From positions 982,711-1,046,710 of the forward strand of contig JACKCI010000001.1 in the NCBI GenBank assembly GCA_020634155.1: a stretch of DNA of 64,000 nt. The letters run 5' to 3'. Position 1 is the stretch's first letter. Each line of letters starts with the position of its first letter. A program made the translations under genes and the position numbers. Source of the stretch: Anaerolineales bacterium (lineage in GTDB: Bacteria; Chloroflexota; Anaerolineae; Aggregatilineales; J027). Below the pieces are notes generated by a model. The model worked only from the letters and a program-made list of their open reading frames with translations, was not told the origin of the DNA and searched no databases. Shown here piece after piece: positions 1 through 64,000 of this stretch.

Positions 1-1
1 T

Positions 2-997
2 CTTCCAACGGCCTACTTCCATCTACAAGCAGCCGTCAACCTTCCCTCAACACCTTATAATCTCCAATGGCGCTTTCACGACACCGAATATACATGGGCT
101 TTCGGCCTTTCCTCAACAGGTGCGTGGTCACTCGAATTATCGACCCCCACCACCATATTACGAACAGTCAGTGGGCAATTGGATACGGAGAGTCTACCTG
201 TTGGTCAACGTGCCATCCTCTCATTTGGCTACTATGAGCATGTTTTTGTTGTCCATCTCAACGATACCACCATCACCACTACCCGTATTAGCCAATCCCT
301 GACACCACTCACTCCGGGGACAGTACAACTGGCTTTTGAGAGTGCAACCGACCTTTTGACCATCAGTAATCTATGGTTAACCACCCCTTACTATGCAGGT
401 ACACCCGCCGAAGCAGGTGCATTAGGGCCAACACCGTCTGGTCAACGCATCTATCAGTACACAGGCACTCCCCAAGAGATTATCAACGAACTCCGCACCC
501 TTGGCTACATTGAGGGCAGCGGTGGGATACAGGGTGAAGTTGCCGACGCCTATGTATTTAGTGACCGATCGGGCTTTACTACCTTTAACCTCATTGACCG
601 TTCTTTTCAAAATGTCGTCATCGGCTACCAAGCCAGCCTTGAACAAGGCGTCTCCAGCAGTGCATGTGGGGTGATGTTCCGCCAAACAACAGGCGCGACC
701 TTCGGAGCCGTCTTAGCGACTCCGACTCAAGGGGTATATTTCTTGCAATTCGATGACGGTTATCCAGAGGGGTTAATCCAAGTTAGCCCACAACTGGAGT
801 CAGGGATTGGTCGCGTCAATCATTTCTTGGTAGTTGCCAAAGACGACCGAGGGTACTTGTTCATTAATGGGCGACTACTGGGGGATATCTCTCTCAAAGT
901 AAATAATGGGCGCACATGGTCACAAGTTGTTGTACAACTAGACGGCGAAGCCGCTTATTGTCGGCTCCAGAATTTTTGGCTCTATGCTCTAAATTAG
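2..997 (+). CDS. Hypothetical protein, 5'-truncated by window edge (possible beta-sandwich/LamG-like modules)
   Basis: Frame 2 is open from nt 2 with no stop until TAG 995-997, so the listed start at 179 (a TTG) is probably internal. The upstream translation is protein-like (NLQWRFHDTEYTWAFGLSSTGAWSLE). The segment FLVVAKDDRGYLFINGRLLGD resembles lectin/LamG-type folds. No catalytic motif recognised. Confidence 0.5.
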   Translation, partial: LPTAYFHLQAAVNLPSTPYNLQWRFHDTEYTWAFGLSSTGAWSLELSTPTTILRTVSGQLDTESLPVGQRAILSFGYYEHVFVVHLNDTTITTTRISQSLTPLTPGTVQLAFESATDLLTISNLWLTTPYYAGTPAEAGALGPTPSGQRIYQYTGTPQEIINELRTLGYIEGSGGIQGEVADAYVFSDRSGFTTFNLIDRSFQNVVIGYQASLEQGVSSSACGVMFRQTTGATFGAVLATPTQGVYFLQFDDGYPEGLIQVSPQLESGIGRVNHFLVVAKDDRGYLFINGRLLGDISLKVNNGRTWSQVVVQLDGEAAYCRLQNFWLYALN

Positions 998-1860
998 TCG
1001 CGCAATTCTTTCCAATCCAGTTCATTGTGTTCAAAGACCTCTTGCCAATCAGAGTCGGTCTCGCCTTGGGCAACCAGATGGCGATACCGCCCTGCATGGT
1101 GATAGGCCACCGCCGCATGAGTTGCCATGATCTGAAGTAAACGTACATGGCGCGAACTAAAACCATCAAGTCGGTTAAACAAGGCAATCACGCCTACACA
1201 AGCAGATTGGAGGCGTAGTGGGATAGCCAAAATATTACGCGCCCGTTGTTCCGTCGCAGTCGCCCCACTACCCCGCTCAATAACATTTAGCCATACTGTA
1301 TCTTGAGTTTGGGCTACATGATATAGTAAACCACGTCGAAGCTCTGGGTCGGGCGTCATGCCATAAGGAATAGTGCCACTATAGCCCGCCAAGCGGAACA
1401 CCTCCTCACTGGATTTGGTATAGATAATGCTGCCGCCTGCCCCCAGAAGCGCTACACTTTCCTCAAGTGCCAAGCGTGTTACCTCACCTCGTTTGTAGAG
1501 GGTCGCAAATTGTTGACTCAATCGCTGGTGTATCTGACCTTCTTGCTGGGCTGCTAGGCGCTCCGACTCTTCGGCAATACGTTGGGCCTCATTTTGCAAC
1601 AATATAGTCAACATTTGGGCCATCACATCCCCCAACGCCCGCACCTTGGGGTAATCACGGGCGGTCACCAATCGCCCAACGTATTGCCCCGCTTTTAGCT
1701 CCCAATCATGTGCATCTGTGGGTGGTTTACGGTCAACCGTTTGGAACAGAATCTGGGTTGTGGAATCTAGAACCCACCACCCCGATTGTGGCTCACTGGC
1801 GTTGATGAGTGCCTCTAGCATGGCTGCCAAAGGATATTGGTCAAATAGCCGTTCCAGCAT
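994..1860 (-). CDS. GAF domain-containing protein
   Basis: 288-aa ORF. ATG at 1860 is preceded by GAAGGAG. The C-terminal half has a GAF-like pattern (ILAIPLRLQSACVGVIALFNRLDGFSSRHVRLLQIMATHAAVAY). Confidence 0.7.
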   Translation of the reverse strand: MLERLFDQYPLAAMLEALINASEPQSGWWVLDSTTQILFQTVDRKPPTDAHDWELKAGQYVGRLVTARDYPKVRALGDVMAQMLTILLQNEAQRIAEESERLAAQQEGQIHQRLSQQFATLYKRGEVTRLALEESVALLGAGGSIIYTKSSEEVFRLAGYSGTIPYGMTPDPELRRGLLYHVAQTQDTVWLNVIERGSGATATEQRARNILAIPLRLQSACVGVIALFNRLDGFSSRHVRLLQIMATHAAVAYHHAGRYRHLVAQGETDSDWQEVFEHNELDWKELRD

Positions 1861-1907
1861 GGTCGTTGCTCCTTCGTTCCCCTTCTCAGTTTAGCACATT
1901 TCTAAGT

Positions 1908-1936
1908 TTGACCTTTAGGATACCTACAGCTATGCT
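1908..1936 (+). promoter_or_regulatory. Candidate sigma70-type promoter for the kinase gene pair
   Basis: TTGACC (1908-1913), 17-nt spacer, TATGCT (1931-1936), 27 nt upstream of the ATG at 1963. Confidence 0.35.
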
Positions 1937-1962
1937 AGAGATATTGCGCTGAAAGGTGACCA

Positions 1963-3393
1963 ATGAGCGAAACCCCGAAGATATTTGGACAATTTGAGCT
2001 TATCGAAGTAATAGGTACTGGGGGCATGGCGCGTGTATACCGTGCCCGTCAACTCAACATTGAGCGTCATGTCGCTATCAAAATCATGTCCTCGGCGCTT
2101 TCTGACCAAGAGGAATTTCAGATTCGGTTTAAGCGTGAGGCTGACGTATTTGCCAAACTCGAACACCCCCACATTTTGCCGATCTATGATTATGGTGAAC
2201 AAGCGGGCTTTGTCTTTTTGGTGTTGCGATTGATGGAAGGCGGCACCCTAGAAAAGCGGATGCGTGGCAAGCAACTGGCCCTGACTGACCTCGACAAACT
2301 CGTGTCACAGGTAGCCGAAGCTTTAACCTACGCCCATGAAAATTCCATCGTTCACCGTGACATGAAGCCCAACAATATTTTATTGGATAAATTTGGAAAC
2401 GCTTATTTGATGGACTTCGGCATCGCCAAGATTGTCTCAGAAGCCCAATCCTCAAACATGAGTACGATGCTGGGGACACCTGCTTATATGGCCCCTGAGC
2501 AATGGCGCTTGGAGCCTGTTGACCATCGTATCGACATTTATAGTCTAGGCGTCATGATTTATGAGATGCTGACAGGCAAAATGCCGTTTAATGGTGTTAC
2601 CCCCTATCATCTCATGTATGCTCATCTCCATGAGCAGCCCGCCCTGCCAAGTCAAATTATCTCTAGCCTAACGCCTGATATTGATGCAGTAGTGCTACGT
2701 GCCTTAGCAAAAGAACCCGATGTCCGCTATGACTCAGCAACAGAGTTGGCTAGAGACCTCTCTGAAGCCATCCGTAAGCAGACGCAAGATACCCGTGACA
2801 ACATCGCGTCCCTCAAGGGTGAAGCGCCTGCTCATGACGAAGACCCCAGCGTCAAATCAGATGTCCTTGGCAGCATCCTGTTGGCCCTTGACCGTCCAAA
2901 CAAGCGTGTTTTTGCAGTACCCAAGGTCGAGGACTTTAAGAAAATTACTGCTGCTGACCCCAATAAACCTGTCAGCCGCTCTAAGGGCATCGAAGTTTGG
3001 AGCCTTGATGATATTTTGCAGGAACTAGAAACCGCGCCACCTAAAACGATGGTGAATACCCGTGATTTAGGCGCAGTCATCCGTTCCAGCTTGCAAAACC
3101 AAAGTTACCTTGGCGTCCATTGCCACCCAGTGCGGCTACGGCCCCAATATATGGAATTAACTGGTGAAACGCACGGTTTATTAGTGGCAGATGTCGAGCC
3201 AGCGAGTCTCGCCGAAAAAGCAGGTATACTGATGGGTGATACGCTAATCTCGCTAGATGGCATCCCCCTTCGCAACCAAGATGACTTGATTGTGCTACTT
3301 AGCGGGGAACGGGTGGGTAAAGCGGTGGTAGTGCGGTTTATTCGTGCAGGTCTTTTGCAACAAGTTGATGTTGTCTTAGAAAGCCATACATAG
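1963..3393 (+). CDS. Ser/Thr protein kinase with C-terminal PDZ-like domain
   Basis: Hanks kinase motifs GTGGMARVY, VAIK, HRDMKPNNILL, DFGIAK, GTPAYMAPE. The C-terminus GILMGDTLISLDGIPLRNQDDL is PDZ-like. Confidence 0.9.
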   Translation: MSETPKIFGQFELIEVIGTGGMARVYRARQLNIERHVAIKIMSSALSDQEEFQIRFKREADVFAKLEHPHILPIYDYGEQAGFVFLVLRLMEGGTLEKRMRGKQLALTDLDKLVSQVAEALTYAHENSIVHRDMKPNNILLDKFGNAYLMDFGIAKIVSEAQSSNMSTMLGTPAYMAPEQWRLEPVDHRIDIYSLGVMIYEMLTGKMPFNGVTPYHLMYAHLHEQPALPSQIISSLTPDIDAVVLRALAKEPDVRYDSATELARDLSEAIRKQTQDTRDNIASLKGEAPAHDEDPSVKSDVLGSILLALDRPNKRVFAVPKVEDFKKITAADPNKPVSRSKGIEVWSLDDILQELETAPPKTMVNTRDLGAVIRSSLQNQSYLGVHCHPVRLRPQYMELTGETHGLLVADVEPASLAEKAGILMGDTLISLDGIPLRNQDDLIVLLSGERVGKAVVVRFIRAGLLQQVDVVLESHT

Positions 3394-3399
3394 GCGGTT

Positions 3400-5796
3400 A
3401 TGTATCCTAATTTTTCAGGCCAACGTTTCGGACAATACGAGCTACAATCCATTATTGGGCGCGGCGGGATGGCTTTGGTCTATCGCGCCCGCCAAATCAA
3501 TCTTAATCGTGATGTAGCCGTCAAAATCATTGGGGGGCAGGCCGTTGGTAAAGCCGACTTCATTGCCCGCTTCAAGCGTGAAGCAGACCTTATTGCTCGC
3601 CTTGAACACCCCCACATCCTCCCTATCTATGACTATGGGCAAGAAGGTGAGTTCCTCTATCTTGTGTTGCGACTCATGGAAGGAGGCAGCCTTGACCGAC
3701 GCATTCTCGGCCATCCGCTACCACTCAATGATATTGACCGCCTCATTAAGCAAATCGCCAGTGCGCTTGATTATGCCCACTCGCATGAGGTCGTTCACCG
3801 TGACCTAAAACCGAATAACATTTTGCTCGACAATTTTGGCAATGCCTATTTAATGGACTTCGGCATCGCCAAAATCCTCGGCGGCACCCAGATGACCTCC
3901 ACCAGTACGCTGATGGGTACTCCGTCCTACATGGCACCTGAACAGTGGAAACTTGACCCCGTTGACCATCGCGCCGACGTTTATAGCCTTGGGGTCATCC
4001 TGTATGAGATGCTAACAGGTAAGGTACCATTTGACGCCCCAACCCCCCATCAGTTGATGTATGCTCATCTGCATAAGGACATTCCGCGCCCTAGCGAGAG
4101 CTTACCGGGGTTATTGCCTGCCATCGACAAAATCATCCTCAAAGCCACCGCCAAAACCCGAGAAGACCGCTATAGCACAGCAGGCGAACTCGCCAACGCT
4201 CTTTCAGCCGCCATTGCCAGCCAAGCGGTGGATGCACGTGGAGACTTCACCCCACTAACCATGCGTCCGGTCACGATGATTGAATCATTGCCAACCACTG
4301 CGGGTATGGATGACCCCATGACACGCAATCTTGGTGGAACTCCTGTCGCGCCGCGCCCGATTCCCGCAGCACGTCAAACCATTCCACCACCCATGATGCA
4401 GTCACAGTCCATCAAGCACCGACGGGGTTTAACAACATTGGTCTTGGTAGGTGGTCTAATCGGCATTGCAGTGGTGTTGTTCATGTTGTTTAGCTTTCTC
4501 AATCGGGAAGACAAAGAGAACACCACACCAATCCCGACAACAGCCCTTGTTGCTGCCGAAAACACCACTGAAGCACCTGCAACCGATACCCCGACTCTCA
4601 CGACCACCCCTAGCCCAACTCCCGACGACGGTATCGCACAAACGAGTACCACGGACGCAATCATTGCCATCACCCAAACTGCTGAGATTACCAATGCCAG
4701 CGATACGCCTGAACCTAGCGATAATATCGCCACCTTTGTGCAAATGACCATTGAGGCCGTTGAATCTAGCACACTCACGGCTACCAGCGAGTCTCCAACC
4801 AACACCCTGCCGCCAACCTATACCCAAACAACTGTACCCAATACGGCAACGCCGACTACACGCCCAACCAACACGGCCACCAACACATCAACACCTAGCG
4901 TGACCCCAACCCAAACCGCCAGCGCAACCGTAACATCATCGCCAACACCAACACGGACAGCCACACCTAGCCTAACTGCGACATTCACCCGTCCTGCGCC
5001 AACCAATACCCCTTTCTTCCTTGCTGCCCAGCCAACCGCTGTTCCAGCGTCATATTGCACAGGCAAACCTGTAAGCCAAGTCTCAGTCGGGGTACGTGGG
5101 CGTGTGACTTATACTGATGGCACTGTTACCAACCTACGGACGAATCCGGGTGGGGAAGTCCAGAGTCAAATGGCAGAAGGTACCCCTTTCGATATTGTGG
5201 GTGGCCCTGCATGCACAGCCGACTATACTTGGTGGCAAATTAAGCTAGATAGTGGGGTTATTGGATGGGTTGCTGAAAGTGATGCAAGCCGCTATTTCAT
5301 CGAAATCGACCCAACCTTCTCACGCCCTAGTTTGCGCGTGCTGCAAATTGCCGAGGGTAATGAGGCTGCGATGGTCTTCACTACTCCCAATAGCGCTGGA
5401 ACCATCATCACCCGCCTCGGCATTGGTGACCGTGTGGCATGGGATGGTTATCTCATTGCCCAGAGTGGCAGTACATGGGCCATTGTTAAAACCTATGACA
5501 ACATCAGTGGGTATCTATTATATCGCCCTGACCTTGTAACCGAGGTTGACCCCTATGCCACCACCGCTGGGGTTGCCCTCAACGAGACAGTTACCATTTT
5601 ACCCAGTGGCGATTTTAGCAGTTTACGAGTTACGCCTGACACCAGCGCTGACCGTATCCGTCTCCTGCGTCAAGGAACGGTTATCTCAGTCATTGATGGG
5701 CCATTCTATCAGGATTATGTCATGTGGTGGAAATTCCAACTCAGTGACAATACAACAGGCTGGCTTGCTGATATTCCGGGTTGGTTTAGTTCATGA
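3400..5796 (+). CDS. Membrane Ser/Thr protein kinase with Thr/Pro-rich linker and three SH3b-like extracellular repeats
   Basis: HRDLKPNNILL, DFGIAK, GTPSYMAPE. TM helix LTTLVLVGGLIGIAVVLFMLFSFL. A long TPT-rich linker follows. Three repeats end in W..I/F.L..G..GW (WWQIKLDSGVIGWVAES; WAIVKTYDNISGYLLY; WWKFQLSDNTTGWLAD). Confidence 0.9.
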   Translation: MYPNFSGQRFGQYELQSIIGRGGMALVYRARQINLNRDVAVKIIGGQAVGKADFIARFKREADLIARLEHPHILPIYDYGQEGEFLYLVLRLMEGGSLDRRILGHPLPLNDIDRLIKQIASALDYAHSHEVVHRDLKPNNILLDNFGNAYLMDFGIAKILGGTQMTSTSTLMGTPSYMAPEQWKLDPVDHRADVYSLGVILYEMLTGKVPFDAPTPHQLMYAHLHKDIPRPSESLPGLLPAIDKIILKATAKTREDRYSTAGELANALSAAIASQAVDARGDFTPLTMRPVTMIESLPTTAGMDDPMTRNLGGTPVAPRPIPAARQTIPPPMMQSQSIKHRRGLTTLVLVGGLIGIAVVLFMLFSFLNREDKENTTPIPTTALVAAENTTEAPATDTPTLTTTPSPTPDDGIAQTSTTDAIIAITQTAEITNASDTPEPSDNIATFVQMTIEAVESSTLTATSESPTNTLPPTYTQTTVPNTATPTTRPTNTATNTSTPSVTPTQTASATVTSSPTPTRTATPSLTATFTRPAPTNTPFFLAAQPTAVPASYCTGKPVSQVSVGVRGRVTYTDGTVTNLRTNPGGEVQSQMAEGTPFDIVGGPACTADYTWWQIKLDSGVIGWVAESDASRYFIEIDPTFSRPSLRVLQIAEGNEAAMVFTTPNSAGTIITRLGIGDRVAWDGYLIAQSGSTWAIVKTYDNISGYLLYRPDLVTEVDPYATTAGVALNETVTILPSGDFSSLRVTPDTSADRIRLLRQGTVISVIDGPFYQDYVMWWKFQLSDNTTGWLADIPGWFSS

Positions 5797-7040
5797 GCCT
5801 ACATGAATCCAGTGACCCCATTCAACCACCTGTCGCACCTGCTCCCCCTGTCATATACTCGACTGCCCCCCCTATCAACAAAGTGGAGCGCTTTCGGGAT
5901 GTGATACAGTCGGTGATGGACATCGCGGAGTCGGGCGAATTTCCGACCTCCAATGGCCCAGTGCTGGTCTATCAAGGTAACTTGCTCCAGCCTGCCAACC
6001 AAATCTATCCTATCCTGCAAGAAAGCATTGAGAGCCAAGGCTATACCGTATTCCTGCAACGGAAAAACAACCGTGACGAAATCCTGATTCTCGAAGGCGT
6101 ATTCCAAGCCCGCAATATCCGTGCGCCATGGTGGTTCCACCTTGGCCTATTGCTGGTCACGATGCTAACCACGCTCTATACAGCAGCCATGCTCAATGGC
6201 TACACCGTCGAGGCCATCCGCACCGCCGTTGAACAAAATGACCGCCTCGTCTTGCTACAAATGTACCGCTCGGCCCGCCAATTCGCTTGGCCCCTGTTGC
6301 TCATCTTGGGTGTGCATGAAATGGGTCACTACATCGCGGCCCGCTTCCATAATGTTAAGGTCACGCTACCTTTTTTCATCCCCCTACCCTTTGCGGGGTC
6401 ACTAGGAACACTTGGTGCGGTCATCTTTATAAAAAGCCCTTTCCGCAACCGCAAACAGCTATTTGATGTGGGGATAGCAGGGCCACTGGCTGGATTACTG
6501 GTCGCCCTGCCAATATTTTTGTGGGGTCTTGAACAACCTGCCGCTAATCTCATCCCCCGCCACTGGCTCATCGCCTTTAATCGTGTCAATGTTCCCCCGC
6601 TCCTAGAGTTTGCTGCCAGTTTCACGCGCACTGAGCAACAGGTCGCAGCCCTTGACCGCAGTGTTTTCTATAACCATCCCCAAGCATTGGCAGCATGGTT
6701 CGGGGTGCTTCTCACCTCACTAAACCTACTCCCAATGGGCCAGTTTGATGGTGGGCATGTTGCATTTGCGGTCTTCGGGCGGCGGATAGCATGGCCCTTA
6801 GCAATGGGCGTTGCCATTAGTTGCGTGCTGGTCGGGCTAAGTGGCTTAGGGGGCTACTCTGAGGCATGGCCTATTTGGTTGATATGGCCCGTTTTTGCCT
6901 TGTTAACGGGCTTACGGCATCCTCCACCACACGACGATATCACTCTTATCGGCTGGCCGCGCACGATCTTAGGCATTTTCACGCTCCTCTTGCTAATGAG
7001 CATGATTGTAATCACCCCCTTCTATTCAACATTGCGGTAG
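5793..7040 (+). CDS. Site-2 protease family (M50) intramembrane metalloprotease
   Basis: HEMGHYIAARFH (HExxH) lies in a TM region. A later NLLPMGQFDGGH motif is present. Multiple TM helices. ATGA overlap with the upstream kinase stop. Confidence 0.85.
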   Translation: MSLHESSDPIQPPVAPAPPVIYSTAPPINKVERFRDVIQSVMDIAESGEFPTSNGPVLVYQGNLLQPANQIYPILQESIESQGYTVFLQRKNNRDEILILEGVFQARNIRAPWWFHLGLLLVTMLTTLYTAAMLNGYTVEAIRTAVEQNDRLVLLQMYRSARQFAWPLLLILGVHEMGHYIAARFHNVKVTLPFFIPLPFAGSLGTLGAVIFIKSPFRNRKQLFDVGIAGPLAGLLVALPIFLWGLEQPAANLIPRHWLIAFNRVNVPPLLEFAASFTRTEQQVAALDRSVFYNHPQALAAWFGVLLTSLNLLPMGQFDGGHVAFAVFGRRIAWPLAMGVAISCVLVGLSGLGGYSEAWPIWLIWPVFALLTGLRHPPPHDDITLIGWPRTILGIFTLLLLMSMIVITPFYSTLR

Positions 7041-7061
7041 ACGTTTGGTGATTCTGCACGG

Positions 7062-7090
7062 TTGCCCTTTTGTGGGTTTATTCGCATAAT
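7062..7090 (+). promoter_or_regulatory. Candidate sigma70-type promoter
   Basis: TTGCCC (7062-7067), 17-nt spacer, CATAAT (7085-7090), upstream of RBS AAAGGAG and the ATG at 7120. Confidence 0.35.
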
Positions 7091-7119
7091 TAAAACGTTT
7101 GATTAAAAGGAGCAATCTC

Positions 7120-8313
7120 ATGCCTACCGCCCCCTTAACGATTGGGATTGAAGAAGAATATCAAATTATTGACCCCGAAACCCGTGAGCTAACATCCTAT
7201 GTGCAGCAGTTGATGAATCGCGGGCGTGTTACTTTAGGCGACCAGCTTAAGCAAGAATTTATGCAATCACAAATTGAGGTCGGGAGCCATGTTTGCCGCA
7301 ACATTGAAGAGGCCCGCCAAGAAATCATCCGCCTGCGTCGTACTGTCAACAGTGTTGCTGAAGAACATGGTCGGGTAATTGCCGCCGCCGGCACCCACCC
7401 CTTCTCACGCTGGCAAGACCAAAAATTCTCCGAAGGCCAGCGCTACGATGACCTCGAAAGCACCATGCAGGATGCCGCCCGCCGCCTATTGATTTTCGGC
7501 ATGCATGTGCATATCGGCTTCGGCAAAGATCGGGTCGCCCAAGAATTATTAATTGATGTTTTGAACCAATTGCGTTATTTCTTGCCCCATATCCTTGCCC
7601 TCTCAACCTCATCACCGTTTTGGCACGGGCGTGATACTGGCATGAAGAGCTATCGCAGCCTTATTTTTGAAAACCTGCCGCGCACAGGTTTGCCGCCAGT
7701 CTTTAACAGCTTTGCGGACTATGATCGTTACGTGGATACAATGGCAGCCGTTGGCTCACTTGGCCCTAAAGGTACTGGCAAACCATCCAGTGGCGAAGGC
7801 ACCAAAGATGCCACCAAGATTTGGTGGGATGCCCGTCCTCATCCCAACTGGGGAACGCTCGAAGTCCGTGTCTCAGATATGTGTACCACCATTGACGAGT
7901 GCATGTGCATTGCAGCCCTCATTCAGTCGATCATTGCCAAGCTCATTAAGCTGCGGAACCAAAACATGAGTTGGCGCATCTACCCCTCACATCTCATCTC
8001 CGAGAATAAGTGGCGGGCAGTACGTTATGGCATTGACGGCAAACTGATTGACTTCGGCATTGAGGAAGAAGTACCCATGCGCTTCCTTGCCCGTGAGTTG
8101 TTGGAACTCATTGATGATGTGGTCGATGACCTTGGTACCCGTAAGGATGCGGAGTACATTCTAAAGATGGTCGAAAACGGTACTAGTGCTGACCGCCAAA
8201 CCTCTACCTATCGGCGGGCGTTGAATGAAGGCAAGAGTCAACAAGACGCCATGTTTGCTGTGGTGGATAATCTGGTAGTGGAGACGCGTCGAGGCTGGTA
8301 CGAACAAGGCTAG
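7120..8313 (+). CDS. Carboxylate-amine ligase, glutamate-cysteine ligase family 2 (YbdK-type)
   Basis: IGIEEEYQIIDPETREL N-terminus and GMHVHIG motif. ATG at 7120 with RBS AAAGGAG (7106-7112). The listed 7099 start is a TTG upstream of the RBS. Confidence 0.85.
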   Translation: MPTAPLTIGIEEEYQIIDPETRELTSYVQQLMNRGRVTLGDQLKQEFMQSQIEVGSHVCRNIEEARQEIIRLRRTVNSVAEEHGRVIAAAGTHPFSRWQDQKFSEGQRYDDLESTMQDAARRLLIFGMHVHIGFGKDRVAQELLIDVLNQLRYFLPHILALSTSSPFWHGRDTGMKSYRSLIFENLPRTGLPPVFNSFADYDRYVDTMAAVGSLGPKGTGKPSSGEGTKDATKIWWDARPHPNWGTLEVRVSDMCTTIDECMCIAALIQSIIAKLIKLRNQNMSWRIYPSHLISENKWRAVRYGIDGKLIDFGIEEEVPMRFLARELLELIDDVVDDLGTRKDAEYILKMVENGTSADRQTSTYRRALNEGKSQQDAMFAVVDNLVVETRRGWYEQG

Positions 8314-8315
8314 GC

Positions 8316-8501
8316 ATGAAAGGTACCCGCCGCTTTTTGGCCCTCCTCAATATCCTTGGACATCTCCTGCTCCCGATACTGGCTATTCGGGAGCGGGTAC
8401 TGCCTTGGATGCCTTATCTACGGCCCCTGTATGCCAACCGCGTCGAGATTCGCCAATTTGTACGTGAAGTTCGCCAAATCAACACCCTACTCAGACACTA
8501 G
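8316..8501 (+). CDS. Small hypothetical protein (61 aa), uncertain
   Basis: The ORF starts 2 nt after the ligase stop. Hydrophobic N-terminal segment. No recognisable motif. Confidence 0.25.
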
Positions 8502-9556
8502 CAGGTCAGATACCCCAATGTCTCAAAGGTCAGCGGGTCATAAGGCACATCATCCACTCGCGTCTCGTAGTGGAGATGCGGGCCACTGCTATTGCCAGTA
8601 CTTCCACTCCATGCCAGTAAGCCACCTTTGGTAATCACATCACCCACTTTAACATTAAAGGTACTCAGATGAGCATAATAGGTCGCATAAGGGCCATTCT
8701 GCACAATCACTAAGTAGCCATAGCCTATCGTACTCCAATCAGCATATGTCACGATTCCAGTGTGAGTCGAATAGACAGGCGTATCCAAATGTACCCCGAT
8801 GTCAATACCGGGGTGATAGCGGTGAAATCGTTGGGTAAGCACACCCTGCACCGGAAAGCCTGCGGGCGCACACTCCCCCAAGGGTGTCGGCGTGTAGCTA
8901 GGTGTCATAGTCGGGTATGGTGTCAGCGACGGGGTACTGGTTGGAGTAGCAGTGGCGGTAGGGGTATCGGTAGCCGTTGCAGTCGCGGTATAGGTTGCTG
9001 TCAGTGTATCTGTTGGGGTTGATGTTGCCGTGTCTGTCGCGGTGGGGGTCGGTGTCAAGCTCGGTGTAATAGATGGGTGCGGTGTGTCCGTTACTGTGGG
9101 GCTAGGTGTTGTCGTTGGGGTATAGGTCTGAGTCGGTGTCGCGGTCGGTGTATCCGTCGAGGTAGCGGTTAAGGATGGCGTTGTGGTTGGGGTCTCTGTC
9201 AACGTTGGCGTAGCAGTGAATGTGGCAGTTGCCGTGGGCGTCAGGGTGGGTGTAGCCGTGGGGCGTTGCTGACCAGATAACATCGCTCCGACAGGCGGTA
9301 CCCCCGCCACCAGTACAGGCACTTGGTCGCGTCCCGGCAATTCGTAATAGAGTGCTAAGGCCGCCCCCGGCTCCAGCGCACCAAAGAAGCCTTCAGGACG
9401 TGGGGCTGACGGGGTCTGGAGCGTTGGGAGTGGTTGAACGCGTCGGGATGGGGTACGCTGCGGGGCTGCCCATGCCAGCATTACCACCACCCAAACCCCC
9501 AAGCCGAACAAAGCAACTAGGGCCAATCGATGGGCATACTTAGTGGAGAAATTCAA
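8498..9556 (-). CDS. M23 family (LytM-type) peptidase with N-terminal TM anchor and Thr/Pro-rich linker
   Basis: [45 protein letters not shown]. The start is a TTG at 9556, so the start is uncertain. Confidence 0.85.
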
Positions 9557-10703
9557 TCGTCCGCAGCATCCGATTCACAGTACGGTGTTGAGAGTCGGCA
9601 TTCTTGCCGTAAGCAATCCACATGAAAATATACTCTTCGCCTTGGTGAACGGCTGTTGCTACATATACCCCCATGTTAAACTCCTGTACTCCTCCGAAGA
9701 ACAGGGAGTAGTCTTTAGGAACTTTAAGATACATTGTCTGATAGGTGAATACTCCCGGCTCCCCACCAATGTCTTGTTCTTGACGATCATAGTCAGATTT
9801 GAACTTGAACCCCTCTGCCGAGATGTCAAAATTGCCCTGTTGTTGGTTTTCTTGAAATTGGACATCGATATATTGCTGAAAAGATGCATAGTTGATGAGG
9901 GTATCGTAGCGTATCGCATCAAGATTCTCTTCAGTCATAGCCGCCATAATAAACACGGCCATTTCTTCATCAAACACGACACCAAGTTGTTGTGCAATAT
10001 CGCTGGTACCATCAAAAATATCTTGAGTGCGAATATTAAGGTTAAGCGCTGACGTTGCATCGGCAATGCGTTGGGCGTTCTTTGTTGACGCCACCACTGA
10101 GCGACTATCAGCAGGACGCAACACCCAATCATCTGGATAGTTGATTTGCACATCTTGAGTCTTGGCGACTTTGGTCATATCCGGCCCAAAGAGACCAAAC
10201 AGGCCATAGTTGCGATAGGTATAGGCATACCACGCAATCACTGGTATTAAAGCCAGACCAATCAGCACCATCCCAATACCAATAGCCCATTCAAGCTGCC
10301 CCCCTCCACCTTTGGACTTAGCGGGGGTAATCGGCGCTACAGTGCCGAAATCGTAGTTTGAGCCACCTTCTACATTGGGGTCAAATTGATTAGCGCTGGC
10401 ATCTTCGTAGAACTGAAAGGGGTCTTCAGGTGCTGAATCATTAAAATCTGAAGGAAATGTGAATTCTTGGGCATCCAGCATCGCTTGCATTTCCAGTGCT
10501 TCGGCGTGGTGAGGGTCAAGGCGTAGCACCCGCTTGAGGCTTTCTTGCTTGATACCCGCATCATCACTAAGTTTTGCTAAAGCCCACCACCCTCGTACAT
10601 CCCTTGGATTGGCCTTAATGTAGGCCTTGAGTAGTTGGAGTGCTTTGTGGCGATCACCTTGCTTCAAGGCTCCCGCCACTTGGCGCAAGAGTTCTTCGCT
10701 CAT
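9540..10703 (-). CDS. TPR-containing membrane protein, hypothetical
   Basis: N-terminal TPR-like helices ([25 protein letters not shown]...[15 protein letters not shown]). One TM ([23 protein letters not shown]). ATG at 10703 with RBS GAAGGGGA. Confidence 0.6.
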
Positions 10704-10749
10704 GATTGTATTTCCCCTTCTTGAATTAATCTCAGTATATAGGCAAATT

Positions 10750-10777
10750 TTGCAGGATAGAAGCTACACGATACAAT
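10750..10777 (+). promoter_or_regulatory. Candidate promoter for tgt
   Basis: TTGCAG (10750-10755), 16-nt spacer, TACAAT (10772-10777). Confidence 0.35.
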
Positions 10778-10810
10778 TTCATCGGTAACGCATGATTGAG
10801 GAAAGAGGGT

Positions 10811-11938
10811 ATGGGGTTCACATTTGAAATTGAAGCAGAAGCAGGGGCAGCCCGCGCCGGACGGTTTATGACACCACACGGCACTATTGAAACACCCGTT
10901 TTTGCTCCAGTCGGCACCCAAGCCACCGTCAAAGCGGTCCTCCCCCGTGACCTCTACGAAGTAGGGGCAAGCCTCGTTCTTGCCAACACCTACCACCTTC
11001 ATTTACGCCCCGGTGATACCCTTGTCCGTGATTTTGGTGGTCTGCATTCCTTCATGGGATGGGACGGCCCGATGCTCACCGATTCGGGTGGATTTCAGGT
11101 TTTCAGTTTGGCGCAACTCCGACGCATTACCGACGACGGAGTCACCTTTCGTAGCCATATTGACGGGGCTATCCTCAAGTTTACCCCTGAATACGCGATG
11201 CAAATTCAACACAATTTGGGTGCAGATATTATCATGGCCTTTGATGAGTGCGCCCAACCCGATGATTATGACATTGCACAGGCCGCTATGCAGCGCACCC
11301 ATGCGTGGGCACAGCGGTGTGTTGACCATCATTATCAGCACGGCAATCCTGACCGCCAAGCCTTATTTGGCATTGTGCAGGGCGGCATTTTCCAAGACCT
11401 GCGCGAGCAATCGGCACACTTCATCACTAGCCTAGACTTGCCCGGCTATGCTGTTGGCGGCTTGGCGGTTGGTGAAACGAAAGCTGATATGCTGGCGACC
11501 CTCTCGTTTACTGTACCTTGTTTACCGCCCAACCGTCCCCGCTATTTAATGGGGGTTGGACAGGCCGAAGACCTTGTAGAAGCTGTTAGCCGCGGGATTG
11601 ATATTTTTGATTGTGTATTGCCCACCCGCGAAGCCCGTCATGGCGCGGCACTCACCCGCTATGGACGCTTAAATATGGGCAATCTACGCTTTGCGAGTGA
11701 TTCCGAACCACTAGAGCCTGATTGTACTTGCTATGCCTGCCAGCATTTTTCGCGTGGCTATATTCGGCATTTAGTGAAGGCAAAAGAACTCATCAGTCAT
11801 CAGTTGCTGAGTATTCATAATCTCGCGTTTTTGATTCGGCTGATGAAAGAAATGCGACAAGCAATTATTCAGGGCGAAACCGCCTTTGCTGGATTTAAAT
11901 CTCAGTTCTTGGCGGATTATCGTTCTATGGTAAAGTGA
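10811..11938 (+). CDS. tgt: Queuine tRNA-ribosyltransferase (tRNA-guanine transglycosylase)
   Basis: ARAGRFMTPHGTIETPVFAPVGT, LANTYHL, TDSGGFQV, MAFDEC, GIVQGG, GYAVGGLAVGE, PRYLMGVG, DCVLPTR, and the Zn site CTCYAC. ATG at 10811 follows AGGAAAGAGGG. Confidence 0.95.
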   Translation: MGFTFEIEAEAGAARAGRFMTPHGTIETPVFAPVGTQATVKAVLPRDLYEVGASLVLANTYHLHLRPGDTLVRDFGGLHSFMGWDGPMLTDSGGFQVFSLAQLRRITDDGVTFRSHIDGAILKFTPEYAMQIQHNLGADIIMAFDECAQPDDYDIAQAAMQRTHAWAQRCVDHHYQHGNPDRQALFGIVQGGIFQDLREQSAHFITSLDLPGYAVGGLAVGETKADMLATLSFTVPCLPPNRPRYLMGVGQAEDLVEAVSRGIDIFDCVLPTREARHGAALTRYGRLNMGNLRFASDSEPLEPDCTCYACQHFSRGYIRHLVKAKELISHQLLSIHNLAFLIRLMKEMRQAIIQGETAFAGFKSQFLADYRSMVK

Positions 11939-11978
11939 CTTCGGATACATTCGTACAGCGAAAGGAAACTGTGATTTA

Positions 11979-12824
11979 GTGAAACTGCTAGAAGCTCTAC
12001 TACTTGGCGTTGTACAAGGTGCAACTGAATTTTTGCCCGTGTCCAGCTCTGGGCATTTGGTGTTAGTGTCATGGTGGCTGGGGTTAGATGCTCCACCCTT
12101 GATCTTTTCGGTTGTTGTACATCTTGGTACCACGCTGGCAGTCATTGCCTACTTCTGGCAGGATTGGTGGCGCATCATTCAATCCACCCTCCAAGGGGTA
12201 TTGCACCGCTCATTCGATTGGAATCACAATCCCGAACACCGCATTATGACAATGTTGGTGATTGGTTCCATACCCGTTGCAGTGGTCGGCTTTGCGCTCC
12301 AAGATTACTTTGAAAACACCTTCTCCAACCCCGCAATGGTCAGCATTAGTCTGTTCATTACGGCTGGATTATTGATTTATGGTGAATACGCTTCCTCAGC
12401 CTCACCAGACACAACACACGAACTTATCCCTCAGCAAATCCGCTTTATCGATAGCATTTGGATTGGATTGGCGCAAGCTTTCGCCATTATGCCGGGCATT
12501 TCACGCTCTGGCAGCACCATCGCAGCCGGTTTGTTTCGCGGCTTGAGCCGCCCAGCCGCCGCCCGTTATAGCTTTTTGTTAGCAACACCCGCTATCATCG
12601 GGGCTGGCCTACTGGAAACACTTCACATCATCAGTGGCGAAGCGCAATTCACGCGTGATTTAGCAGGCGTACTATTCATTGGCTTTGTATCAGCAGCGCT
12701 AGTTGGTTTTGCTAGTATCGCGCTTTTGTTACAGGTGGTGAAACGTCATCGGCTTTACGGGTTTGCAGCATATTGTGTCGTGTTTGGTATGATGAGTCTG
12801 GGGGCGGTGATATTGCGAGGATAG
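11979..12824 (+). CDS. uppP: Undecaprenyl-diphosphate phosphatase
   Basis: GVVQGATEFLPVSSSGHL and PGISRSGSTI motifs. Polytopic membrane protein. GTG start. Confidence 0.9.
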   Translation: MKLLEALLLGVVQGATEFLPVSSSGHLVLVSWWLGLDAPPLIFSVVVHLGTTLAVIAYFWQDWWRIIQSTLQGVLHRSFDWNHNPEHRIMTMLVIGSIPVAVVGFALQDYFENTFSNPAMVSISLFITAGLLIYGEYASSASPDTTHELIPQQIRFIDSIWIGLAQAFAIMPGISRSGSTIAAGLFRGLSRPAAARYSFLLATPAIIGAGLLETLHIISGEAQFTRDLAGVLFIGFVSAALVGFASIALLLQVVKRHRLYGFAAYCVVFGMMSLGAVILRG

Positions 12825-12833
12825 CCTCATTCT

Positions 12834-13691
12834 ATGAAGTGTGTCACTCGCAAAACCAAACAAACCTTGGTGGTCATGACCTTAGCCCTTGCTAGTTGCC
12901 GGGGGCCAATGCAAGCTCCAACCCCTACGCCGGAGGTGGTTCCGCTTTACTTTGTATCCACCAGCAGCACCCATCCCCTCTTGTGGGACTTAACCACCGT
13001 TTATTCTAGAGACAATGAATTAATCGCTATTATTGACCAAAACAGCACTGGTATTACCTTGCAACAAGCGCTCGATCACCCCAACGCAACGACTGCCTAT
13101 GCCATCACCCATCAGCTACCTGATATGGATGATTTCTGGGCTGCTCCTTTGGGACAAGATGGTATTGCCATCATCACCCATCCAAATTTGACCGCTATCC
13201 ATTCCCTGTCAGCCGAAGACCTGCGGGCTATCTTTACTGGCACGGCTCAAAATTGGTCAGAGTTCAATGGGCCAAATCTACGCATTATTGTAGTGAGTCG
13301 TGAAGCAACTTCACCGATTCGCGGGGCGTTTGAAAATCAAGTGCTGGGGCAACGCCCAATGACTCTCCGCGCACGGCTGGCAACCACCGCCAATGCAATG
13401 CACGATATTGTTGCTCAAACCCCCGGAGCTATCGGCTTCATCAGTATGGCCCAAGCCGACCAAGAAGTTAGAGTAGTTCCCTTAATCCCCCAAACAGGAC
13501 TAGCACCAGTCTTTCCAACACCGCATAGTGTGTTTGATGCTACCTATCCCCTTCGACTGCCCATCTTGGTTATTGGAAACCATGCACCCCAACCCGAAGA
13601 TGGGTACTATGAGTTCATCTTGTGGGCGCAACAGGCCGAAGGGCAGGCCATCATCGCCCAATACTACGCCCCATTGCGAGACTTACAATGA
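12834..13691 (+). CDS. PstS-like periplasmic binding domain lipoprotein (PBP-like 2)
   Basis: Lipobox-like LALASC. The GAIGFISMAQ and IVVSREATSPIRGAFE patterns are typical of phosphate-binding-protein-like domains. Confidence 0.6.
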   Translation: MKCVTRKTKQTLVVMTLALASCRGPMQAPTPTPEVVPLYFVSTSSTHPLLWDLTTVYSRDNELIAIIDQNSTGITLQQALDHPNATTAYAITHQLPDMDDFWAAPLGQDGIAIITHPNLTAIHSLSAEDLRAIFTGTAQNWSEFNGPNLRIIVVSREATSPIRGAFENQVLGQRPMTLRARLATTANAMHDIVAQTPGAIGFISMAQADQEVRVVPLIPQTGLAPVFPTPHSVFDATYPLRLPILVIGNHAPQPEDGYYEFILWAQQAEGQAIIAQYYAPLRDLQ

Positions 13692-14344
13692 AAAACCTTG
13701 AGAGATTATGGTGGCGAACCATCGAGTTTGGTTTTCGGCTACTTTATAATGAAATGGCATGGACTTATGACCTTGTGGCGTGGACAGTTAGCCTTGGACA
13801 ATGGCACAACTGGCAACGTGCCGCTCTCCCTTATTTGAATGTTGAAGCAGATGCATATGTCCTTGAGTTAGCACATGGCACGGGCAACCTCCAGCTAGAT
13901 TTATACGCAGCAGGCTATCAGCGTGTCGCGCTTGACCTTAGTCCGGCAATGGGGCGTATTGCCCAGCGAAAACTCCAGCGCCACCATCTTCAAGCGCCCC
14001 TAGTACGCGGCTTAGGTCAACACCTGCCATTTGCCGACCACACCTTTGATGCAATTGTCAGCACCTTCCCCACCCCTTTTATCATCGAGCCAGAAACATT
14101 GCGCGAAGCTCATCGGGTTCTCAAACCCCGCAAGCGGCTGGTAATTGTGCCAATGGGTGTGCTAACAGGTGGAGGTGTTCTCAAAAACACTTTAGAAGCA
14201 GCCTATCAGGTGACGGGTCAACGTGGCCCTTGGCCTGTTGAAATTGCCCAGCGCTTTACTGATGCAGGGTTTAACATTGAGGTCTTTAGCCACCCATGTC
14301 CTTATAGTATAGCCACCGTGTTAGTCGCAACGCGCAATAGCTGA
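13688..14344 (+). CDS. Class I SAM-dependent methyltransferase
   Basis: VLELAHGTGNL (motif I), then ALDLSPAM, then FDAIVSTF. ATG at 13688 forms an ATGA overlap with the upstream stop. The listed 13622 start overlaps the upstream CDS. Confidence 0.7.
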   Translation: MKNLERLWWRTIEFGFRLLYNEMAWTYDLVAWTVSLGQWHNWQRAALPYLNVEADAYVLELAHGTGNLQLDLYAAGYQRVALDLSPAMGRIAQRKLQRHHLQAPLVRGLGQHLPFADHTFDAIVSTFPTPFIIEPETLREAHRVLKPRKRLVIVPMGVLTGGGVLKNTLEAAYQVTGQRGPWPVEIAQRFTDAGFNIEVFSHPCPYSIATVLVATRNS

Positions 14345-14418
14345 CCAATCGTCAGGCAACCCATTGCCATTCACCCTTATACTACTTGAGAGAACGCACA
14401 CAACAAGGAGTCTGTATC

Positions 14419-15486
14419 ATGTACCGCCGATTTTGGATTGTAGCGCTTACACTTGCGTTGTTCGCTATTCCACTAACAAGCGCCTTCGCCCAAGATGGTA
14501 GCAGCGCCATCCATAAACTCGATATTTCCCGTCTACGCCATGAATACCAAGGCTGGAACAATTGCGGCCCAACTACGCTGACGATGGGTCTCAGTTACTA
14601 TGGCTATACATCCGACCAAAACCCTGCCGCTCTCTTCCTTAAACCTCACCGCGAGGATAAAAACGTAAGCCCCGAAGAGATGGTGGCTTATGTTAACGAG
14701 GAAGTGCCGAACACCCTAGCCTTATATCGTCCGGGAGGCGACCTTGAATTGATTAAGTCACTCTTGGCGGCTGACTTTCCCGTCATCGTGGAAAAGGGTT
14801 ATGAGCCGGAAGGCTATGAGTGGATGGGCCATTATCTATTGCTGATTGGCTACAACGACGATGAAGGCTACTTTTATACCTATGATAGCTTCAGCGGGCA
14901 TGGCAACTTCCAAGGGCTGCATGAAAGCTATGACCACCTCACCGAGTATTGGTGGCATTTTAGTAACACCTTCATTGTCATCTACACCCCTGACCGCGAA
15001 GCCGAACTAATGACCGTGCTGGGTGATCGCGCTGACCTCACCACTGCCTATCAACTGATGGCCCAAACCGCCGTTGAGCGCCTGCAACTGGATAGCAATG
15101 ATACATGGGCGTGGTTCAATGTAGCGGATGCTCTCACGGAATTGGGGCAATATGAGCAGGCCACCCAATACTTCCGCGTGGCAATTGAAAAAGGCCTACC
15201 TTGGCGCACGATGTGGTACCGTCACACTCCCTTTGAAGCCTTCTATCAGGCAGGCTATTTCGATAAGGTACTCGAACTGGTCAGTATCAACCTCGCCAAT
15301 ACCCCTTATGTCGAGGAATGGTACTACTATCGTGGGCTGGTCTATGCCTCACGTGGTCAAAGCGACCAAGCGCGTGCCGAGTTCAACACAGCGTTGCAAT
15401 ACAATAAGAACGACGATGAAACCATTGAGGCTCTTGCCGAATTGGACAACGGGACTTTTCAGGTTGTAGCAGAAGCCACCCAATGA
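14419..15486 (+). CDS. Secreted C39-like peptidase domain protein with C-terminal TPR repeats
   Basis: Signal peptide MYRRFWIVALTLALFAIPLTSAFA. GWNNCGPTTLTMGLSYYG matches the C39-like cysteine peptidase motif. TPR-like C-terminus. RBS AAGGAG at 14405-14410. Confidence 0.65.
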   Translation: MYRRFWIVALTLALFAIPLTSAFAQDGSSAIHKLDISRLRHEYQGWNNCGPTTLTMGLSYYGYTSDQNPAALFLKPHREDKNVSPEEMVAYVNEEVPNTLALYRPGGDLELIKSLLAADFPVIVEKGYEPEGYEWMGHYLLLIGYNDDEGYFYTYDSFSGHGNFQGLHESYDHLTEYWWHFSNTFIVIYTPDREAELMTVLGDRADLTTAYQLMAQTAVERLQLDSNDTWAWFNVADALTELGQYEQATQYFRVAIEKGLPWRTMWYRHTPFEAFYQAGYFDKVLELVSINLANTPYVEEWYYYRGLVYASRGQSDQARAEFNTALQYNKNDDETIEALAELDNGTFQVVAEATQ

Positions 15487-15560
15487 TTGGGGGTTATCGC
15501 TTTGCCCCGCTTTTGACTACAATAACGAGGTACTGTCTACACACAAGGGAGGAGTATCCT

Positions 15561-17030
15561 GTGTTAAAACAAAAATTTATGATTCTGCCCCTCGCGCTAA
15601 TTTTGACCCTCGCGCTATCGGGCTGCTTAGACCTCTTTACCATTCCCTCCATATCTGTCAGCAATGATAATCAATGGGTGGCGTTCTTGACCACAGGCGG
15701 CGACAATCTAGACCAAATGACATTGCAAGCGGTCAACCTCAACGATGGCAGTATCGTCGCCGTTGGCGAAGAAGGTTCTAATCAAGGGGCCTTCGATTGG
15801 AACCCCACTGCCACTGAAATCGCCTACTACAATCTGGCTGCTGATGGCACGCCCTCGGTGCGCGTCAGTGACCTGAGCGATGCAGGTCAAGAGGCCCTCG
15901 GCGTATTTGCTTTCCCGCGCAATTTCTGGGTAACCCAGATGGCCTATTCACCCGATGGCAACTGGCTGGCTTTGGCCGTCATTCTCTTACCCGAAGACTT
16001 TATCATGACTCCCGATAGCGATAGTTCCATTGAAGGTGTTGTGACCGAGTCGGCCCTTTACCTTGCGAATCTAGCAGATGGCACCGTAACCGCAGCCAGC
16101 AACCCCGGTGAGCTTACCATTTCAACCGTTGCATGGAGTCCCGATGGCGCAAAGGTTGCCTTCACCGCATGGAAAGATGGTAATGGAGATGGCACCATTG
16201 ATAGCTCCGGTGCAGGCATTATGGAAGCTATGTTTGGCGCAGGTGACATCACCGACATCTATGTTTACGATATTGCCAGCCAAAGCATCACCGCATTTGA
16301 TGATGGCAACATGAACCTATCTCCCGATTGGCTTGGCCCGAATACCCTTGTCTACAGCGCCTATGTCCTCAACTTCATGAGTCCCGATGTAGGGACACTT
16401 GCCATTAATTCCTATGACCTCACCAGCAGCACCAGCACCACCTTGGTAGCAGGTAGCGAGTCAGCTTCTTTCTTGTCGGTCTCGGCCTCACCAGATGGCT
16501 CCAAGATTGCCTATATCCAAAGCCCTGAAGGTGGTGACAGCATGATGATGGGCGGCTTTGAGGGTGATATGGGTACAGAACCTACTGAAGAGGCTCCTGC
16601 TGAACCCATCCAAGTGATTGTCGCCAATGCTGACGGTTCTAACCCAACCGTTGTCTATGAAACACCCGGCGACGGTCTACCCTTTGATGTGCCTGTTTGG
16701 TCACAAGACGGCGCGTGGCTCTTCTTGAGCAATGGTAACCCACTCGGCTCCGTTGTGGGTAGCATGTCCTCAGCTTTCGCCACTGGCTTTACCGAGGGCA
16801 TGGAAGACCTCGAAGGTATGGAGGGTGTCGAAGGCGTCGATGAACTCGAAGGTGTTGGCGAGATGCTCCCCACCCAGATGATTGTAGCCATTGACCTCAA
16901 TGATTCTGCCAATACCAAGGTCGTCTATGAAGGCTCAATAGCCTCACCCGCCCTTATGCAATTCGCCTTTTCCATGTCCTCTATGGCATCTGGCTTTGAC
17001 GATATGGAGTTTGATACCAGTGGCGAATAG
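15561..17030 (+). CDS. PD40/TolB-like beta-propeller lipoprotein
   Basis: GTG at 15561 after AAGGGAGGAG. Lipobox LALSGC. Repeated PD40 signatures YSPDGNWLA, WSPDGAKVAF, ASPDGSKIAYI. Confidence 0.7.
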   Translation: MLKQKFMILPLALILTLALSGCLDLFTIPSISVSNDNQWVAFLTTGGDNLDQMTLQAVNLNDGSIVAVGEEGSNQGAFDWNPTATEIAYYNLAADGTPSVRVSDLSDAGQEALGVFAFPRNFWVTQMAYSPDGNWLALAVILLPEDFIMTPDSDSSIEGVVTESALYLANLADGTVTAASNPGELTISTVAWSPDGAKVAFTAWKDGNGDGTIDSSGAGIMEAMFGAGDITDIYVYDIASQSITAFDDGNMNLSPDWLGPNTLVYSAYVLNFMSPDVGTLAINSYDLTSSTSTTLVAGSESASFLSVSASPDGSKIAYIQSPEGGDSMMMGGFEGDMGTEPTEEAPAEPIQVIVANADGSNPTVVYETPGDGLPFDVPVWSQDGAWLFLSNGNPLGSVVGSMSSAFATGFTEGMEDLEGMEGVEGVDELEGVGEMLPTQMIVAIDLNDSANTKVVYEGSIASPALMQFAFSMSSMASGFDDMEFDTSGE

Positions 17031-17056
17031 TCGCATCCGTTAGCCTGTCAATCTAT

Positions 17057-17084
17057 AAGGGGTCGGTCACTGGATCGGCCCTTT
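17057..17084 (+). terminator. Possible hairpin terminator between convergent genes
   Basis: AAGGGGTCGGTC-ACTG-GATCGGCCCTTT forms a 12-bp stem if three G-U pairs are allowed on the + transcript. The U-tract is weak. It overlaps the stop of the minus-strand gene. Confidence 0.3.
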
Positions 17085-17700
17085 ATGATTCATAATGCAC
17101 CCCTGCCGCCAAAAGTTGATTGCGGCAATCCACCGCCCGTGTATCAATCAAGCGATGGCGCTCAATCAAATAGGCCAAAGTAAAATCCATCGAGAATAAC
17201 AAAGCAGCATCAAGGTCTAGCTGACACAGCGCCCGCAGACGCTCTACGTTGGGATAGTGCCGAGTAGGTTCTATCAGGTCGGCCAATAGCACCACTTTAT
17301 CAAGAGAAGCCATATTGGGCGCACCCGTGGTGTGGTACGTACACGCTGAGGCAAGTTGAGGGTCATCGAATTGAAATTCCTCATTTGCTAACAAATAGCC
17401 AACCGCCCCATGCAGCAAATCGGGGACTTGGCGCTCTATCTCGATAATGGGCCAATCATAGGCACGGGCCGTCTGCAAGAGCGTTTCATCGTCAAGACTC
17501 TTAGCGGCATCATGAATCCAGCCTGCCAGACGCGCTTGCAGCACTTGGGTAGGGGCATAGCGCCGAGCGAGTTGGTCAGCCGCTTCCACCACCCCACACA
17601 CATGCGCCCAACGCTTGGCGGGTACCCGTGCCTCAGCCCATTGCCGTACTTGTTCTTCAAGTTCTGGTGTATACACAGTGCATCCTTTAGCAAAAATCAC
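17083..17700 (-). CDS. HD-domain phosphohydrolase, YqeK-like
   Basis: RWAHVCGVVEAA, WIHDAAK (HD pair), YHTTG. GTG start at 17700. Confidence 0.75.
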   Translation of the reverse strand: MIFAKGCTVYTPELEEQVRQWAEARVPAKRWAHVCGVVEAADQLARRYAPTQVLQARLAGWIHDAAKSLDDETLLQTARAYDWPIIEIERQVPDLLHGAVGYLLANEEFQFDDPQLASACTYHTTGAPNMASLDKVVLLADLIEPTRHYPNVERLRALCQLDLDAALLFSMDFTLAYLIERHRLIDTRAVDCRNQLLAAGVHYES

Positions 17701-17702
17701 GG

Positions 17703-17731
17703 TTGCGAATATATGATTCCAATGCTATATT
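17703..17731 (+). promoter_or_regulatory. Candidate promoter for tRNA-Arg
   Basis: TTGCGA (17703-17708), 17-nt spacer, TATATT (17726-17731), 11 nt before the tRNA 5' end. Confidence 0.5.
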
Positions 17732-17742
17732 GTAAAGGTAAT

Positions 17743-17815
17743 GTCCCACTAGCTCAAAGGATAGAGCGTTGCCCTCCGGAGGCAAAGGCTGTAGGTTCGA
17801 ATCCTACGTGGGACG
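17743..17815 (+). tRNA. tRNA-Arg (anticodon CCG)
   Basis: Hand-folded cloverleaf, 73 nt: acceptor GTCCCAC/GTGGGAC, D stem GCTC/GAGC, anticodon stem TTGCC/GGCAA with loop CTCCGGA, T stem GTAGG/CCTAC with loop TTCGAAT. No encoded CCA. Confidence 0.9.
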
Positions 17816-17837
17816 TTTAGTCATTTGGGATATAATT

Positions 17838-19577
17838 ATGCCACCTTCCTTACAACAATTCTCACTAATTAAGAGTCATGTCAAACATTTTGAAGATGAA
17901 CTCAAGTTAACCTCTGAGAATGCCTTCTATTTCTTTGTTCTAGGTCTTATTCTTGATCTTCAAGAAGATGAAATTAAGGATTCAATTACAGATAACCAGT
18001 ATTTAGCCCAGCATTTGAGTGGTAGAGGGGGGCATGACCGAGGTATCGATGCAGTTTATATAGACGAAACAGGTGCAGTTCCTGTGGTACACCTATTCAA
18101 CTGCAAATACACATCCAAGTTTGACAAGACACGTAACAACCTTCCTGCTTCCGAAATTGACAAAATATTAGGGTTTGTGAAAGATCTAATCTCAAAAGAG
18201 CTAGATTTGAAAGAAACCGTTAACCCAATCTTAGCCAGTAAGGTACAAGAAATCTGGGATATTTTTGATAAACACAACCCAGAGTTCGAAATACACTTTT
18301 GTGCCAATTACTATAACGGATTTGAGGCACAAGAGAAAACGCGGTTCGAGAAAAGTGTGGGTAGTTACTCAGACTTCAAAATTAACTATCACTTAATGGA
18401 AGATTTACATAGTCGTGTTTTGCAGTCTGGAAAAAAAACTGTAAATGCAAGACTTAGGGCGATTGATAAGAATTATTTCGAGAAATCTGATGGGGATATT
18501 CGGGCACTTATTGTCGATGTTGAGGCAAGGGAGTTACTACGAATCGTAATCGACGATCAAGGGATTCGTAATGATACTGACTATGAAGATTACACAAAAC
18601 TTGTAAACTATTCTATTCTCGAAGATGCTTTTGAGAACAACATTAGAATCTATCTAAAACAGCGGTCAAAGATCAATAGAAATATTAAGAAGACGGCACT
18701 ATCAGATACTGATCACTTTAGATTTTTTTATTTCAATAACGGCATTACTATTACCTGCGATCGCTTTACTTACATGAAATCAGGTCGTGCTCCCATAATA
18801 GACCTTCAAAACCTACAAATCGTAAATGGGAGTCAAACAATACATGCCCTCTATGAAGCATTTAATGAAAATCCAAGACTTTTCGACAACATAGATGTAT
18901 TGGTTCGTATCTATGAAACGCAAAATGCGGAACTGAGTACAAGAATTGCGGAATATACTAATAGTCAGAATCCAGTAAAGAGTCGTGACATTCGCTCAAT
19001 TGATTATGTACAGCAAATCTTAGAGGCAGAGTTGGATGCGCTGGGGTTTTATTATGAAAGGAAGAAGAACCAATACTATTATCAACCTCGGGAAAAGAGG
19101 ATTGACGCAGAGAAAACAGGTCAAGTGTTATTTGCGTTCTATAATAAGATGCCACTTGAAGCCAAGAATGAGAAGCGGCTGATTTTTGGAGAAAAATATG
19201 AGGAGATATTCAATGATGAAATAAATGCTGATAAAGTTCTACTTCCGTATCGTTTATTTGAGTATATTGAAAAAAGGAAGGACACTAAGAAGCGTGAAAT
19301 GCTAGACACATCGGCAAATTTCGATGACGATTCGTTTATACTGGTAGCTTCCTATCATATTCTGTACATTATTGGAGAGATAGCAACAAAGAAAAATCTA
19401 GAATTTAGATTATCAAACCTTAGTGCATTTCAAATGCTGTACGATCAAGCAGTTGAGCTAGTTCGCAAGTTGATAAGCATTGAAAAGTCATCCGACGACA
19501 AGTATAACCACACTAAATTCTTTAAATCAATCAAACCAAAGAGATTGTTTGAAGAACACATTTTGTCAGAACTTTAG
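17838..19577 (+). CDS. AIPR-family abortive-infection (phage resistance) protein
   Basis: 580-aa ORF in a clearly AT-rich block. N-terminal GGHDRGIDAVYIDE...LFNCKY (nuclease-like) and central YFNNGITITC...IVNGSQTIHAL, which I recognise as the AIPR signature. ATG at 17838. The listed 17769 start runs through the tRNA. Confidence 0.65.
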   Translation: MPPSLQQFSLIKSHVKHFEDELKLTSENAFYFFVLGLILDLQEDEIKDSITDNQYLAQHLSGRGGHDRGIDAVYIDETGAVPVVHLFNCKYTSKFDKTRNNLPASEIDKILGFVKDLISKELDLKETVNPILASKVQEIWDIFDKHNPEFEIHFCANYYNGFEAQEKTRFEKSVGSYSDFKINYHLMEDLHSRVLQSGKKTVNARLRAIDKNYFEKSDGDIRALIVDVEARELLRIVIDDQGIRNDTDYEDYTKLVNYSILEDAFENNIRIYLKQRSKINRNIKKTALSDTDHFRFFYFNNGITITCDRFTYMKSGRAPIIDLQNLQIVNGSQTIHALYEAFNENPRLFDNIDVLVRIYETQNAELSTRIAEYTNSQNPVKSRDIRSIDYVQQILEAELDALGFYYERKKNQYYYQPREKRIDAEKTGQVLFAFYNKMPLEAKNEKRLIFGEKYEEIFNDEINADKVLLPYRLFEYIEKRKDTKKREMLDTSANFDDDSFILVASYHILYIIGEIATKKNLEFRLSNLSAFQMLYDQAVELVRKLISIEKSSDDKYNHTKFFKSIKPKRLFEEHILSEL

Positions 19578-19658
19578 AAAAACGTTGGGTCGTTATTTCT
19601 ACCCACAGTCCCCTTTTCTTCCCAATTATATGAATCTCCGCCTTCACCTATCCAACTA

Positions 19659-19701
19659 GCTAGGTCAAGAACTAGTCGTGAAGCCAATAGATTGACCTAG
19701 C
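19659..19701. repeat. Perfect 10-bp inverted repeat with 23-nt spacer in the non-coding tail of the islet
   Basis: GCTAGGTCAA (19659-19668) and TTGACCTAGC (19692-19701). The right arm contains a TTGACC -35-like hexamer. Confidence 0.6.
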
Positions 19702-19907
19702 AAATTGCTATATGCTTATATTACGAACATTTGTCTGAGGTGGTGGAGATAAATTGACTGATGCGTATCAAAGTTCCAGAAATGAAATCTCTGATCTTGC
19801 CTTATTGATTGGGCTTCGCTCTAAAGGTTCAAGTATCCATGGTTTTTCATCAGTCAAAAAGACTCCACTACCTTGTCTGAGCCATTGATGCACAAGGAAC
19901 TCCACTT

Positions 19908-21194
19908 ATGAATAGTAAGCACCTGCTCAGTAGAAGTCTAGCATTGTCCCTCATCCTACTGCTGATACTCGCCGCTGTAGGCTGTACCTCAAAAGATGAT
20001 GAAACCAAGGATAAGACCCACACACCGTCCATTGCGATTCTGCAAATGGCCCCCATCATCTTTGACCCCGTCGTGGACGGCTTCAAGACTGAAATGGCTA
20101 CCCTTGGCTATACTGAGGGTCAGAATATCAACTATACCCTTGTTGTCTCACCCGACTCCACAATGGGTGTTGTTGAGGAAGCCTTAGAAAAGAATGATTT
20201 TGATGTACTGGTGATTATTCCCGCTGGGGTCAAACCCAATAGCTATGTGTTAGGGCTTCAGGAGTTGGGCAACACGCCGATTGTGTTCACACCGGGCGGC
20301 ACCGACCCTGTAGTAGAAGGCTATGCCGAAAGCCTCACCAAACCCAACATGAATGTTACGGGTGTCTTGGTAGCAGAAGCAGATGAGCGTCGTTTTCAGT
20401 TATTTCTTGAAATGCTCCCTAATGCCAACCGTATCGCAATACCCTATGACGCAACCAACCCCACCAGTGCCGCCGCCCTTGCCAATATTCAGGCCCTAGC
20501 CAATGTTGCTGGTGTTGAGCTTCTGCTATACGATATTCCAGTCGGAGATGCCGAGGCGACGCCTAACGCCATTGCCCAACTACCTGATGATGTCGATGGC
20601 ATTTTTGTACTCAAGGTATGGGCAACTGTTCCTTGGCTAGAAATCTCCGCCCAGCGACGTATCCCCAACTCAGTTGATAGCGCTGATACCGAGGGATTCC
20701 ATGTGTTGGCCTATGGCCCTAGCCTTCGCAAAATGGGCGAGCAAGCCGCTGGCCTCGTCTCGCAAATCCTGAATGGCACCCCCGCAGGCGACCTCCCCAT
20801 TGAGACCTCCGAGTTTGTATTGACCATCAATCTCGGCGCAGCCAATGCTATCGGGTTGACCATCCCAACCGGCCTGCTTGAGCAAGCCCAAGAAATCAGA
20901 CGCGACGAGGTACTCTTGCCCGCCGCTGTGCCAACTGAATCAGTGGTTGGGGCCTGCAACGCCCAAGTGACCAGCCCCGGTGGTACCAACACCATCTGTG
21001 TGACCACCGCCTGTAGTGGACTCACCAGCAGTGCCTTCCTCAGCTATAGTGACCAGACCGACGTAGAGGCCTGTTCAACTGAGGCAGTCGTTGGTATCTG
21101 CTCCACCAGTGCCTATGATATTTACTACTACGATGGGCAAGCATCATCCTTGGCAACGGGCTGCGGCTTCCTGTCGGGTACATGGCAGGAGTGA
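19908..21194 (+). CDS. ABC-transporter-type substrate-binding lipoprotein (ABC_sub_bind/BMP-like) with Cys-rich C-terminal tail
   Basis: Lipobox LAAVGC. SIAILQMAPIIFDPVVDGFKTEMATLGYTEGQNINY matches the family N-terminal pattern. The last 85 aa or so contain 8 Cys. Confidence 0.7.
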   Translation: MNSKHLLSRSLALSLILLLILAAVGCTSKDDETKDKTHTPSIAILQMAPIIFDPVVDGFKTEMATLGYTEGQNINYTLVVSPDSTMGVVEEALEKNDFDVLVIIPAGVKPNSYVLGLQELGNTPIVFTPGGTDPVVEGYAESLTKPNMNVTGVLVAEADERRFQLFLEMLPNANRIAIPYDATNPTSAAALANIQALANVAGVELLLYDIPVGDAEATPNAIAQLPDDVDGIFVLKVWATVPWLEISAQRRIPNSVDSADTEGFHVLAYGPSLRKMGEQAAGLVSQILNGTPAGDLPIETSEFVLTINLGAANAIGLTIPTGLLEQAQEIRRDEVLLPAAVPTESVVGACNAQVTSPGGTNTICVTTACSGLTSSAFLSYSDQTDVEACSTEAVVGICSTSAYDIYYYDGQASSLATGCGFLSGTWQE

Positions 21195-21201
21195 GCCTAT
21201 C

Positions 21202-23532
21202 ATGCTGAGACGCCTTCGTGTCCAACAGACGCTCTTCGCCTTATTCGTAGCGCTCACGCCGCTGTTTATTGTGACGGCTATCATCGCCCAACGCAGCTTC
21301 AGCACCCTTGAGGAAGAGGCCATTCGGTCTCAAGGCCAAGAAGCGCGAGTCGCCGCCACTGAGATCGAATCCTTCATCCAAGGTCGTGAGAATCAACTGC
21401 GCTTGGTGAGTGAAGTCCGCAGTATCGGCACCCTCAGCCAAGCCGAGCAACAAACCATCCTGAGCGGATTGTTGGCCTACGATTCCGCTTATCAAGAACT
21501 AACCCTGCTGAACGCGGATGGTGCTGAGGTCGTGCGGGTATCCCGAAGTGAGTCGTTTGCGCCTGATGAATTGGGAAATCGGAACACTGATGTAGCCTTT
21601 GTCCAACCCCGCGACACAGGCGAAGCTTATTTTAGCGAGGTGCGTTTTGATGAGGTGGTGCGTGAGCCTCTCATTACCATTGCTGTGCCTATCATCAACC
21701 TTACATCAGGCCAAGCTAGTCATGTACTGGTTGCCGAGTTCCGCTTCCGCCCCATCTGGGACTTAATCGCTCAACTCAAGGGCAACCAAACCACCACCGA
21801 TGTTTTTGTCACGGACACTCAGGGGCGTCTGGTCGCCCATGCCAATCCCTCGCTGGTCTTGCGCGAAACCACCTTTGACCTCCCCAAAGAAAATGGGGCT
21901 GCGACAGGTCTCGAAGGTGATGAAGTCATCTTGGCTCGTGAAGCCATCAATTATGGCAACCAATCCTTAGTCGTCATTGCCGAGCGTGATTACTCCGATG
22001 CCCTCAGCCTCGCCAACGACATTCTGCGAATCAGCATCACGATTGTGGTCATCTCGGCGATTGCGGTACTGATCTTTGTATCGTTGGCCCTCACCCAATT
22101 GATTGGCCCCATTGCCCGCCTGACCAAAACCGCCAAGGTCATTAGTGAGGGGAATCTTGCCGCCGCCGCGCAAGTATCTGGCCCCACTGAAATTCGTGAA
22201 CTGGCACAGTCCTTCAATAGCATGACGGGCCAACTTCGAGATTTGATTAGCAACCTTGAGACACGGGTCAATGAACGTACCCATGACCTACAAATTGCCG
22301 CGACGGTATCCACCCAGATTACCACCCTCTTAGATACCAACGAGCTATTAACGGAAGTTAGCAAGCAGTTGCAGGAGGGGTTTGATTTTTATCATACGGG
22401 GGTATTCCTGTATGACGAAGAGACACAGCATCTGCAATTGGCGGCTCGTACCGGGCGTGATAGCACCGCTATTGGGGAAAACTTCTCAATGACTCTAGAC
22501 GCCCAAGGTCTGATTCCCAAGGCCGCCCGTAATCGTGAGCCAATCGTCGCCAACAATGTTGCTGTTGAACCCGACTATACGCGACACCCTGCTCTAACCC
22601 AAACTCAAGCCGAGTTAACCATCCCGATGGTTGTCGGCGGCAACCTCATCGGGGTATTGGACTTGCAGTCTGACAAACAAGACCGCTTCGGGGCTGATGA
22701 GCTACAGGTACTCCCCACCCTCGCCCAGCAAATCGGTATTGCTATCGTCAATGCCCGTTCCTACTCGGATGCCGAAGAAGCCCGCCAGATTGCCGAAGAG
22801 TCCAACAAGGTCAAATCGCAATTCTTAGCGAACATGTCCCACGAATTGCGGACACCGCTTAACGCTATTTTGAACTTCACGGGCTTTGTTGCCGATGGGT
22901 TGATGGGTGAAGTCAATGAGCGCCAAGTCACTGCCCTCAATCAATCTATCACCAGTGGCAAGCATCTTCTATCACTGATTAATGACATCCTCGACATCAC
23001 CAAGATTGAGGCAGGTCTGATGGACTTATTCATCCAAGAAGTCGATATGAATGAGATTATCAGCGCGGGGGTCTCCGTGGGCAAAGGGCTGGTCAAAGAT
23101 AAGCCTATCAAACTCTTTGATGAGATTGATACAGATTTACCCGTCACCTTTGGTGATAAGCGCCGCTTGCGCCAAGTCCTCCTTAACATGATTTCCAATG
23201 CCGTGAAGTTCACCCCCGAAGGAACCGTGACAGTCACGGCCCGCCGTGCCGACAGCACGATCTTGATTACAGTAAAGGATACAGGCATCGGCATCGCGCC
23301 CGATGACCAACACTTGGTATTTGAATCCTTTAAGCAAGCCAAGCACGACCTTCACGATACCATAGGCACAGGACTCGGTATGCCTATCTCCAAGTTTTTT
23401 GTCGAATCGCATGGCGGTACAATCTGGCTGGAGAGCGAGGTGGGTGTCGGCACAACCTTCTTCGTTGAGCTGCCTATCTTGACGGAAGAACAGGCGAAAG
23501 CTCTCTCAGAGCAAATCGCGCAACCCGCCTAA
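21202..23532 (+). CDS. Sensor histidine kinase (extracytoplasmic sensor-HAMP-GAF-HisKA-HATPase)
   Basis: Two TM helices flank a sensor of about 280 aa. HAMP (IGPIARLTKTAKVISEGNL). GAF region. H-box MSHELRTPLNAI. N box NAVKFTPEG, G1 DTGIGI, G2 GTGLGMPISK. ATG at 21202. Confidence 0.9.
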   Translation: MLRRLRVQQTLFALFVALTPLFIVTAIIAQRSFSTLEEEAIRSQGQEARVAATEIESFIQGRENQLRLVSEVRSIGTLSQAEQQTILSGLLAYDSAYQELTLLNADGAEVVRVSRSESFAPDELGNRNTDVAFVQPRDTGEAYFSEVRFDEVVREPLITIAVPIINLTSGQASHVLVAEFRFRPIWDLIAQLKGNQTTTDVFVTDTQGRLVAHANPSLVLRETTFDLPKENGAATGLEGDEVILAREAINYGNQSLVVIAERDYSDALSLANDILRISITIVVISAIAVLIFVSLALTQLIGPIARLTKTAKVISEGNLAAAAQVSGPTEIRELAQSFNSMTGQLRDLISNLETRVNERTHDLQIAATVSTQITTLLDTNELLTEVSKQLQEGFDFYHTGVFLYDEETQHLQLAARTGRDSTAIGENFSMTLDAQGLIPKAARNREPIVANNVAVEPDYTRHPALTQTQAELTIPMVVGGNLIGVLDLQSDKQDRFGADELQVLPTLAQQIGIAIVNARSYSDAEEARQIAEESNKVKSQFLANMSHELRTPLNAILNFTGFVADGLMGEVNERQVTALNQSITSGKHLLSLINDILDITKIEAGLMDLFIQEVDMNEIISAGVSVGKGLVKDKPIKLFDEIDTDLPVTFGDKRRLRQVLLNMISNAVKFTPEGTVTVTARRADSTILITVKDTGIGIAPDDQHLVFESFKQAKHDLHDTIGTGLGMPISKFFVESHGGTIWLESEVGVGTTFFVELPILTEEQAKALSEQIAQPA

Positions 23533-23547
23533 AACGGAAAGGAACCA

Positions 23548-23964
23548 ATGAGTATGGACACTGCGAATCCGCGAATCCTCTATGTTGAAGACGATATGTT
23601 GAGCCGTTCCGTCGCTGAAATCTTGTTCACCCAAGTGTTAGGGTTTAAGCACATAACCACCTTCGAGAACAGTGAGAATTTCATCGACCGGCTGGAAAAG
23701 CTAGAAAACAAACCGGATGTCATCTTCCTAGATATTCAAATGCGCCCGCATGATGGCTATGAATTGCTGGAGATGCTTCGCAAACAACCCGACTATGCCG
23801 ATGCAACGGTGGTGGCTCTGACCGCCAACGTGATGGCCCATGATGTCGAAAAACTCAAGCAAGTTGGCTTTAATGGCTTAATTGGCAAACCGCTCATGCG
23901 TGAAATCTTCCCGCAGTTGGTGCAAAACATCATCGCAGGTCAAGCGGTTTGGTACATTCCCTAG
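23548..23964 (+). CDS. Single-domain response regulator (receiver only)
   Basis: YVEDD, phospho-acceptor FLDIQM, LTAN, GKPL. No output domain. Confidence 0.85.
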   Translation: MSMDTANPRILYVEDDMLSRSVAEILFTQVLGFKHITTFENSENFIDRLEKLENKPDVIFLDIQMRPHDGYELLEMLRKQPDYADATVVALTANVMAHDVEKLKQVGFNGLIGKPLMREIFPQLVQNIIAGQAVWYIP

Positions 23965-23988
23965 GACGTATTTAGAGAGGCAAAGTGT

Positions 23989-24402
23989 ATGTTGCTGACC
24001 GATAAACGTATTTTCGTCGTGGAGGATAATGTCGCCTACGCGAATATCCTCATGACCGCTCTACAAATGCAAGGGGCACAGACCTATTTTGACCGCTGGG
24101 GCACGCATACCATTAATCGGTTGCTACAACTCGGTCACATTGATATTATCTTGATGGACTTGATGTTGGCAAACAACATCAGTGGCTACGATGTCTTTGA
24201 TGAAATTCAAGCCATACCCGAACTCAGCACCATTCCAGTAGTAGTGGTAAGCGCCTCCGATGCTACCTTGGAAATGGATAAATGCAGAAAGAAAGGCTTT
24301 GCAGGTTTTATCAGCAAGCCCATTAGCTTGAAAACCCTACCCCAGACCATCGCACGTGTGCTAACGGGTACACCTGTTTGGGCTGATGAAGGCATTTATT
24401 AG
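23989..24402 (+). CDS. Single-domain response regulator (receiver only)
   Basis: VVEDN, LMDLML, VSAS, SKPI. No output domain. Confidence 0.85.
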   Translation: MLLTDKRIFVVEDNVAYANILMTALQMQGAQTYFDRWGTHTINRLLQLGHIDIILMDLMLANNISGYDVFDEIQAIPELSTIPVVVVSASDATLEMDKCRKKGFAGFISKPISLKTLPQTIARVLTGTPVWADEGIY

Positions 24403-24432
24403 TTCAGTTCTCATTCATAAGGAGTAGGTCAG

Positions 24433-24831
24433 GTGACCGATCTTGTTGGTAAATTGGCATTGATAATCGAGGATGATGCTACCAGCATCGCCGTCCTCCA
24501 ACAATTACTAGAGAATGTCGGGGTCGAAGCCGAAGTCATCACCGATAACTTCCGTATCTCCGATCACCTACAGCAAGCCCAACGCCCTGATGTCATTTTC
24601 CTTGATTTGGAGATGCCCCAAGCCAACGGCTATACAGTGTTAGAGTATATTCAACAGAATTCCAAGTTTGATGGCCTGCCAATTGTGGCCTACACTACCC
24701 ACATTAGCCATCTCAATGATGCCAAGAAGGCAGGCTTCCATAGCTTCCTCGGCAAGCCACTGGATGGCAAACTCTTTCGTGAACAACTCACCCGTATCCT
24801 AAATGATATTCCAGTGTGGGAAGTGCCCTAG
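24433..24831 (+). CDS. Single-domain response regulator (receiver only)
   Basis: GTG start 7 nt after AAGGAG. IIEDD, FLDLEM, YTTH, GKPL. No output domain. Confidence 0.85.
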   Translation: MTDLVGKLALIIEDDATSIAVLQQLLENVGVEAEVITDNFRISDHLQQAQRPDVIFLDLEMPQANGYTVLEYIQQNSKFDGLPIVAYTTHISHLNDAKKAGFHSFLGKPLDGKLFREQLTRILNDIPVWEVP

Positions 24832-24855
24832 AAATAACAGGCGGAGGTCATTACC

Positions 24856-25977
24856 ATGTATTGGCGCTTGATACTGCTCAGTTTAGCCATCATTGGGCTA
24901 ACGCTGCATCCCCGCCCCACTCAAGGGCAAGGAGCAGATGGTTCATTTTATACAGGCGCTGACCTCTCCTATCTCAATGAAATGGAAGATTGCGGGGCTG
25001 TCTACCAAGAAGGAGGCCGCCCCCAAGACATCTATGGCCTTTTTGCGGGCTATGGAGCCACCCTTGTCCGTACCCGTCTATGGCATACCCCCACATGGAC
25101 AGACTATAGCACCCTTGATGATGTGATTCGCACGTTTAGCCGAGCGCGGGATGCTGGCATGGCGACTCTACTCGCTATCCACTATTCGGATACGTGGGCC
25201 GACCCCAGCCACCAGACTATCCCCGCCGCGTGGGAGGACATTGACGAAGGGCCAGACCTTGAAGCCGCCGTTTATCAATACACCTATGATGTGATGATTG
25301 CCCTCCACGCCGAAGGCTTGGCACCTGCGTTTGTGCAGATTGGCAACGAAATCAACTCTGGCTTGATTAAGCGTGATGACACCATTGGCCTTGAATGGGG
25401 ACGCGATTCACGTTTGATTCTGGCAGGCATTCAAGCGGTGCGGGACTTTGGTCAAGCGACGGACAGCACCCCTCAAATCGTCCTACACATTGCACAACCC
25501 GAAAATGCGATGGGGTGGCTCATTGATGGCGAAGCGCATGGCATCACAGACTTTGATGTCATCGGCCTATCCTACTACCCACAATGGAGTCCCTACACCA
25601 TTGATGAAGTCGGGCAACAGGTCGATATGCTGCGCCAACACTTTGGCAAAGAAGTGATGATAGTCGAGACCGCCTATCCTTGGACAAACGACTATGCCGA
25701 TTCCGCCAACAATATCCTCAGCCAAGAATTAGCAGGCTATCCGGTCAGTATCGAAGGCCAGCGTCAATTCATGCTGGATTTGACGCAAACCCTCATCAAC
25801 CATCAGGCGCTAGGGGTCGTGTATTGGGAGCCAGCGTGGGTATCAACGGGCTGCTCTACCCCTTGGGGGCGTGGCTCACATTGGGAAAACGCCACCTTCT
25901 TTGACTTCCAACATGACAATGAACTGCTACCCGTGATTGACTTTCTCGCCCTACGGCCTAGCGCAACCGAGGAGTAA
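24856..25977 (+). CDS. Arabinogalactan endo-beta-1,4-galactanase (GH53)
   Basis: Signal peptide. VQIGNEINSG (acid/base Glu) and MIVETAYPW (nucleophile Glu). YYPQWS. Confidence 0.85.
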   Translation: MYWRLILLSLAIIGLTLHPRPTQGQGADGSFYTGADLSYLNEMEDCGAVYQEGGRPQDIYGLFAGYGATLVRTRLWHTPTWTDYSTLDDVIRTFSRARDAGMATLLAIHYSDTWADPSHQTIPAAWEDIDEGPDLEAAVYQYTYDVMIALHAEGLAPAFVQIGNEINSGLIKRDDTIGLEWGRDSRLILAGIQAVRDFGQATDSTPQIVLHIAQPENAMGWLIDGEAHGITDFDVIGLSYYPQWSPYTIDEVGQQVDMLRQHFGKEVMIVETAYPWTNDYADSANNILSQELAGYPVSIEGQRQFMLDLTQTLINHQALGVVYWEPAWVSTGCSTPWGRGSHWENATFFDFQHDNELLPVIDFLALRPSATEE

Positions 25978-27340
25978 TCACCCGTCCAGTTGGTGCTTCA
26001 AACGCGGCAAGGGGTTGGTTGGTCAGGTGGCTCAAAACCATGCAGGCACAGCCACGAGCGGTCACTTCGTCGCTCTCAATCAGCACCAATTCACGCCTCA
26101 ACGCATCGGCCATGATTTGGGGCCACACAGCGGATTGCCGCAACGCGCCACCCCCGCCGTAGACTCGCTCAACCGATTCAGCATTGGGCAGTCGTTCAGC
26201 AATCAGCGCCAACTGATGGGCTACCCCTTCTAAAGCAGCCTGAAGAATATCTACCGCCGAGGTTGTCAGCCGCAAGCCATGTATGCTACCCGTCGCGTGT
26301 GGATTCCAATTCGGGCTACGTTCCCCCGCCAGATGGGGTACAAAGGTCAAGCCGTGCGTATGGGAGAGGCGTTGGATGATTTGCTGCTCGGCGTCCGGTG
26401 GCAGATTTAGAGTGTCTCTAGCCCACTGATAGACATTGCCGCCCTCGCTGGTCGCTCCACCAATCAGATGACGGGTCGCATCCACCCGATAGGCCCATAA
26501 GCCCTGTGGCACAGGTGGCATAAAATCGCTGCTTATCATTCGCAAGGCCGCCGTCGTCCCAACCGTTAAGGCCATGCTGCACTCATCCAATACGCCGACG
26601 CCAATCGTTGCCGCTGCACCATCCCCGACTGCCAAATAAATTGGCACCTCCAGCAGATGGGGCCAACGTAGAGCATAGCTTGGCTGTAGGCCGTGTTGTG
26701 TCGCGGTGTAATCTGCCAGTGTAGGAAACTGCTGTGGGGTCATACCCAAGGCCCGAAGCCAGACATCATCCCATGTCAGCGTGTCGCGGTTGAGCAGGCC
26801 GCTCCATGAAGCCATTGAATAGCTCATAGGGACATCAACACCGAACCACTGGCGATACAGATAACTGCCAAAATCAACCCACTGCCGCACCTGCTGCACT
26901 ACATCAGGTTGGGTGCGGTGGAGCCATGCCAATTGACCCGGCCAATAGGCGGTATGGTGGGGACACCCCGTGCGCTGAAGCGTATCGCTTGCCAGATAAG
27001 TGTGGCGAAGTGTCTCAAGATCAGCACTAGAGCGGCTATCGGCATAAGTTAGTAGTGGGGTCAGGGGTTGGTTATCGGCACCAAGACCAATACAATTGCT
27101 GGCAAAAGTCGTCAGGCCAACGGCTTGAATGGTAGCAGCCGCAGGATGCTGCAACACCTCATCTATACAGCGCTCAACACGGTGCTGCAATGCCTCAACT
27201 TCAAAATAAGCCGCCCCTGCCCTATCAGTTTGCATCTGGTGCTGATGCTGTACGAATGCGGCTGGAATCAGTCGGGCGCTACTATCGAATAGCAACGCCC
27301 GCACCGATGAACTGCCAATATCAATCACAAGGACAGTCAT
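25958..27340 (-). CDS. FGGY-family carbohydrate kinase (gluconokinase/xylulokinase-like)
   Basis: VLVIDIGSSSVRALLFD N-terminus, GGATSEGGNV, GGGALRQSAVWPQIMADAL. ATGA overlap with the upstream gene. Confidence 0.85.
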   Translation of the reverse strand: MTVLVIDIGSSSVRALLFDSSARLIPAAFVQHQHQMQTDRAGAAYFEVEALQHRVERCIDEVLQHPAAATIQAVGLTTFASNCIGLGADNQPLTPLLTYADSRSSADLETLRHTYLASDTLQRTGCPHHTAYWPGQLAWLHRTQPDVVQQVRQWVDFGSYLYRQWFGVDVPMSYSMASWSGLLNRDTLTWDDVWLRALGMTPQQFPTLADYTATQHGLQPSYALRWPHLLEVPIYLAVGDGAAATIGVGVLDECSMALTVGTTAALRMISSDFMPPVPQGLWAYRVDATRHLIGGATSEGGNVYQWARDTLNLPPDAEQQIIQRLSHTHGLTFVPHLAGERSPNWNPHATGSIHGLRLTTSAVDILQAALEGVAHQLALIAERLPNAESVERVYGGGGALRQSAVWPQIMADALRRELVLIESDEVTARGCACMVLSHLTNQPLAAFEAPTGRVITPRLR

Positions 27341-27810
27341 GGCATATCAGCCAATGCCTCAGCCACCGTCTGCTGTCCACTCGCCACTGCCGCAAGGGTG
27401 GAACCGAAGGTCGCCAATAAGAATTGAATGGTATCTACTGCCTCAATCACCGTCGCATGAGAGAAGTTCTTGCTCTCGAAGACCAGCAGGTGACGAAACA
27501 CCGCTTGCACCGGATACCGCATCAGGCCAAAGCCAACCAACGGAATAATGCCATTGAGATAGGCCATGAACTCTGCCGCCGCCGTCACCTGTGTTACCGC
27601 AAAGGGCAAGGACGCATAGCACTGCAAATAATCGACTTCACCCACCGCATCCTCACCCGCTACCGCCTGAGCATCCGAGACGCGGGCCAATTCAAGGGTC
27701 GTATCGTCAAGGGTTATGTACACATGCGGCACATCTTTGCCCTTGTCATAGCGTGCCTCAAAGTCCGCCTTCTTAAGTGCTTTCTGCAATTCCTGTAAGG
27801 CATCTGCCAT
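27337..27810 (-). CDS. Small acidic cytoplasmic protein, possibly YbjN/secretion-chaperone-like fold
   Basis: 157 aa, no signal peptide or TM. RBS GGAGAAG. The hydrophobic periodicity of LQCYASLPFAVTQVTAAAEFMAYLNGIIPLVGFGL...VFESKNFSHATVIEAVDTIQFLL resembles my recollection of E. coli YbjN. The functional call is tentative. Confidence 0.4.
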   Translation of the reverse strand: MADALQELQKALKKADFEARYDKGKDVPHVYITLDDTTLELARVSDAQAVAGEDAVGEVDYLQCYASLPFAVTQVTAAAEFMAYLNGIIPLVGFGLMRYPVQAVFRHLLVFESKNFSHATVIEAVDTIQFLLATFGSTLAAVASGQQTVAEALADMP

Positions 27811-27823
27811 CGGTATCTTCTCC

Positions 27824-29698
27824 CTAACCGAGTTTCATCTTATCCAAGAGCAATTCCTTGGCTTTGCCCTGCTTCGTGGGGTCAGTTGAGATAATCGACT
27901 GTTTCATATCATCCGCATTGCCGCCAAAGAAGTGCTTAAGAAGGTCTTCGATGGTTGTCCGCAAGGTCACTTTGGCGGGTACCCCCGTCACAGGCTTCTG
28001 TGGATTGTGCTTGGGATTGTCCACCATCTGATCGCCCTCGTCGCCCGGCAACAACGCCGCTCGAATACCATCGAACACGGTATCGCCCGCAGCCCCTTTG
28101 TCATATTTCTCCAAATAGGCCTTGAGTTCGGCTTGGCGTTCTTCCATGGTCAGTTTACCACTCTTGTTCTTGCTGATGAGATTATTAAACCAGCCCTTCG
28201 CCGTTACCCCACCTTTGCCCGTGAACATATCGCGCCGCCAAATATCCTTCTTGCGGGTGTCAGCATCGGCACTCGCGCCCGTTGCAGCTTGCCCAGCAAT
28301 AGTGCCGCTTTGGATGTACTCATCCACCAATACTTTTTCAGCATTCATACGGGTTACGTTGGACTTGCGGATAGAGCGCTTGACCGCCATGCCAATAAAG
28401 AAACTTAGAGCGCCCACAATCGCAATGCCCGACAAAACCCAGCCCACAGGGCCAGCCGCCGCGCCTGCACCGAGCGTTGCCGCAAAAAGGGCCGCCGCCC
28501 CACCCGCGCCTACCAGATTGGTCACGCCACTGGTAATCTTGCTCTTAAAGCCCAGTTTGCGGTGGGAGACGGCTAAAGAACGTCGCATGGCATCAATTTT
28601 GTCGAATTTCTGCTCGGCCTGTAGAATTTCGGGGCCAAGAGCCAAAATCTGCTGGTCAGATTGGTCGCGTTGGGTCTCCATCTGTGTCTTGCGATTTCTT
28701 AAGGTTTGCAGGCCTTGTGTAATTTTTTGAATATCGCTCGAAGAGCGTGACCGTAGTTGACCACTGGTGCGTAATGTATTTATTTGCTGGACTTTTTGAC
28801 TAATAACAAGCAATTCTTTTTCGGCATCTTCTTTGCGGGTGGTGTGCTGCTGCAATTGCTGCTTTTTGTCGTTCATGGTTTGCTCAACGCTACCCATCAA
28901 CGACATATACGCTGTCATGGTGTTACCAACTTGCGATTGCGCCCGACCCCGTTTAACCGCATTGAAGAAATCGCGGATGGCGTTGATGGTACTCACCACC
29001 ATACCAAGGGCGGCCCCAACACTAAAAGCAACTGCCGCCGTCACACCTTGGGTCGCCCCATTGATAATGCCGGAAACGCCGCTGGCGATACTCCCAATAC
29101 CCTCGGCTGTGCCTTTTTGGGCAGCCGACCGCTTGCGCTTCAGCAATTCAACGGTTGCAAACAGCGCCTTGTCCCCACCTTTATAGGCCGTTTCATGGGT
29201 CTCTAGCTCCTTGTTAGCATCATACCAGTCCTTGGCACTCATACCAACTTTGCCTAGACCCATCGCAGTACCGATGGAACCTGTTGTAACTGACATCACT
29301 TGCCCAACAGTACCCAGCCCCATACCCGTCATGGCGTTACCCGTGCCATTATTAAGCGCTGAACTGGCATTATCAGCCGCCGCACCAATTGAAAGACCTT
29401 GGGTTGGGTCAGTCCCTAAGTAGTCACCAATGGTTCCGGCCAAGTCAATAAAACCGGGGTCATCCGTGAGAACATTCCCGACCTTCCGCGCACGAGTACG
29501 CCCCACCCGCTGAATAGCTGGCGAATGTTGTTGTGAAAGGAGGCGTTGAACAGAGCGATTACCATGGGTGCGTTGTAAGCGTTGAATTTGCTGCGGTGTT
29601 AGTTGGACAGAAGATTGTTTTTGAGCTACTTGAAGAAGGGGAGGTGGTTGATTCTTGTTTTTAGGTTGCTGAGTCGGCAACACATGTTTTCTGGACAT
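27824..29698 (-). CDS. Large hypothetical membrane-active protein (leader motif, glycine-zipper regions, coiled coil, TM hairpin, C-terminal soluble domain)
   Basis: 624-aa ORF. Residues 38-54 are IQRLQRTHGNRSVQRLL. Gly-rich amphipathic segments (GMGLGTVGQVMSVTTGSIGTAMGLGKVGM; GIGSIASGVSGIINGATQGVTAAVAFSVGAALGMVV). Gln/Lys/Arg-rich heptad-like region. Hydrophobic hairpin LVGAGGAAALFAATLGAGAAAGPVGWVLSGIAIVGALSFFIGMAV. Confidence 0.7.
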   Translation of the reverse strand: MSRKHVLPTQQPKNKNQPPPLLQVAQKQSSVQLTPQQIQRLQRTHGNRSVQRLLSQQHSPAIQRVGRTRARKVGNVLTDDPGFIDLAGTIGDYLGTDPTQGLSIGAAADNASSALNNGTGNAMTGMGLGTVGQVMSVTTGSIGTAMGLGKVGMSAKDWYDANKELETHETAYKGGDKALFATVELLKRKRSAAQKGTAEGIGSIASGVSGIINGATQGVTAAVAFSVGAALGMVVSTINAIRDFFNAVKRGRAQSQVGNTMTAYMSLMGSVEQTMNDKKQQLQQHTTRKEDAEKELLVISQKVQQINTLRTSGQLRSRSSSDIQKITQGLQTLRNRKTQMETQRDQSDQQILALGPEILQAEQKFDKIDAMRRSLAVSHRKLGFKSKITSGVTNLVGAGGAAALFAATLGAGAAAGPVGWVLSGIAIVGALSFFIGMAVKRSIRKSNVTRMNAEKVLVDEYIQSGTIAGQAATGASADADTRKKDIWRRDMFTGKGGVTAKGWFNNLISKNKSGKLTMEERQAELKAYLEKYDKGAAGDTVFDGIRAALLPGDEGDQMVDNPKHNPQKPVTGVPAKVTLRTTIEDLLKHFFGGNADDMKQSIISTDPTKQGKAKELLLDKMKLG

Positions 29699-29737
29699 TG
29701 CTATCTTTCCCCGATAAATCTCACGTTACATAACTTC

Positions 29738-29767
29738 ATTATATATTTCTGTCGCACATTCCCACAA
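29738..29767 (-). promoter_or_regulatory. Candidate promoter for the 624-aa gene
   Basis: On the minus strand: TTGTGG (29767-29762), 18-nt spacer, perfect TATAAT (29743-29738). It lies about 40 nt upstream of the ATG at 29698. Confidence 0.4.
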
Positions 29768-29782
29768 GCAAAGGGCGGTGAA

Positions 29783-29811
29783 TTATCACCCAACCCCAAG
29801 ATTGGTGATAA
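29783..29811 (-). terminator. 8-bp perfect inverted repeat just downstream of the GH1 gene (hairpin; terminator or operator)
   Basis: TTATCACC (29783-29790) and GGTGATAA (29804-29811), 13-nt loop, 7 nt after the GH1 stop. No clear U-tract. Confidence 0.3.
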
Positions 29812-29817
29812 GCGCTA

Positions 29818-31137
29818 CTAAGCTCGTTGGCGATGAATCAAATCTTGATAGTAACGGGCACTTTGCTTCAAGGTGCGCTTCTGGGTGGCATAATCAACAT
29901 AAACAATCCCAAAGCGACGGGTATAGCCCCATGCCCACTCAAAATTATCCATTAGGCTCCACACGAAATAACCCTTGAGCGGAACCTCTTCGGCAATAGC
30001 CCGCGCCGCCGCTGCAAAATGCTCCTGTAAATACAACACCCGCTCAGGATCATTCACCGTGTTGTTGACGGGTTCAGGGTCAGCAAAGGCTGCACCATTT
30101 TCGGTCACATAAAGCGTAGGCACCTGATACTCTTTGTGCAAGCGCATCAACCATTGATAAAGGCCATCGGGGTAGATTTCCCACCCCATCTGCGTTTGGG
30201 GATTATCGGGGTGCGTAAAGTCCTCAAAGGGCAAGATACCACCGGATACCGCCCGAACCATGCGCCGCATATAGTAATTAATGCCAAGATAATCCAATGG
30301 AACCTGAGCCGCCTTGACCGCCTCAACATCGATTCCATGAAGGATGTCGCCCAATACCTCAACCATATCCGTTGGATATTGACCGCGCATGACGGGATCA
30401 AGAAACCAGCGATTTTGGAAACTATCGAATAGCTTGGCGGCAGCTTCGTCAGCAGGGGTTATGGGGGACACAGCGTACAAATCCAAGACGATTCCGGCTC
30501 TGGCATCTGGCACCTGCTGTCGAATAACTGGCACAGCGGCCCCATGTGCCAACAACAAATGATGGGCTACCCGACAAGCCAGCGCCAAATCGTAGTTACC
30601 CGGCGCATGACGGCCTTGCCAGTTACCTGCAAAGCTAGCAACACGTGGCTCATTGTGGGTTGTCCAATGCTTCACACGGTCTCCGAGACGACTAGTCATC
30701 AAGGCTGTGTATTCGGCAAACCATTGTGGGCTATCGGGGTTCTCCCACCCACCCCTGTCCTGCAACGCTTGGGGCAAATCCCAATGGTAGAGGGTCAAAT
30801 AGGGTTGGATGCCCGCTGCCAACAGTTCATCAACCAAGCGGTCATAAAAATCAAGGCCTAGCGGGTTGGGTTGTCCCGTCCCTTGGGGCAATACCCGCGC
30901 CCATGCCACCGAGAAACGATACCCGTTGAGACCAAGAGACTTCATCAACTGCACATCTTCAGGGTAGCGGTGGTAATGGTCACAGGCAATATCGCCCGTA
31001 TGCCCTTCGCGTATCATGCCGGGGGTATGCGAGAAGCGCGTCCAGATACACTCCCCGCGCCCATCCTCAAGGCCGCCCCCTTCAATCTGATAAGCGGCAG
31101 TGGCGGCTCCCCAAATAAAATCCTTTGGAAAATTCAT
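29818..31137 (-). CDS. Beta-glucosidase (GH1)
   Basis: FIWGAATAAYQIEGG, TTHNEPRV (acid/base), YVTENGAAF (nucleophile). Confidence 0.95.
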   Translation of the reverse strand: MNFPKDFIWGAATAAYQIEGGGLEDGRGECIWTRFSHTPGMIREGHTGDIACDHYHRYPEDVQLMKSLGLNGYRFSVAWARVLPQGTGQPNPLGLDFYDRLVDELLAAGIQPYLTLYHWDLPQALQDRGGWENPDSPQWFAEYTALMTSRLGDRVKHWTTHNEPRVASFAGNWQGRHAPGNYDLALACRVAHHLLLAHGAAVPVIRQQVPDARAGIVLDLYAVSPITPADEAAAKLFDSFQNRWFLDPVMRGQYPTDMVEVLGDILHGIDVEAVKAAQVPLDYLGINYYMRRMVRAVSGGILPFEDFTHPDNPQTQMGWEIYPDGLYQWLMRLHKEYQVPTLYVTENGAAFADPEPVNNTVNDPERVLYLQEHFAAAARAIAEEVPLKGYFVWSLMDNFEWAWGYTRRFGIVYVDYATQKRTLKQSARYYQDLIHRQRA

Positions 31138-31180
31138 CGTTGTATCCTCTCATGCAATTGGCTTGATAATAGCGTCACCC

Positions 31181-34100
31181 TCAAGAGGCTGCATTCATCA
31201 ACACCAAGGCCACAGGTGTTAAGTCCCCGCGCATGGTATAGGCCAGCAATTCAAGCTTCTGGAACTCCGCCGCCAACAGCCCCGGTCGCTTCAGGAAGGC
31301 CACCGCTCGTTGATAAGCATCAACCGCAGCAGACATACGCTCCCGTTGCAGCAAGACCAGACCAGCAAAAGCTAATCCCTTGGAAAAATAGTCGAGGGGG
31401 TACTGGGGTTGAATGAGAATGGCCTCGCCAAAAACCTCATCGGCTCCACTATCATCATTCTGATAAAGCGCTGAAATCCCCAGACCCACTAAGCCATCCA
31501 ATCGGGCGGGCATGGAATGGGCTGTTTGGCTGGCGATTTCAAAGGCACCCTTAGCTCCGCCAAAATCATGGCTTGCCAATAGACACCACCCTAGCGCGGT
31601 ATAAGCCACATCCATCTCTATTTGCAACCGTTGAGCCAGCACCACCGCCTGTTGGCAAGCTTCTAGCGCTTCGGGCAACCGCCCAAGCGTGCGCTGTAAA
31701 CTGCCTAAATAGGCTATCAAAGCAGGATGGCTAGTGCCAATGGTGTGTTCAAGGGCAATTGCCTGTTGTAGATAATCGACGCTAGGTTCATAGGCCCCCA
31801 CTTCCCGATACAGGGTACCCAACGCTGCCAACATCTCGGCCTCAGCATGGCGATTACCCACTGAGCGCCAGTATTGTAGGGCGTTATAAGCCAAATGAGC
31901 CGCTTGCTCCGGTTGGCCTTGGTCAGCCATTACTAAAGCCAGCCGCTGCAAATGTGAGGCCCGCAAGCGCTTATCATCGCCTGCGCTATCAAGAGCCTGT
32001 TGGCATAGTGCAAGAGCCATATCAAGCTGGCCCTGTTCATGGCGCAACTGCCCTAGGTCACCTAGGGTGCGGCTCTCAAGTCGGGTAGCACCGAGTTTGC
32101 GTACTAGAACCAAGCACGCATCGAGGCGTTCATTCGCGCTATCCCACTGCCCCTGCATCAAATCAATCTCTGCCAAGCGTCCGAGGGCATCGGCTGCCAG
32201 TAATGGGTAGGCTTCGGCTTGTAGTAGCACCTGCTCATATAGACGACGGCTTTCTTCCAAGTTCTTGACCCGCTGATAGGCTTCGCCCAGATTAAGTAGT
32301 AGTTGATAGCGCTGCGAATCGGGCAAGCCAGCAGCCAAAGCACGATTGATAGCAGCGATAGCGTCATAATAAGCACCTACCGCCAAGGCATTATCAGCCA
32401 TTTGCAGCCAATAGCTTAGAGCTTTAGCCTCCTCATGGGCGGCTTCCCAATGGTCAGCGAGAGCGGGATGCGGCGTATCAGGATAGGCGGCCTCCAGCGC
32501 AAGGGCCACCCGTTGATGGTAGTCGGGAATCTCTGCGTTAGGAATTAGGGTCAGAATACTCTCACGCAGCTTGTCATGGGCAAAACGCCAGCGCCCTTCC
32601 CACACCTCGAAGACACCCGCTTCAGCACAAGTGAAGGCGAAATAGAGCAGCCAGTCTTCACGGTAGGGTGTCGGCGGGAATTGATTGAGGACATTGAAGT
32701 CGAGTTCACGCCCATAGACGGCGGCTATCCGCAACGCCTCATGCGCCCATGTTGGTACATGCTTGAGATAGCGCTGCATGATAACGTCCGGCCCGCCAAA
32801 GTAAATGCGCTCTGGCAAGACCATCTGATTGATATTGCTCAGGCGTCCAGCTTCCTCTGCCAAAGCACGCACCAACTCCACCACCAACCACACATTGCCA
32901 CTGGTCTCACGTTGAAGCAACTCCACCACGTCGGGTCGGGTCTCCCCTAGCATCGAACCACTGAGAGCCTCAATCTGGGGCGTGTCGAAAGGCGTAAGAA
33001 GTAATTGATGAGACCCCGCCACTTGCAAGTCACCCGCCGCCTCGCTGCGATAGCTGCCCACAATCATAAGGGTATGGTCAACGCTAATGGTGCTGAGACG
33101 TTTGAGAACTTCAAGGCTCTGGCCTGCCCAATGCAAGTCCTCAATCATCAGAACCGTCGGTTGTTGCTGGCGGCGGAATAAGGCAGCAATCACATCCAAC
33201 AATTGCCCATCATCAACCGCCACCTCATCGCCAACGGGTAGCCCACTCAGTGCATAAACATCAGGAATAATCTGGCGCAAGACCGCCGCTTCGATAGGGT
33301 CAAGAGTCGTCCGCAAGAGCAGTTGGCGCAAGGGTTCGCGCCATAGCAAATAAGGCGTGGTTTTCTCTGCCACCATCTGTCCGGTAATGACCAATGCGCC
33401 CCGCGTGAGAGCCTGAATGCGAAACTCCTCCAGCAAACGTGACTTACCTACCCCACTCTCGCCACCGATGAGCCATGTGCTGCCCTTACCTGCCAACATG
33501 TCGTCTAGTGCAAGCGTGAGTTGCTCTAGCTCCACCTCGCGCCCAATAAAACTAGCGGCCTGCAAGAAGCTTTCCCGTACTGCGCTGGTCTCCTCTGGAA
33601 GTGGCTGATCAAGGGACGAGCATAAATCATGAATGACACTGGCGGCATCGGTGTAGCGATATTGCGGATCTTTACTAAGTAACTTGCCCACAATCGCGGC
33701 TAGATTATGCAAGGAACGCGGTGGCTCTGGGTTTAACAGTGGTGTGGCCTCAACCGCATCAACAATAGTCGTTGGCTCTAGTTCAGCCGTTGGCAGGGTT
33801 GGCTCCAGTGCCGCTGTCTCTACCAATACGCTCGACCCAAAATCAGCCTTAGCGAGTGGAGCCGCCGTCGATTCGCTATCCAGCCCCTCTAGCACACTGA
33901 GGTCAGGCATGGTGGATAAAATTTGCGTCCGCAGATTGACCATATCATGGACATTGAAGGGGTGCCGTCCCGCCAGCAGTTCATAGGCCATCACCCCCAC
34001 CGCATACAAATCCGAAGCAGCGGTACTGGGCTGGTTAATCAACACTTCAGGGGCCATATACGAGAGAGTACCCGCCACATCGGCACCCTGCTGCTGCTGA

Positions 34101-34552
34101 ATCGCCAAGCCAAAATCAACCACCTTGACTTGACCATTAACCACCAGCACATTACCCGGCTTCAAATCACGGTGCAACACCCCACGCCGATGTAAATAGG
34201 CCAGTGCTAACAAGACCTCAATCAACAACCGAACTCGCTCGCTAACCGTTTGATGCAGTGCCGCCTCAAAGATGGTACGGGCGTCTTGTAAATACTCCAT
34301 TGTGAAGTAGGGCTGCTGGTCTTGGTCGAAGCCATAATCCAGCACCGAGACCACATGGGGGTGCCGCAGGCTGGCAAGGGTGCGAAACTCACGGGTGAGC
34401 GATTCACGGTTGCGGTCTTCAAATTGGGTGGCAAATACCCGCTTGAGGGCAACGGCCTGCCCCGTGAGGCGGTCGGTGGCCTGATAAACAGCCCCCATAC
34501 CCCCACGCCCAATCATGGTATGCAAAATATAGCGGTTGTCGAGTATCGTCAT
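31181..34552 (-). CDS. Ser/Thr protein kinase fused to AAA/STAND-type P-loop ATPase and TPR array
   Basis: GRGGMGAVY, HRDLKPGNVLV, DFGLA, GTLSYMAPE, then P-loop GGESGVGKSRLL, then a TPR-like helical repeat region of about 450 aa. ATG at 34552 after AAGGGGG. Confidence 0.9.
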   Translation of the reverse strand: MTILDNRYILHTMIGRGGMGAVYQATDRLTGQAVALKRVFATQFEDRNRESLTREFRTLASLRHPHVVSVLDYGFDQDQQPYFTMEYLQDARTIFEAALHQTVSERVRLLIEVLLALAYLHRRGVLHRDLKPGNVLVVNGQVKVVDFGLAIQQQQGADVAGTLSYMAPEVLINQPSTAASDLYAVGVMAYELLAGRHPFNVHDMVNLRTQILSTMPDLSVLEGLDSESTAAPLAKADFGSSVLVETAALEPTLPTAELEPTTIVDAVEATPLLNPEPPRSLHNLAAIVGKLLSKDPQYRYTDAASVIHDLCSSLDQPLPEETSAVRESFLQAASFIGREVELEQLTLALDDMLAGKGSTWLIGGESGVGKSRLLEEFRIQALTRGALVITGQMVAEKTTPYLLWREPLRQLLLRTTLDPIEAAVLRQIIPDVYALSGLPVGDEVAVDDGQLLDVIAALFRRQQQPTVLMIEDLHWAGQSLEVLKRLSTISVDHTLMIVGSYRSEAAGDLQVAGSHQLLLTPFDTPQIEALSGSMLGETRPDVVELLQRETSGNVWLVVELVRALAEEAGRLSNINQMVLPERIYFGGPDVIMQRYLKHVPTWAHEALRIAAVYGRELDFNVLNQFPPTPYREDWLLYFAFTCAEAGVFEVWEGRWRFAHDKLRESILTLIPNAEIPDYHQRVALALEAAYPDTPHPALADHWEAAHEEAKALSYWLQMADNALAVGAYYDAIAAINRALAAGLPDSQRYQLLLNLGEAYQRVKNLEESRRLYEQVLLQAEAYPLLAADALGRLAEIDLMQGQWDSANERLDACLVLVRKLGATRLESRTLGDLGQLRHEQGQLDMALALCQQALDSAGDDKRLRASHLQRLALVMADQGQPEQAAHLAYNALQYWRSVGNRHAEAEMLAALGTLYREVGAYEPSVDYLQQAIALEHTIGTSHPALIAYLGSLQRTLGRLPEALEACQQAVVLAQRLQIEMDVAYTALGWCLLASHDFGGAKGAFEIASQTAHSMPARLDGLVGLGISALYQNDDSGADEVFGEAILIQPQYPLDYFSKGLAFAGLVLLQRERMSAAVDAYQRAVAFLKRPGLLAAEFQKLELLAYTMRGDLTPVALVLMNAAS

Positions 34553-34580
34553 GCCAGCCCCCTTTGGTTGCAATAGTGGC

Positions 34581-34610
34581 ATTATAGTCTCGACAACCAC
34601 CGACGGGCAA
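34581..34610 (-). promoter_or_regulatory. Candidate promoter for the kinase-AAA-TPR gene
   Basis: On the minus strand: TTGCCC (34610-34605), 18-nt spacer, TATAAT (34586-34581). Confidence 0.45.
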
Positions 34611-34614
34611 TTTG

Positions 34615-35481
34615 CTACGGTTGTTGATTCATCAGCCAGATATAGCCATCTTCTAGGCTTGGCTCAATTGCAGTCGGCTGATAGAGGCTATCTGGTTGAC
34701 CCAACACGCGGTACTGCACCCCCTCTTGGACTTGACGGGTGGATACAATCGCCACCCCACCATTAGGCCGCTCTCCATCAGTAGTGACATGCCAAACCTT
34801 GCCTTTAGCATTTTGGATGAGGTCACGCGGCGCACCCCGAAAGACCACTGCTCCATCGCGGATAACCGCCAAATCATTGCAACTTTGGTTGATGTCTTCC
34901 ACAATGTGAGTCGAGAGAATAATAGTACAGGTGGCAGCCATGTCCGAGAGCAAGTTGCGGAGCCGTACCCGTTCTTCGGGGTCAAGGCCCACCGTCGGCT
35001 CATCGACAATCAGCAACTTGGGGTTGCCAAGGAGGGCTTGGGCAATGCCTACACGCCGCTTCATGCCGCCAGAGTATGATTTCAAGCGTCGGTTAGCGAC
35101 ATCGGATAAGCGCACCTTCTCCAACACTTCATCAATCTCGCGTTGACGGCGCTGGCTATCGGTAATGCCTTTGAGGATGGCTACATAATCCAAAAACTCA
35201 CGCGCCGTAAGGGTCTGGTATAGCCCAAACTCTTGCGGTAGATAACCCAACAGCCCCTTAGCGGCTTGCTTGCCTTTGAGGGTCGCCATATCATGCCCAA
35301 ATACCGTGACCCGTCCATCCGTCGGTTTGAGCAAACCCGCCACAATCCGCATAAGGGTGGTCTTGCCCGCACCGTTAGCACCTAACAGCCCGAACATCTT
35401 ATTCTCAATGGTAAGGTCAATACCCTTGAGAGCTTGGATATTGCCTTTGTAGGTCTTGGTTAGATTTTGAATTTCGATCAT
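34615..35481 (-). CDS. ABC transporter ATP-binding protein
   Basis: Walker A GANGAGKTT, signature YSGGMKRRVGIA, Walker B LLIVDEPTVGLD. ATG at 35481 (MIEIQNLTKTY). Confidence 0.9.
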   Translation of the reverse strand: MIEIQNLTKTYKGNIQALKGIDLTIENKMFGLLGANGAGKTTLMRIVAGLLKPTDGRVTVFGHDMATLKGKQAAKGLLGYLPQEFGLYQTLTAREFLDYVAILKGITDSQRRQREIDEVLEKVRLSDVANRRLKSYSGGMKRRVGIAQALLGNPKLLIVDEPTVGLDPEERVRLRNLLSDMAATCTIILSTHIVEDINQSCNDLAVIRDGAVVFRGAPRDLIQNAKGKVWHVTTDGERPNGGVAIVSTRQVQEGVQYRVLGQPDSLYQPTAIEPSLEDGYIWLMNQQP

Positions 35482-35495
35482 GCTACTACTCCCGT

Positions 35496-36284
35496 TTAAT
35501 ACCCATTCCGCCAGCGAAGCCATGCCACCGCGCCCAACCACGCCAGCGCCAACTGCGCCAACCCGCTGAGAATGGTGATAGTGGGTGATAAGGCCCCTAT
35601 CTCATCGTCAATAGCCGACACATCGGTATAATGAAAAAACACACCGGGGCGGAAGGAATTGAAGATGTCCAGCCAATCGTTGCGAGGGTCAAAGCCGATG
35701 ATGAACCAAGGCAATACAATTACCCCAACAGCTACCGCGACAGCCATCCGACTATCCGGCATCCGAAACGCCAGCACAATAACCAGCCCGACATTAATAA
35801 CCATCAGCGGCAAGGCCCCGACTAACCAGATTTCGAGGTAGGATAGTATGTTGAAAGGCGCAATGATGATATACCACAACACCGCCATCACAATCGCACC
35901 CGGCACCAATCCACTCAAGGCAGTCACCCATCCTGCTATCAACTTACCCGTTAGATAAGTTGTGCTGCTCATGGGTGTACTGTGCAAAATCTCGATCACG
36001 CCAATTTGTCGGTCACGTGGGATAAGATTCACCAGCACAAATGGCAACAACACACAGACCGATGTCACCGCCAATATAAAGGTCAGGCTAGTGATTGCAT
36101 CTGTTGAGGCCGTTGCAAATTTATCTCTAAATTCACGGTCCGTATTGAACTCGGATGCCATCAAAACGATGGTCGTTACCATAATCAGCAACATCGCTAA
36201 GGCAATCACAATCATGCCGCGTTGCCGCCACTGCATCCGATATTCCACACGGGCAATCGCCCACATCTGGTAAAGTGCGTTCAC
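35496..36284 (-). CDS. ABC-2 type transporter permease
   Basis: 262 aa with about 6 TM helices, immediately upstream of the ATPase. GTGA overlap with the upstream gene. Confidence 0.7.
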   Translation of the reverse strand: MNALYQMWAIARVEYRMQWRQRGMIVIALAMLLIMVTTIVLMASEFNTDREFRDKFATASTDAITSLTFILAVTSVCVLLPFVLVNLIPRDRQIGVIEILHSTPMSSTTYLTGKLIAGWVTALSGLVPGAIVMAVLWYIIIAPFNILSYLEIWLVGALPLMVINVGLVIVLAFRMPDSRMAVAVAVGVIVLPWFIIGFDPRNDWLDIFNSFRPGVFFHYTDVSAIDDEIGALSPTITILSGLAQLALAWLGAVAWLRWRNGY

Positions 36285-38458
36285 GCTTTGTCTCCTGTCA
36301 ACATCCGTTCTTCATTTTCAACTTCCCGCAACGATAGACCCACTAGCACAATTCCCACCACGGCTACCACCAGCCGATTGAGCCAATAGTCATCCATACT
36401 GAGACTTTCTGGTTTCAGATAGGGTTGATAAGGCCATAGCCAAGGCTGAAAATAGTTCAAAGGATAGGGCGCAACATTCGGCGGCAACAGCAAATCGCCC
36501 ACGGCAACCATCCCAAACCACACCAGCAACACCGCCACCATTGCAAACACGGGTACCCGTGAGCGAATGCTGATATAGACCGCTAGACCACCCAACATCA
36601 ACATTGGCGGAATCCAGCGCACCAAGGCCAAAACCCATTGGGCATCCTGCGTTATCCACACCGTGAGCAAAGCACCCCCCATTGCAATAATGCTTTGAAT
36701 CGCCACAATCACCAGCAAGCGTTCCAGCAATATCCAGAAAGGACGGCGCGGGCAGGCCATCAATATCTCTAGGGCGCGGTCACTATCTGGTGTCAGAGCA
36801 AATGCGGCCTGAAAAGCCACCGCCAACGGCACAATGATTTCCACCAAACGGCGGGTATCGGCAACGTCAAAGTCACTGGTAAATAGCGTTAGAACCAGTA
36901 AGCCCACACTAGCAAGCGGAGCCACCCAGCCCAACAGCCGCCAACTGACCGCCCATGCGGGTTGACGGGGGCGTGTATAGGCCGCAATACCCATTGAGCC
37001 AATCAATGCCAGTGCCACCAACCCCAAGGCAACCCCACTAAACCATGCCCAAGGTCGAGTTGCGGGAATACCCACCGCAAATTGAGTACGGTGTATTCGA
37101 CTGGCACAGGCGGTATTCGGTGGTACAGCGGGGTTGTCTAGAAAGCTAATGACAATACCCATTGAGCAGGCGTTAACACCATTGAGGACGACATGCCCCG
37201 TGCGTGGGAACTCCACCACATAACCATTAGTTAGCGTCTCGGCTGCGAGATATGCATAGCGTGGTGGTGTAGCGGTATCATATTCCCCCGCCAAAAGCAG
37301 CGTTGGAATATCACTCACAATTGACTGATTATCAATCGGGTTAGCAACAACCTCCCCTAGCCATTCATGACACAATTCCCTTGAGGTGACAGAGAGCATA
37401 GGGCGATAGGGGCGTGGCAAGGTCTCATACACCGCTTCAAGACCTTGCCAATCCACAAATGGAGCCTCCTCACTGCACATCACCGATAACGCCATACCAT
37501 GTACGGCATTGCTACGGGCTACCGCATCAACCAAGCGCTCTGATAGCTCATATTCGCCATGCTCAAGGTCGTCCAGCAGTGACGGCAGCAGGGGAAAAAT
37601 GCTCTGGTCGGCAATGAGTTGATAAAGACCAGTCTGTAGCGCATCACCATCCAAAACAAACGGTTCGTCGTTGATGACAAGCTCAATCGGTTCATGCTCC
37701 AATTGGGCAAAAAGCCGTTCATAGCGCCCCTGCAAATCGGGATAGACCAGAGTGCAAAGTAAGTCATCATGGCAGGCGTCGAAGAGCTTATACAGCATTG
37801 GTTCAATTCCCAACGCCTCATCAAGATACAAATTGGCATTGGGCGGGAAGACTGAATCGAGGATAGCGCTCCGAACTCCATCGGGATAATCGCGCATAAC
37901 GACCAGCCCCAAGCGTGTGCCATACGATGTCCCCCATAGATTCCAGCGTTCAATGCCAAGAGTCTGCCGCAGCATCTCCACATCAGCGGCGTTTTGGGTG
38001 GTAGTATAGGCTGCCAAGTTAATGTCTTGAGCCGTTAGCGCGGCATAGCAGGCCCGCATATCCGCGACATAATCTAATGACTGGTGCGGGCAAGCCAAAC
38101 TGGGTTGGGAAGCACCACTGCCGCGCTGGTCGAGATAAATGAGGTCGCGCTCTTGGCGAATGGCCTCAACCAAGGGGGTATCTACTGAGAGGCCCACTGC
38201 CCTACCCCCCGGCCCACCAACCAACACTAAAACAGGGTCAGGCAATGGATTCTCGGCGGTACTGCGAACAATACCAACCATGAGACGGATGGATGGCCCC
38301 TCTGGATGGGCATAGTCTTCTGGCACAGTGAGATACCCGCATTCATGTTCTTGCCAGTTGGCTGGGCAAGGTGCTGGCTCCCAACGCGCTGGCTTGTTAT
38401 CTTGAGCAGCCACAGGACTGACCATAAACAGTAGCAGGCCCAACATCAGCCTTCTCAT
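36281..38458 (-). CDS. Secreted alpha/beta-hydrolase (S33/TAP-like peptidase) fused to a C-terminal polytopic membrane domain
   Basis: Signal peptide MRRLMLGLLLFMVSPVAAQD. LVGGPGG oxyanion region. Nucleophile elbow WGTSYGT. The C-terminal 270 aa or so has about 7-8 TM helices. ATGA overlap with the upstream stop. Confidence 0.75.
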   Translation of the reverse strand: MRRLMLGLLLFMVSPVAAQDNKPARWEPAPCPANWQEHECGYLTVPEDYAHPEGPSIRLMVGIVRSTAENPLPDPVLVLVGGPGGRAVGLSVDTPLVEAIRQERDLIYLDQRGSGASQPSLACPHQSLDYVADMRACYAALTAQDINLAAYTTTQNAADVEMLRQTLGIERWNLWGTSYGTRLGLVVMRDYPDGVRSAILDSVFPPNANLYLDEALGIEPMLYKLFDACHDDLLCTLVYPDLQGRYERLFAQLEHEPIELVINDEPFVLDGDALQTGLYQLIADQSIFPLLPSLLDDLEHGEYELSERLVDAVARSNAVHGMALSVMCSEEAPFVDWQGLEAVYETLPRPYRPMLSVTSRELCHEWLGEVVANPIDNQSIVSDIPTLLLAGEYDTATPPRYAYLAAETLTNGYVVEFPRTGHVVLNGVNACSMGIVISFLDNPAVPPNTACASRIHRTQFAVGIPATRPWAWFSGVALGLVALALIGSMGIAAYTRPRQPAWAVSWRLLGWVAPLASVGLLVLTLFTSDFDVADTRRLVEIIVPLAVAFQAAFALTPDSDRALEILMACPRRPFWILLERLLVIVAIQSIIAMGGALLTVWITQDAQWVLALVRWIPPMLMLGGLAVYISIRSRVPVFAMVAVLLVWFGMVAVGDLLLPPNVAPYPLNYFQPWLWPYQPYLKPESLSMDDYWLNRLVVAVVGIVLVGLSLREVENEERMLTGDKA

Positions 38459-39246
38459 GCCAGTTCTCCCACCCACCAATCTTCATCTCCGCCAAGCCAC
38501 AGCGCCACCATCCCCAACCCAGCGGCAAGCATCAGCAGGAAGGGGCGAGCCGAAACGGAGAGTAGGTCGGGTGCATTGAAAAACGCGGCCATATCGGAAT
38601 GGACAAAGACCCACAACACAAAGCAGGTCAGGGCGCTCATCATGGGGTCGCGGGTAAACACGCCTAAGCAGAAGGCTAATGCCGAGAGAAAGGTCATCGG
38701 CACCAACCATGCCACCACCAAAGGCCATAGCGACAGGCCACTTTGGATCATGACTAAGGTCACGCTGGCTGCCAAGCCAAGCGCCAAGTTGAAACCATAC
38801 ACAAGCGTCAGGCGGGCCAGCAAGACCACACGAGGCGAAACAGGCATCGAGAGCAAAATCTCCATGGGCGGGTCAACGACGGGGCCATAGATGAAGGCGA
38901 CCCCTGCCGCCGATACCAAGGGAGCCAGCAACGCCAAGGCTTGGGCCGAGGAAGCCTGATATTGAGCAATGGTCACAAAGACCCCCAGCGTCATAATCAG
39001 CAGCGATGCCAACCAGATTTCGCGCCGCACCACCCGTATCTGCGCCTTGAGAATTAGCCATAGCTGTCTCCAATAGGATTGTTGTGGGGCGGACGGCATC
39101 TCAGCTACAAGGGCCGCCAAGCGTGGGGCAGTAGTGACAAGCGGAACATCACGCAATTGCTGGATAAGCGGAAATAAAGCCTCGGCCTCCTCGGTTGAGC
39201 CAAGGTCTTCCTCTAATAGTCGGCGTAAACGGTCTTCAGGCTTCAT
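38455..39246 (-). CDS. Polytopic membrane protein, probable anti-sigma factor
   Basis: A cytoplasmic helical N-terminus of about 60 aa (MKPEDRLRRLLEEDLGSTEEAEALFPLIQQL) is followed by about 6 TM helices. ATG at 39246 after GGAGG. Overlaps the ECF sigma stop by 11 nt. No zf-HC2 motif. Confidence 0.55.
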   Translation of the reverse strand: MKPEDRLRRLLEEDLGSTEEAEALFPLIQQLRDVPLVTTAPRLAALVAEMPSAPQQSYWRQLWLILKAQIRVVRREIWLASLLIMTLGVFVTIAQYQASSAQALALLAPLVSAAGVAFIYGPVVDPPMEILLSMPVSPRVVLLARLTLVYGFNLALGLAASVTLVMIQSGLSLWPLVVAWLVPMTFLSALAFCLGVFTRDPMMSALTCFVLWVFVHSDMAAFFNAPDLLSVSARPFLLMLAAGLGMVALWLGGDEDWWVGELA

Positions 39247-39790
39247 GGCTATCCTCCATGGCATGGCGCAAGCGTCGCAAGCCCAAACTCAAGCGCGATT
39301 TAACTGTCCCCAAGGGAATTCCCAGCACCTCGGCAATTTGGTCAAGTGGCAACTCTTGGTAGTAACGTAGGACAATCACCTCGCGCTGATGGTCGGGGAG
39401 GGTTTGCAACAGGGTCAGCACATCATGGGCAGCTTCGGTCTGCACCAAGCCCTCCTCCACGCTTGTGGTGGGTTCAGTCATTAAGTCAAGAACCTCATCA
39501 TCTACCGATTGGGTGCGACGGGTGTCGGCCTGTTTCATGTGGTTACGGACAAGGTTGGTGGCAATGGCATATAACCATGCCTTAAAGGGACGTGGGTATT
39601 GATAACTGTCGATGCCACGCCACACCCGCAAAAACGCCTCTTGTACAAGGTCTTCACTGAGCAAACGGTTGCCTCCTGTCAAGCGGTATACATAGCCGAT
39701 CAAGGCATCATGATGGCGCTCGACTAAATTCACCAAATCTTGTTGTTGGCCCTGCTGAACACCGAGAGCCAAGGCTTCATCTGAAAGCAC
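39236..39790 (-). CDS. ECF-type RNA polymerase sigma factor
   Basis: Region 2 LVQEAFLRVW. Region 4 LPDHQREVIVLRYYQELPLDQIAEVLGIPLGTVKSRL. GTG start after AAGGAG. Confidence 0.9.
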   Translation of the reverse strand: MLSDEALALGVQQGQQQDLVNLVERHHDALIGYVYRLTGGNRLLSEDLVQEAFLRVWRGIDSYQYPRPFKAWLYAIATNLVRNHMKQADTRRTQSVDDEVLDLMTEPTTSVEEGLVQTEAAHDVLTLLQTLPDHQREVIVLRYYQELPLDQIAEVLGIPLGTVKSRLSLGLRRLRHAMEDSHEA

Positions 39791-39878
39791 CGTCGGTTCT
39801 CCTTAGCCTCTGATACAACCTTGTACCCAAAAAGTTCACGCGAAAAACGGTATAGTTGAAGCAAAAGGAGATTTTGCG

Positions 39879-40679
39879 ATGCCCCAAACAATCGCCAATG
39901 GTGTGAACTATTATTATGAGGATAGTGGAAGTGGCCCTGAAACGCTGGTCTTTGCTCATGGCCTGCTGTGGAGTGGGCGCATGTTTGATGCTCAAGTCGT
40001 GGCGTTCAAAGACCGCTATCGTTGCATCACCTATGACTTCCGAGGACAAGGCAGAACTGAGGTGACCGCTGGCGGGTATGACATGGATACCCTTTACGAG
40101 GATACGGTTGCGCTTCTAGAAAGCCTAAAAGCCACCCCTTGTCATTTTGTTGGCCTTTCGATGGGTGGCTTTATCGGAATGCGAATCGCCATTCGCCGCC
40201 CCGAACTGCTCAAGTCCCTCATTCTGCTGGAGACAAGCGCCGACCCCGAACCCAGCGAGAATATCCCCAAATACAAGCTGCTCAATATGATTGCCCGCTG
40301 GTTTGGCTTTAAGCCTGTCACCAAGCCCATCATGAAAATCATGTTCGGGCAGAAATTCCTAACGGACACCACCCGCCCTGAACTCTACGCGGAGATGGTA
40401 CGCCAGCTCCATGCCAATGACCGCATCGGCATTACCCGCGCTGTGATGGGTGTGATTGAGCGCCAAGGGGTCTATGACCAGATTGACCAAATCAAGACCC
40501 CTACCCTCATTTGTGTTGGTGATCAAGATGTGGCAACCGTCCCCGCTAAGTCTGAACGCATGAACGCCCGCATCCCCAACTCACAGTTGGTCATGATTGC
40601 TGGGGGTGGGCATACCTCCTCAGTGGAGGAACCGGAGGCCATCAATCAAGCTATCACCAGTTTCTTATCAAGCCTCTAG
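39879..40679 (+). CDS. Alpha/beta hydrolase (enol-lactonase/haloperoxidase-like)
   Basis: FAHGLLWSG and nucleophile elbow FVGLSMGG. C-terminal GGGH. RBS AAGGAG. Confidence 0.85.
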   Translation: MPQTIANGVNYYYEDSGSGPETLVFAHGLLWSGRMFDAQVVAFKDRYRCITYDFRGQGRTEVTAGGYDMDTLYEDTVALLESLKATPCHFVGLSMGGFIGMRIAIRRPELLKSLILLETSADPEPSENIPKYKLLNMIARWFGFKPVTKPIMKIMFGQKFLTDTTRPELYAEMVRQLHANDRIGITRAVMGVIERQGVYDQIDQIKTPTLICVGDQDVATVPAKSERMNARIPNSQLVMIAGGGHTSSVEEPEAINQAITSFLSSL

Positions 40680-42215
40680 TAGTGCTGCCTGAGCCAACCA
40701 CTTCAGACTCCGACTGATTTCAGCTTGCACAATCATCTGAATCTGGTCGGGGTCTTCAATGGGTTGGCCCTGCTTGCGGAAGGTAAACTCACCCGCCGCT
40801 ACCAATTCTTGCATAGAAGCCAAGAGCGCGGGTTGGTCATGGGTACCATCCAGACGCTGCATTAACCGATGGGCAAAGGCATCTAACTTCACGCGCTCAT
40901 GGCGCAGATTCGCCACATAGCTACCCGATTCACTCTGATAACGGGCAATACGGCTGGCAAGGGGTTTATCACTCACATCCAACGTAAACGGCAGCGATGC
41001 CGAATATAGGCTGACGAGGCGTTCACTGTAGCAAAAAGCCTGCATGAGATTATGGGCCAGCACCACTCCATCTTCTTCCCCTATATCTTCCAAGAAAGCC
41101 ATAAAAGGTATAGGCAATGGCGATACTTGCATCAGGTAATCCATCACAGAACAAGTTAAGGGATGGTTGGTGACAAAGCGTACCCCAGCAGCAGTCTGAT
41201 AAGCATGAGCATCGGGATGCTCTGGGTCAGGGGGGGAAACCTGTGCAGTACTGGCTACTGCCAAGCGCATCAAGATACTCGGTTCCAACCGTCGGCTGAT
41301 GGTCAGATCGTCATGAACCAACAAGGTACGCCGAAAGGTACGATTACGGGCAAAATCCATATATTGCTCATGGTCTATCATGCTCTTGGACACGCCATTC
41401 ATGTAACCCACCATCGACTTCGGGAAATTGAAGGGAAACATCGTGGAAAACTCAGCCTCACCCAAATATTGCAGGCCATGTTGTCCGGCGTGGTGGGCAA
41501 ATTGATGGAAGTACACCGCATCATGGCAATCCGCCAATTCGCCATGCAGGAGCGCCCCAACATGACGCGGCTGGGTCTCCTCAATCATACTCTCCAGCAT
41601 GGTATCATACATATCAAAAAAGGCGGTATAGGCTGTATTCTCTCCAGCTTTCAAGCCAACCGACCATTCATGGATAAGTTCGCGGGCAAGCGTGAAGCAC
41701 TCTTCAGGGTCATCGACATCTTGAATACGATACAGCATCATCTCCCGCGCCACCCCAAAGAAGTGCCAACCGGGGTAGACATCATAGCTGATATACGCCA
41801 CGCCTTGACGCGCAAGGTGTCGCTTACAGGTCGCTAACAGTGCATCTTTGATGGGGTCAGGTATCCACGAGTACACACCATGGGCAATGATATAATCAAA
41901 TTGCCCTAACGTCTCATCCACCTCCATAATATCAAGATGTCGAAAGGTGATATTGTGAAGGTCTAGTGCCGTGGCGGTGGCTTGGGCTTCCTCAATCTGC
42001 CTAGAGGAATAATCAATCCCGACAAAAGTGCTATTCGGCAACGTATAGGCCATCGGGATAAGGTTACTCCCACTGGCACACCCAATCTCCAAGACCCGAC
42101 AGTAGTCAGTTGGCGGCGGATTAAGGCCGAGCAAGATGGCGGGTATCGCCAAGCGGTCAGGGTGGGTGTGGTAATGGCACAAATTGGGGTATAAAACGTC
42201 ATTGTAATCCGTCAT
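40668..42215 (-). CDS. SAM-dependent methyltransferase with C-terminal methyltransferase-regulatory domain
   Basis: YNDVLYPNLCHYHTHPDRLAIPAILLGLNPPP...CRVLEIGCASGSNLIPMA is the typical N-terminus of this family. ATG at 42215 after AAGGA. Confidence 0.8.
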   Translation of the reverse strand: MTDYNDVLYPNLCHYHTHPDRLAIPAILLGLNPPPTDYCRVLEIGCASGSNLIPMAYTLPNSTFVGIDYSSRQIEEAQATATALDLHNITFRHLDIMEVDETLGQFDYIIAHGVYSWIPDPIKDALLATCKRHLARQGVAYISYDVYPGWHFFGVAREMMLYRIQDVDDPEECFTLARELIHEWSVGLKAGENTAYTAFFDMYDTMLESMIEETQPRHVGALLHGELADCHDAVYFHQFAHHAGQHGLQYLGEAEFSTMFPFNFPKSMVGYMNGVSKSMIDHEQYMDFARNRTFRRTLLVHDDLTISRRLEPSILMRLAVASTAQVSPPDPEHPDAHAYQTAAGVRFVTNHPLTCSVMDYLMQVSPLPIPFMAFLEDIGEEDGVVLAHNLMQAFCYSERLVSLYSASLPFTLDVSDKPLASRIARYQSESGSYVANLRHERVKLDAFAHRLMQRLDGTHDQPALLASMQELVAAGEFTFRKQGQPIEDPDQIQMIVQAEISRSLKWLAQAALLEA

Positions 42216-42239
42216 AAGATTTCCTTGGAGGCTCAATAC

Positions 42240-43040
42240 ATGCTCAGTAAAGGTTGGCTCACACCACTCTTGATTGTGTGCCTATTGCACCCATTGGTCA
42301 AGACCAACGGACAAGATGAACTTAAACCCACTTACCCTGACATCCGCTATGTCGAAGATGGGGATTACAGCCAAAAGGTCGATATTTATCTACCAGAGAC
42401 CGACAATGAAGCGGCACTACCCACCATTCTGCTCCTACATGGTAGCGGGTATACCAAGTGGGATATGGAACCCCTCGCGGCCTATTTTGTAGCACAGGGT
42501 TACGCAGCTATCGCTGTTGAATATCGCAGCCGACGCGAGGTGTTCATCAATGATCTATTCTGCGCCTTGGCATGGACACATGCTGAAGCTGAGACCTATG
42601 GTTTTGATAGCACCCGCCTGATTGTGCTAGGGCATTCGATGGGGGGTTATGGGGCGGCGGCTTTGGGGATTGTCGATGATACGGCCCCCTATATGGAGGA
42701 ATGTCCACACACTCTCCCCGAAACTGACCGCCTCCAAGCTGTGATTTTGTTTGGAGCTGGAGCCGATGAGAGCATCATGCCCCAAATTGACGGCAACGAA
42801 CCGCCATTTTTGCTGGTACATGGAGACAAGGATACACGTGTGCGACCTGCGATTGCCGAGAGTCTTGTCAATGCCCTTGCTGATGCCGAAGATGATGTCA
42901 CACTAGTCATCCTGCCGGATGTTGGTCATTATTTCACCAACCCCACCAGTGAACCCGGTCAACTCGCCATTGAAGCCGTTGCCACCTTTTTAGATAACCT
43001 TGAGGAAAAGACACCATCCCATGAAGATAGTAACGATTAA
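42240..43040 (+). CDS. Secreted alpha/beta hydrolase/esterase
   Basis: LLLHGSGY, VLGHSMGG, HGDKD..V, PDVGH. ATG at 42240 after GGAGG. Confidence 0.75.
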   Translation: MLSKGWLTPLLIVCLLHPLVKTNGQDELKPTYPDIRYVEDGDYSQKVDIYLPETDNEAALPTILLLHGSGYTKWDMEPLAAYFVAQGYAAIAVEYRSRREVFINDLFCALAWTHAEAETYGFDSTRLIVLGHSMGGYGAAALGIVDDTAPYMEECPHTLPETDRLQAVILFGAGADESIMPQIDGNEPPFLLVHGDKDTRVRPAIAESLVNALADAEDDVTLVILPDVGHYFTNPTSEPGQLAIEAVATFLDNLEEKTPSHEDSND

Positions 43041-43527
43041 CGAAGCCGACCTTGAACGCTATTGGGCCTTGCGCCTAGAAGCACTTAAAACCAGCCCAGA
43101 GGCCTTCGGGAGCGATTATGAAACTGACCAACATCTCCCGTTAGAGCAAGTGCGGGAGCGGGTGAGGGGCTTCCATAATGAGAATTTCGTGGTGGCGGCT
43201 GAACTGGATGGGCAGTTGCTCGGCATGGTCGGATTTCTGCGGAACCATCGCATCAAGACCAAGCACAAAGGCTTTATTTGGGGTGTGTATGTGCGTTCAC
43301 AAGCACGGGGTCAAGGGGTTGGGCGTACCTTAATGGAAGAAACCCTCCGCCGCGCCCGCCAGATGGAGGGACTACTCGCCGTCCATTTGGCGGTGGTCGC
43401 TACCAATACCAGCGCCAAGGCTCTGTATGAATCGCTTGGATTCAAAGCCTATGGTCTGGAACGGCGAGCGTTATTGGTCAATGGCACCTTCTACGATGAG
43501 GTGTTGATGGAGCTTGACCTCGATTAA
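43021..43527 (+). CDS. GNAT family N-acetyltransferase
   Basis: Acetyl-CoA motif VRSQARGQGVGRTLMEE...ALYESLGF. ATG at 43021. Confidence 0.85.
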   Translation: MKIVTINEADLERYWALRLEALKTSPEAFGSDYETDQHLPLEQVRERVRGFHNENFVVAAELDGQLLGMVGFLRNHRIKTKHKGFIWGVYVRSQARGQGVGRTLMEETLRRARQMEGLLAVHLAVVATNTSAKALYESLGFKAYGLERRALLVNGTFYDEVLMELDLD

Positions 43528-44456
43528 TCGGCGGCTGAGGCAGCAGGGTCATTGAGCAAGCCATGGGCTTCAAGGCGGGCATGGTAGCGTTCAAGCGTTG
43601 CCTGCCCGTAGCTGATAAAATGCCCTTTCACTTGGTGTTCATCAAGTTGGACTTCGCTCGCAGTCAAGAGTTGGGGTTGAAATTTGCGGATTTTGCGCTG
43701 CATCTCCCAGCGTTCTAGGGCATCACCCCAGCGCCCGCCAAATAGCCATTCTAAGCTATGCTTCAGCCAGCGTCCAAGGAAGCGGGGTTGCTGGTCAGGT
43801 TCTTGATAAAACACACCTTGCGCGTTGGGTAGCACGACCTCTGTCCATTGATTGGCATCGCGCATTTGGTGATACCACCTATGCCCAACTACTGGCACCA
43901 TCTGAGTAATTTCGTGAGCCATAAAGAGATGACGCTCATCTTGAGCAAGGGAGTTCTCTGCCAGCACATAATTGGGGCATAGCACCACCCCCCACAACTT
44001 GGTAAGCCGCACCAGCATTACCGCAAAGAGACGCGCTAACCAGACCCGTCCCTCACGCACCACCAATAAATAATCAAGGTCATCGTCGGTACTGCCAGCA
44101 TTGCGAACCGCCAAGGCACCCGTCAAGGCTACCATCTGCACAAAGGGCAAATAGCCAAGCCATACCCCATAGCGACGGGCCTGCCTCCATAGGTGCTGCG
44201 AAGCGACTTCACGTTGGCGGCGAGCCTCGAAAATAGACCCACGGCCCACGATAGCATAACAGGTAAGCGACCCCACCTGTTCCCTAATGAGCCATTGCGC
44301 CAAATCGGGAGAGGGCTGTGCCAACGTCTGCTGAACTTCAGCCGCTGTCGCTCGTACCTCAATCAGATAATAGTGGATTTCAGCCGCCGTCATGGGAAAA
44401 CTAAAGACATCCCCATAAAACAGGGTGCGGACAATCGCCCGTTCCAGTGCGTTCAT
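43524..44456 (-). CDS. Hypothetical protein with possible polymerase-beta-type nucleotidyltransferase fold
   Basis: ALTGALAVRNAGSTDDDLDYLLVV resembles the hG[GS]..D.D minimal NTase motif. The N-terminal 70 aa or so could be a winged helix. ATG at 44456. Confidence 0.4.
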   Translation of the reverse strand: MNALERAIVRTLFYGDVFSFPMTAAEIHYYLIEVRATAAEVQQTLAQPSPDLAQWLIREQVGSLTCYAIVGRGSIFEARRQREVASQHLWRQARRYGVWLGYLPFVQMVALTGALAVRNAGSTDDDLDYLLVVREGRVWLARLFAVMLVRLTKLWGVVLCPNYVLAENSLAQDERHLFMAHEITQMVPVVGHRWYHQMRDANQWTEVVLPNAQGVFYQEPDQQPRFLGRWLKHSLEWLFGGRWGDALERWEMQRKIRKFQPQLLTASEVQLDEHQVKGHFISYGQATLERYHARLEAHGLLNDPAASAAD

Positions 44457-44494
44457 CAATGCCAACCTCTGTGCTATCAGATTACAAGCAATCG

Positions 44495-46000
44495 TTACGG
44501 GCTGTCAAACGCCCACACCCAAAGATTACTATAGCTGCAACTCCCAACGCCAGCGGCATAGTTGAGAAGGGTAGCGCCGATTTCTCCAATTGTCGGTGGC
44601 GCAAAAGTGGACGCGAAGAACTCACCATTCACATACAAAGCCGCCCACTCACCGTCCAAAATAGCAATCAAACGTGTAGCGCCATCCGAGACAGGTTCTA
44701 GTGGCGTTGGCACCGTATCATAAGCGTTGAATTGGAGAATACCATCCCGCACCCGCACCAGAGCCGCCCCGCCTGCTGTATCCGCGTAGGCAATCAACTG
44801 GTTAGCATCGTTGGTATGTCGTAGGGCAACCCCACACCCAATGTCTCCGCCTGCGGGGAATGTGACATCAACCCCTACCACATAGTTGTAACCCGCTTCA
44901 TTGCTCTGGGTATAGAAGCGGTTCTGCTGTGGATTAATTTGATAACCCGTCTCATTAATAAACAGGGTTCGACGCCCTTCCGTTGTAATCATGCCAAGTT
45001 CACTGAATTCAGCCGTAATATCTTCTGGACGCCCTGAGCGCCAATTTGTCAATGTGCTGGGGTAAGCAGGTTCAGGGCTGGCCTCTGGAACCGTAAGCAA
45101 GATATTATCCACTTGGGCAAGGGCCGCTAATTGGCTGCCATAAATGTGGAAGCCCCACAGCCCTGTCAGCGCATCACTAACCGGAATTTCGGCTAACAAG
45201 GCCCCATTGAGAAAAAGCTTAAGTATGTTACCCTCAGCCCATACTCCCAATGCAAAACGCTCGGCAGGCAATTGAGTATCAGCGGTGGGCGGTTGTACGG
45301 TCTCTTGCACACCCCCCTGTTGACGCAGTAGCGACCATGTACCATTAGGGCTGACCGCGAAATAGTAGCCATCGCCGTTAGTCGTTGCCCAAAAAAACAG
45401 GCCTACGCTGGCGTTGTTATCGCCCGATACCCACTGAAAATCTGCCTGTAGATAGAAATCATCAATCGCTACCTGTCCTGCGGGGATACTGGTTAAGCGC
45501 CGTCCCACCAATCCCTCGGTACTGAGCAGCAAGGTATCCTGTTGTTGCTTGGCGTATGGCCCTACCCAGCGCGAGGCATTGCCCACAAACGATTCGCTTT
45601 CCCAGACATGGGCATAACCGGGAACCAGCCACAAGCGATAATCCCCACTGCCTGCATAGCTCCCCACCCGAATGCCATAGGTGATATTCTGTTGAAAAGG
45701 AACAGCTTGCACAGCGGCATCAAAGACCTTACCCGTGATATGGTCATCGTTTTGGGCAATAATCGCACCATTGGGGTCATAGATGGCAATGGTGGGGTCA
45801 AGGTCGTCCGCAATACGCTGTACAATCACATTAAGGGATTGGTTTTGGGTCGGCGTGAATTGCCATTCTTGCGTTTGGGTAGCACTGACCGACCCCGTAA
45901 CCGATGCCCCAACGCTAATTGTGGGGTTTTGGGCCTGCGTTGAACCTGCTAGACTGATGGACATCATGATAATGAGTAGTGCAAGCATGAAACGATTCAT
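44495..46000 (-). CDS. Secreted protein with PPC (pre-peptidase C-terminal)-like domain and beta-sandwich modules
   Basis: Signal peptide MNRFMLALLIIMMSISLAGSTQAQ (ATG at 46000 after AAAGGA). GASVTGSVS...EWQF...LDPTIAIYDPNGAIIAQNDD...GDYRLWL is PPC-like. Later modules resemble the first CDS of the window. Confidence 0.6.
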   Translation of the reverse strand: MNRFMLALLIIMMSISLAGSTQAQNPTISVGASVTGSVSATQTQEWQFTPTQNQSLNVIVQRIADDLDPTIAIYDPNGAIIAQNDDHITGKVFDAAVQAVPFQQNITYGIRVGSYAGSGDYRLWLVPGYAHVWESESFVGNASRWVGPYAKQQQDTLLLSTEGLVGRRLTSIPAGQVAIDDFYLQADFQWVSGDNNASVGLFFWATTNGDGYYFAVSPNGTWSLLRQQGGVQETVQPPTADTQLPAERFALGVWAEGNILKLFLNGALLAEIPVSDALTGLWGFHIYGSQLAALAQVDNILLTVPEASPEPAYPSTLTNWRSGRPEDITAEFSELGMITTEGRRTLFINETGYQINPQQNRFYTQSNEAGYNYVVGVDVTFPAGGDIGCGVALRHTNDANQLIAYADTAGGAALVRVRDGILQFNAYDTVPTPLEPVSDGATRLIAILDGEWAALYVNGEFFASTFAPPTIGEIGATLLNYAAGVGSCSYSNLWVWAFDSP

Positions 46001-46406
46001 GGTAATGATCCTTTTCGTGGTGGGGTGCCAGACCACGACAACACCAACACCCCACCCATTACCGCCGCGTGTGTTGGTTCTGACACCAGAGCAATATACC
46101 TTCGGGCAAGGCACCACCATCCACAAACTCATTGAGGCAGCGGGTGGCGTGAATGCGGCGGCAACCCTTAACGGCTATCAACAAATGAATGATAGTCAGA
46201 TTATACAACTGAAGCCGGATATTATCTTATTTTCGAGTACGTGGGACTCTGCTAGTATTGACTATTGGCAACAAGCCCCAGTCTATGCAGAATTGCCAGC
46301 GATACGCCACGCCCGTTTGTATCAACTGGATTTTTCGCTGGCAGAAGCCGATTTGCAGGCGCACTACTCAGCACGACTCGCCACAATGCAAACACTCGTC
46401 CGCTAA
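45987..46406 (+). CDS. Short lipoprotein resembling a BtuF/FecB-type periplasmic binding protein that lacks most of the N-lobe (possible remnant)
   Basis: Lipobox FVVGC. PRVLVLTPEQ resembles the first strand of the N-lobe, directly followed by C-lobe-like KLIEAAGGVNAA...IIQLKPDIILFSS...LPAIRHARLYQLD. It is only about 139 aa versus about 300 typical. No SD. The start is uncertain (45987, 45999 or 46005). Confidence 0.4.
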   Translation: MKRFMVMILFVVGCQTTTTPTPHPLPPRVLVLTPEQYTFGQGTTIHKLIEAAGGVNAAATLNGYQQMNDSQIIQLKPDIILFSSTWDSASIDYWQQAPVYAELPAIRHARLYQLDFSLAEADLQAHYSARLATMQTLVR

Positions 46407-46416
46407 AGGAGACTTA

Positions 46417-46800
46417 ATGATTGCATATCTAAAACCCCTCAGTTTGTTTATCCTCGTCACATTGTTTGTCGCTGGATGCAGCGTCACCGATGATTCGACA
46501 TCTGAGCGCACCCCTATTGAGATGGCAGAGCGCAGCTTATTGTTATTCAACCGTCGCCAACTCGTCGGCCTTGATGAGCTACTCTGCGGACGCGACACCG
46601 AAACACTGTTTTATGCTCTCCCCGCCGACCTGCGTTATCGGGATATAAGCTGCACCGAAGAATCTGATCGCGTGACTTGTGTTGTGGATGCTGAAATCGG
46701 TGGGATTATTGTTGATGTAGGTCAAGAAATCAGTTTTGGCATCATTGACAACAAGCTATGCCAACTCCAACTCCCCAACTCAACTATAGCACTTGAGTAG
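46417..46800 (+). CDS. Small lipoprotein, hypothetical
   Basis: ATG at 46417 after AAAGGAG. Signal plus lipobox LFVAGC. Confidence 0.6.
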   Translation: MIAYLKPLSLFILVTLFVAGCSVTDDSTSERTPIEMAERSLLLFNRRQLVGLDELLCGRDTETLFYALPADLRYRDISCTEESDRVTCVVDAEIGGIIVDVGQEISFGIIDNKLCQLQLPNSTIALE

Positions 46801-46912
46801 GACACATAGGTATACTAGCGCCCACACGCAGGAACCCATTCTAGGCCTGCTGTATACCCACTTTACTCATTATCAAACTTAAGGGCAGGCGAATCGCTTC
46901 GATTCGGCATAT

Positions 46913-48091
46913 ATGACATCAACAGGGCTTAACAACCGCCGTCCAGTCACATGGTTAGCGTTGGCACACTTTGCCAATGACTTCTTTTCAGGCATTCTGG
47001 GTTTGCTGCTTGCCGCTCAAGCTGACCAAATAGGCTTGAGCAAAACACAGATTGGCATTGCATCGGGTCTCTATTTGTCGGTCTCTATCGCCCAACCCAT
47101 GTTCGGGTGGATTACCGACCGCACCCAGCGCCCCGCCATCATGATTACTGGCCCGGTATGGACAGCCCTCGGCATGATGCTCTGTGGACTCTCCACCAAT
47201 TTCCCGATGTTGATTGCGGGGGTGCTGTTTGCGGGTGTTGGCAATGCCATGTTCCACCCCATCGCCTTGACCAGTGTCCGTGCCCTCGGCGGTTCACGCA
47301 AAGGCAAATCCGTCGCGGTGTTCATGTTAGGCGGCAATAGCGGTTTTGCGATTGCACCCTTTATCACCGGCTTTGTGTTAGAGGCAGCAGGGCCACGTGG
47401 CATCACCCCACTGGTTGCCATCAACTTCATTTTGGTACCCCTGATACTTTGGCGCTTGTCGGGTCAGCTGACACTTGAGGTTCCGCACCGCCAGCCGATA
47501 CCAGCAGCAACCGAGGCCACCACCCGACGCTGGTACCAAGGAGCACTGATGGTGATAGGTGTTTACATGCTAGTTGTCTTGTTGCGGGGTCTGCTACATC
47601 AAGGGTTAGTGACCTATATGCCCGTTTATTTCAAAGAACAGGGCCGCGACCTCGAATTTGCGGGGATTGCGACTTCATTCCTGTTGGCCTTCGGTGCGGT
47701 AGGGTCCTATACAGGAGCATCGCTCTCCGATCGTTTTTCACGGTCGTTGTTGATTGCCCTCTCGTTGATACCTGCCACGCCCTTAGTGTTGCTGCTGATT
47801 CATGTTGATGGTGCATGGATATTCGCCCTCAATCTTGCGCTAGGCTTTCTATTGAGTGCGAGTTGGCCCATCTTGCTCCTCATGGGGCAAGAAATCTTTC
47901 CGGGAGGTGCCAATGGTGCCAGCGGCTTGGCCTTTGGCTGGGGCTTTATTTGTAGTGCGATGGGCAATTTCCTAACAGGCATTCTCGCCGACGCCATTGG
48001 GCTGCAAAACACCTTCCAAGCATTGGCCTTCTTGCCCCTACCCGCAACAATTTTACTGTTACTGTTGCCACGCCATCAAAAAGGCGAGTAA
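46913..48091 (+). CDS. MFS transporter
   Basis: About 12 TM helices. Loop 2-3 motif GWITDRTQRP. Confidence 0.85.
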   Translation: MTSTGLNNRRPVTWLALAHFANDFFSGILGLLLAAQADQIGLSKTQIGIASGLYLSVSIAQPMFGWITDRTQRPAIMITGPVWTALGMMLCGLSTNFPMLIAGVLFAGVGNAMFHPIALTSVRALGGSRKGKSVAVFMLGGNSGFAIAPFITGFVLEAAGPRGITPLVAINFILVPLILWRLSGQLTLEVPHRQPIPAATEATTRRWYQGALMVIGVYMLVVLLRGLLHQGLVTYMPVYFKEQGRDLEFAGIATSFLLAFGAVGSYTGASLSDRFSRSLLIALSLIPATPLVLLLIHVDGAWIFALNLALGFLLSASWPILLLMGQEIFPGGANGASGLAFGWGFICSAMGNFLTGILADAIGLQNTFQALAFLPLPATILLLLLPRHQKGE

Positions 48092-49134
48092 ATCCCTTTA
48101 GGGCCATCATCTTCGTCAGGATCGTTGGGGTCAATCACTTGGTAATACCCCTCCACGTATGATGAAGGTGATGGCGGGGTATAAGCCGTGCGCTCCGTTT
48201 CTTCAACCTCAGCATAAGTCGGCGGCTCGCTTGGTGGTGGTGCTTCCAGTTGGCGTGGTTTCTGGGCGCGGAGGGCTTGCAATACTCCGGCAATCTCACT
48301 AACATTCACCCGTGCAGTGCGTGTGTCGGGCAAACGCTCTAAAGCACGTTGGAGCAGCAACTCGTCGGTGGTCATCCCCATGTCATGCGCCACATCACGG
48401 ATGAGTTGTAATGTGGAGAGTTCAGCGCGGGCCTTGGTACGCTTCACCAACAAATCAGCCGCCACCATCACATCGACAAAAGTGACCGCCGCATTGAGAT
48501 ACACTCCCTTTTCCGCCAACCATCCAAACTTGTCATTGATGGCAGCCTTAATCGAATCTTCCGTCTGACTCTCAACTACACGAGAGAATGAATCAAGGCC
48601 GCGCAGTTCTGCTTTGGCAATATCATCAAGGGTACCGCGTATCATCCCCATCAAGCCATCAGGGTACACATCCATCAGCCACCGTGCATTGGCATGACGG
48701 GCCTCATTGGGCAATATGTTGAAACTCACTCGCATGTGAATATCAAAGGTATCCAACAGGCGGTTTTGAGCTTGTGAATCATGCTTGACAAACATGGGAT
48801 TGACCCGTAGCCAGCGCCGTGTTTGCTGAATAGGCTTAATCATAGTCGGGCCAGACTTCACATAACCGATGGTACGCCCATCCCACCCCAGCAAGACATA
48901 CCATTCATCGGCCTCTCCTGTTAGGTAGACAGGCTTCAGACGAAAATTCCACGCCACTAAGCCAAAGCCTGCCAACACAATGCTTAGGATACGTACCAAT
49001 GATAACAAGAAACCAGCAAAGAATAGGCTGCTCAATAGATAGACGGCAAAGGCCGCCACTAAAACCCCGCCTGTGATGGTACCAACTGTGCGGAGAAGAT
49101 GACTCATGGGACTGTTAACTTCAGACATCAACAC
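48076..49134 (-). CDS. Membrane-anchored SPFH/band-7-like protein with Pro-rich C-terminus
   Basis: Two N-terminal TM helices. The central region (FDIHMRVSFNILP...IRGTLDDIAKAELRGLDSFSRVV...GVYLNAAVTFVDVMVAADLL) has the SPFH pattern. The start is uncertain. Confidence 0.5.
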   Translation of the reverse strand: MLMSEVNSPMSHLLRTVGTITGGVLVAAFAVYLLSSLFFAGFLLSLVRILSIVLAGFGLVAWNFRLKPVYLTGEADEWYVLLGWDGRTIGYVKSGPTMIKPIQQTRRWLRVNPMFVKHDSQAQNRLLDTFDIHMRVSFNILPNEARHANARWLMDVYPDGLMGMIRGTLDDIAKAELRGLDSFSRVVESQTEDSIKAAINDKFGWLAEKGVYLNAAVTFVDVMVAADLLVKRTKARAELSTLQLIRDVAHDMGMTTDELLLQRALERLPDTRTARVNVSEIAGVLQALRAQKPRQLEAPPPSEPPTYAEVEETERTAYTPPSPSSYVEGYYQVIDPNDPDEDDGPKGIYSPF

Positions 49135-49182
49135 TCAAACCTGCTAAAATACGCTACGAATTCAATTGTACAAGGGGGTTTC

Positions 49183-49818
49183 ATGTCGATACAAGTCCAT
49201 ATGCTGGCGCTCGGTGCGCTACAAACCAACTGCTATATTGTAGCAGATACCCAAAGCCGTGAGGCTGTGATTATCGACCCTTCCGATGAACCACAGGCTA
49301 TACTCGCGCTTATTCAACGCGAAGGCTATACCGTCCGTGAGATATTGGCAACCCATACCCATTTTGACCATGTATTAGCAGCCCAACCCGTTAAGGCTGC
49401 TACGGGAGCGCCCTTCCGCCTTCATATGGAGGGGGTTCAACAATTAGCGCGTTCCCAGCAAATCGCCCAGATGTATGGCTTATCAGCACCCGAACCCGCC
49501 GAAGCTGACAGCTTTATCGCAGAAGGCGATGTCATTGAATTTGGGGCGGTGCGGCTTGAGACCATCTATACGCCGGGGCATTCGGTTGGGCATGTCAGCT
49601 TTGTGTTAGGCTCAGAAAAAGTCGTCTTTAGTGGCGATTGTCTCTTTCGGAATAGTATAGGACGCACTGACCTCCCCGGTGGAGACTACAATACATTGAT
49701 TGCCACCATCTATCAAAAACTCATTGTGCTAGGTGATGACTATATCGTCTATTCAGGACATGGCCCTCAAACCACGATTGGCTATGAGCGCCTACATAAT
49801 CCTTTCTTATTGGGGTAG
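49183..49818 (+). CDS. MBL-fold metallo-hydrolase (glyoxalase II-like)
   Basis: THTHFDH, TPGHSVGH, GDCLF. ATG at 49183 after AAGGGGG. Confidence 0.85.
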   Translation: MSIQVHMLALGALQTNCYIVADTQSREAVIIDPSDEPQAILALIQREGYTVREILATHTHFDHVLAAQPVKAATGAPFRLHMEGVQQLARSQQIAQMYGLSAPEPAEADSFIAEGDVIEFGAVRLETIYTPGHSVGHVSFVLGSEKVVFSGDCLFRNSIGRTDLPGGDYNTLIATIYQKLIVLGDDYIVYSGHGPQTTIGYERLHNPFLLG

Positions 49819-49820
49819 CT

Positions 49821-50732
49821 ATGCCAATCATTCACTATATTCCTGATGATGTCGAAATTGAAGTCGAGGCGGGAACCACTATCCTGCAAGCCTCATGGCA
49901 GAGCAATATCCCCCACACCCACGTGTGTGGTGGCAATGCCCGTTGTTCAACCTGCCGTGTGATGATTATTGAGGGCAAAGACCACTGTCAGCCTCGCAAT
50001 AGAGAAGAAGGCCTCTTGGCGCGGCGTTTAAGCTTTACACCCGACATCCGCCTTGCCTGCCAAACCCAAGTGACTGGTGATGTCACCATCCGACGCTTGG
50101 TACTTGACCAAGAGGACATCGACCTTGTAGCCCAGCCCGAACATGGCACCCGCGAAGACCATATCGGGGCCGAGCGCAAGGTGGCGATATTATTCTCGGA
50201 TATACGCAATTTCACCACTTTTGCGGAGGTGGTGCCTGCCTATGATGTGATTCACATTCTCAACCGCTACTTTTATGAGATGGATCATCTTGTTCAGGCC
50301 TATGGGGGCTATGTCGATAACCATATCGGCGATGGCATTATGGCCCTTTTTGGCGTGGAGGGTGAGCCAGATGCTGCCCTAAATGCAGTACAGGCAGGCT
50401 TGGCAATGCTCGAAGCCGTTGAACGCTTCCGACCCTATGTGCAAGTCATGTACCCTTGGGATTTTCAGATCGGGATAGGGGTGCATTATGGAGAAGTCGT
50501 TATCGGCACATTGGGGGCCATCAACAAGAAGATGACGGCCATTGGCGATAGTGTCAACTTTGCCAGCCGTATCGAATCAGCAACCAAAGACACGGGCGTA
50601 CATTTCTTGATTTCAGAAGACACTTATTATGAGATTAAGGATAAGGCGCTGGAAGTCGAGCGTGTTCGACTACGTCTCAAAGGGAAGCGCGGCGAACACG
50701 CCCTGTATGCTGTCAAACAGTTGCGAGATTAG
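49821..50732 (+). CDS. 2Fe-2S ferredoxin domain fused to class III adenylate/guanylate cyclase
   Basis: N-terminus CGGNARCSTCRV plus a later LAC (plant-type ferredoxin Cys pattern). Cyclase motifs AILFSDIRNFT, IGDGIMALFG, GVHYGEVVIGTLG, TAIGDSVNFASRIES. Confidence 0.85.
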   Translation: MPIIHYIPDDVEIEVEAGTTILQASWQSNIPHTHVCGGNARCSTCRVMIIEGKDHCQPRNREEGLLARRLSFTPDIRLACQTQVTGDVTIRRLVLDQEDIDLVAQPEHGTREDHIGAERKVAILFSDIRNFTTFAEVVPAYDVIHILNRYFYEMDHLVQAYGGYVDNHIGDGIMALFGVEGEPDAALNAVQAGLAMLEAVERFRPYVQVMYPWDFQIGIGVHYGEVVIGTLGAINKKMTAIGDSVNFASRIESATKDTGVHFLISEDTYYEIKDKALEVERVRLRLKGKRGEHALYAVKQLRD

Positions 50733-52933
50733 CTGGTGCGGAATTCTAAGCCCTTAGTATCGGCGTCAATCTCAATCATGTCCGTATCAGCCGTCTTGCC
50801 GTGCAGCAGAAAATCGGCAAGGGGTTCGCGGATATTGCGCTGGATAATCCGCCGCAAGGGACGCGCCCCATATTCGGGCGTATCATTTTGATCAAGCAAC
50901 CACTGCTTGGCCTTGTCGGTAAAGGCGATATTCAAGCCCCGGTCAGCCCCAAGGCGGACTTCGCGTTGGAGCATCAGGTCAAGAATGTCGCGCAAGTTCT
51001 CGGTACTCAATTGATGGAAGATGGTAATGTCATCCAAACGGTTAAGGAACTCTGGACGGAAATGAGCGCGAACCTCGCCCAAGACTTCTTCCCGCACTTC
51101 ATCGTCAATAATCGGAGTCTGCAAATGCTCGGCCCCAAGGTTGCTGGTCATAATCACCACCGCCTCGCTAAAAGTAGCCGTGCGGCCTTGGGCATCCGTC
51201 AAACGCCCTTCTTCTAAGACTTGCAACAAAATATCAACAATGCGCGAGTGGGCCTTTTCGACCTCATCGAACAACACCACAATATAAGGCTGCTCTAACA
51301 CACGGTCAGTCAATTGACCACCGCCTTCATAACCGACATAGCCGGGCGGCGCACCAATCAAGCGGCTGACGGTGTTTTCTTCCATATACTCCGACATATC
51401 AAGTTGGAGCATGGCATTCTCGCTGCCAAACATAAACTCCGCCAGAGCCTTTGCCAATTCGGTCTTGCCTACCCCACTAGGGCCAAGGAATAAGAACGAG
51501 CCAATGGGACGCTTGGGATCTTTGAGGCCGACACGGGCGGTCTTGACGGCACGGCTGACGGCCACCACCGCCTCGTCTTGTCCGACAATGCGCTCATGCA
51601 GGTGTTCAACCATACGGGCGTATTTGTTGCGCTCATCTTGGTCGAGCTTGCTGACCGGAATACCTGTCATCTGGGCCGTTGCGAGGGTGACATCCTCAGC
51701 ATCCAGCGTGTCGTCGGGGAGTTCAGGCTTAAAGGCAAGCTGGGCCTGCTGGTTCATGCGTACCAAGGCCGCCGCCCGATGCAGCAAATGGGAAGCACTC
51801 AAGGGTAAAGGCATGGTGCCAATGTAGCGTTTAGCAAGTTTGGCGGCTGCCACAATCGCGTCACGGTGGACATCAATGTCATAATCAGCAGCAATATGGG
51901 GTCGCATCACCTCTAAAATTTCAATCGCTTCGGCCTCAGTTGGCTCATCCACGCGCAGTAATTGGGCATGCTCGCCAATAGCATTGACCTTGCTCACCCG
52001 TCCATCCCATTCGCTCTGGTTGGTGGTGCCAATAATCACAGGGTCATAACTGAGGAAAGCTTTTTGCAAATTTTGGCCTGCCTTGGGAAATTCAGCCTTA
52101 GCGGGGCCACCAAAAAAGCGATGGATATGCGGCACAAACAGCACCCCACCCTTGGCGCTCATGATGGCACTTTGCATGGCCTCTACTGAATTATCCAGCA
52201 ACGCACGCTCGTCAATTTGGATAAACTTATCAATACCCTTTGGCCCTTTGCCCTCGGTAATCAGCAAAGCCAGCGAATAACCCAGCGCCCGCTTGCCGAC
52301 CCCATCTGGCCCCAAGAGCATAATGTGGCGGTGAACAGCCTGCCCAATGATGTTGAGCATGTCACGTAACAGATTCTCACGGAAGAACACCGCCCGCAAA
52401 TCGCCAGAACGAGCCGCTGCTACATGGTCAACCAGAGTCGTGACTTCGCGCTTGCGGATGATGGTTGGCTCGGCCATTGAACGAAGGGCGCTCTCGGTAA
52501 TGCCGTTTTGTTCCAACAGCAGACCCGTCCCCAGCCGTCGGTCGGTAAGGCTGGTCAGCAGATGGTCGGTGTCGATGTAAACTAGACCTTGGGCTTGAGC
52601 GACGCTGAGGGCTTCATCCAGTGCAATAATCATCTGACGGCTGATGGGGAACTTGGCTCCATTGGGGAGTAGATACTCAAGGTCGCCTGACTTGTCATGG
52701 CGCGATTCCATTGCCAACCGCACCTGACGCTCTAGGCGGTCAAGGTCAGTACCGCGCCGCTCGGCAAAGCTTTGCAGCACCCGATAAGCCGCCACCTCCT
52801 TGGTTTGGAGCAAGACCAGCAACACCGCTTCAGGATAGATATTGCGCCGCATATAGCGACGGCTGACCTCAACGGATTCGTTCATCACTGCCGTCATTTC
52901 AGATGACAGCAAATTTGGATTCAATGACCCCAT
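50729..52933 (-). CDS. Clp/Hsp100-family AAA+ ATPase with degenerate first nucleotide-binding domain
   Basis: Clp_N-like repeats. D1 has GPDGVGKR and VLFVPHIH in place of the canonical Walker A/B. D2 is canonical: GPSGVGKTELAKALA, VVLFDEVEKAH, FRPEFLNRLD. Confidence 0.9.
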   Translation of the reverse strand: MGSLNPNLLSSEMTAVMNESVEVSRRYMRRNIYPEAVLLVLLQTKEVAAYRVLQSFAERRGTDLDRLERQVRLAMESRHDKSGDLEYLLPNGAKFPISRQMIIALDEALSVAQAQGLVYIDTDHLLTSLTDRRLGTGLLLEQNGITESALRSMAEPTIIRKREVTTLVDHVAAARSGDLRAVFFRENLLRDMLNIIGQAVHRHIMLLGPDGVGKRALGYSLALLITEGKGPKGIDKFIQIDERALLDNSVEAMQSAIMSAKGGVLFVPHIHRFFGGPAKAEFPKAGQNLQKAFLSYDPVIIGTTNQSEWDGRVSKVNAIGEHAQLLRVDEPTEAEAIEILEVMRPHIAADYDIDVHRDAIVAAAKLAKRYIGTMPLPLSASHLLHRAAALVRMNQQAQLAFKPELPDDTLDAEDVTLATAQMTGIPVSKLDQDERNKYARMVEHLHERIVGQDEAVVAVSRAVKTARVGLKDPKRPIGSFLFLGPSGVGKTELAKALAEFMFGSENAMLQLDMSEYMEENTVSRLIGAPPGYVGYEGGGQLTDRVLEQPYIVVLFDEVEKAHSRIVDILLQVLEEGRLTDAQGRTATFSEAVVIMTSNLGAEHLQTPIIDDEVREEVLGEVRAHFRPEFLNRLDDITIFHQLSTENLRDILDLMLQREVRLGADRGLNIAFTDKAKQWLLDQNDTPEYGARPLRRIIQRNIREPLADFLLHGKTADTDMIEIDADTKGLEFRTS

Positions 52934-52985
52934 AAATTCTACTCCCTATTCAACCGCCCAATGATAAACGGGGCAGGTATCAAAG

Positions 52986-53780
52986 TCAAAAATCAATACA
53001 GGCATTGGGCGGCTCATCACCTAAATCGAATGTCTTGGTTAACCACGAAAAGCCATAGGCATTCGCTTGTGGACAATAGTCGGCCCGTTCCCCTTCATAC
53101 TCCACGCCAAAGACGGCCTTGTTTGCCTCAATAAACGGCAACAAGTAGTCACATTCGTCGTAATAAAAGCACTGCTCATTCAGCGCCCAATCATAGCTAT
53201 CAACTAAGAACTCGATTTGGAGCAGGCCATTTTTCAGGCCAATGGAGAGTCCCCGTGCATGAGCAGCCTCAGCTAACCATAAGGTATACGCAAGTTGGTC
53301 GTCTTGGGTTAGCGGAAATCCCGTTTCGTTGGTATAGCCATCCACATTGTCAGGGTCTACGCCATCACAGGCTTTTTCAACGGCAAGGTCAAGGCGGGCC
53401 TCCATAATGGGTTGCAGGGCGTCCAAATCACGGATGTCGAGCCAGCGCTCACCGGGCCATTGTTCTAGGTCGTTACCCAGCACGCTTTCTGGAAAATCAG
53501 CGGCATCCTCACGCCAATCTTCCCACGTCCCTGCGCTAAAATAGCAAATCACAATCCGCCCATCCTCATGGAGTTGGTCAATGGTCGCTTGGGGCGTATC
53601 AAAGAGGTCAATATCATACATCTCGACATCGTAACTGATGTCAATGTCCCCCTGAAGCTGCAATTGCCATGTGGTGCCGGGTGTCGGCTGCCAGATGGTC
53701 GGCGGCTCCTCATCATCTTGAGCCGAGACCGCCCCACCTAACCCTATGATAATAACCAAGATGAACCAGAAACGTGTCAC
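52986..53780 (-). CDS. GH114-like endo-alpha-1,4-polygalactosaminidase, secreted
   Basis: ICYFSAGTWEDWR motif. The GTG at 53780 after GGGAGGG gives signal peptide MTRFWFILVIIIGLGGAVSA. Confidence 0.7.
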   Translation of the reverse strand: MTRFWFILVIIIGLGGAVSAQDDEEPPTIWQPTPGTTWQLQLQGDIDISYDVEMYDIDLFDTPQATIDQLHEDGRIVICYFSAGTWEDWREDAADFPESVLGNDLEQWPGERWLDIRDLDALQPIMEARLDLAVEKACDGVDPDNVDGYTNETGFPLTQDDQLAYTLWLAEAAHARGLSIGLKNGLLQIEFLVDSYDWALNEQCFYYDECDYLLPFIEANKAVFGVEYEGERADYCPQANAYGFSWLTKTFDLGDEPPNACIDF

Positions 53781-53796
53781 GGTATCCCTCCCACGC

Positions 53797-53834
53797 AAAC
53801 AAAAATACCCCTGTAGATTGCCTACAAGGGTATT
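53797..53834 (-). terminator. Rho-independent terminator of the thioredoxin gene
   Basis: On the minus strand: AATACCCTTGTAG-GCAAT-CTACAGGGGTATT, a 13-bp stem with one G-U pair that is valid only on this strand, followed by TTTGTTT. Confidence 0.65.
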
Positions 53835-53857
53835 ATATGCCGAATGTTCAGATGGGG

Positions 53858-54610
53858 TTAGTTGTCGCTAGGAATTTCCAGCGCAATCAGTTGTTCAAGT
53901 GCATCCCGCAAAGTGGCCTCTGGCAAAGCACCAGCGGTTTGACCCACAATCTTGCCTTGCTTAATGAACATCAAGGTGGGGATGCTCATAATGCGGAAGG
54001 CTTGGGCCAGACCGGGGTTGTTGTCCACATCGACCTTGGCAATCTTGACCTTGCCCACATACTCGCCCGCTAACTTCTCAAGGGTGGGAGCAACCATCCG
54101 ACAAGGGCCACACCATTCCGCCCAAAAGTCAATCAAAACGGGGAGTTCGCTGTTGATAACCTCATTCTCGAAGGTATCATCGGTCACATGTACGGGTTTG
54201 TCGTGCATCATCACGGGTTGTTTTTCCTTTTGCTCTTCAGATGAATCAGATTCTTGTTTTTCTTGTTTAATCACAGGTGCCAGTTTTGCCAAGGCATCAG
54301 CTATACTTTGCACATCAGCGGCCCAAGGGCGGGGACGGCGCTTGACCTGTTCGCCTTGGTGCCAACCAACCAATAAGGGCTGTTTACCGACTTGAAAGCG
54401 CTCTTTAAGGTCGGGGTACTTCGCAGTGTCTACTGTGAAGACCTTCAAACGGCTGGCATAATCCTTAGATGCGGCCTCTAGTGCTTTGCTTACGTCCGCC
54501 ATTGGTGATTCGCCATTGGCAGAGAACCACATCAACACAGGCATATCAGCCGCCAGCGCTTGGTCAAGAGATTGCGGATCTGCTTTGATTACAAGAGATG
54601 GATTGGTCAT
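53858..54610 (-). CDS. Two-domain thioredoxin (degenerate N-terminal Trx-like domain plus canonical C-terminal thioredoxin)
   Basis: The C-terminal domain has WAEWCGPCR. The N-terminal domain has WFSANGESP at the equivalent position (no CxxC). Confidence 0.85.
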   Translation of the reverse strand: MTNPSLVIKADPQSLDQALAADMPVLMWFSANGESPMADVSKALEAASKDYASRLKVFTVDTAKYPDLKERFQVGKQPLLVGWHQGEQVKRRPRPWAADVQSIADALAKLAPVIKQEKQESDSSEEQKEKQPVMMHDKPVHVTDDTFENEVINSELPVLIDFWAEWCGPCRMVAPTLEKLAGEYVGKVKIAKVDVDNNPGLAQAFRIMSIPTLMFIKQGKIVGQTAGALPEATLRDALEQLIALEIPSDN

Positions 54611-54732
54611 AGCCCCCCCACATCATTAAGTCTGAGTTAGATAGATACAAGTCTACCATCCCTCCAGCCGTTTAGATGCGGTGAAGGGATGGAAAGTTAC
54701 CAAACTACTCAGAATATGATGCAATTCTTATA

Positions 54733-55881
54733 TCAGGGGTTAATGGGCATGGGAGTTGGCTCGTTGGTTGTACTTGAATTGTCAAGCGGTAAGTCATCAC
54801 AAGGGCCGCTAACGGTCACATCCAGCGTTGAGACCCAGCCGTCCCATAGCGCACCGCCAATATCCACCATCACATAGTACCAGCCGCTATCATTGCGGGC
54901 TGAGGGAGTCAATGGCCCGCGCACCACTGCCATTACATCATAGGTGGAGCCGGGAAGCGGACGTAGCGAGATGGTATCCCCGTCGAGTTGGCAGATGGTA
55001 CTTGGTGCAGGGGTGCGGCTCGGCACAAACACGGGAGCCGTCGGTGAAGGCAAGGTAATCACGGCACAGTTGCCATCAATCCGCACATAATCGGGCTGCA
55101 CCCACCCCAAGATGCCCTCCCCCAGCAAAAATATCTGATACCAGCCGTTGCTGCTATAGACCCATGTTTGATACACCGCGTCGGGCTGCATGGTGTCAAC
55201 AGGGCTATAGGCGAGGTCAGGCCAAGGGTAAATGCCTATCGGTTCTCCAATAATGTTGTATACATTGCAATAATCAGATGAGGCGGGCGCGATGGGCTGG
55301 GGCGTGAAATAGGGTGACGGGCTTGGTGGGGATGGCGTTGCTAAGGGCGTAGAGGACTTGAAGCTGGCCTCACCACCGCCGAACAAGGTCACAGTGGGCG
55401 AAGGTTGGGCCGTCTCAGTGATGCTTTGGGGCGCGAGGCCAATGGTATTGGCAGGTTGGTTGTCATCCCCTTGGGAGAGTAGATAGATAACCACTCCCCC
55501 AAAGATGACCATGACAAGCGCTGCCGCCATCAGCGTCAAAGACAAGCGTGGGCGCTGGACGGGTACTGCCGACGGGTTGACGTTGATATTGATGTTGATA
55601 TTGGTCGGTTCTTCTTGGTTGCGAAACCCATTGGGGCGACGGCCTTCGAGGGTAGCTTGATTAAGCGCCAACTCCCCACGCGGCATCCGCAAAGGCGGCA
55701 AGTTACTAGCCCAGCGGGCACCCTCTTGCTGCACCACCGAGGCCACTAGCCGCCATTCCTTCAGTTCACGTTGACAGAGGTCACAGGTGGCAAGGTGGTT
55801 CTCAAATTCGGCCTTCTGTGCAATTGTCAGTTGTTGACCAATGTAGAGGGGGATGAGTTCGAGCCATTCAGGATTGTGCAT
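54733..55881 (-). CDS. Anti-sigma factor (zf-HC2) with TM helix, Pro/Ser/Thr linker and SH3b-like extracellular domains
   Basis: HLATCDLCQRELKEW. TM LTLMAAALVMVIFGGVVIYLL. C-terminal GWYQIFLLGEGILGWV and GWYYVMVDIGGALWDGWV. Overlaps the sigma stop. Confidence 0.75.
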   Translation of the reverse strand: MHNPEWLELIPLYIGQQLTIAQKAEFENHLATCDLCQRELKEWRLVASVVQQEGARWASNLPPLRMPRGELALNQATLEGRRPNGFRNQEEPTNINININVNPSAVPVQRPRLSLTLMAAALVMVIFGGVVIYLLSQGDDNQPANTIGLAPQSITETAQPSPTVTLFGGGEASFKSSTPLATPSPPSPSPYFTPQPIAPASSDYCNVYNIIGEPIGIYPWPDLAYSPVDTMQPDAVYQTWVYSSNGWYQIFLLGEGILGWVQPDYVRIDGNCAVITLPSPTAPVFVPSRTPAPSTICQLDGDTISLRPLPGSTYDVMAVVRGPLTPSARNDSGWYYVMVDIGGALWDGWVSTLDVTVSGPCDDLPLDNSSTTNEPTPMPINP

Positions 55882-56440
55882 CGGTTCCCTCCTGTTGGGT
55901 CATCATGATACGCTTCAGGGCTTCTTTGGCGCGGTGCAAGCGGCTCTTGACCGTCCCCACGCTGATGTCGAGGACTTCCGCTATTTCATTACCGGAGAGT
56001 TGGTGATAGAAAAACAGCACCAATATCTCGCGGTGCAGGTCGGGGAGATGCTCAAGGGCTTGGCGGACTGCCGAGCGTTCAAAGTCACGTGCGACAGCTT
56101 CATAGGGGCCTGTGTCGGTGCTATGAATATCGGGCGCGTCGGCTAAGGAGACCATCGTCGGTGCATAACGGCGTTGGGCATTGATGGCACGGTTACGGGC
56201 AATCACCAATAACCATGTGCGGACACTGCTTTCGCCCCGAAAAGTGGCGGCGTTCTTCCATGCGGCCAGCATAACGTCTTGTAATACCTCTTCTGCTAAT
56301 TCCCGATTGCCTAATCGGGCGGTAAGAAAGCTCAGAATCGAGGGGCCGTGCAGCGCATAGAGTTGATCTAGGCCGTGCATGTCGCCCTGTGCCATCGCCC
56401 TCACCAGTTCTAAATCGGTTGTTTGTGGTTGAACCGTCAT
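55868..56440 (-). CDS. ECF-type RNA polymerase sigma factor
   Basis: VLQDVMLAAW; LPDLHREILVLFFYHQLSGNEIAEVLDISVGTVKSRLHRA. ATG at 56440 after GGGGGAG. Confidence 0.9.
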   Translation of the reverse strand: MTVQPQTTDLELVRAMAQGDMHGLDQLYALHGPSILSFLTARLGNRELAEEVLQDVMLAAWKNAATFRGESSVRTWLLVIARNRAINAQRRYAPTMVSLADAPDIHSTDTGPYEAVARDFERSAVRQALEHLPDLHREILVLFFYHQLSGNEIAEVLDISVGTVKSRLHRAKEALKRIMMTQQEGTDAQS

Positions 56441-56531
56441 TGAATCTCCCCCAAGACTCATCATGATAGACACGGCTGCCGAGATGTGGGTTCCAACTAT
56501 GATATAGTAGAAAGAAGGAGGTTTAGTTCAA

Positions 56532-57056
56532 ATGTCTAATCAACGTAGCACAACTAAACAACAGGAGGAACAAAAGAAAGCGGCCCCTAGCCGCACGTCC
56601 AAGACCACGACCAAAGCTGATGATACACCGAAAACGCCGCCCAAGAAACTGCCCAATGATTCCGAGTTGCTGGTCGAACTGGGGCGGAGACTGCTTGCCA
56701 ACCGCAAATATGGGGAGGCCCGCGCCCATTATGAAAAAGCGCTGCCCCTCACTCAAGACCCCCTAACACGCGCACGCATCCTGAACAACTTGGGGCTGAT
56801 TGAGCGCAACACCAACCAGCTAGAGGCCGCCGAGGGTTACTATCAACAGGCCCTTGACCTCTGGCAACGCTATGGCGATTTGGCGGGGGAGGCAACAACG
56901 CTCTATAACCTCGCGCAGGCCCTGAAGACGCTCAAACGCCATGATGAGGCCTATGTTGCCATGCAGCGCTGTGTGGAACTCGACATGCGCTTGCAGCACC
57001 CCGATTTGAAGCAGGACAAGGCATTCTTGGTGGAATTGGAGAAAGCCACTGCCTAG
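56532..57056 (+). CDS. TPR repeat protein with basic N-terminal tail
   Basis: Lys/Thr-rich N-terminus, then TPR-like repeats (GEARAHYEKALPL...; AAEGYYQQALDLWQRYGD; ATTLYNLAQALKTL). Confidence 0.7.
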   Translation: MSNQRSTTKQQEEQKKAAPSRTSKTTTKADDTPKTPPKKLPNDSELLVELGRRLLANRKYGEARAHYEKALPLTQDPLTRARILNNLGLIERNTNQLEAAEGYYQQALDLWQRYGDLAGEATTLYNLAQALKTLKRHDEAYVAMQRCVELDMRLQHPDLKQDKAFLVELEKATA

Positions 57057-57123
57057 GTCTTGGGTTATGCGCGATAGCGCGAGGGCCATCCATTCGTTGA
57101 TAAATGAAGGATCGTCAATCGCG

Positions 57124-57375
57124 TTTCGACGTGCTACGGGGTGATTGGTTAGTCTCGCAAATGGACAAGGTCGATGGAGGCTCGACGTGCTGTGGGCTAA
57201 AGCCCAAAGTTAGAGCGTTTACGGCGTACCCAAGCGCTTTTAACCGCGTCCTTTAGGGCGCGGCACCACCCCATCTCGAATACCCGCTTATATGCGAGAC
57301 TGACCAATCATGGCGCGGTACGTCGAACATCCATCGACCCGTGCCTGTTAACGAGACTAACCAATCACCCCTACG
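57124..57375. repeat. Nested inverted-repeat element: candidate structured RNA or MITE-like element
   Basis: Outer arms are perfect 20 nt: GGGGTGATTGGTTAGTCTCG (57138-57157) and its reverse complement (57352-57371). Inner arms are 22 nt, 57169-57190 and 57318-57339, with 19/22 complementary. A further reverse copy of the TGATTGGTYAGTCTCGC module lies at 57294-57310. The TCGACGTGCTRYGG module is repeated at 57126-57139 and 57182-57195. The ORF track lists no ORF of 60 aa or more lying within 57090-57389. Confidence 0.6.
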
Positions 57376-57455
57376 CGAGAATGGCGTATTCATGCGGTTT
57401 TCGCCCTACCCCTCCTAAAAACCCGATTTTGGGCGATTCGCGCCGCTACGCGGCG

Positions 57456-57476
57456 GCGGCGTGACAAGCACGCCGC
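57456..57476 (-). terminator. GC-rich hairpin about 25 nt downstream of the TIR-gene stop
   Basis: GCGGCGTG-ACAAG-CACGCCGC, an 8-bp stem. No adjacent U-tract, so terminator function is uncertain. Confidence 0.3.
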
Positions 57477-57498
57477 ACAGAGAACAGAGGTCAGAGGG

Positions 57499-59181
57499 TC
57501 AGGGAGATGGGGGACGCACACAAACCACCCGACAACCCCCGTAGCTGAGACGAGAGCTCGGGCTGGCGAGGTTGCGGACGGCGGCGCAGGCATTGAGGTT
57601 GCCGTAGTGGCTCCACGACCCACCGCGCAGCACCCGACTATTAGTGTTTAATATGTCTAATTTATCGGGTTCACCGTACTCATTGAGGCACCACTCCCAC
57701 ACATTCCCATACATATCCATTACCCCATAGGGTGATTGCCCTTGAGGGTAAAGTCCAACCGCCGTTGTCTGCTCCAAATAATATGGCCCAACACCAGTAT
57801 TCTTTTCATCAATATTGGCATAGCCGCTGATATACTCATCCCCCCAAGGATAAACGCGCCCGTCTGTCCCGCGTGCCGCCTTCTCCCATTCCTGCTCAGT
57901 GGGCAAACGCACAGGCCATGTCAGCGGATTTGTCCAATCCGGCGTAGGATAGCGACCCTTGGCAATCAGTTTGGCTGACCACCATCGGCAGAAGGCAATG
58001 GCGTCGAACCAACTCATGCGCTCTCTGGGATGATTCCAATATTTGAAGGCTTGCTCTCCAGATTGTTGATGATGCCCATCGGGAATCGCCAGCCCCTGCC
58101 ACCAGTCAGGGTTGGTAAAGCCAGCCGGGTCATCTATGAAGGTCTGGAATTGGGCATAGGTGATGGGATAGCGGCTGATGTAGTAGGTTGACAGGGGTGA
58201 GTGCTTGCTATCTTGATAAATCCACTCCCCATCGTCGGGTATCTCCACCCAATCAATCTCCGGCAGGCCATCCTTAACCCCCACCCCATGACGCGGGTCG
58301 CCCAACTCACTCAAGCGGCGTCCGGCTTCGGCGCGTTCTGGCGGGGGGATGGTCGGGTCACTGATGATTCGCAGCAAGGGCAGTGTTGGATTAAAGCGTA
58401 CATTCAAGCCAGCAGGGTCATAACTCGTGGCGTATTCCGCCCAGAAGTCCGTCAAAATATCCCACATATAGGCGGGGTCTTCATAATCGGCCTGTGCCAG
58501 AATGCCCTTGTAGTCCTGCTCAATAACCACCATCTGCTCGGCTTCCTGCACATAGACATCGAGCCGAAAGCCACGCGGCACCTTCTTGCCCCCTTGAATC
58601 TGCCGCAACAAGGACAACGCTACCGCCCACTGATTGGCCCCGCGTGCTTGATAGAACTGCTGCACAAGGTCTTGGGGGTTGGCGTGGCTGGTCGGTGCGG
58701 GGGTGCCACTGGCGACTTGGGCGGGTGCGCCGTTGGGGTTGGCGGGAGCGTGCGGGGCAGCGCTGGCTGGCACCACCTTAGCTTGATAGATACCGCCCAC
58801 CAAGCCCGCAACGGCAGCGGGTGTTGGCCCATCCGAGAAATCGGCAATCTGGAAGCGGCTAATGGCTTCCGGTGGGTGGATGTTGGTCTGCAACTTGACT
58901 GGCACGATGGGCCTGCCGAGCAAGACAGCCTGTTGGAACTCCCACTGGCACCATTGCGAGGCCAATGATTCAGGCGACAGGGCATAGACAAAGGCTTCAC
59001 AGGCTTCGATGGCGCGGAGGAGTTCGGCCTGCCAATCTTGGCCGGGCAGAAGGGCGTGGTCAAACCAAGGCTCATGGCCGGACCGCCGCAAAATCTCAAC
59101 TATTTGGCTCACCTGAAAATAATCGACGCGGGCATAACTAATAAATAAGCGCACAGTAGCCTCCAGTTCGTGGTTAATCAT
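57499..59181 (-). CDS. TIR domain protein fused to FGE-sulfatase (SUMF1/formylglycine-generating-enzyme-like) domain
   Basis: The N-terminus has FISYARVD and SQWCQWEF (Glu81). A Pro/Ala-rich and helical middle follows. The C-terminus has YPWGD, NVWEWC and RGGSW, characteristic of FGE-sulfatase domains. Confidence 0.85.
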   Translation of the reverse strand: MINHELEATVRLFISYARVDYFQVSQIVEILRRSGHEPWFDHALLPGQDWQAELLRAIEACEAFVYALSPESLASQWCQWEFQQAVLLGRPIVPVKLQTNIHPPEAISRFQIADFSDGPTPAAVAGLVGGIYQAKVVPASAAPHAPANPNGAPAQVASGTPAPTSHANPQDLVQQFYQARGANQWAVALSLLRQIQGGKKVPRGFRLDVYVQEAEQMVVIEQDYKGILAQADYEDPAYMWDILTDFWAEYATSYDPAGLNVRFNPTLPLLRIISDPTIPPPERAEAGRRLSELGDPRHGVGVKDGLPEIDWVEIPDDGEWIYQDSKHSPLSTYYISRYPITYAQFQTFIDDPAGFTNPDWWQGLAIPDGHHQQSGEQAFKYWNHPRERMSWFDAIAFCRWWSAKLIAKGRYPTPDWTNPLTWPVRLPTEQEWEKAARGTDGRVYPWGDEYISGYANIDEKNTGVGPYYLEQTTAVGLYPQGQSPYGVMDMYGNVWEWCLNEYGEPDKLDILNTNSRVLRGGSWSHYGNLNACAAVRNLASPSSRLSYGGCRVVCVRPPSP

Positions 59182-59207
59182 AGCACGGCCTTAGCGCCCT
59201 GCAAACG

Positions 59208-59215
59208 TGTATAAT
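59208..59215 (+). promoter_or_regulatory. Extended -10 promoter element upstream of the DUF4058 gene
   Basis: TGTATAAT (TGnTATAAT) at 59208-59215 in the 55-nt divergent intergenic region. RBS AGGAGG at 59222-59227. Confidence 0.4.
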
Positions 59216-59236
59216 GAGAGCAGGAGGTATGCTATC

Positions 59237-60082
59237 ATGCCCGATGTGTCGCAAGCCTATATTGACCATTTGAAACAAGGCCCCTTCCCCCAACACCTTG
59301 ACCCTTGGGTAGAAATTGGGCGCTATTTTCAGCAATTGCACAGCGAAATCATCAGCCATTTGCTGGGGCAAATCGTCACACCCTTGCTGCGGATGGGCTA
59401 TTATGTCGGGCGCGAGGCCAGCCTCCAGATTGTCGAAAGCAGCAAACCCGACCTCTATATCCAGAACACGCAAGACCCAACAACACCCATCCAAGCATGG
59501 GATTATGGGCAGGCCACCGCGGCAGTCATGGCGGAGCCGGGCGTGGCGTTGACCAACACTGAGCCAGACCTAGACGCGCTCTATATTCGAGAAGTGGCGG
59601 GTGGGCAAGTCGTCACCATCGTGGAGGTCGTTTCCCCACGCAACAAGAACGAACTCCCCTTGATTGAGCGCTACCAAACGCGCCGCCTTGCCTATCTCGC
59701 CCAACATATTCATATTATGGAAATCGACCTAACGCGCTCAGTCAAGCGGTTGGTCAATGACCCCTTGACAGATGGCTACCCTTACCATGTGGCGGTTCAC
59801 TTGCACGACCAAGCCCCACGCTTGATTGGCATGGCCTTCGGGGAACCCCTCAAACGCTGCGCCATTCCTTTGCAGGGGGATGTGGTGCCTGTAGAATTGG
59901 AGGCCGCTTATCGGCATGCCTACCAGCATCCCGTCTTGGCGCTGCATATTCACAATGAAATCGGCTACAGCATGAATGACCTGCCCTTTCCCTCGCTGTT
60001 GACCGATGAGCAAAAGCAGGGGCTAGGTGCAGCAGTGGCGGCATGGCAAATCAACTTAGAACGTCTACACCCGCCGTCATGA
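59237..60082 (+). CDS. DUF4058-like protein (Uma2/restriction-endonuclease-like fold suspected)
   Basis: N-terminus GPFPQHLDPWVEIGRYFQQLHSEII. KPDLYIQ...VVTIVEVVSPRNK...MEIDLTRS gives a D...E.(x)K-type arrangement. ATG at 59237. Confidence 0.65.
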   Translation: MPDVSQAYIDHLKQGPFPQHLDPWVEIGRYFQQLHSEIISHLLGQIVTPLLRMGYYVGREASLQIVESSKPDLYIQNTQDPTTPIQAWDYGQATAAVMAEPGVALTNTEPDLDALYIREVAGGQVVTIVEVVSPRNKNELPLIERYQTRRLAYLAQHIHIMEIDLTRSVKRLVNDPLTDGYPYHVAVHLHDQAPRLIGMAFGEPLKRCAIPLQGDVVPVELEAAYRHAYQHPVLALHIHNEIGYSMNDLPFPSLLTDEQKQGLGAAVAAWQINLERLHPPS

Positions 60083-60112
60083 TACAATAAGCCTATTCAG
60101 GAGAGACGCCCC

Positions 60113-60403
60113 ATGACCATCAATACCCTCGACCAGTTAAAACAAGCCATCAACCAATTGACGCCCGATGAATTGACCCAACTTCAGCAGCATATCGACG
60201 CTCACCGCCAGCATTTGCAGCATCTGGTGGATGACCCCAACGCATGGATGGCACAACTAGACTCTGCCGTTGCCGCTATCCGTGAGGGGTTATCGGAAGA
60301 GGAAATTCAAGATATGACCGATGCCATGAACGCTGAGTATGTTAATCCGCAAGACCTGCATCAATTAGAGTCTGCATCCAAGAAGGCCAAGGTCAAGCCA
60401 TGA
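60113..60403 (+). CDS. Putative antitoxin partner of the PIN toxin (family not recognised)
   Basis: 96-aa helical, acidic protein with a basic tail (SKKAKVKP). Its stop overlaps the PIN gene start (ATGA). No AbrB, RHH or Phd motif that I can recognise. Confidence 0.5.
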   Translation: MTINTLDQLKQAINQLTPDELTQLQQHIDAHRQHLQHLVDDPNAWMAQLDSAVAAIREGLSEEEIQDMTDAMNAEYVNPQDLHQLESASKKAKVKP

Positions 60404-60804
60404 TGTACATTTTGGATACAAATGTCATTGCGGATTTAATTCATCTCAACGCACAAGTACGCGCCAATCTTGCAGCCGCACGGCAGGCCAATGCTGACAT
60501 AATGATGACGAGGCCCGTCTATTACGAAGTGGTGCGGGGTTTAGTTAAGCAGCAAGCAACCCGCAAACTCCGCATCTTTCGCCAAGACCTTCTGCCATTA
60601 ATGAAACAGGAACCGTTGCAAGACGAAGACTGGGAACAAGCCGCGCATTTCTGGGCTGCTGCCGTCAGCAAAGGCCGCCAACTATCCGACATTGACCTCT
60701 TGTTAGCGGCGATGGCGCATCGGCGGGGAGCTATACTCATCAGTAGCGATACCGACTTTGACGCCCTGACCATTCAACGACAGGATTGGCGGCTCGCCAC
60801 CTAA
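60400..60804 (+). CDS. vapC: PIN-domain ribonuclease toxin (VapC-like)
   Basis: MYILDTNV (Asp), YYEVVRG (Glu), IDLLLAAMA (Asp), SSDTDFD (Asp). 134 aa. Confidence 0.85.
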   Translation: MMYILDTNVIADLIHLNAQVRANLAAARQANADIMMTRPVYYEVVRGLVKQQATRKLRIFRQDLLPLMKQEPLQDEDWEQAAHFWAAAVSKGRQLSDIDLLLAAMAHRRGAILISSDTDFDALTIQRQDWRLAT

Positions 60805-60874
60805 GCCCCTTGTTCTTTGCCCCCCCTTCCCATAAAATAAACAATGATTAGCAAAATTATCCGGTAGATTGCAC

Positions 60875-62278
60875 ATGAAGTACAACATTCAAACCCTCGG
60901 TTGCCAGATGAACGTCTCCGACTCGCAGCGCTTGGCCTCGGCCTTGGAGCAACTTGGTTATCAAGCGGCAGGCGAACACGATGAAGACAGCGCCGTGATT
61001 CAGGTCATCAATACCTGTGTGGTGCGCCAACAAGCCGAAGACAAAGCATGGGGGCGCTTGCAACAACTGAAGAAACTCAAAGAAAAGAACCCCGATATGG
61101 TTATCGGGTTAATGGGCTGCTTGGTGGGTGTCAAAGACCCCTTGCGCCTCCGCAAACAGGTGCCGTTTGTCGATGTGTTCATCCCGCCCAGCGAGGTCGA
61201 ACCCCTGACGGCATTCTTGCAAGACCGTAACGTTGAGGCCGATATGGTCACCGAGCAGGTCGCCAAACGCGCCCGCCTCAATCAGTTCATGGATGCCATG
61301 CACGACGAGGGCAGCGACCTCGTATTGCCGCTTCATGAGCGCAACCAACTCGTCAGCGCCCATATTCCGGTGGTCTATGGCTGCTCACACGCCTGCACCT
61401 TCTGCATTATCCCCTTCCGCCGAGGCATTGAGCGCTCGCGGCCTGTGGGTGAAATCGTGCGCGATGTACGAAATCTGGCCCGCCAAGGGGTCAAGGAAAT
61501 CACGCTCTTGGGGCAAATCGTTGACCGCTACGGCAAGGACATCCCCGACGGCCCGACCCTCGACCAACTCCTGCGCGTTATCCATGAGGTGGCGGAGGAG
61601 GAAAACCTCTACCGTATCCGCTTCCTGACCAGTCACCCCAACTATATGACCGACGCCTTGCTAGAGACGGTAGCCGAACTCCCGCGCATCATGCCCCATA
61701 TCGAGGTACCCATCCAAGCGGGTGATGATACGGTGCTGGAGAATATGAAGCGCGGCTACACCCAACAGCAATACCGTGATTTAGTGGAGAAGATTCGGCG
61801 CATCATCCCCCATGTCGCCATTCACACCGACATTATTGTGGGCTTCCCCGGTGAGACCGAGGCGCAGTTCATGGAGACCTACCGCACCCTCGAAGAACTC
61901 AAACTTGATAAGGCCCACCTTGCCATGTATAGTCCCCGCCCCGGCACCGTCTCAGAGCGGCGGATGGATGATGATGTGGCAAAGGCCGACAAAAAGCACC
62001 GCCACGAGCGCCTCGAAGACCTCCAAGCACAGGTTCAGGCCGAGATTAACGCCCGCTACCTAGGCGAGATGGTCGAGGTTTTGGTCGAGGAAGAACATAA
62101 GGGCAAGTGGCGCGGACGCACCCCGCAAAACAAGCTGGTTTTCTTTGAGGACAGCAGCACCAATTGGCACGGCAAGCTGGCAACCGTTGAGGTCACATGG
62201 ACGGGGCCGTATAGTATGCAGGCCCGCCTGCCGCAGACTGAACCCGCCACACCCGATATTATTCCGTTGATGTCGTAG
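60875..62278 (+). CDS. miaB: tRNA-2-methylthio-N6-dimethylallyladenosine synthase
   Basis: TLGCQMN (UPF0004 Cys). Radical-SAM CSHACTFCIIP. TRAM-like C-terminus. ATG at 60875. Confidence 0.95.
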   Translation: MKYNIQTLGCQMNVSDSQRLASALEQLGYQAAGEHDEDSAVIQVINTCVVRQQAEDKAWGRLQQLKKLKEKNPDMVIGLMGCLVGVKDPLRLRKQVPFVDVFIPPSEVEPLTAFLQDRNVEADMVTEQVAKRARLNQFMDAMHDEGSDLVLPLHERNQLVSAHIPVVYGCSHACTFCIIPFRRGIERSRPVGEIVRDVRNLARQGVKEITLLGQIVDRYGKDIPDGPTLDQLLRVIHEVAEEENLYRIRFLTSHPNYMTDALLETVAELPRIMPHIEVPIQAGDDTVLENMKRGYTQQQYRDLVEKIRRIIPHVAIHTDIIVGFPGETEAQFMETYRTLEELKLDKAHLAMYSPRPGTVSERRMDDDVAKADKKHRHERLEDLQAQVQAEINARYLGEMVEVLVEEEHKGKWRGRTPQNKLVFFEDSSTNWHGKLATVEVTWTGPYSMQARLPQTEPATPDIIPLMS

Positions 62279-62315
62279 GCGAAATTATGATTTTCACGCT
62301 ACCCCACATTGCCCT

Positions 62316-62339
62316 ACACCCCAATTTCTGGGGTGTTTT
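62316..62339 (+). terminator. Rho-independent terminator of miaB
   Basis: ACACCCCA-ATTTC-TGGGGTGT followed by TTT. Confidence 0.65.
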
Positions 62340-62360
62340 GCTTTATGGCCGCATTTTGAT

Positions 62361-62389
62361 TTGCATGATTTTTTATCTACCCCTATACT
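62361..62389 (+). promoter_or_regulatory. Candidate promoter for the small lipoprotein gene
   Basis: TTGCAT (62361-62366), 17-nt spacer, TATACT (62384-62389). Confidence 0.4.
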
Positions 62390-62427
62390 GCCCCACACTA
62401 CTCTATATTAAAAGGAGATGAGAAATC

Positions 62428-62778
62428 GTGAAGAAGAATTTGTTCGTACTCGTCGCTATCGTCTTGATTTTGCCCTTGGTGCTGTCCGCTTGTGGTGGTG
62501 GCCCCGCCAAGAACGCTGAAAATTTCGTCAAAGCCATGAATGATGGTGACCGCGATAAGGCTGAAAAGTACGCCTGCGATGACGATGAATTCAAGACCTT
62601 CATGGATCTGATTTTTGCAGATGGTAACACCAGCAATGCTGAACTCGATGACCTGAAGTGTGAAGAAGACGGCGACAACCGTGTAACATGCACAGGCAAA
62701 TCTAACGGCGAGGAAAGCTCCTTGACCTTCATCATGAAAGACGATAAGGTCTGCGGCTTCGACCTTCCCACCGAGTAA
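62428..62778 (+). CDS. Small acidic lipoprotein, hypothetical
   Basis: GTG start after AAAGGAG. Lipobox LVLSAC. 116 aa. Confidence 0.65.
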   Translation: MKKNLFVLVAIVLILPLVLSACGGGPAKNAENFVKAMNDGDRDKAEKYACDDDEFKTFMDLIFADGNTSNAELDDLKCEEDGDNRVTCTGKSNGEESSLTFIMKDDKVCGFDLPTE

Positions 62779-62798
62779 TTTGTAGCTCAAAAAACAAA

Positions 62799-62829
62799 AC
62801 GCCCGATAGATTACTGTCGGGCGTTTTTC
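62799..62829. terminator. Bidirectional rho-independent terminator between convergent genes
   Basis: ACGCCCGA-(10-nt loop)-TCGGGCGT, flanked by AAAAAACAAA upstream and TTTTTC downstream. Confidence 0.7.
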
Positions 62830-62842
62830 TTTGGCTCCCTAA

Positions 62843-64000
62843 TTATTGAGAAGGTTGGTTCGATTTCTCAAGGCTATCAATAGCTTTCTGAATGCGGGAA
62901 AGGCTCTCCTCTCGCCCCAGCACCGCCATCGATTGAAACAACGGTGGGGAGACCTGTTGAGCCGTCGTCGCCACCCGCAGGATATTGAACACCTGTGATG
63001 CCTTCAAGCCGTTGTCCTCAGCATATTGCCGAATAGCAGCCTCTTGGCTCTCATAAGCGAAATCGACCAGATTGACCAACACATCATAGGCACCCCGTAA
63101 CGCTTGGAGCGTCCCCTCTGCATCCATCTTCTTCTGAATGAGCGCTTCGGGGTCGGTCAATACAAACTCCTCCACCCACAAGAACTGCGTCCACTCAATG
63201 GCTTCTTTGAGAGTTTTGATGCGCTCTTGGATATGCGGCACAATGCCAACCAACTGCTCGATGTTGACCTCAAAGCCTGCATCTTCGAGAAAAGGCTTAA
63301 TCAGTTGAGCCAACCGTAGCGGCTCCATATCCCGAATATAGGTACCATTCATCCAATCCAGCTTATGAATCGGGAAGGCCGACCCCGCTGGATTGACGCG
63401 CCCTAGTTCAAAAGCCTCAATCGCTTCAGCCAGTGTGAAGATTTCGCGGTCATCGCCAAAGCTCCAACCCACCGTGGCAAGGAAGTTATCAATGGCTTCT
63501 GGTAGATAGCCCGCTTCACGAAACTCGTTGAGCAGCACGGGTACCGCCCGCCCATCTTCACTAAAACGTGCCGAGCGCTTGCTCATCTTGCCCTTGCCAT
63601 TGGGGTTGAGCAAGACGGGCAAGTGGGCAATCTGGGGCATTTCCCAGCCGAAAGCCATATAGAGTTGCTTATGAATCGGCGCGGTAGGTATCCACTCCTC
63701 GGCTCGCATGATATGGCTGATTTCCATGGAATGGTCATCGACCACATTCGCCAAATGGTAAGTTGGAAAGCCATCAGATTTCAGCAACACCAAGTCGTTG
63801 AGTTCTTGGTTATCAAAGGTGATGTCGCCCCGCAACAGGTCATGAATCACCGTTTGCCCTTCCAACGGCATCTTGAAGCGAATGACATACTCCCCGCCCG
63901 TTTCATCATGTAGGCGCTGGCGTTCTTCTTCGCTCAAATTGCGGCAATGGCGGTCATAGCCCTGCAAGCGACGGCCTGACTTCTCTGCAATCTCCCGTAC
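62843..64000 (-). CDS. gltX: Glutamate--tRNA ligase, N-terminus beyond window edge
   Basis: GKGKMSKRS (KMSKS loop), VIRFKMP, FPTYHLANVVDDH. The frame stays open from 63967 to nt 64000 (..VREIAEKSGRR-LQGYD..), so the listed M is an internal TTG. Confidence 0.9.
   Translation of the reverse strand, partial: VREIAEKSGRRLQGYDRHCRNLSEEERQRLHDETGGEYVIRFKMPLEGQTVIHDLLRGDITFDNQELNDLVLLKSDGFPTYHLANVVDDHSMEISHIMRAEEWIPTAPIHKQLYMAFGWEMPQIAHLPVLLNPNGKGKMSKRSARFSEDGRAVPVLLNEFREAGYLPEAIDNFLATVGWSFGDDREIFTLAEAIEAFELGRVNPAGSAFPIHKLDWMNGTYIRDMEPLRLAQLIKPFLEDAGFEVNIEQLVGIVPHIQERIKTLKEAIEWTQFLWVEEFVLTDPEALIQKKMDAEGTLQALRGAYDVLVNLVDFAYESQEAAIRQYAEDNGLKASQVFNILRVATTAQQVSPPLFQSMAVLGREESLSRIQKAIDSLEKSNQPSQ

Follow-up and report, generated by a model that had tools for sequence, protein, structure and literature searches.

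The locus examined here raises two connected questions: how a gene of the abortive-infection type came to begin directly behind a tRNA gene, and from which promoter it could be transcribed in that position. It lies in a stretch of 64 kb from an Anaerolineales genome (the window), which a first-pass annotation, made from the letters only, had taken to contain a horizontally acquired single-gene defence islet at a tRNA hotspot, apparently sharing the promoter of tRNA-Arg(CCG). We consider it fairly probable, for the reading as a whole, that a solitary AbiU/AIPR gene was acquired behind the tRNA, lost most of its leader, is driven by the tRNA promoter and acts as a single-protein defence. The features on which the argument is built are collected in Table 1.

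Table 1. Features of the tRNA-Arg(CCG)-AIPR locus, in window coordinates
Feature	Position	Strand	Basis and remarks
tRNA promoter, sigma-70-like TTGCGA-17-TATATT	17703..17731	+	consensus scan; TG before -10
tRNA-Arg(CCG)	17743..17815	+	Rfam 67 bits; lineage-native; no CCA encoded
Spacer, left junction of foreign DNA, 22 nt	17816..17837	+	homology to the related contig L148 stops after 17816
Segment without counterpart at the L148 locus, 8,150 nt	17817..25966		BLAST, alignments
AbiU/AIPR-family gene, 579 aa, 36% GC, intact	17838..19577	+	Pfam AIPR; PADLOC AbiU
Predicted FokI-like (restriction-endonuclease-like) N-terminal domain	17838..18437	+	AlphaFold2, Foldseek; limits approximate
AIPR domain with invariant NNG-T and VNG-QT-H motifs	18630..19478	+	residues 265-547; Pfam, family alignment
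Non-coding tail, 40.6% GC	19578..19907		between AIPR stop and start of the substrate-binding protein gene
Hairpin, 10-bp perfect stem, 23-nt loop, no T-tract after it	19653..19707	+	repeat search, fold
MITE-like footprint	19731..19881		direct repeat bracketing inverted repeats

A horizontally acquired AIPR gene

The open reading frame (ORF), closed by a stop codon at 19575-19577, encodes an AIPR-type protein, as first proposed. Pfam AIPR (PF10592) is matched with 155 bits against a cut-off of 25 (E 4.8e-45), the PADLOC AbiU profile is matched end to end (residues 9-566 against profile positions 4-531 of 537, E 2.1e-50), and all three motifs quoted in the first-pass annotation are present in the translation. 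Pfam gave no match in the N-terminal 203 aa nor in the last 159 aa, a sequence profile search of the PDB returned no match, and neither HEPN nor DndB similarity was detected in the protein, contrary to statements in the literature. The AlphaFold2 model (pLDDT 83.5) found 1fok_A as its top Foldseek match (E 3.8e-3, probability 1.0, 205 aligned columns); a resemblance to FokI has also been published for lactococcal AbiU (PMC13064643). The residues of this domain that are invariant in the family are E45, D71 and N88-x-K90, and the window protein carries every family-invariant residue because it was itself one of the 43 sequences used to define the invariant columns. In the putative nuclease motif, D71...N88-x-K90, an invariant Asn stands where the second acidic residue is expected, and because of this replacement (D...NxK) the nuclease activity of the modelled FokI-like domain is uncertain.

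The gene is compositionally foreign to its surroundings, which agrees with the AT-richness seen at first inspection. GC content is 0.364 in the ORF, 0.406 in the tail and 0.51-0.52 in the flanks; the 40 other long ORFs of the window have 52.7 ± 2.3%, and the AIPR ORF is the single outlier of the 41, its deviation being about 7 SD for GC and about 4 SD for GC3. Its closest homologue is only 62% identical and the homologue family is spread over Bacteroidota, Cyanobacteria, Chloroflexota and others. Foreign composition, distant homologues in several phyla and absence from the tRNA locus of a relative, described below, all bear out the horizontal acquisition proposed earlier. The gene is shown, at the level of its sequence, to be a horizontally acquired, solitary gene of the AbiU/AIPR type, for which an anti-phage function is predicted; its neighbours are the tRNA and a gene for an ABC substrate-binding protein (SBP).

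Much of this recurs elsewhere in the family. Wherever a flank could be measured, in 31 of 31 homologous loci, the AIPR gene has a higher AT content than its flanks; for the nearest homologues this holds in 4 of 4 loci (3 distinct homologues), and these genes are also solitary, amid housekeeping genes and with no integrase nearby. The clade appears everywhere as a solitary, strongly AT-rich gene set into GC-richer genomes, and the window adds a new Chloroflexota member to the AbiU/AIPR family. Linkage to a tRNA was rejected as a family trait: in none of the 102 homologous loci does a tRNA lie 1.6 kb or less from the AIPR gene, and the tRNA-junction arrangement is a single instance.

The junction at the tRNA and the 8.15-kb segment

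The tRNA, for which ARAGORN gives the limits 17742-17816, could be compared with one related locus that spans the junction, on the contig L148 of the closest relative available, with about 72% nucleotide identity. There yqeK and the promoter are as in the window and the tRNA is identical over 73 of 73 positions in the alignment, but the AIPR gene is missing; 7 nt after the tRNA comes a canonical terminator made of a 10-bp hairpin (AACCAGTGGAGCGTATTCACTGGTT) and a T-tract (TTTATTTT), followed by a convergent FGGY kinase gene. Homology between the two loci stops one base past the discriminator and restarts at 25967, so that L148 has 78 nt, including the tRNA terminator, against 8.15 kb in the window. 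The segment, which carries the genes for AIPR, the SBP, a histidine kinase, three response regulators and GH53, stands in for the intrinsic terminator of the tRNA and for the end of the convergent kinase gene, five codons plus the stop. Since the relative is only about 72% identical, the difference may be either an insertion here or a deletion in L148.

The comparison at this tRNA, suggested in the first-pass annotation, returned an allele without the AIPR gene and so favours a defence islet; a clean insertion of one gene between conserved neighbours does not stand, since the AIPR gene is the AT-rich left edge of a lineage-specific 8.15-kb segment whose other 5.9 kb is of native composition. 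The idea of a tRNA hotspot also has to be toned down, L148 being the one alternative allele behind it. Other relatives said little about the site. Exact-protein look-ups with AIPR, the long form of YqeK and P0001 yielded no contig. The relatives from a scan with YqeK (identity at most 58%) have no tRNA beside yqeK and are therefore unusable as empty sites; in SBP relatives at 52-54% identity the operon has different surroundings, with no tRNA; the contigs of an SBP relative at 73% identity end 16-47 nt ahead of the gene, in two cases within adapter sequence; and Logan contigs of the same strain break within the tRNA and say nothing on alleles.

The 330 nt that follow the AIPR gene are indeed non-coding. 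They gave no Rfam match, hold no remnant of the upstream SBP paralogue present in relatives, and show no significant fold as a whole (z = -1.0). The perfect 10-bp inverted repeat reported in them is real and sits inside 16-nt arms (19653-68 and 19692-707). The fold is -16.6 kcal/mol (z = -2.5), and the repeat itself was equalled in 6 of 500 shuffles, mildly above chance. An integron gene cassette was also considered and rejected, because this hairpin is without the GTTRRRY end of an attC consensus and there is no integrase. Further along the tail, a 9-bp direct repeat, TTGTCTGAG (19731-39 and 19873-81), brackets 26-nt imperfect inverted repeats (19738-63 and 19848-73), giving the terminal inverted repeats flanked by a target-site duplication by which a MITE is recognized. 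This MITE-like footprint, with a fold of z = -3.0, was reproduced by none of 200 shuffles and is the only such case in the 2638 direct-repeat pairs of the window; no further copies were found in the window, the fetched loci or viral contigs.

These observations bear on a rival explanation of the origin, in which the AIPR gene would be the remnant of a larger, integrase-borne element inserted in the tRNA 3' end, with the integrase and the distant att repeat lost in a later deletion that also removed the native terminator and the final part of the kinase gene. Three traits are shared with tRNA islands: the junction falls at the 3' end of the tRNA, the composition is atypical, and the gene is absent from a relative (one relative). 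The left junction falls exactly at the point used by elements that target tRNAs, tRNA loci often serve as integration sites (PMC10121019), the right junction within the last codons of the kinase fits a deletion, and the MITE-like footprint shows mobile-element activity at the spot. However, no integrase is found among the genes of the segment, and the whole 64 kb yielded, in keeping with the first-pass annotation, neither an integrase nor an att direct repeat, nor a second copy of the 3' part of the tRNA with up to 3 mismatches. Moreover, the 102 homologous loci without an adjoining tRNA, the solitary nearest homologues without an integrase and the native composition of the other 5.9 kb all speak against such an element, and we regard it as rather unlikely.

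Transcription and translation behind the tRNA

From the discriminator, G17815, to the ATG at 17838 there are exactly 22 nt, as originally stated, and this start is supported by the homologues, whose N-termini begin MPSLQDFS... In the public NCBI entry, P0001 (589 aa), the protein begins instead at GTG 17808, within the tRNA gene; this start looks mis-called and the annotation needs correction. The leaders of the homologues are 80-350 nt long and have real Shine-Dalgarno sites, with energies of -5.9 to -9.0 kcal/mol; in the neighbouring genes of the window the range is -5.2 to -10.7 kcal/mol. The claim that the window gene has no such site must be corrected, since a weak one is present: GGGA at 17827-30, 7 nt upstream of the ATG, pairs with a generic anti-Shine-Dalgarno sequence at -4.0 kcal/mol, a value that 29% of random 20-mers from the window also reach.

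The promoter in front of the tRNA matches the consensus at 9 of 12 positions, and its hexamers and 17-nt spacing are identical in L148, with substitutions in the spacer between them. It is the sole plus-strand match upstream of the AIPR ORF, which upholds its description as the only good promoter nearby, in a scan that used an E. coli-type consensus while Chloroflexota promoters are little described. No hairpin forms in the 22 nt between tRNA and ORF, as had been said of this interval, and no terminator-like site occurs on either strand in 17000-20500; on the plus strand no convincing terminator precedes 21247. With both genes on one strand, the promoter ahead of the tRNA and no intervening terminator, the locus is arranged like a tRNA-mRNA operon. 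Read-through into the AIPR gene from the conserved tRNA promoter is plausible on these grounds, and reading from that promoter is probable because L148 has the tRNA terminator where the window has the AIPR gene. The proposal of a shared promoter is strengthened by the lost terminator and by the leader cut to 22 nt; the sharing itself we still infer.

A competing explanation, which we find doubtful, holds that the adjacency to the tRNA is incidental, that the AIPR gene has its own weak or non-canonical promoter in the 3' half of the tRNA or in the spacer, and that read-through is minor or absent. A perfect TATAAT does lie in the spacer (17831-36), AT-rich foreign DNA often makes chance promoters (9 promoter-like matches were seen in 3.5 kb against 7.6 expected from shuffles, which is no enrichment), and the sparse description of Chloroflexota promoters also leaves room for one. 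But this TATAAT was rejected as the promoter of the gene as too near the ATG: it ends 1 nt before it, so that transcription would start within an ORF whose beginning is fixed at 17838 by the N-termini of the homologues. It has no -35 partner, no other plus-strand match lies between 17731 and 19054, and the AIPR gene lacks the insulation that the native terminator would have given. That the gene is a silent passenger, promoter-less, poorly translated, without useful expression and decaying, is very unlikely, for although its Shine-Dalgarno site is weak, no promoter of its own was found and AbiU protection is modest even in Lactococcus (PMC13064643), the ORF is of full length with all family-invariant residues (as one of the 43 defining sequences), its AbiU profile match runs from end to end, and without a terminator read-through from the tRNA promoter is hard to avoid.

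Under expression from the tRNA promoter, the cassette would have arrived, or been trimmed, without a promoter of its own and with 22 nt of leader, and for this reason transcription from the conserved tRNA promoter would run on into the AIPR gene. Since the tRNA gene encodes no CCA, cleavage of the RNase Z type past the discriminator would free the tRNA from the joint transcript, leaving an mRNA whose 22-nt leader and weak ribosome-binding site would permit low constitutive expression. The product, predicted to join an N-terminal domain of FokI-like nuclease fold to the AIPR domain, may then, if lactococcal AbiU is a guide, provide defence as a single protein that interferes, once infection has begun, with phage transcription or nucleic acid. 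A more specific form of this mechanism, advanced tentatively and as possible rather than probable, is that a promoter-less cassette took over the tRNA promoter in such a way that the Abi mRNA is the 3' trailer of the tRNA-Arg precursor, with a 5' end made by RNase Z. If this is true, dosage of the defence gene would follow tRNA transcription, i.e. growth-rate control, because the 5' end of the mRNA is created by that cleavage; expression would be damped by the 5'-monophosphate end and the weak ribosome-binding site, and the arrangement would be one route to safe domestication of a potentially toxic foreign gene.

Comparison with known systems

Among defence islets the AIPR islet is ordinary, but its position is unusual. 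Lactococcal AbiU (AbiUi/AbiU1) belongs to the same Pfam family, is of similar length and is represented by the profile that the window protein matches over its full length; a FokI-like N-terminal fold is common to both (PMC13064643), for the window protein by model, and in Lactococcus lactis one gene suffices. However, AbiU is plasmid-borne in a Firmicute and the window gene is chromosomal in a Chloroflexota MAG. Unlike the AbiU system it has no AbiUii/HEPN neighbour, and it has no restriction-modification neighbour although AIPR genes are often linked to such systems (PMC3506569). The AIPR core is also shared with MzaE, which matches residues 265-392, but an MZA system was rejected because the NCBIfam MzaE score of 49.9 bits falls below the cut-off of 1050 and no Mza partner genes lie nearby.

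The tRNA defence hotspots of E. coli and Pseudomonas likewise have a foreign defence gene at a tRNA, of atypical composition and absent from a relative, and many hotspot islands show no obvious means of mobilisation (PMC10121019), as is the case here. Typically an integrase and att repeats persist in such islands, which sit past the tRNA terminator, whereas in the window 22 nt separate the tRNA from the gene and no terminator is left. The local twist is this precise 3'-end junction, at which the tRNA terminator and the cassette leader have both been lost.

Co-transcription of an Abi gene with a tRNA had been called unusual; joint transcription of tRNA and mRNA is, however, already known from the tufB operon (PMC6134099). 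In thrU-tyrU-glyT-thrT-tufB, too, the genes lie on the same strand, the promoter is upstream of the tRNAs and no terminator intervenes. The tufB arrangement is ancient, conserved and highly expressed, and that of the window would be a recent insertion accident; its tRNA junction offers a testable case of an incoming defence gene possibly expressed from a stable-RNA promoter of the host.

Comparison of the tRNA-Arg locus with a relative

A search with YqeK returned a protein of a relative (P0152) that is 77% identical, and one of its contigs, L148, crosses the tRNA junction. In the orientation of the window, L148 aligns at 72% identity over 15478-17819, and its next alignment lies at 25968-26358. 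The 66-nt spacer between yqeK and the tRNA (17677-17742) is conserved above the flanking coding DNA, TTGCGA-17-TATATT is the same in both sequences and the tRNA is identical at 73/73 positions. This spacer carries overlapping divergent promoter-like sites, at 17703-31 on the plus strand and at 17736-17708 (TTTACA-17-TATATT, 10/12) on the minus strand.

Homology ends one base past the tRNA discriminator. In L148 the tRNA is followed by a 10-bp hairpin, AACCAGTGGAGCGTATTCACTGGTT, and then by TTTATTTT, and about 30 nt beyond these a convergent FGGY kinase gene has its stop. On the right, homology restarts within the final codons of this kinase, which after the common ITPR ends with LR in the window and with TQALA in L148. 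Window positions 17817-25966 (8,150 nt) occupy the place of 78 nt in L148 (392-469).

Features of the tRNA-Arg locus and of the segment that follows it
Feature	Position	Strand	Basis or remark
tRNA-Arg(CCG)	17743-17815	+	Rfam, 67 bits; anticodon from ARAGORN
AIPR ORF	17838 (first ATG) to 19577 (end of stop)	+, as tRNA	ORF translation
AIPR gene and non-coding tail	left edge of 17817-25966		
MITE-like footprint	19731-19881		TTGTCTGAG copies flank 26-nt imperfect inverted repeats
ABC substrate-binding lipoprotein (SBP), dCache/HAMP/GAF histidine kinase, three response regulators	middle of 17817-25966		
GH53 galactanase	24856-25977, right edge of segment		ORF end overlaps 3' end of kinase gene by 20 nt

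Past the tail the segment has native composition, and in more distant relatives the SBP-kinase-regulator cluster sits at another location without a tRNA, so the segment has at least two origins. Its native-like part may have been gained here or lost in the L148 lineage, the comparison being with one relative. The first-pass annotation had proposed a single-gene islet; the AIPR gene does appear foreign and is absent at the L148 locus, but it lies within an 8.15-kb segment.

The genes at 19908-24831 encode a lipoprotein-type SBP, then the histidine kinase and three stand-alone receiver proteins; distant Anaerolineae keep this order, but behind a second SBP paralogue, which is missing in the window. 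Short-read assemblies from several samples (L141, corresponding to window 17760-25124, and L149-L153) break within the tRNA, at 17760 and 17788, which suggests that the identical tRNA is common to co-occurring genomes with different flanks.

Origin of the AIPR gene and its tail

The GC content is about 36.4-36.8% for the AIPR ORF and 40.6% for its tail, while the flanks have 51-52%. With a GC3 of 36.0%, the ORF is the sole outlier in GC and GC3 relative to the 40 other long ORFs of the window (52.7 ± 2.3% GC, 56.1 ± 5.2% GC3); the AT-rich composition first estimated by hand is thus borne out.

Members of the family are known from Bacteroidota, Cyanobacteria, Chloroflexota, Elusimicrobia and other groups, the closest homologue being 62% identical. 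At each of the 31 homologous loci where a flank could be measured, the GC content of the gene is below that of its surroundings, often by 15-25 points. The nearest homologues (34-35% GC within contigs of 52-61% GC) are solitary amid housekeeping genes, and no RM system, integrase or tRNA was found in their neighbourhoods. Across phyla, members of the clade have 25-46% GC, always under their flanks, and are mostly lone genes amid housekeeping genes (L014-L060, L083, L106, L154-L158). Being a solitary AT-rich gene is therefore a trait of the clade. Homologues with 35-50% identity were also seen on contigs of viruses or prophages in IMG/VR (L094-L107), so the family has phage-borne copies too.

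The tRNA link is not a feature of the family: of the 102 homologous loci, 97 of which came from metagenome and viral scans and five from contig look-ups, none carries a tRNA closer than 1.6 kb to the AIPR gene, and three have one at 1.7-4 kb. As previously described, there is no integrase at the locus and the 3' end of the tRNA is not repeated within the 64 kb; nor is an attC-like site present. A left junction at the exact end of the tRNA would suit arrival on a tRNA-targeting element that has since decayed, whereas the homologues, which are solitary and have no integrase around them, speak for another route.

The perfect 10-bp inverted repeat reported in the tail is real and mildly non-random (equalled in 6 of 500 shuffles; fold z = -2.5), and no T-tract goes with it. 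A second structure stands out more: the 9-bp direct repeat TTGTCTGAG, whose two copies, at 19731 and 19873, are the only ones in the window. Its arrangement with inverted repeats was reproduced in none of 200 shuffles and is the sole such case among the 2638 direct-repeat pairs of the window. The structure resembles a footprint left by a miniature transposable element of 133 nt, and it lies 26 nt ahead of the SBP gene; no second copy was found in the window, the retrieved loci or the viral contigs.

Expression of the AIPR gene

The tRNA gene does not encode CCA, and TTTAG follows directly after discriminator G17815. The ORF starts 22 nt past the discriminator, the distance first noted. ATG 17838 is its conserved start, because homologue N-termini begin MPSLQDFS..., against MPPSLQQFS in the window. 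An identical database protein (P0001, 589 aa, 'AIPR family protein [Anaerolineales bacterium]') has ten additional residues, from GTG 17808 within the tRNA gene, a start that we read, from the same N-termini, as mis-called.

Fold and terminator scans agree with the earlier description of the junction: no hairpin forms in the spacer, neither strand has a terminator-like site at 17000-20500, and there is no convincing plus-strand terminator ahead of 21247. Upstream of the ORF, the only promoter-like site on the plus strand is that of the tRNA, also as proposed; since promoter-scan hits were not enriched over shuffles, the case for it is better made by its conservation in L148. With a single base between it and the ATG, a perfect TATAAT at 17831-36 is ruled out as a promoter of the full ORF. 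The leaders of homologues measure 80-350 nt and contain clear ribosome-binding sites (-5.9 to -9.0 kcal/mol). The Shine-Dalgarno sequence of this copy, called absent at first, is present but weak: GGGA lies at the equivalent position with -4.0 kcal/mol, a value that 29% of random 20-mers reach as well.

On the simplest view, the AIPR cassette lost its own promoter, and its transcription would come from read-through that begins at the tRNA promoter. CCA-less tRNA precursors are cleaved endonucleolytically after the discriminator by RNase Z; such a cut would free tRNA-Arg and leave an AIPR mRNA with a 22-nt leader. The one point of note is that the junction replaces the terminator, which makes tRNA-promoter-driven expression likely, and this is easy to test.

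The AIPR protein and known systems

Profile searches uphold the AIPR identity: Pfam AIPR matches residues 265-547 (E 4.8e-45, 155 bits against a cut-off of 25) and PADLOC AbiU matches residues 9-566 over positions 4-531 of 537 (E 2.1e-50), while NCBIfam MzaE matches the core only (49.9 bits against a cut-off of 1050). An AlphaFold2 model built with 43 homologues is confident (pLDDT 83.5, pTM 0.72). Its top PDB match is FokI (1fok_A, E 3.8e-3, probability 1.0), with nothing else at E <= 0.1. E45, D71, N88 and K90 are invariant in the homologue alignment, a pattern that fits a PD-(D/E)xK-like site in which Asn stands in for the second acid, and we infer that this site could be catalytically competent.

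Overall, the observation of the first-pass annotation is confirmed and its interpretation largely right, once amended for the 8.15-kb context, the weak Shine-Dalgarno sequence and the precedent of tRNA-mRNA operons.

The same FokI resemblance is described for lactococcal AbiU in a 2026 review, according to which resistance from AbiUi by itself is modest and phage transcription is delayed (PMC13064643). An older review assigns HEPN to AIPR proteins (PMC3506569), but a domain search found no HEPN signal here. Co-transcription of an Abi gene with a tRNA, called unusual at first, would be so for a defence gene, yet it would have precedent, since tRNA-mRNA operons such as thrU-tyrU-glyT-thrT-tufB are known (PMC6134099). 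Defence islands that lie at tRNA hotspots and lack recognisable mobility genes have been documented (PMC10121019), and the AIPR gene is a further member of a defence family already known, at a site of a familiar type.

Follow-up and report, generated by a model that had tools for sequence, protein, structure and literature searches.

A putative MITE-like palindromic element between convergent TPR and TIR-FGE-sulfatase genes of an Anaerolineales genome

In an Anaerolineales MAG, the TPR gene and the TIR-FGE-sulfatase gene converge on a spacer that contains a non-coding 232-bp imperfect palindrome, bordered on both sides by the pentamer CTACG. We read it as a MITE-like, non-autonomous transposable element of unassigned family, or as what remains of one after decay, that inserted at a CTACG site, and we give this reading about an even chance of being correct (probability roughly 0.5). 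The reading draws on the terminal inverted repeats, the flanking direct repeat, the size of 232 bp, and open reading frames of at most 50 aa without homologues. The whole stretch of DNA that was analysed, 64 kb in length, is referred to below as the window, and all coordinates are window positions.

Results and discussion

Location of the element

The TPR gene (56532–57056, + strand) and the TIR-FGE-sulfatase gene (57499–59181, − strand) converge on the element. The first-pass annotation had described the gap between them as much longer than a terminator requires and devoid of open reading frames of 60 aa or more within 57090–57389, and both statements hold: the TPR frame ends at 57056 and the TIR-FGE frame at 57499, leaving a spacer of 442 nt, and the longest frames in the interval are 50 aa (+ strand) and 46 aa (− strand). 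The NCBI protein accessions of the two products are consecutive (MCB9436252.1 for TPR and MCB9436253.1 for TIR), which suggests that the gap between them carries no annotated gene. A G+C-rich hairpin, GCGGCGTG-ACAAG-CACGCCGC, is present at 57456–57476, 22 nt downstream of the stop codon of TIR-FGE, and is not followed by a U-run. Diversity-generating retroelements often target the C-termini of FGE/C-type-lectin proteins using such hairpins (bioRxiv 10.1101/2023.09.22.558884). A diversity-generating retroelement target or a retron accessory was rejected here, as the window ORFs include no reverse transcriptase and the segment 57400–58000 has no repeat elsewhere in the window that could be the template repeat, which in a diversity-generating retroelement matches the 3′ end of the target.

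Two other loci in the window were recorded. At 60113–60804, beside the DUF4058 and TIR-FGE genes, a small antitoxin-like ORF of 96 aa overlaps with the gene of a PIN-domain toxin (134 aa), and the two form a VapBC-like pair. An AbiU/AIPR abortive-infection gene (17769–19577) begins directly after a tRNA-Arg(CCG) gene, the sole tRNA/tmRNA match in the 64-kb window (at 17.7 kb). The A+T-rich spacer after the abortive-infection gene is 330 nt long and contains an inverted repeat of 26 nt (19738–19763 and 19848–19873). The region 17742–19907 may be a tRNA-associated defence islet.

Architecture of the palindrome

The element proper (57139–57370) is a single long imperfect palindrome whose centre of symmetry, (57138 + 57371)/2 = 57254.5, falls in the loop (57252–57255) of the central hairpin. 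Each arm is composed, from the outside inwards, of a 19–20-nt perfect terminus with the core TGATTGGTTAGTCTCG, a diverged 12–13-nt spacer, a hairpin of the form GTCGA-N7-TCGAC, and a second core. The left terminal inverted-repeat arm (57139–57189, + strand) contains the perfect 19-nt terminus GGGTGATTGGTTAGTCTCG with core B1 inside it (57142–57157, + strand), a 12-nt spacer, and the small hairpin GTCGA-TGGAGGC-TCGAC (57170–57186). The right arm (57320–57370, − strand) contains the small hairpin GTCGA-ACATCCA-TCGAC (57322–57338), a spacer, and the perfect 19-nt terminus with core B1′ (57352–57367). An extra internal core copy, designated as B2′ (TGATTGGTCAGTCTCG, 57295–57310, − strand), has a subterminal position in the right arm. 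Only there is the second core intact; its left equivalent at ~57196–57217 is degenerate. In a global alignment the arms are ~82% complementary over 51–52 nt with one indel. The diverged central part (57190–57294) holds a GGGC-TAAA-GCCC hairpin and the central hairpin.

The repeat structure described in the first-pass annotation was largely reproduced. Its perfect 20-nt outer arm (57138–57157 pairing with 57352–57371) was recovered and extends to 33 nt at 82%, and its second arm pair, complementary at 19 of 22 positions when counted by eye, is 90% complementary over 57169–57188 and 57320–57339. The central hairpin CCGCGTCC-TTTA-GGGCGCGG at 57244–57263, whose lone T:G pair is a wobble on the + strand only, and the GGGC-TAAA-GCCC hairpin at 57194–57205 are both present as described. 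The core motif reported to recur in reverse, TGATTGGTYAGTCTCG, is found exactly at 57142 (+), 57295 (−), and 57352 (−), all within the element; shuffled sequences gave a mean of 0.57 matches at ≤3 mismatches, compared with these three exact copies. For the module TCGACGTGCTRYGG, the copies at 57126 and 57182 stand, but the reverse copy proposed at about 57314–57327 matches at only 11 of 14 positions, and none was detected there at ≤2 mismatches.

In the left flank, a module designated as A1 (GTCAATCGCGTTTCGACGTG, 57114–57133, + strand) resembles the internal hairpin module, and its membership of the element is uncertain. It belongs to a direct repeat in which 57114–57140 is 74% identical to 57170–57196 at a spacing of 56 nt, and the two right-hand cores are spaced likewise. 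The similarity of the flank to the interior of the element was not significant once the duplicated 5-mer was excluded (p = 0.11). A model of four units, with two tandem 56-nt units in each arm, aligns and explains the 56/57-nt spacings; it was rejected on account of this p value and of its outermost left module, which lies outside the 5-bp duplication.

Folding strength and authenticity

The element is the top-ranked inverted repeat in the whole 64-kb window, and an nhmmer comparison with its own reverse complement gave E = 2.6e-14 over 57133–57376. The z-scores of the RNA fold were −9.2 (+ strand) and −9.9 (− strand) and that of the DNA fold was −8.0, with 0 of 200 shuffled sequences folding as well.

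The left half was found with 100% identity in same-strain short-read contigs from two other samples, to position 57161 in L096 and to 57237 in L097, and the palindrome is therefore no artefact of the host assembly. Both contigs are 3–7 kb long yet end within the palindrome, at distances of 105 and 181 nt from the TPR stop codon. Such ends are typical of repeated or heterogeneous sequence and give a hint of repetition. The right half was not recovered from same-strain short-read contigs when these were sought via the TIR-FGE, DUF4058, antitoxin-like, PIN, and MiaB products.

Flanking direct repeat

The pentamer CTACG at 57134–57138 is repeated identically at 57371–57375, and each copy abuts the perfect inverted repeat. 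The palindromic symmetry stops exactly at these bases and gives way to the direct repeat. Since CTACG lies directly outside the 19-nt perfect termini, the limits of the element proper were set at 57139 and 57370. In Monte-Carlo trials that allowed a boundary slack of ≤2 nt, direct repeats of ≥5 bp arose by chance with a probability of ~0.005. We regard the CTACG pair as a putative target-site duplication on the strength of its sequence and position; as it is one observation, it could also be a coincidence. The target-site-duplication signature at this element is a new observation of the present analysis. The empty site is predicted to read ...TTTCGACGTGCTACGCGAGAATGG....

Coding capacity and RNA structure

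The element has no coding capacity. The 46-aa and 50-aa frames were absent from a collection of 15 billion proteins and had no homologues among collections of 5.8 and 1.8 billion proteins. No promoter-like site was detected in the spacer, and no terminator-like site, for which the criterion is a G+C-rich stem-loop with a U-run after it, was detected on either strand of 57057–57498.

The first-pass annotation had offered two interpretations, a non-autonomous mobile element or a dedicated structured RNA. The first gains from the CTACG pair, the non-coding length of 232 bp, and the strain-variable segment in which the element lies, while the second found no favour in the RNA tests. In the Rfam check there was no match at gathering thresholds, and a single 10-bit chance match appeared at E ≤10. 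Strand-specific structure was not found either, with 12 G-U pairs on the + strand versus 11 on the − strand and minimum free energies of −138 versus −141 kcal/mol. A sequence that is palindromic on both strands and has no G-U strand bias fits a repeat at the DNA level, not a strand-specific RNA. The switch-like alternative pairing proposed for the left arm was not borne out thermodynamically: the equilibrium pairing probability is 0.999 for B1:B1′ and ~0 for B1:B2′, and the alternative fold is ~44 kcal/mol worse. Riboswitch-like alternative pairing was rejected on these probabilities; the second apparent partner arises because the core motif is repeated inside the right arm.

Comparison with related genomes

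At the syntenic loci of two distant relatives within the Anaerolineales, L231 (TIR-FGE, 52% amino acid identity) and L232 (MiaB, 81%; GH114, 69%; sigma factor, 61%; TIR-FGE, 48%), the linkage of gltX and TIR-FGE is kept. The spacers 3′ of their TIR-FGE genes are 117–133 nt long and have no similarity to the element, which is therefore no conserved companion of TIR-FGE. The linkage retained at both loci makes the TIR-FGE gene look like an old resident of the neighbourhood and not like a recently acquired cassette. The block of MiaB and gltX is inverted relative to L232, and in L231 an AF2212-like/PIN pair lies directly 3′ of the TIR-FGE gene.

Two close relatives, L236 and L237 (93.6% and 95.7% nucleotide identity), are collinear with the window up to 57057. 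Beyond this point, the segment 57058–59203, comprising the element and the TIR-FGE gene, is swapped for 134 unrelated nucleotides with a canonical terminator, GGGCAGGTCAGCACCTGTCCGTTTT, so that the close relatives are devoid of the entire 2.1-kb segment rather than of the element alone. The possibility that the flanks of the element are a remnant of this 134-nt spacer was discarded, as the two share no similarity. The DUF4058 and PIN toxin genes (59260–60076 and ~60340–60785 in the window) are also missing from L236 and L237. The ribosome-binding site and first codons of DUF4058 are left in both genomes, which indicates that the deletion occurred in the relatives. The locus, with its TIR-FGE, DUF4058, and VapC-like PIN genes, is a small strain-variable islet.

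Three further short-read contigs, each from a different sample (L233, L234, and L235), share their terminal base, which lies 199 nt beyond the 3′ end of a gene homologous to TIR-FGE (P0004, 43% identity). The hairpin GGGCGAGTCTGAGACGTCGCCCCTA is located at these ends and hints at a repeat or variable junction in this place too.

Search for further copies

No second copy was found in the 64-kb host window or in ~45 kb of sequence from relatives, either by blastn or with an nhmmer profile of the repeat units. An exact-core scan of one genome each for 185,579 species returned 95 stretches with chance 16–20-mers, none of which extends. The same scan of viral contigs returned 13 with chance 16-mers, again none extending, and that of metagenome contigs returned at least 120 with chance 16-mers, none extending among the matches listed. 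The best two extensions among the matches listed, L202 (28/31, within a coding region) and L207 (24/26), were taken as chance similarities. Searches of plasmids and phages by blastn with the element and with one arm yielded no meaningful match. Among the ~55 window ORFs scanned, there is no transposase, integrase, or reverse transcriptase.

Comparison with known elements

Among the kinds described so far, the element comes closest to generic bacterial MITEs and, in its size and 5-bp duplication, to TIMEs (PMC13367494). MITEs measure 50–500 bp, and TIMEs of 209–256 bp make 5-bp direct repeats (PMC13367494). Bacterial MITEs such as Correia, RUP, and MITEAba12 resemble the present element in their size range (50–500 bp), absence of an ORF, terminal inverted repeats with a duplication, and capacity to form a long hairpin, as well as in their intergenic position and ability to end or stabilise neighbouring transcripts. 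The element differs in that one copy is documented, that it has no known partner IS, and that its composite arms of ~50 nt are unusually long.

TIMEs offer the closest match in dimensions (232 bp versus 209–256 bp), share the 5-bp direct repeat and a terminus starting with GGG(G), and have internal repeats that are potentially res-like. Both the length of the element and its direct repeat fall within the published definition of TIMEs, namely ~200–260 bp and 5-bp, sometimes 6-bp, repeats (PMC13367494). Three features set the element apart. It is chromosomal, in a member of Chloroflexota, and has no similarity to any plasmid-borne element. Reading the terminus as GGGG shifts the 5-bp flanks to GCTAC and TACGC, which do not match. 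The third concerns the termini: Tn3-family terminal repeats are ~38 bp long with a GGGG...TAAG consensus. Set against that consensus, the arms have no inner TAAG block, positions 31–38 being AGGTCGAT and CGGGTCGA. As this inner Tn3-type block is missing, the element was not filed as a TIME.

REP, REPIN, and BIME sequences, including the CGTC- and GTAG-tagged palindromes, are likewise extragenic, lie between convergent genes, and form inverted dimers of stem-loops, for which roles in termination and mRNA stabilisation have been proposed (PMC3733652). The present units fall outside the definitions of tagged REPs, no high copy number was seen in the 64-kb window, and a putative target-site duplication is present. 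The ERIC/IRU sequences of enterobacteria (127-bp imperfect palindromes) are comparable as long imperfect palindromes in transcribed intergenic DNA with variable internal segments. The element has no sequence relation to them and no detectable relatives, whereas ERIC sequences occur in many copies and are conserved between genera. Assignment to an IS200/IS605-type element is contradicted by the target-site duplication, and no R″/R′ core sites or array of an integron attC were discernible by eye.

Alternative explanations

Four other accounts of the palindrome were weighed, which rank in the order of a non-mobile insulator, a REP/REPIN-like repeat, a cluster of recombination or binding sites, and, least supported, a dedicated RNA. 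The first of them, unlikely in our estimate although the best placed of the four, holds that the palindrome evolved locally, never moved, and acts between TPR and TIR-FGE as an insulator or as a barrier to transcription from both sides. The position is suggestive, as the element lies between convergent genes, the 442-nt spacer offers neither of them a consensus terminator, and the canonical terminator directly after TPR in the close relatives is missing here. The stem is also very stable on both strands (−128 and −139 kcal/mol). However, a stem of ~100 pairs with repeated 16-nt cores exceeds the needs of termination by far, and is not followed by a U-run on either strand, and this account gives no reason for the 5-bp direct repeat at the flanks. 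The genome moreover contains compact canonical bidirectional terminators. An example is the intrinsic terminator at 62791–62832 (AAAACAAAACGCCCGATAG / CTGTCGGGCGTTTTTCTTT), in the spacer adjoining the 3′ end of gltX, which shows that such compact structures are in use in the host genome.

A host-wide, multi-copy extragenic palindrome of the REP/REPIN/BIME or ERIC type, possibly moved by a RAYT-type tyrosine transposase, is somewhat less probable again. An extragenic location 3′ of convergent ORFs and small head-to-head stem-loops that fold into a larger hairpin are typical features of REP dimers (PMC3733652), the assemblies of two samples break inside the element, and its small hairpins are adjoined by GTAG and CGTC tetranucleotides. 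REP sequences with GTAG or CGTC tags are stem-loops of 20–40 bp with an unpaired tag at one end, and the CGTC families have stems of 8–9 bp, loops of 4–5 nt, and an unpaired tag (PMC3733652). The hairpins of the element, in contrast, have a 5-bp stem and a 7-nt loop, with CGTC partly in the stem, and so differ from tagged REPs. One copy per 64 kb of a compact genome also compares poorly with dense REP families, and HUH/Y1 transposition proceeds without target-site duplication, yet a 5-bp duplication is seen here.

A clustering of sites for protein binding or recombination, similar to res/att sites or transposon ends and connected with the way in which the TIR-FGE segment is gained, lost, or rearranged, seems improbable to us. 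The 2.1-kb segment that the close relatives have exchanged does include the element, the conservation of the palindrome is blocky (16–20-nt cores and hairpin stems are kept while spacers have diverged, 20/20 versus 7/13), and res sites are present in some TIMEs (PMC13367494). The surroundings do not conform to such a cluster: no recombinase or transposase gene is nearby, no matching site occurs at the other segment boundary (59182–59210) or elsewhere in the segment, and the boundary of the variable segment at 57057/57058 is 81 nt away from the element.

A bolder version of the mobile reading ranks slightly lower still. The element could be the first copy seen of a new Chloroflexota non-autonomous family with composite multi-site ends and have a functional link to the turnover of defence genes: it would either mobilise or rearrange the TIR-FGE segment, as TIME-COMP structures do, or supply a cis-acting RNA or DNA hairpin needed by TIR-FGE; we hold this to be a slim prospect. 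Least probable of all, a dedicated structured non-coding RNA (regulator, antitoxin-like, or riboswitch-like) serving TIR-FGE would account for the very low folding energy, the G-U pair of the central hairpin that is valid on the + strand only, and the adjoining TIR-domain gene, but is opposed by the Rfam result even at E ≤10, the spacer free of promoter-like and terminator-like sites, the equal folding of both strands, the vanishing probability of the alternative pairing, the absence of the element beside the syntenic TIR-FGE genes of L231 and L232, and the lack of any homologous sequence for covariation in the collections scanned.

Proposed origin and present effect

If the palindrome is a MITE-like element, a transposase provided in trans would bind to the perfect 19-nt termini, the repeated 16-nt core, and the 5-bp-stem hairpins of each ~50-nt arm, and would cut with a stagger of 5 bp. 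Today the element probably has a passive role, as a hairpin barrier between TPR and TIR. Read-through transcripts from either convergent gene could fold as a stem of ~100 pairs and thereby form a 3′-end barrier or insulator that takes the place of the canonical post-TPR terminator of the close relatives.

Several observations weigh against the MITE-like reading. A single copy was seen within the scanned sequences, the ~55 ORFs scanned in the window include no transposase, the arms are only ~82% identical to each other, and the 5-bp repeat can be a coincidence. In addition, the flank at 57114–57133 is weakly similar to the internal module, which goes beyond a simple single-insertion model.

Conclusions

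The present evidence gives no sign of a new mechanism. To our knowledge, the MITE families of Anaerolineales are essentially uncatalogued. If more copies turned up next to other accessory genes, this would suggest that the family takes part in the shuffling of defence genes. If the MITE-like reading is true, the palindrome is ordinary selfish DNA; it would explain the 442-nt gap and make an RNA gene superfluous there, and the value of the finding would lie chiefly in annotation.
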